Shown here: positions 1 through 34,290 of the stretch, piece after piece
Layout of the letters: the number at the start of each line of letters is the position of its first letter
Numbering within the stretch: the stretch's first letter is position 1
From: Nemertoderma westbladi
Taxonomy: Eukaryota; Animalia; Xenacoelomorpha
NCBI GenBank assembly: GCA_032718475.1
Contig: JAUCBJ010000964.1
Coordinates: 1-34,290 of the forward strand
Length of the DNA: 34,290 nt
Direction: 5' to 3'
Notes under the pieces: model-generated
The model's input: only the letters and a program-made list of their open reading frames with translations
Told to the model about the DNA's origin: nothing
The model's database searches: none
Program-made: the position numbers and the translations under genes

Positions 1-2169
1 TAGAGTACCTTTAGGTTTTAGAAACTGTGATTTTTATATTTTATAGACTGAAAATCCCATTTTCTGGGAGCGGTGTAAAAGCCTTTGCTGAATTGCCCCG
101 TTATTTTTATTATCTTTTACATTAAAATACTCTGTAGTTGATTTAATAGGTGTAAGAGACCGTATTATTGCTGTATCGATGTTTTTTAGAGGATCTAAGA
201 GCTATTTCCTCCGTATGTGTACTGTGAAAGGCATAGTTGATGATTCTATGGCAATTCCGTGACGCAAAAGGTGATAGCTACTCTTGAACAGTAGTTACTA
301 TGACGACGGTTAACAGCTGATATTCATACGTGTCGATTTTCTTTGTTCTACGGCATCTCTCAGTTCAGTCAGCCAATCAGAGCATTTTTATGGCTCTTGT
401 ACAGAAATTTCCTAGAAATCACTCAATGCTTTATGGGCAGTGTTTACATTCTGTCCTGAGCCAGGAGAGAGCGGCTTGGGAATATTTTGTGCTTTTCTGT
501 TTTAGCCTAACACTAGTAGGCTTAATTATAAGGACATATATCCGTTATCAAATCTAAACAAACTGACTGATTGTCTCAAACCAAACTGTTATAATGCTAT
601 TTACTGTCGGTTCTTCATAATATGGTTGATGAATTATTATATTTGGAATAACGATAAATAACCCCGAAAACCCAATATTCTTGATATACCGAAGGTAAGA
701 GAGAAAGGTTACATATAACGATTGTGACTTATGTTAAAGTGGTTTGAAGTGAATCTAATGTTATTTGATAGACCCTACATGATTCGGTCCGTGTTCCTTT
801 TATATGTGACTAAAATCAGTGAAGATCGGCAGATCAGTGTGCAGTATTGTGCAGCATTGTGTATGAGTGAGACTGATAACGAAGCATTTCCTAAAGAATG
901 CGCCATATATGTGAATTGTAACTAAGCCATATCGTTGTGAGTAGTTTAAGTCATAACTCTGTTTATAGATAGAGCGCCACGTCCTAAAGGAACTGTTAAT
1001 ATTCCCCGAAGGTGAATAATATTGTCAGAAATTATATAATACTGTCAGTCGAATAATACATTAGGCTTACATAGCAATACGATTAAGCCATCGAACCCAA
1101 TCTCCCGGGTATATCCAGCGGGTGAATGATCGCGCACCGATTGGTTTCGACTAGTGTAGTGAATCAAATACTTGTCAGAGGCTAAAAGTGATTTATTATC
1201 TATAGAAGACATCCTAATTTGGCGGGTTAAACTGCCAAAGGTCTGAAAGCGCGAACACCATCACTTCATCACTCCTGATCACTTTCCATCAATGACACCC
1301 GCACTCCAAGCAGGAGTAGATTTATCTTTAGGTGCCGTTTCTTCAACCAGTAAAAATTCAATAATTGTTATTGGAATAGACAGCAACGCTCACTTGCGGT
1401 ATCTTCTGTGTTATCGTCCAGAAACCAATGGGTGGCATTGCGACCATCATATTGAAGTGGATCAGCGTCGAAATAGAGGGGAATCTCAACTGCTCTCTGC
1501 TCCTGTTAGTGTATCGGTTGCAGTTAGAGATCAACCCAACCCCACAACTTGTTACCCTCCCCATTGGTCTGTCAGTTCCGAGGCGGAGCTCAGCAGCCAG
1601 CTGAGTTATGAGGTACTCTTCAACTCCCGATGTTGCCTTACTCAATGTTAAAATAATTTAGTGTTCTCGAATATTTATTACGTAACTAGAGAGCCGCTTA
1701 ACTACATAAACCAATATTGGATATTGAGTTCCGTTTTGGAGTTCGTCTTACAAACACTAAAGTTGCAATAACTTTTGAGTGTGTGAATGGATTTTGCTAA
1801 AAAAAACTTTCAAACCTTTTCTACGTCGATTCTATTTCACCACATGTAATAAAATTTAAAAAATTCGACCAAAAATGTTTTACTTTAAAGTAAAATCAAG
1901 GCAATGCTTACTAATTGATTCGAGCGAGTATATTCGAGCGAAAAAGTGACAATTTAAGAATAAAATGCATTTATAACTGGTAAAAAATGATGTTTTGAGA
2001 CTTTGCCATTATAATGAAAAATATAATTATCATTATACTATTATCAATACCATCATAACAAAAATACAATTATCATTATTTTTGCTGCACGGGCTAACTG
2101 CATACCGAAATCTTATATTTTGTCAGAGAATCATTTAATTTCATTGCGTATTTCATTTCAATTTCATGG

Positions 2170-2785
2170 CCTGCAACTCCATTGACTCCCTTTATGGCAT
2201 CTTCACTGCCAAGTGATATCAAAGCTGCAAGCCAGATCCGTTTTGACATCCGCATCTATGTTACATTCAATCGCGTCTGCAGCTACAACCCACATTTGAG
2301 TTATGCGCGATGCCTTCGAATATTGGTAATAGAATATTATACACCATGAATATCCTATCAGATGGTTTTGGAAGGTTCATAATTGCAGACGAAACAGACC
2401 AGTCCAGAAACAGAAAAGTCCATACACATATTGAATGTTAATTTCTTAGTGATGAGCGCAGTGAAGAGGCTTGCCTGGAATGGGGTGTTTGCTGAAAGTA
2501 TCGGAAACCGTATGAAAAATGCCCTGTTATATTCGGGCTCCAAAATGGCCAATGTCGATCCATCCCTACGTCATCAAATCTAAGAATCTTTGCAGACCTC
2601 GCCGAGGATATGGTAAATAGGAGGGCAATACTACCACCGACGTCTCCCAATACTATCATTTTGTCGAACCTTTTCTCTGCGGAAATGTTTGTACATTTGC
2701 TGGGGTTTCACATTTTGTTAAATTCAATGAAGGACCTCCTTTTGCAGGGATGTTCCTCAATTATAATGTTTTCCATAATCTGCAT
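2170..2785 (-). pseudogene. Decayed gene of an unnamed family; apparently related to 29495-30560
   Basis: Joining minus frames gives IIIEEHPCKRRSFIEFNKM*NPSKCTNISAEKRFDKMIVLGDVGGSIALLFTISSARSAKILRFDDV/GSTLAILEPEYNRAFFIRFPILSANTPF, then a frameshifted C-x-GLFC motif. It is preceded by an AT-rich tract ending in CAG (acceptor-like). Several stops and frameshifts. Confidence 0.35.
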
Positions 2786-3439
2786 TAAATAGTTTTAATT
2801 ATTTTGTTTATTTTTATTTTTAATTTTATTTTATTCATTTTTATATTTTATATTAATTAAGTAAATTAATGAATGAATACAAATGAAACTTATACATAGG
2901 CCTACAGTACAGTATTTAATTATTTTTTTAGTGTTTCATTTAATTTTATTAGGTATATTTATTATAAAAAAGTATTGTGTCATTATTGGCATTATTTATT
3001 AATTACTTCAGCAATTATTCTTATATTTTGTAATTTGTACACTTCCTAAAAGATAATAAATTATCTTATTGTTTGATTTATTCAAAATGTCATGTTTACT
3101 TTTAGGTACCTTCTTGCTGCTACAAATCAAGCATTGCAGAAATCTGCAACTGCAGCGCAAGATCTCCTATCATTATAATCATATGCCAGAATTTATCCAA
3201 CCTTTATGTTCTTGATCGCATAAAATATAATACAAACCTTCCCAAGATGTATTTCTTGCTTTGGCCGTACATTGCCATCCTTGGAATGCATAATGAACTT
3301 GCCAAAGGAAGATACATCTTAGGGGTTAATATAATAATATTGTGATCTGTGTTGGAAGAAGAAATTGAGCAATGGGGTTCACGACTCAAATTCAAAACCA
3401 GCTTAATTAGATGCAATAATATCCCAGAAATGGAGAACG

Positions 3440-3733
3440 GAGAGTACTTGGGGCAATGGCAAGGAGTAGCGAATACGGTAAGTAAATGGGACAACGGAAA
3501 CGGAAGGGAGGGGCTAATACGGCGAACAGGGGGTACCCGGATAGCCGGAACAATGACGAGTTGGAGTGAATAGGGTATACAGCGAATGGGAGGTACCCGG
3601 GGGCGGGACAATGGCAAGGAGCAGCGAATATGGCGAACAGGGTGTACTGTACATGTACTCCTGGAGCTGGACCAATGACAAGGAGCGAATACGGTGTTGG
3701 TGTACAGCGAACGGGAGGTACCCGGGGCTGGAA
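3440..3733. repeat. Degenerate purine-rich tandem repeat
   Basis: Recurring motifs caatggcaaggag(t/c)agcgaata(c/t)gg and gcgaa(c/t)gggaggtacccgggg, each present 2-3 times. Confidence 0.55.
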
Positions 3734-4237
3734 TCAATCAATCAAACAATCAATCCCATTTGACCCATGCACATGATATTTATAAATATACTTTTATTAG
3801 AAATTTTCGAAAAACAGCACTTTTCAACAGCTTGTAAACCATAAAATTGTTTAAGTTTGATTGTTTTCCTATTAAAATATAGAAAGTTTTACATTTTCAA
3901 AAATTAATTAAATTCTTTAATCTGGTTAACAGACACTGCTAACCCATGCACAAAGCACAACAATGTCAGCAGTAATTTTCTAAGTGAAAAAATTTCGAAA
4001 CAAAAAGCTTCGGCACACAGTTTAATTAACATCCTTATACTTAATTTCTGACATAGGTTTTTAACTTACTCACTATCCTAAAGAATATCTGCTGTTTAAA
4101 TGACGTTTTGGAGGTAAATTTAAACTGCTTTTGAATATTTATTGATCATTTGTGTACCGGTATTTACTATGCCTAAATAGAGGATTGTTTGTACTGATAC
4201 AGCTATAATATGGCTAATGAGGCCTAATTGACTAATA

Positions 4238-5175
4238 ATGTTATGGTCTACAACATTGAACGAATTCTTTGGTTCTTCTTGTCAGTTGGATCCAACAAAT
4301 GCAACGGTTTTGCCGACAGCTCTCCAGTGCATGAAGCACATACTATTTTTACGTGAACAAAAACAAAATGGTACCTCAAATACTAGACAAGAGATGAGAA
4401 GTTGTGCTGCAGCAATCCTACAAATATGGGCAAAGGCTGGTGGAATACCAACTGTTTCATCGGTCATTCGACTTGGTAGCTGCCTATTCGAGCTATTCAA
4501 TCGCAGTAAGAAACTTCAAAAAATCCCACTATCTCGGAGGGACAATAAGGATACGGTAAAGCAATTTACAAACTATAAGCACGAGTTGTCACTCTTGTTT
4601 GATGTTGCTGCCTGCAAATGTCGAATTCAACGCAATTGTTGTTGTCCCCGAGACAAAAAAATTACTGATCTTGAATGGGACTTTTTGTGTGATCAGCGCA
4701 AAAAACGATTAATGTTTATGTCGTCAATAGACAGAGAAGCAACTCGAAAACTACACTCTAAAATGGTTCGAAGGAAAGCTAATGGAAAAAACTCACCACA
4801 GTGTCAGCCCAAGTATTTCGAACGAGAATATTACCGGTAATGAATGCGATATTGAACCATATTGCATGGAAGAAGATGTGGCGATTGATATCTGAATATT
4901 CCTCCACAGGTGACAATGATAGTGTTTTTATATTGTTGAACTTTCGAGGCATGATATTACATCAGTAGAAATAGAAACACGGAAGAAGAGTACGAGTTCA
5001 TGTTTGTAACCAAGTATTTCCAAAATTGCTGATCGTTATGAGGTTAGTGATCGGGCTACAGCTGCTATTTGTTCTGCCACTATTGCTGATTTGAATGTAA
5101 ACTCGGATGTCATTGACAAAAATAAAATACGAAATGCTAGGATGAAACAAAGCGATCAACTGACATCACTGTCTA
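4238..5175 (+). pseudogene. N-terminal part of a hAT-superfamily (hATm-type) transposase, frameshifted and 3'-truncated
   Basis: ORF 4238-4840 has IWAKAGGIPTV, LFDVAACKC..CCCPRDKKI..EWDFLCDQRKKRLMFMSSID. From about 5010 another segment reads IADRYEVSDRATAAICSATIAD..VIDKNKIR. I recognise both as motifs of this transposase group. No catalytic DDE region follows. Confidence 0.7.
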
Positions 5176-5582
5176 GGCCGGCCAACCAGTAGGCCTACCG
5201 GTGTTACAGTACAGCACGGCCCAGCATCACGAATCCATTTGTAGGTGCTGTGGGTTGTAGGAGAAGGGAAGTGTGTTCTTGACTCCAACAGTCACCTAAG
5301 AATGTTAATTTGATTGAAATGAAAATATGACATAGTTAAATCTAGTTATATCTCTAAAAGTAAACATGATGAGAAGAAATAACCTACATATTCGGATACA
5401 CAATTAAATTCTGCACCAAAATTGAAACAAAAAATGTTCACATATTCATAGATTTAAAATTGTAACACTGGGCACCCTGGTGCAATCATTAATCTCAATT
5501 ATTGTGCCTCAATTATTATTATTATTTATTATATTACGATAGCGTTTACCCCCCCTGAAGTATCAAACTCTTACCCACTCTA

Positions 5583-5608
<26 letters not shown>
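5583..5608. repeat. Poly-C tract (26 nt)
   Basis: Directly visible. Similar poly-C or poly-G tracts lie near 14121, 29115 and 32130. Confidence 0.9.
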
Positions 5609-5613
<5 letters not shown>

Positions 5614-6549
5614 GCAACTTGCCACATCAATTCATTATATATATTATATATAAAAATAATATTCCCCCACAGCCCACACCCACCTCCTACTTTCTCACTC
5701 CCTCTCTGTGATCTCTTAGACCACTCAACCTACCACCTATCATATCAGCCCTAGCAATCTTGATATTAGAGTTAGACACTACATTCCCTCTGCCTCCAAC
5801 TTGCTGCACAAACAAACCTCCATAAAATAAATTATTCAATAACAAAATGAAAGCTGAGGCAAAGACTACTTGGGTTGATGTGTATGTAATATTAGGCCAT
5901 TCTACCCAATCAACATGTTGATCCACTAGGTGTGGTTCTGATTATAGTTATATTGGTTGTTGTAGGCTCTTCCAAATACAATATGCCACCCTGCCTACAT
6001 TCCACTTAAATGATGGATGAAACATTCAAAACCCAATCTGCCATTGGCTACTATTCAATTTGTTTCTCTGGGTTGCAGTACTTCAGTGATGTTACACAGG
6101 CAATATTCAGATATTAGCCTGAAACTGTAATCAGCTTAGATCTGCAGATACTGAGATAGTTTTATATACAAGAGGACTCCCCATCCCTTAGGCCATAACC
6201 AGGCCACTTTATTTATATATTTTATTGTGCTATGTAATATTTTGAAATTGTTTTATGCATGAATATGGTGCTGTGTGTCTAAGAAGTTCAAACATTATCA
6301 CTGTTACAAGGGCTGAAGGGAGCTTTTAATTTATATAGTGTAGGGTGTAGGTATACTGTTAATATATTAGTAGGCCTATAGTAGGAGTAGCTGACATACC
6401 GTCTGTCTATTGTTTGCAATTTTTATTGCTATTCCCATGGGATATCCAGCTTGCTTTATTTATATTATACATATATATTTTTTTAATCAGTTAGTGAGTA
6501 ATAATCTCTTATCGTTATGTTTTATTTTAGATACAAGCTGTTAGTTAAC

Positions 6550-6594
6550 AGACGTTTCGGCCTTAGACGTTTTGGACAAAGACGTTTCGGCCCA
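6550..6594. repeat. 15-bp repeat x3 (agacgtttcggcc..), probably a subterminal repeat of a DNA-transposon remnant
   Basis: agacgtttcggcctt / agacgttttggacaa / agacgtttcggccca. Confidence 0.6.
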
Positions 6595-8918
6595 ATGAGT
6601 GAAATATAATATTTGCTTGTCTGGTGTTTTGGCCCAAATATTCTATTACCGGTACTCCTTAAATAAGTCAAATATGGTTTAGTTATAGGCACATTACACA
6701 CCCAGTCATTATTTTCAATAGGACTACTGTTCACTAACCCCCTGTTGCAGAAGTTGATTGTAAGATTATAAAACCTGAAGCAAATAAATTAGCCTCATTA
6801 CTAATACGAGTTTTATTCGCAGAAGCTAGGTAACAATTTAAGATTTGCACATACTAAATTATTGCGTAATATTGTTCGTCTTACGCTTAATTTGTGCCAT
6901 GCACCTTTCGCGTTCAAGAGGTCCAGGCCATCCAGGTTTATGGGACGATGTGGGGTGAAGCAAGATGGATAGCAATACAGCAAAGTAGGTCCTGTCCTAC
7001 ATTAGCACATTTCATTTGTTTTAGTGCAGTGAAGTGCCTGATTTAGCAAATTTGGTTATTTAAGTGAAAACATGTAAACATTTAAGTAACATGCACCGGA
7101 GTTAACAGAGTACAACAGAGTTAATGACATTCATTATGTGGCTCTTGAGACTCATACAGAGAAGTAACATTGTCCCTATTAACTGAATATGATGTGGGAG
7201 TTATTATACTGATTGTTTTAACAATTTAAGTATTAAATCAATTCTTGGCTTGGATACCTGAGGCATATTGGGACAATTCATGCACTTACTAACCCAAGTT
7301 TATGTATTGTCTAGCAATGGTCCAGATATAAATACTGTTCATGGGAATTTGGTAAAAATCAAAGCACAAAGGTAATGATGGCAAGTTAAACATGATATAA
7401 ACAAGGGCAAGTAAAACATAAATTGATTAGGTACTGTATATATAAAAAAAGTATATAAAATGCTATGAAAAGTTAAAAGTAAACACGTAAAAGCTGATTA
7501 CATATATGAGAAAATAATATCAACTATCTTTTCTAGAGCTAAGACTGTTGGCAAAAAAAAAATACTTCCCCACCATCAGCATTCCTTCTATTACCCCCTC
7601 CCCCCCAAACCACCTTATGGTTGCTTGCTGTAACTATACTGCAGCTGCAATGCAGCATGACGATTGTAGTAGTAGCTTGTAACTCAACCTAGATAATTGC
7701 TCAATTTCATTCAGTAGAACGGCTCAGTAGAGTAATCTAAAATAAATTCCTTCTGGGTTGACTGATCATGTAATTAATGTTTGCCCAGCAATGTATTGTA
7801 TAGTAATTGGATAGCCCAAAAAGTGCCGGCTAGTATTGCAGGTTGAAATTTGGCTAATGACCAACTATTTTGACTCTACATAAGACAAATTTTTGGGTAA
7901 TTTAAGACGATTTTTCGCTGGCATTTAGCTGGTATGAATTTATTTACTGAGGTCCAAATTTTATATCTTATATACCATAAATAAAACAAAGGAAGATTGA
8001 GCGATGGAGAATAAATAGTCTCTAACATTAATCTCTCCAAGATAAGAAAGTCTCCAACTTAGAATTTCCCAAAATCAATTATGTTGTTATTTGTGTACTG
8101 CACCCTCACCAACAACGCTCATCCACATTCCTGCAGTTTTGTAATGCAAATGCACTGACTGACAGGTCACAGAGCCAAAAGCAACATGTTGGTGACATAC
8201 CATAAATTAAAAATTAAATTCCTCAAGAAAAATGCTGAAAACCAACTTTTCCTTCCCAAGATAAGTGGAAGTGGGAAGAGATATGGAAGTTGCAGCTATG
8301 CTTTGCGTGTGGCAGGGAGGAGGGGATAAAAAGTAATGACCATGGAGTTATGCAGGTTATTATCTATGATCATGTCAATCGCAGGTGCTGCCGTTAATTT
8401 TCTTTTTATTTAAGGATCTGGTTCTAGTACCGGACTAAATAAATACACTATATTCCAGGTATGGTGCATGCTCTAATGGTGTTAGTGCTAAGTCATAGCT
8501 AAGTCATAATCTGAACAATTATTTAGATTAGATTATTATACAAAGATTATTTTATACAAAGATCATATTATAATATGTACAGTACATATACTAATTATGC
8601 TCTCCAAAAAGCCAATCCGTTTACGTATGATTAAGTAAGAGTATGTAGAGGATTATGCGATTATATATAATTATATGTAGGTATATATGGAACAACACAA
8701 TAATACAAGGAAATTTCCTACTGGCAACGGTACCTCCCGTAACCCGGGATCACTGATGGGCGTGACTTACAGATACCTAGGTCCATCTCCCCCCTCTATG
8801 TATGGGATCTTTCGATTTACGGAGATGGACCCTTCTAGCTATCATGCGAATCTGGTTTATAACTAAATATAGATGTGTATACTGATGAGTTGCATAGGTA
8901 GAATGGCAGGTATAGAAA

Positions 8919-10099
8919 TTACTTTTGAAAGTAATCTCGAGCGAACGCCATTACTCTCTGGGCCATATCTGCACCCTCTTATGAGGCTTCAGGTAGCTGA
9001 TCGCCCGCATTCCTTAACATATCCTTGGTAGCTGTTAGCCAGGCCCGTGCTGCAGGGGATAATCTATCGTTCTTCCACCCTCTATATCTCTCCTGCAACT
9101 CGCTAGAGGACAGGGCTCGACAGATTGTCAGGATTTGTGGATACATGATGGACCGAACCTCATGAGCATGTTCGGTCATATAACCTATGAAGGGGCCATG
9201 TTCGATTAATGCCTTGCATTCGTTCTAAATCCCGGTGAACTCTCCAGGAAGGATAGTGGCCAATTGCCCCCACCTTAGGACTCCCAGCTCGCTCAACGCA
9301 TCGCAGATAATGCCAAAGGATGCAAGGCCTTTGTATTGCATTTGTTCCACCACATTCTTTATAGCTGGGCCCTCAGGTTTGGTCATAAGGGTTAGGCAGT
9401 TTATGATTTGAGACAGGTGAGCAGCTATATGATCTCCACAGATGGTGGCAAATTCAGCCACATCCCCCGGCGAGATAGTGATTCGTAATCCTGATGCCTG
9501 GCATGCCTCTATAAACTTTGTGCATCTCGCCTCGGCAATAGATCCGCGAGACGCAATGCACAAGCATGCAGCTAACCCCACTTTCCGGGACATCCGTAAG
9601 ACTATGGCAGGATCCGCCAGTCGGGCTGCTCGTAAAGGTTGGGTGTTGTGAGTGGCGGCGTCCATGACACCAAACGGATCTATTGCCCCAGTAGCCTGGT
9701 CAATGTCCTCCAGGGTCAGGGCTCCTTGGGCAGTCTGAATTATGGCTCCGTTAATCAGCTCCAATCAGCGACTGCGAAAGGTGCCCGTTGCGTATCCTCG
9801 CTATACAGGTTGCCCCATGATACCTTTTCAGCTGACGTTGGGCCAGCTGGGCATTTGAACTCTATCTCATTCCATATTGCTGGGACATGTTCGAGATTTG
9901 ATGTTTTGGCCGATATTGGCCTTTTCCTTGACATCTTCGACATTAATTCTAAGCCTGGCTGAGTGGATGTCTTAACAGAGCCAACGGAGTTTATTAACCG
10001 GACTTCATCTAGTTTCACATCATAAAGGGAGGGGTCCTCTCTGAATGCACCTAGTATTTGTTGAAGTCCTTTTAGTCGGGACGAGTTTATAGTGGTCAT
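8919..10099 (-). pseudogene. Endogenous viral element: nucleoprotein resembling Jingchuvirales (chuvirus-like negative-strand RNA virus) N, about 390 codons
   Basis: ORFs 9755-10099, 9225-9764 and 8979-9179 join through one frameshift (about 9762) and an in-frame TAG (9225-9227). A further in-frame TAA (8979-8981) reads on to a stop at 8919. The C-terminal half (CIASRGSI..KFIE; VVEQMQYKGLASFGIICDAL..LRWGQLATILPGEF..GPFIGY..VRSIMY..RYRGW) follows the order and spacing of motifs I recall in chuvirus N (KRG; QQA-x-GLT..AL..F-x-W..P-x-E..PYYG..RST-x-Y..Y-x-GW). Intronless and more GC-rich than the flanks. Confidence 0.72.
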
Positions 10100-10921
10100 G
10101 TTTAACCTCTTGCTATTGCTGAGCTGCTAATGCCTAATGCTAATTCGAATGCTAATGTATATATATATATAATTTGTTTGTTATGTTTATATGTTTGACT
10201 CAGCTATTCTGAAGAGGCCGAAATGCATTAATTAACTGGCTGTTTTTTTACAATTATAAATTTTACATTAATATACTGAACATACATTTATTTGTGTTAT
10301 TTATTTAATTATTTCTTCACATAATATAATTTAATGGACAGATTATGATTTGGAACTCAACCAAACTTTTTCAACTTTTTTTATATATATATATATGTAT
10401 AAGCTTTCCCACTATTAGGGCCACCTTTTAAAGGTCCAATGGCCCTTAAATGGCCTTGGGCTTGGAGCAATGGTCCTAATCCTACTACAATGGCCCAAAA
10501 GGTACACGTCCTCTTAGGGCAAATATGGCCTACCTAGAACAAAATGGCCCAATCTAGGCATAATGGCCCAAAATAAACAATTACAAGGAAATTGCCTTTA
10601 GTTCTTATGAATTTAACTTGCACCCCTAGCGGTAAACAATAGTATTTATTATCAATTTAATTCTACAGCCAAAAATGCCTTTGCAGATATTTTAAAAAAT
10701 ATATATATCTACAATAACGTATACAATTTACTTTTGTGTAATTTCTGATTATGAGTTGTACAATAAGTAGTTATTTAGACAATTTTAAGTCTTTCGTTAT
10801 AGATAATTATTATCACTTATGACCGACAGTCAAAAACGCGGATGTGATTTCTCGAGTTAATGGCGCAAAGTGACCGGAAATACAAAATATGTGTTTTTTA
10901 GATGATTTAAAAAATGAATTT

Positions 10922-11776
10922 GTGGCTGGCCACGAGAAAAGGGACCTTATGTCGCAAAACCTGATTCTGAGATAATCGCGTTTAAAGTTTCCCTCTATTT
11001 TTGAACAAATTTAATTGGATTATCAATTTAGAAATGTATAAAACGATGAGGGAAATTCAAATTAGTTCTGATATTCAATATACCTAGGAACTAACTAATT
11101 ACAGGAAGCAATATAAGATGTTGCAGTATTGTATATCCCACTGTTTTAGGCTTTTCATGTCTGAATTTAGGACTGAAATAAATTCTACTACTGTACAGTA
11201 ATATGTAGGTACTGTAGGCCTACAGTTATTTTTTAAATGCAATATGGCTGTCATTTTCTTAATTTATCTTCGTTAGTTCTTAAATTTTGTAATCCCATTA
11301 AAGAATTCAAAATACAAATAATTTTAAATTTTGCTAAAAAAATTTATCTTTTTGAAAAAATTTTAAATTAAAAAAAAATTTTTTGGTTAAAAAACAATGT
11401 TAAAAAAAACATGTTTTTTTGAAAATTTTGCAAATTTTTTTTAAAATAGTTCATGAACAATATTAATAGTTTCAAAGTGTTAAAAGTTGTATAAAAAGCC
11501 GAATAACATTGAGCTGCCTAACTATATAGTAAGAATTGCTATGATATTATTAATATTTTCCATTTTTTTAAATAATAGCTTATTATAACCGCTATTAATA
11601 AAAAACTTTTTGCTACCCGATTCACCTTCACATAAATCGCTATAACTTTTTTTAGAAATAGATATTGAGACACAGTTTTTTTTGTTAAAATCTCTGAAAA
11701 ATTCTGCATCTCATAGGCCTAATAACTCAAAATCGACCTCCGGTGACATAAGGTCCCTTTTCTCGTGGCCAGCCAC
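10922..11776. mobile_element. Non-autonomous DNA transposon (MITE), Sola1-like
   Basis: Perfect 32-bp TIR gtggctggccacgagaaaagggaccttatgtc (10922-10953 and 11745-11776). The 4-bp TSD ATTT (10918-10921, 11777-11780) fits the AWWT target of Sola1. Non-coding AT-rich interior. Confidence 0.82.
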
Positions 11777-12282
11777 ATTTATTTAAATTTCAAACATTAG
11801 TGGCGGTGTTTTCTACCCAAAACAATAAACAATACCTTTTCACTAATGGTCAATTTTCGCCACTATTTGGATGTCTCAGCCGTTTGAAGATCGAAACTTG
11901 TGCAAACAAAATATGTTAAATTGTAAATAACAATACTGTAAATAACAACAGGTTTTAATAAATTCTCACTGACAAGCGATTAAAATTTATGCTTTTTTAA
12001 GAAATAATGTATAACCGTTCGGTACCTCTAGGAAGGATAACTTATCACTATTTCGCGTACTATACACTTCATTATCAACATGTTGTCATTGGTGGGGGAT
12101 TAGTTTATAGACTAGCCTAAATACATCTTACGACCCCTACGAATTCCATCCCCCACCAGTAATTCATATATTGGAGACATAAATGTAGACGTTTTGCCTC
12201 TTACCCTAATGTAACAATTATCTATAGGCCTATTAAATATAATGTAAATTTTATCCCGTATTAATTAAATCTAATAACTATT

Positions 12283-13093
12283 TACATCTTTGTGTGCAAA
12301 GTAGCACTTTGCAGCGTTATGACCCGAGTTTATTTATGTACCGAGCGAGCGCAGCGAGGGAGGTTTACATCAATAAACAAGGGTCTTTAACGCTGAAAAG
12401 TGACCTTTGCAAGCAATGATGTATGTAATTTTGTTACATTATCTCAACTTATCAGCGTTCGGTATATGAAGAAAGGATTTTATGGTTGCTCATTTATACA
12501 TTTCAATCATGTACTATATCGAATATAAGTGAAATTTATTAACAGGTACACTGGTACACAGTATTAATTAATCCTGGCCCACCGCCTTCACCCTCCACTG
12601 ATAATTTAAAATCGTAACTCATTCAATCTTTGACTAAGTTATACCAAAAATTATACATTTAAATCTAATTAAAGTTTATTGGAAGTTATCTCCTGCTTGG
12701 ATGTGATAAATCATTAATCCATCTTGACTATAGTCGACTGAAGCAAACTTATTCACCGTCTGTGTCCGTACAGTTTTACTGAACACTGTCGTCACTTTCT
12801 TTGGTTAATTTAGTGTCTTCTATTGGACGTTTCGCCATAATGGATTACAGTACATGTTAAACAATTATTTACATCCAGTAGCTAGTCCCGTCACTGCAAA
12901 TTGGATAATAAAGCTGCAATCATTAACATAAATGGAAATAATACATTCTGGAATACGGTAATTGAAGTTGTTTCCATGTCATTGATTACTTTGCAACGTT
13001 CCGTCCTATAGGCCGCAACGCTGCAAAGTAGTACTTTGCAGCGTTATGAGTAATTCACCAGAACGCTGTTAAGTTGACATAATGTAACAAAAT
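12283..13093. mobile_element. Non-coding element with a terminal long hairpin and offset inverted repeats; possibly a non-autonomous tyrosine-recombinase (Crypton-like) element
   Basis: Imperfect hairpin 12283-12423 (about 57-bp arms) around ccgagcgagcgcagcgaggg. 33-bp inverted repeat 12428-12460 / 13061-13093 (2 mismatches). Palindrome 13017-13045 repeats part of the left hairpin arm. Confidence 0.55.
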
Positions 13094-13149
13094 ATATTGT
13101 AACAAACATTTTATTTTTTTTATTTTTAGATAATCTAAATAATATTTGT

Positions 13150-13560
13150 CATTTGGGTGGCTCCAAGGGGACATTGTCTTGTAAGAACCATTATATTTTT
13201 TAGTGGCCCTTTATGAACAGTGACTAATTAAGGCCATTTCAAACTTTTGGCTCAAATGGAACATGGTCTTGCATGGGCCATTGCCTTTTCAAAGGCGTTT
13301 GATAAAAATTGGCTAATATCGGGCCACATTATAGTTGAGTGGCTCCAAGCGACACTATCCAATATGGGCCATTTCAGATTTGAATGGCTTTAAGGGAAAA
13401 TTGCCTAATATATATGAAATATATTTCATATTTAAGTGGCTCTAATGGACAATGTCTTGTAAGAGCCATTTCATTTTTTGGTGGCCCTTTATGAACAGTG
13501 TCCAATAGAGGTCATTTTGAATTTTAGTGGCTCCAATGGAATATTGTATTGCATGGTACA
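13150..13560. repeat. Degenerate tandem repeat (about 45-bp units, gtggc..ggccattt) with a higher-order duplication of about 280 bp
   Basis: gtggctc..acattgtcttgtaaga.ccatt..tttt.gtggccctttatgaacagtg at 13157 and again at 13436. Confidence 0.6.
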
Positions 13561-13914
13561 ATCCTTTTTAAAGGTTTTTATAAATATATTCAAATTAAAT
13601 TAAACAGTATTAGATAAATAAAGCGGTTTTTTGTGAGAGAAATCCAGAAGTCCAATTTTTTCTTTTGAAAAATAGCTTTTATCATGAGGTTTTTATTCTA
13701 GAACATTTGACATTATGACAGTAAGATTGTAGCTAGAAATTTTGATTTTGTGTTAGCTAATACTTTTTATTAGCTAGTGAAACAATAAAAATTTAAAATT
13801 TAAAATAAAATTTCTTGTTGAAATTACTTTAATCATTGCTTTTATTATTTATTAGCTACCATAAATTTTACTAGATATCATGATAATTTAATTGAACAAT
13901 TTCAAAAATTTTAA

Positions 13915-15279
13915 GACCGCGTTTACACTACCGAGTCAAAGTCAAGGTCAAATTCAAAAGAAAATAAATATAGCTAGCTAGCAATAATAAATAATAATAC
14001 ATTATATAGGCCTAATATAATACATAAGGGCATTCTAGAAAAAATTAATTTCATGTGATATGTTTTACATTTTGTCCTTTAAGGTGGTAGTACCGGGCTA
14101 TAAAATGCTGTACAAATACCGGGGGGGGGGGGGGGGGGTCATATTGACCCATCCCTCTAAAATCTACAAATATTAACGAAAACGTCTGAATTTACTGGGG
14201 TGGTAATATTGCAGCACCAAAATTACAAGTAGTGCATAATTTTCACAAAATTTGAAAGTTATATTTTTCGGCTAATTGTTTTTCAATATGGGTATATAGG
14301 TTTTCTGGGGTGCAAAATACATTGAAACAAGATGATACTATCTACTGATCAATTTACACATTTTCCAAAATTTGGTGCTGGCACAACAATTTTCACCCAC
14401 CGGCGAAAAATACAAGTTTGAAAACATTTATGAAATTTTTACTGTTTCCATTGAATTCAGAACCCTAACAAACCCGTATAACGCAAGAAACAAGATGGCA
14501 CAATCAATTGATATATTTGATGGTTTTCAAAATTTGGTGCTAGCACCACATTTTGCACCCACTTCCGAAAAATACAAGTTTGAGATGTCTATTTCGATAA
14601 ATATATATTCCATTGAATTCAGAACAGCCATAAACCTCTAAAATGCAAGAAATAAATTGTCACAAGCAATTTTATCTATTGAATGGATTTTCAAAATTTC
14701 GTGCTAGCACCAAAATTTGCACACAGCACCGAAAAATACAAGTTTGATACGCTTGGTGCAACTCGTATATATTTCATCGAAACCAGAACCCAAAAAAACC
14801 CCAATTGCGTAAAAAACAAGTTTCAAACAATCACTTTACAAAATTAACATATTTCAAAATTTGGTGCTGGCACCAAAATTTGGCACCCGCCGAAAAAAAC
14901 AAGTTTGAAATTTCTAAATCAATTTATATGAATTCCATCCAATTGCTAAGACCAAAAAACCGGTGTAAATAAAAAAATAGAGATGTTACAATTCATATTT
15001 AATGAAATGTAATTTTCAAAAAACGTCTCAAAAAAAGTGCCAAAAGTAGGGTTAAAAAATGGTGCTATAACTCGAAAAACTACCCAATATTTTTGAAAAC
15101 GGTTTTCACTACTAGGAATACAATAGATTTTTAGGAAAAGTCATAAAATTTCAGATTCCCAACTGCGTTTGTTTCAGAATTATAATAAAAAAAACCACGG
15201 GGGAGGGTCATATTGGCCCCCTCCACCCCAGGTTTAATAGAGTTAACTTTGACTTTGACTCGGTAGTGTGAACGCGGCC
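13915..15279. mobile_element. PIF/Harbinger-like MITE carrying nested sequence
   Basis: TIRs gaccgcgtttacactaccgagtcaaagtcaa (from 13915) and ttgactttgactcggtagtgtgaacgcggcc (to 15279). 3-bp TSD TAA (13912-13914, 15280-15282). Confidence 0.75.
14119..15246. mobile_element. Nested element inside the Harbinger MITE, possibly piggyBac-like, with about 4 internal tandem copies of a 162-164-bp unit
   Basis: ggg(g)tcatattg(a/g)ccc blocks near both ends (about 14135 and 15206). The right end is aatagag followed by TTAA (15243-15246); the left terminus is not recognisable. The unit anchor caaaattt(g/c)gtgct(g/a)gcac occurs at about 14366, 14528, 14692 and 14856. Confidence 0.45.
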
Positions 15280-15412
15280 TAAAAAGTTATTTTATTCATT
15301 TTATATACTTATTATATCCATTCCGTTCTTTTTAAATACTAACCAGGCCTTTGTCTAAAAAATATTTGTTCGCAATCTTGTTTCTTGTTCAAATCAGTCT
15401 TGTTTGCAATGT

Positions 15413-16102
15413 TTCAACTTACTGAACTACCTTGGAAGCACGCAGATTCAACTCACTGAACAACATTGGAAGCACGCAGATTCAACTGACTCAACTGCCT
15501 TGGAAGCACGCAGAATCAACAGACTCAACTACATTGGAAGCACAAAGATTCAACTGACGCAACTACCTTGGAAACACGCAGATTCAACTGACTCAACTGC
15601 CTTGGAAACACACAGATTCAACTGACTCAACTACCTTGGAAGCACGCAGATTCAACTGACTCAACTACATTGGAAGCACGCAGATTCAACTGACTCAACT
15701 ACCCTGGAAGCACGCAGATTCAACTGACTTAACTACATTGGAAGCACGCAGATTCAACTGACTCAACTACCTTGGAAGCACGCAGATTCAACTGACTCAA
15801 CTACCTTGGAAGCACGCAGATTCAACTGACTCAACTACCCTGGAAGCACGCAGATTCAACTGACTCAACTACATTGGAAGCACTCAGATTCAACTGACTC
15901 AACTACCCTGGAAGCACGCAGATTCAACTGACTCAACTACATTGGAAGCACGCAGATTCAACTGACTCAACTACATTGGAAGCACAGATTCAACTGACTC
16001 AACTACATTGGACGCACGCAGATTCATCTGACTCAACTACCTTGGAAACACGCAGATTCAACTGACTCAACTATCTTGGAAGCACGCAGATTCAACTGAC
16101 TC
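15413..16102. repeat. 34-bp minisatellite, about 20 copies
   Basis: Unit gattcaactgactcaactac(c/a)ttggaagcacgca, head to tail, no spacers. More diverged at the left edge. Confidence 0.95.
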
Positions 16103-16570
16103 ATATATATATATATATTTATCTGCAGCTGTTTTGAGCGCCATAAATGGAACTTATATTTTTTGATATTTATTATTGTCTTTTATTTTAAGTTGGTACA
16201 TGATTTTTGAATTTGGGGCTGCTCAGAATTGATGTAGCGGTTATTTCCACTAATTTTAACCCACCACCCTCACTTATATCTCAGTTTTGAAATAAAAAAA
16301 TAAAATTATATATTAACCTCATAATTAAAAACTACCTCACCCTTGGTACCACCATCGATGCCACAGTTTTATCACGAAATTGCTAACACCATCGCACCAT
16401 AACATAAATTTTAGACAGTAACTAATAGCAATAGGGTTTGTACTTACAGTATAGTAAGAAATGTGTTTTATAATATGTTTTAATTTTAAAATAATCATTA
16501 ATTAATTCGTATCGTTAATCGTTAATTATAGCATCACATCTTGACAGTCGCATTTGACAATATTATATTG

Positions 16571-16800
16571 TGTAGAGAGCGTAGTCTCTCAACGTTTAAT
16601 ATTTACATGAGTCAGTACAGCAGTAAGTAAAACCAGTATTAGTAATGACTACGGGTACAGCCACTGTCTGACTGTAACAATAGTTTCCATGAAACCGAAA
16701 GTTGATACAGTGCAGTGATGGGTGCATACTGCAGTAAGGTACAACAGTATTAGTTCAATTAAGGTTCGATGACCCCTAATATATATATATGGCCACTACA
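16571..16800 (-). repeat. 3' LTR (230 bp)
   Basis: tgtagagagc..ggccactaca. I see 2 differences from the 20708-20937 copy. Confidence 0.96.
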
Positions 16801-16811
16801 TGGCTCCCCCC
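16801..16811 (-). promoter_or_regulatory. Polypurine tract plus CCA before the 3' LTR
   Basis: The minus strand reads GGGGGGAGCCA immediately before TGTAGTGGCC. Confidence 0.85.
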
Positions 16812-16821
16812 AGAACCTGAA

Positions 16822-19338
16822 TTAATAAAAATAGTCCGGCTGCCGGATGGCCCGCCCACTTCGAGTTGCTATGGTAGTTTGCGGTGGTTCGGGTGAATTG
16901 CAGGGACTGGGGGGAGGGAGGTCCGGGGGTGTCACTGTAGGTGGTCGACCACGGCGCGGTGGGATGGCCACAATGACGGGTTCATCGATAGCGAGGTGGG
17001 CCGGTTTGAGTCTGTCGATGGAGACGGTCTCCTGACGCCCGCCCACCTCAATGACGAACGTCTTTGAGCCGCGCTGTACGACCTTGTACGGCCCGGTGTA
17101 GGGCCGCTGTAAGGGAGCGCGGTGAGCATCAGTGCGTAAAAAGACATCGTCACTGGTTGTTAGTTGTGACGGCACTGACGATTTGGGTTGGCCATGACGG
17201 GAGGTTGGTGTGGGCATGAACTGCCGTGCGTGGTAGTGGAGGCCCGTGAGGAAAGCTGTCGAGTTCGGAGGGTCGGTTGGCGAGGCAACGAAGTCGCCAG
17301 GCACCGTCAGTGGCTCGCCGTAGACCAGCTCGGCCGATGAGCAGTGGAGGTCCTCTTTGGGGGCGGTCCGGTAGCCCAGAAGGGCCCATGGCAGTTCGTC
17401 GACCCAGTTTGGTCCAGTTAGTCGGGCTCTAAGGGAGGCCTTGAGGGAACGGTGGAACCGTTCCACCAGGCCCTTTGCCTGCGGATGGTAGGCCGTCGTC
17501 CGGTGGAGTTTGGTGCCGAAGAGTCTGTTGACGTCGGCCCACAACTCTGAGGTGAACTGACTGCCGCGGTCGGAGGATAGTTCGACCGGTACGCCGAACC
17601 GGGCGATCCAGTGGGCGAGGAGAGCGCGGGCACAGCTCTCGGTTGTGGAGTCGGCGAGCGGGATGGCCTCGGGCCAACGAGTAGTCCGGTCGACGATCGT
17701 AAACAGGTAGGTGGAGCCTCTGGATGGAGGGAGGGGCCCTACCAGGTCGACGTTGACATGGTCGAACCGGCGTCGAGGAACAGAGAATGTCTCGAGGGGG
17801 GCCTTTATATGGCGTTGAACCTTAGAGGTCTGGCAGGCGACGCAAGCCTTGGCCCAGCTCGTCACTTGTTTGGACAGGCCGTGCCAGACGAAACGCTCGG
17901 AGAGGAGTTTCCTAGTGGAGCGGATTGATGGGTGGGACAGCGAATGGACCACATCGAACATGTGGCGGCGCCACGTGCTGGGGACTATCGGCCGAGGTCG
18001 GCCCGTAGAGACGTCACAGAGGAGCGTGACGTCATCGTCCGCGAGTGTGACGTCATGTAGATCAAGGCTACCAGGGTTTGCCTGGAAGGCCTGTAGTTCG
18101 TCATCCTCCCGTTGGGCGGCCGACATGGCCTTATAGTCGACCCCGAGTTGGGTCGACAGATGGCCCACGAAGCTGCGAGAGAGGGCGTCCGCGACCTGGT
18201 TGTCCTTTCCGTCTACGTGGCGTACATTCGTGGTGAATTCCAAGATGTACGCCAGGTGGCGCTGTTGACGGGGGGACCAGGGGTCAGTGACCTTTGAGAA
18301 GGCCTGAGTTAGGGGTTTATGGTCCGTGTAGGCCACAAACGTTCGGCCTTCGAGAAAATAACGGAAGTGGCGGACCGCGAGGTATAAGCCGAGGAGTTCG
18401 CGGTCGTAGGCGCTGTACTTCCGTTCGGGAGGGTGAAGTTGTCGGCTGAAGAACGCGAGCGGTCGCCACTTTCCATCGGTCCACTGTTCTAGTGCCGCGC
18501 CGACAGCTGAGTCTGATGCGTCGGTGGTGACGGAGGTCGGCGCATCGTGGCGAGGGTGGACGAGCATGGCGGCGTTTGCGAGGGCCCGCTTGGAGGACTC
18601 GAAGGACGCGGCTAGTTCGTGAGTCCAGTCGACGTCCCTAGCCTTGGTGGCGACGGCGGCGTAAAGTGGCTGCAGTGCGGCAGCAGCTGCGGGTATAAAT
18701 CGGTGGTAAAACGTTACCATACCGATAAACTCCCGCAACCCTTTGGTGGTGGTTGGACGCGGGAAGGAGCGGACGGCTTCTACCTTTTCGGGGAGCAGAT
18801 GGGCGCCGGATGCATTTACGACGTGGCCCAGGAACTGGATTTCCACCACCCCGAACACGCACTTCGCAAGGTTGACAACAAGGCCGTAGTCTTGGAGCTG
18901 CTGGAAGAGTTGACGCAGATGGGCGAGGTGTTCCTCGGGGGTTGCACTCGCGATGAGGATATCGTCGAGGTACACGTAGAGGAAGTCCAGCCCGGAGCAC
19001 ACAGAGTCCATCAGGCGTTGGAAGGCCTGGGCGGCGTTCTTGAGGCCGAACGGCATACGAACGAATTCGAAGAGGCCGAACGGAGTGACAACGGCGGTCT
19101 TGGGAATGTCTCCGGGCGCCACGGGGATCTGGTGGTAGCCCCGCACCAGATCGACCTTGGAGAATATCGTGGCCCCTGCGAGTCGCGCCGAGAAGTCCTG
19201 GATGTGCGGGACGGGGTACCGATCGGGGGTCGTGGCGTCATTGAGGAGACGGTAGTCGCCGCAGGGCCGCCAACCGCCGTTTGGTTTGGGCGCCATGTGG
19301 AGGGGAGACGACCAGGGGCTATTCGAACGGCGAATAAT
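16822..19338 (-). CDS. pol: Pol: reverse transcriptase, RNase H and integrase; open frame, but separated from the protease frame by a frameshift
   Basis: [47 protein letters not shown]; RNase H TTDASD..YDRELL..TDHKPL; integrase H-H-C-C (HSLSHP..CVAC), [23 protein letters not shown] motif. Confidence 0.95.
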
Positions 19339-19993
19339 TTGATAATTTAATAATCACCTCCATCTTGTGGAACTCTTCACGCGCGATCTCGAGTTTATCG
19401 AGAGGGAGTCGACGGGCGCGGGCGTGAACGGGAGGACCAGTGGTCGGAATGTAATGCTCCACGCCGTGGCGAGTAGACGAGTCCGAGAAGGTTGGCGTCG
19501 TGATGGCGGGGAACTCCGCCAGGAGGTCGGAGTAAACTCGGTCCACGGAGGTCGACGCGAGGTGAGGATGGGTTCCCGGGATGGTGGAGGAGGAGCAACG
19601 GAGGGGGATCGGCTGGAAAGTTTCCATGTCGATGAGTTGCTGCCCCTTAACGTCAACCATCAGGGCGTGGTCGCAGAGGAAATCAGCCCCAAGCAACGGT
19701 TGGGGGACGTCTGCGATGACGAAGTCCCAGTGGGTCCGCCGGTCATTGAACCGCAGGGGGATAGAGCGCGTCCCGTAGGAACGAATCGATGATCCGTTGA
19801 CGGCGCGGAGCGGCGGCCCAGTACGTCCGGAACGGGTGTCGAATCCGCTGGCGGGGAACACACTCACCTGGGCGCCGGTGTCCACGAGGAAGTGGCGCCC
19901 GGAGTTCCGGTCCCAGAGGTAGAGGAGGTTATCCCGCTGTTTGTATCGACCAGTCGACGCCGCGGCTACCGTCGGCTGGTCGGGGCGTTTCCC
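19339..19993 (-). CDS. Pol N-terminus with aspartic protease
   Basis: [10 protein letters not shown] and LLGADFL motifs, then [19 protein letters not shown] leading into RT. Entered from gag by a predicted -1 frameshift. Confidence 0.9.
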
Positions 19994-20648
19994 GGGAAGG
20001 AACACGGCGCCTTGCACTGCTTGGCAGCGCTACCGAACCGAGCGTGGTAGTAACACACGCTTTTGGTGTCAGGCTGAGCAGTGCCGGAGGAGTTTGTGGA
20101 GGAGTCCGAGTCGAGTTTGTCATCCCCCTGTTCACGCCGGCCAGTTGGGATTGTCCCTGGCGTTTGGCCAACCAAAGAACGTCGGCGGTCGCAGCCAGGG
20201 CGCGGGGGTCCTCGAAAGAGTCGTTGGAGATTTGTAGCCGAATGTCCTCGGGGAGCTGTTCGAGGAAGAGTTGCTCGAACAGCAAACACGGCGTGTGCCC
20301 GGTGAGGAGCCCCAGCATCTCGTCCATGAGTTCGGACGGCTTGCGGTCGCCCAGCCCACGCATATGGAGGAGTCTCGCAGCGCGCTCCCGCCGACTCAGG
20401 GCGAAAGTCCCGAGGAGCCTCGCCTTCAGTCCCTCGTACTTCCCATCTGTAGGCGGAGCGGTGAGTGTGTCGAGGAGGCGAGTGGCGGTCGGCTGGTCGA
20501 GAGAGGTGACGACGTGATAGTACTTTGTCGAGTCGTCGACAATCCTCCGGAGTTGGAACTGGGCCTCCACCTGCGCGAACCAGACGGATGGGTTTTCCGT
20601 CCAGAACGGGGGCAGTTTGATGGCGACCGCGTTGAGGTCGTTAGCCAT
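19966..20648 (-). pseudogene. gag: Gag with one internal frameshift (about 20100-20140)
   Basis: N-terminus VAIKLPPFW..WFAQVEAQF..LGDRKPSELM. The C-terminal CYYHARFGSAAKQCKAPC..PGN motif is in a different frame (ORF 19966-20289). Confidence 0.88.
19987..19993 (-). promoter_or_regulatory. -1 ribosomal frameshift slippery heptamer G GGA AAC
   Basis: X XXY YYZ in the gag frame, 5 sense codons before the gag stop. The -1 frame is the protease ORF. Confidence 0.8.
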
Positions 20649-20693
20649 CGGTAGCTACAGAGCTACGCCTGTACGCGAAATCCGTTCGCGCAA

Positions 20694-20706
20694 GTCTGGG
20701 TCACCA
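20694..20706 (-). promoter_or_regulatory. Primer-binding site, tRNA-Trp-like
   Basis: TGGTGACCCAGAC, 1 nt inside the LTR end. Eukaryotic tRNA-Trp typically ends ..GTCGGGGTCACCA. Confidence 0.85.
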
Positions 20707-20707
20707 A

Positions 20708-20937
20708 TGTAGAGAGCGTAGTCTCTCAACGTTTAATATTTACATGAGTCAGTACAGCAGTAAGTAAAACCAGTATTAGTAATGACTATGGGTACAGCCA
20801 CTGTCTGACTGTAACAATAGTTTCCATGAAACCGAAAGTTGATACAGTGCAGTGATGGGTGCATACTGCAGTAAGGTACAACAGTATTAGTTCAATTCAG
20901 GTTCGATGACCCCTAATATATATATATGGCCACTACA
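20708..20937 (-). repeat. Inner 5' LTR (230 bp)
   Basis: Near-identical to the other two LTRs. Confidence 0.96.
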
Positions 20938-20958
20938 TGATCTCGTCTGGGTCACCAA

Positions 20959-21188
20959 TGTAGAGAGCATAGTCTCTCAACGTTTAATATTTACATGAGT
21001 CAGTACAGCAGTAAGTAAAACCAGTATTAGTAATGACTATGGGTACAGCCACTGTCTGACTGTAACAATAGTTTCCATGAAACCGAAAGTTGATACAGTG
21101 CAGTGATGGGTGCATACTGCAGTAAGGTACAACAGTATTAGTTCAATTCAGGTTCGATGACCCCTAATATATATATATGGCCACTACA
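20959..21188 (-). repeat. Extra outer 5' LTR (230 bp)
   Basis: I see 1 difference from 20708-20937. It carries the TSD-adjacent end and is separated from the inner LTR by 21 bp. Confidence 0.96.
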
Positions 21189-21345
21189 ATTGTCACGAAG
21201 GCATTTTTTGTGTCATTCTTTTTTAAGAGTGTAGTGAACTTTATGGGTATACCTGCACTCTGAGTAACTGACAGATACTGGAAATATTACAGGTTATAAG
21301 TAAAATAAGGCTATTGAGTAATAAATAGACATATTGAATCCAAAC

Positions 21346-21558
21346 TTACAGTAGGAACGTCATAGCATAGTATGACACCGTTTTAGGTCGTTTTGCTGCT
21401 AGTTGTTGCGTCCTAGAAGAGATCTTCTTCTTGCTCGAGGTTGTTACATTTAACACAACGGCATCAAGATAATGCCCCTCATATATTGGGGCATTGTCAA
21501 ATACTTCGCGTAAAGACGCCCTCTCGTATCCGGGAGGTAGTGCGGAATACCGATCCAT
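21346..21558 (-). pseudogene. Probable first exon of a decayed unknown gene that the Gypsy element interrupted
   Basis: ATG-initiated protein-like ORF (MDRYSALPPGYERASLREVF..YLDAVVLNV..SYYAMTFL) ending at a GTAAGT donor. A tttccag acceptor follows near 21278. Confidence 0.4.
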
Positions 21559-22049
21559 TATAGTTAAATAGGCCTAACCAATTAGATAACTAATATAGAT
21601 AATAATTTATAATTTATAACTAATGATTAATATAGATAACCAATTACTAAAACAATTTATTATTAATATTATTACAGTATTATTATTAATATACATTGCG
21701 AAATAAACTGATATTGAATTTTTAAATACAAAAATTAAGATGTTCCTTATAAAAATGTATCACATCACATATTACAATATTCATAGATATATATGCATAG
21801 GTTATGACAGCGGTTAAATTAACTGAGGAACAAGGGTTAAACGGCATAACGGTTAAAGGAATGGATGAGAAACGAATGTTAGGAATTTCATTTGGAAAAT
21901 ATTTGCAGTATAGCTTCATTAATTAAATTAATGAAGGCGTTCCTGGTTTGACTGGGCAGCATATTATTTCAACTAGGCGGCAAAAGTTCCGCGCAGTGAC
22001 AATAATAAACGAGGCTATGCTCAGTATTACATTAAAAAATGAGTATTAT

Positions 22050-22260
22050 TCACCGCAACGGTACTGTCTTGTTGTTCTTGTGATGTATGTAAGTGTTTCG
22101 TGGTCCATTATACCCAATACGCACACCTTGGCGTAACTGTTGCATTAATTCTGAAACCTCTTGCGATTGGGCATGGAAACGTAAATCATCCTCAAGTTTG
22201 TCTACATTGATGGGAGTAGATGGGTGTTTTTCTATGCTGTAACTGCCTTTTCGTATTTTC
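22050..22260 (-). mobile_element. Fragment of a DIRS/Ngaro-type retrotransposon RT N-terminal region
   Basis: STPINVDKLEDDLRFH..LRQGVRIGYNGPR..N matches the motif that precedes the RT core in tyrosine-recombinase retrotransposons. No RT core follows. Confidence 0.6.
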
Positions 22261-22739
22261 AAGTGTTGAAATGCCTCTGACGCTATGTTTGCTAGATCGT
22301 TTTGATCTATGTAATAAATATGGTCAGCCACTGTTGAACTCGTGATATCCATTATCATATAATCATTTTAAAAGTCCTATAGAACTAGACTTATAATATC
22401 TGATAGCTCTAACTGTTAGTCGCCTACTGGTAACTATCTCTATAGCTGTACTTATGCTGTAGGCCAATATGCACTACTGCACTAAATGACTATGCAATAT
22501 CTTAGTGCGCTTCAAGTATTATTTTCAGATAAATGACAGTAACTCAGCTTCAGTAATACTACAATAGGGCCCAAGTACTGTCCAATATTTTCAAGGCAAC
22601 AGACCCAAGTCCAATAAACTACAGTTGTTGGTTGGTTGAAAGTGCAGAAGTGCAACAACTCAACTTGTGCAACAGGCTGAAGTCCTCCTGTGAAATGGTT
22701 GGTAGACAATGCAAAACTGATTTGGTCGCAAATTATTTG

Positions 22740-24200
22740 TTGAAAAGTTTTCAACAAACCTACTATAAAAATTAACCATGCCTGTGAATGTCTGAACTTC
22801 TTTTTGACAACCAGGTTTTGTTTAACTGATAATGGAAGATACTTTTTCAGGGTCCGATGTTATCGTACCATTCCCCACTATGTATCAAAGTACTCTCACA
22901 GATTTTTTTCCAAATATACATTTCTTTGGATTTAATTTCAAACCATCACGTCGCATTCTTTAAAATGCGGCTTTAATCATTTGTAGATGGTCCTCTATTG
23001 AACGACTAGATAACGTGATGTCGTCTTGATATGGAGGGACATTGGAGATATTCTGCCTAGTTTTTGATATTTCGCGTTGAAATTTTGGTCCTGAATTACA
23101 CCATCCAAATGGTACGACAGTGAATTGATATAAATTGTCACCCGCTTGAAATGCTGTCTTTAGTCGTGATTCCTCATCCAAAGGTATTTGCCAATACGCA
23201 GATTGTAAATCTAAGGTAGAAATCACATTGGCATTAGCTAGCTAACTCATCAAGGATATCATCAATTCGAGGTAATGGAAATTGGTCATGTATAGTAATA
23301 TTATTTAACTTTTTATAATTAACAACGAAACGTTTTTCACCTCCTTTCGATGAATTACTAAAAGGCAAGGAAATACCCAGGGAGAACTACTGTGCTCTAT
23401 GACATCCATTTTCAGCATTTTATCCACATGTTCCAGTATTTCCTTGGTCTCGGCTGGGCTCTTTCTATATGACCTAATTAATATATATCGGATCATTATT
23501 TTGGGTTTCTATTTTTACATTAGCTTCAATATGATGTCCCAAATCTGAAGAATCCCTTGAAAATATATCCGAAAATTCCCAACATATTTCTTTCAAATTT
23601 TCAACCTCTTTAGATGACCAGCTTATCAGGAATTTAAAATTGTTTAAGAATTCCCGTTTTACTAAGATGTTGTTCTCATTTTTATCATTTATAGCCACTG
23701 CACAACAACCTTTGTTGTTATCATATGGGAAAGAAATTTCAATTTTTCCAAAATCGATAACAATTTTCAAGGACATTAATATATCTTTGCCTAATATAAC
23801 TTCGAAATCGTTACTTGGCATTCACAAACCATTCACAAGTAACACGATCCCCTATACGAAACTCAAAATACCCGTATTCCGTCACAGTAAAATTAAAACT
23901 ACCCAGAGTTGTGAACAACTTTCGAGGTCCACTCCTAATTTGTAATGCAGCTTCTCTAAAAATTTTTAAATCAGGCACAAAACTATAATCAGATCCAGAA
24001 TCTATTAATGTTTTACAATTCTTACTCACACCTATCACCACATTGTTGTAGATAAGGCTGGCAATGACATTAATTTCCCGTTGTCATTGACAGACCTGAT
24101 CCGTTTTTTTGGTTTATTTCTACAAACAGATGCTACATGATTCATTTCACCACATTTATAACATACCTTTCCTTTCCAACAACGTTGTGCTGAATGGTTA
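22740..24200 (-). mobile_element. Old, AT-rich, degenerate Ty3/Gypsy gag-PR-RT fragment
   Basis: CYKCGEMNHVASVC knuckle (about 24126-24167), LIDSGSD protease, ILGKD, SSSPWVFP, LDLQSAYWQIP..KTAF..VPFG..YQDD, LKLNPKKC, GMVNFY. Many stops and frameshifts; truncated on both sides. Confidence 0.9.
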
Positions 24201-25162
24201 CTGTAAAAACCGCCGAAATAGGTTCTAAAATAAATTTGATAGCATTTATTTACTGATTAGAGGTGACCGTGAAATGTGCTTTTATTATCTTTTGGTAAAG
24301 ATTAAACTCATTGTATATTTCTTGTTTTAATATCGATACTTTTATAGTGTTTATTTAATCACACATACTGTACTTATATAATCGTTTATATCACCTGCCG
24401 AACCATTTTATTTTGTTTCTCATTCCCCTCCCCCGGAGCGATTATATGTTTAAAACTACTACGATACAGGCTCACCGGTTCTAGTGGCCGCTGTTCCACG
24501 TGGCAAGGAACAGATAACAGATAGAAATCTGTCCGAAGTAGTGCAGATAATATTGACTCCTTCCCATCACCTCTCCGCAATTTCCGTCTACTCGCGACTT
24601 GTCATCTCTTCGGGATAAGTATTTCGTAAGAATATGAAAACTTTAGGGATAAACTTATTGCAATATTATTCTCTCATTAAATTAATACATAATAGTACAA
24701 ATAAATTCAATTAATATATTTAATTCACAAGTAATAAACAATTTCTTTTGTTTTTAAAAGCTGGCCTCACCCGGTCACCTAACAACTCGTGTGGGCAATA
24801 AATTTAATAACTAATTCCGTCTTACCTTCCTCATAAAGCGGGCGCTGCATGGCAAGTCGGAGTATTTCGAAGGGCGAAGGGGGTGTGCGGTCAAATCTAA
24901 AGTGGGCGCTAGCGTGTTGTGGACATCTTTCCCCTGCGTTGCTGACGGCCTAACTGTTTAGGCTGCCATCCTCTCGATGTTTGGCTGTCCCAAGGTTGGA
25001 CCAAAAGAAAACATGTTCAGGAGTTTGCAGTATATTTACAGTTTAGATTCGAGCAAAGATTATCAAACAGAGTTTCAACAAGAAACCAAAATAAACTAAA
25101 TGACTAATCTGACAAGTTAACAAGGTGAATAATAACGCAAGTCAAGTGGAGTGTGAGAGAGA

Positions 25163-25723
25163 TGATAACCGAAGGCAAACCAGCCTTTTATACTAAATAT
25201 CGGACATGGAAACCAAACAGAATTTTCCACAGCTTCACATTTGAGCAATAAAGTGCCCTATGCCCTATGATTGGCCCAGCCCATCGTTCAATGCAAACCG
25301 GCCCTTACACTAATCTGGGACACGGAATACTAACAGAATTTTCCATAGCCTCACATTTGAGCAATAAGATATTTTATGCCCCATGATTGGCCTGGCTCAT
25401 CGTTCGATACGTTGTACACGTCTCATTGGTCTGCCAATTTGCACCAAATGAAAATAAATGGCCCCAAAATACAAATTTCCCGACCGGGATTCGAACTCGT
25501 AACCTATCTGTAATGTAACCAACGCCTTAACCATCTGACCACTACGCCACGAGAGTACCTAGGGGCTTTATGTGTATGTGTAAAATATAGAATATAATCA
25601 CTATCTAATTATTGCATACTTAATATTGCAGATACGGCGTAAATACAATCGATCGTACATACAAAATACAAATTTACTAATTAACTTTAGTGCCTAAAAT
25701 ACAAAAAAGGCTTTCGGTTATCA
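25163..25723 (-). promoter_or_regulatory. LTR/U3-like promoter module
   Basis: 14-bp inverted repeat tgataaccgaa(g/a)gc at 25163 and 25723 (TG..CA). Minus-strand TATAAAAG at 25185-25192 followed by a CT-rich tract. Two approximately 90-bp direct repeats (25202, 25318), each with a CCAAT box. No TSD, PBS or PPT found. Confidence 0.45.
25478..25550 (-). other. tRNA-derived sequence (SINE-head-like or pseudo-tRNA) with Pol III A and B boxes
   Basis: The minus strand reads GTGGTCAGATGGTTAAGGCG..GAGTTCGAATCCCG. No acceptor stem or anticodon arm can be formed. Confidence 0.65.
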
Positions 25724-26140
25724 AGGTAAGCAAATTAAACAAATTAGATCAAAACAAATTAGAACAAATTAAACAAATAATTTCAAATCTCCTTCGATAA
25801 ATCTTTATATATTGTAAATATACATAATAAACTTTCACCAAATTAAATCAGTCCAAATATAATATAAACATAAGGCGCTAATAACTTTAAATAAGTCTTA
25901 AAGTGTTCTCCTGACGAGCTTAAGAGTTCGTCCTGCTGGTCTGGATATCTTCTCCTGAGCACTAATTGCTAACGGTAGGCTCGCAAGCCTTCCTTCTCTA
26001 TCTCGCTCCTCCAAACCCAACGTTCATACATAACGTCCAATATAAGCATCCAAATAAATATCCGAATATAATATCCAATATAAATATCCAATATAACATC
26101 CAATATCGGTAGGCTCGCAAGCCTTCCTTCTTCTCGCTTC

Positions 26141-27966
26141 CTATTCCTTCGCTGAGCGTGCTCGTCCACGTCCTCTAGTGCGATTTGGTGGTGGTCGAGG
26201 TCGAACTGGGTTCGGACTTCGGTGTCGAGTCGTCGGTGGTTCCAAAACGCTAGGAAAGGGGACGACGGGAGTTTCGCACATCCGTCGTGCACTCAATCCT
26301 CTAAATCCTCGTCCGATTCCAATGGTCGACTTAGCATCGGATCGAGTCTCCACAACGCTAGGAGGAAGTCGAAAGGTTGGGACTGTTCCATCCGCTGACA
26401 CCTCGCTCTCTGACGTCGTTTGGGTTCTAATGGGTTCAGGCAAAGCGTATCCTGTCCCTCCGCGTGGTTCTCTAGCAAGGGAAACCGTGCCCCGAGTCAT
26501 CCGGATTTGCGACTTCGATGCCGTCCTCTCGGCGACATTTACTACCTTCTTTATCTCTTGTCCGGCCTTCTGGGCTTTGAGTATACGAAATTGCTGATCA
26601 TCCTGTGGGTGACGCGTCTTCTCTGCTAACGGCGTGGCCTTGAAGCCAGTCTCACGCAAAACGTCGGTCTCGTCCAGAATACACGAGGTTACGCATTTGT
26701 GATAAAATGCGCTCCGGTATGCCCAAGCTATCGAATGCCAGGCTCCTCGATTTCGCTATTCAACTCGCAGTTTATCGAATTCTCCGGCGGTAATCTTGTT
26801 CATCATAGTTTGAAAGTTCCAAGTATTCTTGTTGTCGGGGTGCACCTGTAAGAAATAGTCCCGCACAACTTTGAATCCACTGTCCAATGGCAATATATCC
26901 AGCACCTCCAACAATTCATCATACTGAGGCATAGCCGATACATATCCTTCCTTTGACATTATGAGAGGGTTTACGGCGGCCCAAAATCCCAAATGTGCTC
27001 TCATAGGGAAACGGCGTCGCTGCGTCGATACATGCTCGTCTGCTAGATCCTCCCAATGGTCGAATAACTGTCGGACGATTTTAACTGACATGTGCTCATA
27101 GGGGACGTCTCTAAGTTGACATTCCGATGCCCTATGGCCCTTAATATTACAATACGTGCACTGCGCCACGAAACGCCAGCAAGTGTAGAAAGTGTGCGAA
27201 CGTTGATCCCCGCACCAGTTGCATACTAAGTCCGGTAGAGAGATATGTGCTTTGCTCCGCATTTCTTTGCGTGATGGCCAGTTGCCCCGCATCTCCCACA
27301 AATAGTGTTGGCAGGGTACCAAACTCGCTCATAGATGAGATCTCCGATGGGGCGAGCGCTACCATCCACGTGATAATTCTCATCATCCGGGTCAGTCGGT
27401 ATGTTCGTCTCCGTAGGTTGTACACAAACCATAGCATCGCTTTTCTCCAACTCGCGTATCTGTTAGTTTTTAGATCTGTTAGATGTTGTACTGTTAGTTG
27501 TTGGCAGTACCCTATCTATTTCAAAAGCAGTATAGTGTCCCGGGACGAAACCCAGATGAATAACCACCCCCGCTGCCCTGATGATAATATCGTTCCCCAT
27601 TTGCCCATCCCACGTATGAATTTTGAAAGTGTAACCCAATGAATATGAAAGGGCACACAATATTGCATGGGTTCCCCATTCCGCTCCGTGACGTAGGTTC
27701 TCTATATACCTTGCGTATGTTTAACCCCCCCATTTCCAAAAATCCACGATACTCTGGATTATCATTAAAAAAATTGGCGGCCGTATTACGTAACTCACCT
27801 ACATTGTATAACTGTGCAGTTCCTAGGTATACGGCGGTGACTATCGAGGCAAACATGCAGTCCCCGTCGTCACCGCTGCATTCGAGTTGCATTAGTCCCA
27901 ATTGGGCAGCAGCCCGGCCCACAGTCCGCCCGGTGTTGATCATCTCCACCACTATCGGATTCCAAG
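26141..27966 (-). pseudogene. OTU-family cysteine protease plus three CCHC zinc knuckles, an unknown region and an Arg/Pro-rich tail (about 600 codons)
   Basis: GDDGDCMFASI..LRNTAANF / YIENLRHGAEWGTHAILCALS..IHLGFVPGHY (OTU Cys, WG and His boxes); CGRCGATGHHAKKC, CNWCGDQRSHTFYTC, CTYCNIKGHRASEC. Frameshifts in a G-run (about 27725) and a CT-run (about 27240); in-frame stops at 27463 and 26756. Confidence 0.8.
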
Positions 27967-28275
27967 CTGAAAAATATAAAAATAGATAATATCATAAAAA
28001 GTTAGATCTTGCATCTCAGATAAAACTCCTTCTCCACTCCCAATATCCAGTGACTGGCCGGAATCAAGTGGTCTGAAAATTCCGCCACCAGCATCGACGT
28101 TTTCCCCCCGGGTGTCGGGAATAACGGCAACATTATTTTAAATTTGATTATTCTACTTATATGGGGAGGGGCGAGCCGTGAAGTGTGTGAAAGCATATAG
28201 GTGTCACTGGCGAGTTGCCTTATCGCCGTCTGTCACCACCACAAATTTTTGATTGCTAATAACTCAATTATTTCG

Positions 28276-28585
28276 TGATTTGATGAAAAAAAGGGGTGAG
28301 CCATGAAGCGAGTGAAGCCTTAGCATATGGGTACCATTAGCGAGTTGTGGGGGCGAGCTACGATGAAGTAAGGAAGGTTATTGTATTTATAATATTACTA
28401 TTTTAATTTGATTATTTTACTTAAATCTGCCATCACTTTTATTTAAAAATTTCTCCCGCCACCTCACCCACTTATCCCGCCATCGCCATCTGCCCAAGTT
28501 ATTTTGTTGATTTGATGAAAAAATAGGGCGAGCCATGAAGCGAGTGAAGCCTTAGCATATGGCTACCATTAACGAGTTGTGGGGG
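28276..28585. repeat. Intergenic 78-bp direct repeat x2, plus a diverged third copy near 28168
   Basis: tgatttgatgaaaaaa..ggg.gagccatgaagcgagtgaagccttagcatatgg.taccatta.cgagttgtggggg at 28276-28353 and 28508-28585. Confidence 0.85.
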
Positions 28586-28633
28586 AGCATGTAGGTACTA
28601 TTGTTGAATTTGCCGATTATTATTGTTATTATA

Positions 28634-29060
28634 TTAATTGTCGTAATTATTACTTACATTAATTTTCGGTAGGTGGCAGTGTGTGAATTTCACCAACCAT
28701 CCGCGGCGGAATATGCACATCGGCCGCCGACTGGCTATCGGCGAGATAGCAATCCCCGGGCGCGCCGGGAGCACCCCATCTTTACGTGGTACGTCCCGTA
28801 TTCTATCTTCCCACGCGAATCTCCGCGCTACCATCATTAAATGTCGCCCCCTTGTTAAGGGGCGATGAATGAAGGCAACAGACAACAGACATCGGTTTAT
28901 AGGGTTTAACTTCGGGCGTTATAAATGTCACCGTTGGTTTATTAGGCCTCCTAAGTGGTTCGATAGCACCCCCTCGAGGCCCCCACCCAAAAGTTTGGGG
29001 CACCCTACCAGAAACTGGTATTTGTTGGTTGGGTTCAACGATTTTATTCGCTTCAGCCAT
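28634..29060 (-). pseudogene. Unknown basic Arg/Pro-rich protein (about 140 aa) split by a 7-bp duplication
   Basis: ORFs 28803-29060 and 28634-28885 fuse in frame if one copy of aacagac (28877-28890) is removed. A GTAAGT donor-like site lies near the end. Confidence 0.5.
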
Positions 29061-29494
29061 TATAATACAGAAATTATTATACTGCTATATGGCCAGTCAA
29101 CCATGTCAAACGCTCCCCCCCCCCCCCCCCCCCCCCCCATTAATTAAGCAATCTGATGTAAAACCGAATTCAACATCTGATTTACCACCCTTCAACTTAG
29201 AAATCGCCTCAGCTACCAATTTGGCAGAAACAGACATACTTTCGTCAATAACAAGATTTTGCAATTCTGAAATAGTTTAGAATCAACGATTATAATATAT
29301 TTTAAAAATCGGAAAAAATGAACAACAGAGGGTGGCATACACTACACCAATAATATAATATTTTTTTCAGATTATTAAATCGCCATTTATATTTACTATA
29401 GTACAAAGCGGTTTGGTTGAATGGCTTAGTGTGGAGTGGGGTGGTGGGAAGAATATGGAAGTTTATAGAAGAACAAACAATAATTCTTATGACA

Positions 29495-30560
29495 TTATGT
29501 AATAAGCCTCTCTTCAATAAACTCCTTTACTTTATTCGGTTCTGATGGCCATATATATGATATATGGGCATCAGCCTCTGCTGATATGGTTGTCTCCCCA
29601 TCCGCCTGTGTGATGGTACCCCACATCGACCATCCCACTACAGACAAACCACATTCTCTATTGATTCTTCCTGCAATACTTTTTCTCTGCATTCTTCAAG
29701 GCTGGAACACCGAAATTACCAAGAGGTAAAGTCAGCGGAGAAGGATTAATAAAAAGTTTTGATAGATTGAAAGAGAATAGCCCGTCCTCGGCTTCTGGAA
29801 ATCCTGGAATTTCTGGATTGATAAACATTCCAGCACACCAGTTGGCTGAACGCCTGCTCTTATAATAACACACACATACTGCCTCCTTGGTGCTGGCATG
29901 TTTATCGCACAGAGCCCACTACACCTCTCCCTACAACACACACCCCGGAGATACTGACTTTTACACACTTGTAGCTAAACATATGAGTGTCAGTATCGCC
30001 AGGGTATTGGTTGTAGGGGACGTAGGGAACTTCGTACACTGGGCCAGGGGTTAGTTTTATAGGGGATCCAGTATGTATAATGGGATTAGACGAGTCGTTG
30101 CTCATATATTTACAGTTGAAATATGCAATCCATAATCCACAATATACAATCCACGATCGTGTATCATGGACTTCCTTTGTTCGTAATTTCAATTTATCCT
30201 GATTTTACCTTTAAAACCTACGCAAATGGAGTTGAGGTTAGAATTCTGAGTTTATCTAAGAATAGAGTTTTTAATCTCAAAAAAAACATATTTTGGATGA
30301 TGCCGTTCGTCAGTTGACTACGCTTAGTAAGACACCAGGACATAAAGAGGAGATCATAATGCGAAACATGGAGCTCTTGGGATGTTGTCAATTTGGAGGG
30401 CGCAATTATTATATGATGGCGGGCCTTTGATCTAGAACTCGATACATGATTATCTTGTTGCCATTATCTCGTCATGATATTGACGTCACACCTCTCCTTT
30501 GTTCTTTCTCTAACATATGAACACTTTCCATTGTCATATTTTAATCATCTACCTCTATAA
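29495..30560 (-). pseudogene. Decayed gene of an unnamed Cys-motif family
   Basis: Joined frames: NKIIMYRVLD..SSLCPGVLLSVVN..NPIIHTGSPIKL..EVPYVP..CSG/LCDKHASTKEAVCVCY..FSFNLSKLFI..INRECGLSVVGWSMWG..HISYIWP. Several frameshifts. Confidence 0.5.
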
Positions 30561-30633
30561 AAAGCTATCATGATGGCCACGGTTCACTCTAGAAACATTT
30601 CCATATAAATTTTTATCCTTTTCTGTCATCTAA

Positions 30634-31755
30634 TTACAATGTTTTCTTACATATAAGAATATATTTACTTTTTGTATTAACTTCGCCAAACCCTTCAGCT
30701 AATTTGCCATGAAATACCGAATCTTCAACAAACTGAAATGTATACTCTTCATTCCAACGAAATGAAGCTTTCATTACTGACCTACATCTTTTTGTGTTAA
30801 AATTTAATTGTATAACACATTGCTGTAAGAAGTTACCATGTTCAGTGGGCAAACTCTCACCTCTACCATTATTGTAAGATTTACAAATAACGAATATATC
30901 CTTGCCTGGAATGTGATTCATCATTTCAACATTATCAACCATATCAACTGTAGGAACAAGATCACAAATATCTCCTGCAACCTGATCTGCGACCATATCA
31001 CCTAAATGTAAGTGGCCTAAAACCACACTAATTTTCTCCAGGCAATCAGTAACATTCGTATTAGACCTTGGAACCCTTGTGTTATTATTGACAACACGCT
31101 GCAGATAATTTAGAACTGACTGTTGAGTGACGATTTTCGGTTCAATATTCAACAATGTGTGATACAACACATGGCAATACATTATACAAACTGCAATCAT
31201 AAACCTGGTGCTAAATTGTCTACTTTATGAATAACCCAAGGTCTCATTCCAGTACTTGATTAAGTCTGTATACAAGGCATTTCTTTTCTTGATATTTCCC
31301 TAACAGATTGTTTCCCAATTTTTATCACTCGTTGCTTTCTTATAACAATATCAATATGTATCATATGTCATATGTGCTGTATCAATATGTATTGCTCCTT
31401 GTAAATTATCCTTTATTTTATCAGGTGGCGGCAAATCATGTCTTTACATCTTCCACATAATTATCTTCTAGGTTAGGTCTACCATCCCTAACGAATTCAA
31501 TAACATCCACTCTGTATTCCAAAATTAGTCTATTAGCCTTCTCTAATCTGTTATCATCATAAAAACAAATGGAAACTGAATCCGCGGATCCAACTCTATG
31601 AATGTTGAAGATATTCTGTTGTAACCACCTTTTGTATTTATCGTCCGATACGAATCCACATGCTATCCAACTCTTGGTACTGATTACATGGGGTGATATC
31701 TTTGCCATAGATAATACATCTGGCCACGCGAACAAGTATCTTGCATTATCGTCAC
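30634..31755 (-). pseudogene. Decayed unknown gene (ORF remnants of 99 aa and 188 aa)
   Basis: Acceptor-like ttacag at 31756 followed by ORF 31436-31735, a stop-broken linker, and ORF 30634-31200. Long open frames in AT-rich DNA; no family recognised. Confidence 0.4.
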
Positions 31756-31997
31756 CTGTAATATATTTAAAACTTTTTTAAATATAAAGATTAAATAAAA
31801 TATAACATCAAACAAAAAAAAATGAAAAAAAGACTGCAGACACTACAGATGCCATAGATAATACATCTGGCCACGCGAACAAGTATCTTGCATTATCGTC
31901 ACCTGTAATGTATTTAAAACTTTTTTAAATATAAAGATTAAATAAAATATAACATCAAACAAAAAAAAATGAAAAAAAGACTGCAGACACTACAGAT
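31704..31997. repeat. Recent 147-bp tandem duplication
   Basis: 31704-31850 and 31851-31997 are nearly identical, with tg microhomology at the junction. Confidence 0.92.
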
Positions 31998-32222
31998 GTG
32001 TCTCTGTCTATATGACAGTGATTTCTAACAAACTATTAATTTAGTGTTTGTTTATTTAAGAGATTGACACAGTGAGTAAAGGAAAGTAAGAGTAAGGGTG
32101 TGTTCATAAAGTATTTCACGCAATAGGGAGGGGGGGGGGGGGGGGGATCAGGGAAAATTTGCGTGACATACTTTATACTACTACTACGACTAGGATCGGC
32201 ATGCTGCATTGCAGCTGCATTT

Positions 32223-32365
32223 TTAAGTATGCTGTGCCGGCTTGTCGACAAAATTACGCCGCCACAACTCCCTATCACCTATGACATTTGCTAGATCATC
32301 CGCATCTTCAAGGCCATTGTCCTTTAAGATGCGTCTCAAGAAATTCATGGGCTGACCAGCATGGA
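32223..32365 (-). mobile_element. Possible C-terminal tail of an RTE-like non-LTR retrotransposon ORF
   Basis: A minus frame reads GQPMNFLRRILKDNGLEDADDLANVIGDRELWRRNFV, resembling the GRP..D-x-GL..DR-x-x-WR tail of RTE-type LINEs. Confidence 0.4.
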
Positions 32366-33292
32366 TTGACATACTTTATGAACACCCCCGGATATCAATA
32401 GTAAGTTGTATTATCGTTACATATCTGTGAAGCATACACCACAATTTAATAAAAATTGTTTGATAATGAAAAATTTAAGTACTAGTTATATTTTGGGAAA
32501 AAAAAATTTCAATACGATATAGTGGCTGATAACATATTGGTATTAACTGTGACTTGTAGACTCACCCATTAATTTTGCAGATAGGGTGGGAAACTGGACG
32601 CAATAAAAATTCACCCCTCTCCAGGGGAAATTGGACGCAAATAACACATGATTACTCTCAAAACTGTAACCTGTTTTATTGTATTTAGTTTATTGTTTTG
32701 GTTAAAAAAAAACGTGCCACTGTAACCTGCTCCTTTCCCTAAAATGAGAATTTAACATTGAGGCGGGATATTAATTCGCCAAGGCGGGTATTGCGTCTAG
32801 TTTTCCCCCCTGTCTCAAATTTTGTAATAGCTTCTTTTTCGATGTTTGTAACATAATATTCTAAACAAATATTTTTATACTCTAAAAATAAAAATAAATA
32901 CCCTATACAACATATTTTTTTATTTTTTTTTATTTTATATTTTTTTAACTTTACATGTTACAAAAATTAATTAATTACGCACCACCTACACTTTATCACA
33001 ATCTATTGATAAATTAGCTATTTAATTCGAATTAAATTAATTGTAAATATATCATATATCGTCGGAAAGGGTCTATAAAGCAGATGCCACCTATCTATAA
33101 AGTGATATCAGATTCTTAGTAGTAACACGGCGTGCACCATGAAATGACCTCAGATATATTTATCCTCACAAATACTTGCAAATGTTTGTAAAATATGTAC
33201 TTGATATGAATAAACTAACGGCCACCATCTCCTTTAGATAAATATTTCGAACATTCAGCATATAAAATATAATATCCATTCTGACACTCAAC

Positions 33293-33445
33293 CTAGAATT
33301 AAAAAAAATAAATAAAAGATTCCTTTAAAATACTACATGCAAAATGTACGCGTTGTATAGGTACTAGAATTAAAAAAAATAAATAAAAGATTCCTTGAAA
33401 ATACTACATGCAAAATACATGCAAAATGTACGCGTTGTATAGGTA
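33293..33445. repeat. 71-bp tandem duplication; the second copy has an internal 11-bp duplication
   Basis: ctagaattaaaaaaaataaataaaagattcc..gttgtataggta at 33293 and 33364. Confidence 0.88.
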
Positions 33446-33931
33446 CATGGCATTCTATACGTATAGCTTTCTAGTTTATTTAGAAGGATTTAATGTTTCA
33501 TTGCATGGAAGGCCTTCTTCAGATCAATGTAATGTAATGTAATGTTCATTTAGAAACCACCTATATGCCATTTTTGCCGAAATAAAGATTGCTGCATTTC
33601 TCTATGTTAAAATGTATTCGGAATCCGATTAACACACTTAGAAGGCCATACTCCCACATATAATTGAGATATTTAACGTTTCAAAACCACCTACAGTATA
33701 TGCCAGTTTTGCATAGACAGCATGATAAATAATGTTTTTTTAATACAACCTATATAATACATTTTACTATTAGAAATAGAGTAAGCCCGGGAAACGTTGA
33801 TATAAAATTGGAAACAATGAATAAGGAGCTAGAATTGTTGTTTATTATGATAGAGAGAGATTTGTTTTATATTTTTAAAACTTAATAATCGAATTTGTCT
33901 TAAAGGGTTTTATTTCTTTTTGAGTTATCAT

Positions 33932-34005
33932 ATACATATAAGATACATATAAGATACATATAAGATACATATAAGATACATATAAGATACATATAAGATA
34001 CATAT
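33932..34005. repeat. 11-bp tandem repeat (atacatataag), about 6.7 copies
   Basis: Directly visible. Confidence 0.93.
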
Positions 34006-34290
34006 TTATTTATTTAATTTAATATCGTACGTTATTAACACAGTAATAAGTACAGCGTAGAAAAGTATACTAATAACTAGGTAGCACAAATAGAGTGTAA
34101 AGTAAGTAAATACAGAGCCAACAGGAACAGACAAACCAGGATTAATGATGGCACATGAACAGCAAGATGGTAGCTAGTAATTTTGTGATATTGGTACAAG
34201 TATTATGTATAACCAGTACTAGTACAGTATGTATGTATACAGCACATTTGTCCACATTTGTCCACATTTGTTCAGCACATAGCCCATTTG

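What the first reader, a model, noticed from the sequence alone, without database searches (positions are those of the whole stretch)
8919..10099. Near-complete endogenised nucleoprotein gene of a divergent chuvirus-like RNA virus
Seen: three adjacent minus-strand ORFs join into about 390 codons with only one frameshift and two in-frame stops, intronless and GC-richer than the flanks. Knowledge: the C-terminal motif series fits Jingchuvirales N as I recall it, and non-retroviral EVEs are made by retroelement RTs and often sit in piRNA clusters. Inference: this is a fairly young cDNA of a whole N mRNA from a possibly undescribed virus lineage. The N-terminal half is unrecognisable to me, which suggests high divergence.
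Basis: partly seen in the sequence, partly recalled or inferred. Interest (0 to 1): 0.85.

Follow-up and report, generated by a model that had tools for sequence, protein, structure and literature searches.

The report
Fossil chuvirus-like nucleoprotein gene with sisters
A broken gene related to chuvirus nucleoproteins, but far from the known ones, lies in the DNA of what is likely an animal, and a diverged sister copy occurs in the same species, so it is likely a fossil of repeated past infection: an ordinary kind of viral fossil, from a virus lineage that is likely unsampled.

Summary
Observation confirmed. Minus-strand 10099-8919 holds about 393 codons with one frame change and two in-frame stops; 0 of 500 shuffles match this. 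Two DNA contigs span it without gaps and show the same breaks, so these are not assembly errors.

The 281-codon 3' part is a chuvirus-type nucleoprotein homologue. A profile of six N proteins from L/G/N or G/N viral contigs scores it 25.3 bits. The best of 2000 shuffles scores 6.4 and the best of 86 other viral protein clusters 0.5. It is only 15-19% identical to those six, which share 26-37% (one pair 86%). Family is therefore open and a qinvirus origin is not excluded.

New here: a sister copy, 81% identical over the unrecognisable N-terminal frame, differs mostly at silent sites (dN/dS about 0.05). Alleles of this copy instead drift (8 of 10 changes replace a residue). A structured 3' tract is 88% conserved in another piece. 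'Fairly young' is only partly supported; piRNA use is untested.

The scan noted qin- and paramyxo-like N fossils in other genomes, but no look-alike of this DNA. Verdict: new member of a known kind.

The parts
9755..10099 (-). Frame A: N-terminal part of the nucleoprotein gene (114 codons plus stop)
   Evidence: no family match; coding shown by sister copy, 22 of 29 listed differences at codon position 3
9758..9764 (-). Only overlap of open frames A and B; most likely site of the frame change
   Evidence: stop map; no gap in the spanning contigs
9225..9764 (-). Frame B, first piece (179 codons, ends in a premature stop); holds the conserved N core
   Evidence: best of 623 window ORFs against the chuvirus N profile, E 4.1e-5, next 0.5
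8979..9224 (-). Frame B, second piece (81 codons, ends in a premature stop)
   Evidence: aligns to the C-terminal part of chuvirus N
8919..8978 (-). Frame B, last 19 codons and terminal stop
   Evidence: length after the conserved Trp equals that of chuvirus N
10100..10151 (-). Likely 5' untranslated leader, shared with the sister copy
   Evidence: sister aligns to 10121; its loose end resembles 10122-10151 by eye
8608..8918 (-). Likely 3' untranslated region; 8608-8840 is 88% identical to another piece in runs X1 and X3
   Evidence: X1 record 2: 27 other letters, 5 gaps; X3 records 14 and 17
8725..8840 (-). Predicted RNA structure: two adjacent three-way junctions on the coding strand
   Evidence: z -3.35 on the minus strand, -1.07 on the plus; rank 3 of 590 tiles, with tile phase chosen to fit it; no Rfam match
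8561..10283 (.). Low-depth span between host repeats that contains the whole insert; exact ends unknown
   Evidence: contig ends and depth

Best explanation
This is a broken, near full-length gene homologous to chuvirus nucleoproteins, present as host DNA, and likely a dead endogenous copy from a divergent Jingchuvirales-like RNA virus, likely reverse-transcribed from the N transcript by a host retroelement. Steps: (1) Shown: N homology, DNA form, intronless layout, three shared breaks. (2) Inferred: a viral RNA carrying N and both untranslated flanks was copied by a retroelement reverse transcriptase and inserted in the germ line. An LTR-element route (template switch or repair-mediated insertion) is favoured over LINE insertion because no poly(A) or target-site duplication is seen. 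(3) Inferred: related but distinct strains were captured more than once. The sister differs at dS about 1.6 and dN about 0.085, which is selection on the protein, most simply in the replicating virus. (4) Shown for alleles, inferred for history: this copy now drifts neutrally and makes no full protein. (5) Untested: any present role would be as an RNA source (antisense piRNA). The living virus's N would have wrapped the genomic RNA between two helical lobes (established knowledge of Mononegavirales N; fold match weak to moderate here).
For: Unbiased phmmer over 1.84 billion proteins gave 4 hits at E<=0.001. One is a repetitive secretion-tail protein judged spurious. The other three score 204, 136 and 23 bits on a profile of six N proteins from contigs with PF24664 glycoprotein and, in 4 of the 5 scanned, PF00946 polymerase. 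The element scores 25.3 bits, E 3.5e-10, against a best of 6.4 in 2000 shuffles. hhalign gives 96.5%, E 7.8e-10, 204 columns. It scores on 1 of 87 viral protein clusters; the next best is 0.5 bits. All top 50 BFVD rows that carry a name (46; 4 unnamed) are negative-strand-type virus proteins, led by chu-like N. PDB top rows are paramyxo- and filovirus N: Z 8.4, rmsd 6.6, 217 aligned; Z 8.3, rmsd 4.0, 167 aligned. Sister copy: 19 silent against 6 replacing codons, no stop, and only this frame behaves so. Alleles: 2 silent, 8 replacing; Fisher p 0.007 against the sister. A Ty3/gypsy element lies 6.5 kb away on the same strand.
Against: The sequence signal is thin: E 2.7e-5 to 7.7e-4 in the unbiased search, where a false hit ranked first. 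Identity to chuvirus N is 15-19%. The folded model was built on a chuvirus-rich alignment (pLDDT 63), so its ranking of chu above qin (rank 21, E 3.5e-3) is not independent; the single-sequence model (pLDDT 39) found nothing. The six reference N proteins were fetched with a pattern drawn from those hits. No PDB match reached E<=0.001, and Z near 8 is middling for a helical protein. Frame A matches nothing. No L or G gene is in the window. No insertion signature ties the copy to any reverse transcriptase. The dN/dS rests on 42 codons and 29 of that contig's 40 differences.
Confidence: 0.72

Rival explanations
1. It is an N fossil of another Haploviricotina lineage, such as Qinviridae, Yueviridae or an unnamed order, and only distantly resembles chuvirus N.
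For: Lies outside the sampled chuvirus N set with a very long branch, next to P0005 (support 82/93, unrooted, possible long-branch attraction). A qin-related N is at rank 21 in BFVD despite the chuvirus-biased model. Qinviridae N is structurally grouped with Chuviridae N (PMC10888975, passages). Earlier scan notes report qin-like N fossils in other genomes (unchecked).
Against: The unbiased search returned proteins that are firmly chuvirus-like (136 and 204 bits). Rhabdovirus and partial paramyxovirus N clusters do not score.
Confidence: 0.17
2. The copies form a host-maintained (domesticated) N gene family, or cargo of a mobile element with a structured 3' end; this window's copy lost function recently while the sister may still work.
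For: Strong purifying selection between copies. The sister contig is 1925 bases with no stop in the 42 codons compared. The 3' tract is conserved at 88% and predicted to fold. Large chuvirus N/L-like open frames are reported among vertebrate EVEs (PMC11521997, passages).
Against: dS about 1.6 is easily reached by an RNA virus and needs a long time in a host. No intron was gained. The 3' tract has low depth, unlike the neighbouring mobile repeats.
Confidence: 0.08
3. It is a decayed cellular or transposon gene and the viral resemblance is chance.
For: Weak E-values; a false hit ranked first; no Pfam hit.
Against: Profile score far above shuffles and above 86 other clusters; colinear to the stop codon with chuvirus N; chuvirus N proteins also have no Pfam family.
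Confidence: 0.03

Closest known systems
Chuvirus nucleoprotein-derived EVEs: 92 in teleosts, amphibians, squamates and marsupials (PMC11521997, passages); rarer than glycoprotein EVEs in insects (PMC10084718, passages)
   Same: Single N-like gene as host DNA, homologous to chuvirus N, several copies per species
   Different: Much further from sampled chuvirus N (15-19% against 26-37% among them); host unidentified; sister copy and structured 3' tract recovered
Nucleoprotein of Jingchuvirales (ICTV profile PMC10770922, whole text; loci L002, L003, L008, L012, L013, L014)
   Same: Conserved core aligns over 204 columns; same length after the conserved Trp; BFVD top hits
   Different: N-terminal 114 residues unmatched; one extra residue before the Pro-aromatic motif and a shorter later loop, both shared with P0005; no L or G to place it
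Aedes aegypti nrEVEs beside LTR retrotransposons and in piRNA clusters (bioRxiv 10.1101/127498, passages)
   Same: Repeat-rich setting; nearest LTR element on the same strand
   Different: No LTR sequence abuts the insert; no small-RNA data; chuvirus EVEs there are mostly glycoprotein and linked to Bel/Pao elements
Mononegavirales N (Paramyxoviridae, Filoviridae, Rhabdoviridae, Bornaviridae; PDB 7nt6, 4z9p, 7ev8)
   Same: Predicted all-helical fold aligns at Z 6-8
   Different: No sequence match

Membership tests
Jingchuvirales (ICTV, PMC10770922) | Placement in the L-protein phylogeny | not testable with these tools
   No L in the window; no host genome held; no RNA holder listed
Jingchuvirales (ICTV, PMC10770922) | 9.1-15.3 kb negative-sense genome with 2-4 ORFs (GP, NP, L) | not testable with these tools
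   Only an N-like gene is present; L and G profiles found nothing in six frames
Jingchuvirales (ICTV, PMC10770922) | Nucleoprotein homologous to jingchuviral NP | tested here: met
   25.3 bits against 6.4 for shuffles and 0.5 for other clusters; hhalign 96.5%
Chuviridae proper | N falls inside the diversity of chuvirid N (proxy; the formal criterion is L) | tested here: inconclusive
   15-19% identity against 26-37% (one pair 86%) among six references; long branch, unrooted tree, references not assigned to family
Qinviridae / Yueviridae | N closer to qin/yue N than to chuvirus N | tested here: inconclusive
   Only a biased fold search (qin-related N rank 21); no such sequence known to be in the panel
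Mononegavirales (Rhabdoviridae, Paramyxoviridae) | Sequence match to family N profiles | tested here: not met
   No Pfam hit at E<=1; rhabdovirus N clusters (16 and 4 members) and a 5'-truncated paramyxovirus N cluster (3) score below 0 bits
Haploviricotina N fold | Two-lobed helical nucleoprotein fold | tested here: inconclusive
   All top PDB rows are such proteins, but Z<=8.4, E>=0.029, the model is alignment-biased and lacks frame A
Non-retroviral endogenous viral element | Present as DNA continuous with host sequence | tested here: met
   Overlapping contigs from runs guessed to be DNA link it to high-depth repeats on the left; flanked by such repeats on both sides
Non-retroviral endogenous viral element | Inherited: same locus in more than one sample | tested here: met
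   Held by 3 of 6 listed runs, two samples of two studies, each differing from the window
Non-retroviral endogenous viral element | Retrotransposition marks (poly(A), target-site duplication); common but not required | tested here: not met
   No A-run of 5 or more on the sense strand between the stop and 8407; only low-complexity direct repeats, and the best lies inside the tract shared with another piece
piRNA-cluster EVE | Antisense, 1U-biased 24-30 nt RNAs map to it | not testable with these tools
   No small-RNA run offered

The most novel reading that the evidence does not exclude
The copies record an undescribed family- or order-level lineage of negative-strand RNA viruses, basal to or beside Jingchuvirales. 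It repeatedly entered the germ line of a host group with no such virus on record, and its N transcript ends in a conserved pair of three-way-junction RNA structures (possibly a nuclease-resistant or packaging element); one sister copy may still be intact and kept by the host.
Probability: 0.2. Interest if true: 0.65.

Novelty: new member of a known kind. Interest (0 to 1): 0.38.

Why it matters
Chuvirus-like N fossils are common, so the kind is not new. This one samples N-protein space well outside the chuviruses tested: only three credible relatives among 1.84 billion representatives. It comes with a diverged sister that shows the otherwise unrecognisable N-terminal frame to be coding, and it keeps untranslated flanks with a conserved predicted RNA structure in an order whose replication and translation are listed as unknown (PMC10770922). 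It gives a probe for finding the living virus lineage in RNA data from this host group, and for testing whether EVE-derived piRNAs occur there.

Tried and rejected
Searches that found nothing: word-indexed protein search with the element; tblastn-confirmed locus searches in viral contigs with the element, P0006 and P0005; PDB sequence searches; Pfam on the element; Atlas on frame A (a blank that shows nothing); Rfam on 7500-11000.

Patterns built on the element's own motif spacing gave 1 viral and 19 metagenome loci, none a homologue; another pattern gave 0. Of the 15 loci, 9 were not homologues and were dropped. P0003, the top phmmer hit, was rejected as a 3314-aa repeat protein with a secretion tail. 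The single-sequence fold was too poor to use.

No RNA holder was listed, and run X5 gave no cover; neither is evidence. An 11-base AT repeat at 8662 and 10164 was rejected as a target-site duplication (low complexity; homology to another piece continues past it). A hammerhead in the 3' tract was considered by eye and not found; no model-based test beyond Rfam was run.

Not available: host genome, cluster look-up, the wide structural search, Atlas for later queries. A paper on invertebrate viromes had 0 occurrences of my terms (PMC11097642). One search for structured chuvirus untranslated regions returned 1 unrelated paper; that is too narrow to show absence from print.

Full report
Observation. 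The minus strand carries frame A (ATG 10099 to stop 9757-9755, 114 aa) and frame B (9764 to 8919, 281 codons with stops at 9227-9225 and 8981-8979). The open frames overlap only at 9764-9758. With one frame change allowed the region has 2 stops; the lowest of 500 shuffles had 4. GC is about 50% against 32-39% in the flanks. Three of six listed runs hold the stretch, from two samples of two studies, all guessed to be DNA. Single contigs from X2 and X3 span all three breaks with 0 gaps and 9-10 other letters, none listed at a stop. The breaks are therefore real and shared.

Identity. Pfam, PDB sequence, word-indexed and viral-contig searches were blank. An unindexed phmmer over 1.84 billion representatives gave 4 hits: a spurious repeat protein (P0003) and three unnamed proteins, P0004-P0006. 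To name them I scanned viral contigs with a short pattern from their core. Six of 15 loci encode homologues. Five were scanned in Pfam: all have the PF24664 fusion glycoprotein, four have PF00946 polymerase and one is a G-N segment. These are chuvirus layouts (PMC10770922, whole text; PMC10888975, passages).

A profile of those six N proteins scores P0006 204 bits, P0004 136, the element 25.3 (E 3.5e-10) and P0005 22.9. The best of 2000 shuffles scores 6.4. The unbroken piece 9228-9764 is the best of 623 window ORFs (E 4.1e-5, next 0.5). hhalign gives 96.5% over 204 columns, with P0006 among the seven rows. The element has 116 residues after the conserved Trp, against 111-116 in five references, so it is colinear to its stop.

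Rival families. I fetched 120 further loci by a polymerase motif, a partial scan of about 550, and clustered 190 ORFs from 126 loci into 87 clusters. Only the chuvirus N cluster scores the element; the next is 0.5 bits. Pfam on 15 representatives shows the panel includes rhabdovirus N and truncated paramyxovirus N; no qinvirus or yuevirus N is known to be in it.

A model built on a 10-row alignment (pLDDT 63) hits 16 BFVD entries at E<=0.001, the named ones chu-like, with a qin-related N at rank 21. In PDB it matches paramyxo- and filovirus N weakly (best E 0.029; Z 8.4, rmsd 6.6, 217 aligned). The model is biased by its alignment; the single-sequence model was useless. Core identity to the six references is 15-19%, against 26-37% among them (one pair 86%), and the tree puts the element on a long branch with P0005 (82/93, unrooted). 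It works like a chuvirus-type N; family and even order membership need L, which is absent.

Sister copies. At 80% stringency a 1925-base X1 contig, and a shorter X2 one, align to 9915-10121 with 40 differences and no gap. Of the 29 listed, 22 are at codon position 3 (p 3e-6). Nineteen codons change silently and 6 replace a residue, with no stop; only frame A gives this pattern without stops. Over 42 codons dS is about 1.6 and dN 0.085. Its loose end continues in frame, 6 of 9 residues identical by hand. So frame A, which matches nothing known, is coding. That it belongs to the same protein as frame B is inferred from adjacency and total length (about 393 against 411-636 aa in the references).

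Alleles of this copy differ at 10 coding sites, 8 replacing, unlike the sister comparison (Fisher p 0.007). Selection acted before, drift acts now. Two stops imply about 4% decay, with a wide interval of 0.5-14%.

3' tract. Another piece (X1, X3) matches 8608-8840 at about 88%, while the next 30 bases match 17 of 30 by eye. 8725-8840 folds on the coding strand into two adjacent three-way junctions (z -3.35, plus strand -1.07). It ranks 3 of 590 tiles, but 15 tiles reach z<=-3 and the tile was chosen to fit. Rfam has no match. This is suggestive of a functional viral RNA element, not shown.

Mechanism. Shown: DNA form, N homology, decay, sister copies. Inferred: reverse transcription of an N-sized viral RNA with its untranslated flanks by a host retroelement, more than once, from different strains. 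No poly(A) or credible target-site duplication was found, which slightly favours an LTR-element route like that proposed for Aedes EVEs (10.1101/127498, passages). A gypsy element lies on the same strand 6.5 kb away, but nothing ties it to the insert. A piRNA role is untested; horseshoe crab EVEs gave no such RNAs (PMC12282059, passages). The host is not identified by my calls; an earlier unchecked note calls it an unidentified fast-evolving animal.

Novelty. Chuvirus N EVEs are published: 92 in vertebrates (PMC11521997, passages), and they are known though rarer in insects (PMC10084718, passages). Chuvirus-like sequences are also reported from a sea anemone (PMC6085071, passages). PMC6932829 was seen as passages only and added nothing decisive. 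No supplements were opened, and EVE tables there could list this locus. Since the host is unknown I cannot say this locus is unpublished. The scan holds no look-alike of this DNA but has similar N fossils of other families elsewhere, which prompted the qinvirus rival.

Verdict. New member of a known kind, from a likely unsampled lineage. Interest 0.38.

Noticed in passing
window 16557-21188 (-): Ty3/gypsy element, GC 59-64% inside: DUF7041 gag at 19929-20654, 843-aa RT/RNase H/integrase frame at 16822-19353. One LTR is tandemly doubled (251-base period, 99-100%) and 94% identical to the other.
   Followed up: partly
window 10921-11777: MITE-like insert with perfect 33-base terminal inverted repeats; the empty-site joint 10917 to 11777 is seen in runs X1, X2 and X3.
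   Followed up: partly
window 26141-31777 (-): Cluster of minus-strand frames of 80-204 aa, with sub-threshold zinc-knuckle (E 0.0032) and OTU-like protease (E 0.0096) hits; the rest are unmatched in Pfam. Possibly a large mobile or viral element.
   Followed up: no
window 10242-10250 (-): A T-A7-C run about 140 bases upstream of the ATG resembles T-A5-C runs beside N in L012 and L013. The 9-mer occurs twice in the window on both strands. Weak hint of a viral gene-junction signal.
   Followed up: partly
window 8919-10099: 4 of 10 allelic differences are transitions at CpG sites (crude p 0.006), and CpG observed/expected is 0.65 against 0.90 for the window; possibly host methylation.
   Followed up: partly
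window 8561-10283: Contig depth over the insert is lower than over the left flank in all three holding runs (40 against 66-70; 58-76 against 79-105; 426 against 533). Could be GC bias or empty-site alleles; depth is not a copy number.
   Followed up: no
window 15413-16103: Tandem array of a 34-base unit, about 20 copies, 91% matches.
   Followed up: no
window 22960-23241 (-): Decayed reverse transcriptase fragment (RVT_1, E 4.3e-15), same strand as the insert and the gypsy element.
   Followed up: no
window 4232-4840 (+): 202-codon frame without a Pfam match; resembles a DNA-transposon protein by recall only.
   Followed up: no
L002, about 480-600 bases after N: A 116-base window folds at z -4.7 (20 shuffles), the strongest of the windows tested after N in the six reference contigs.
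   Followed up: no
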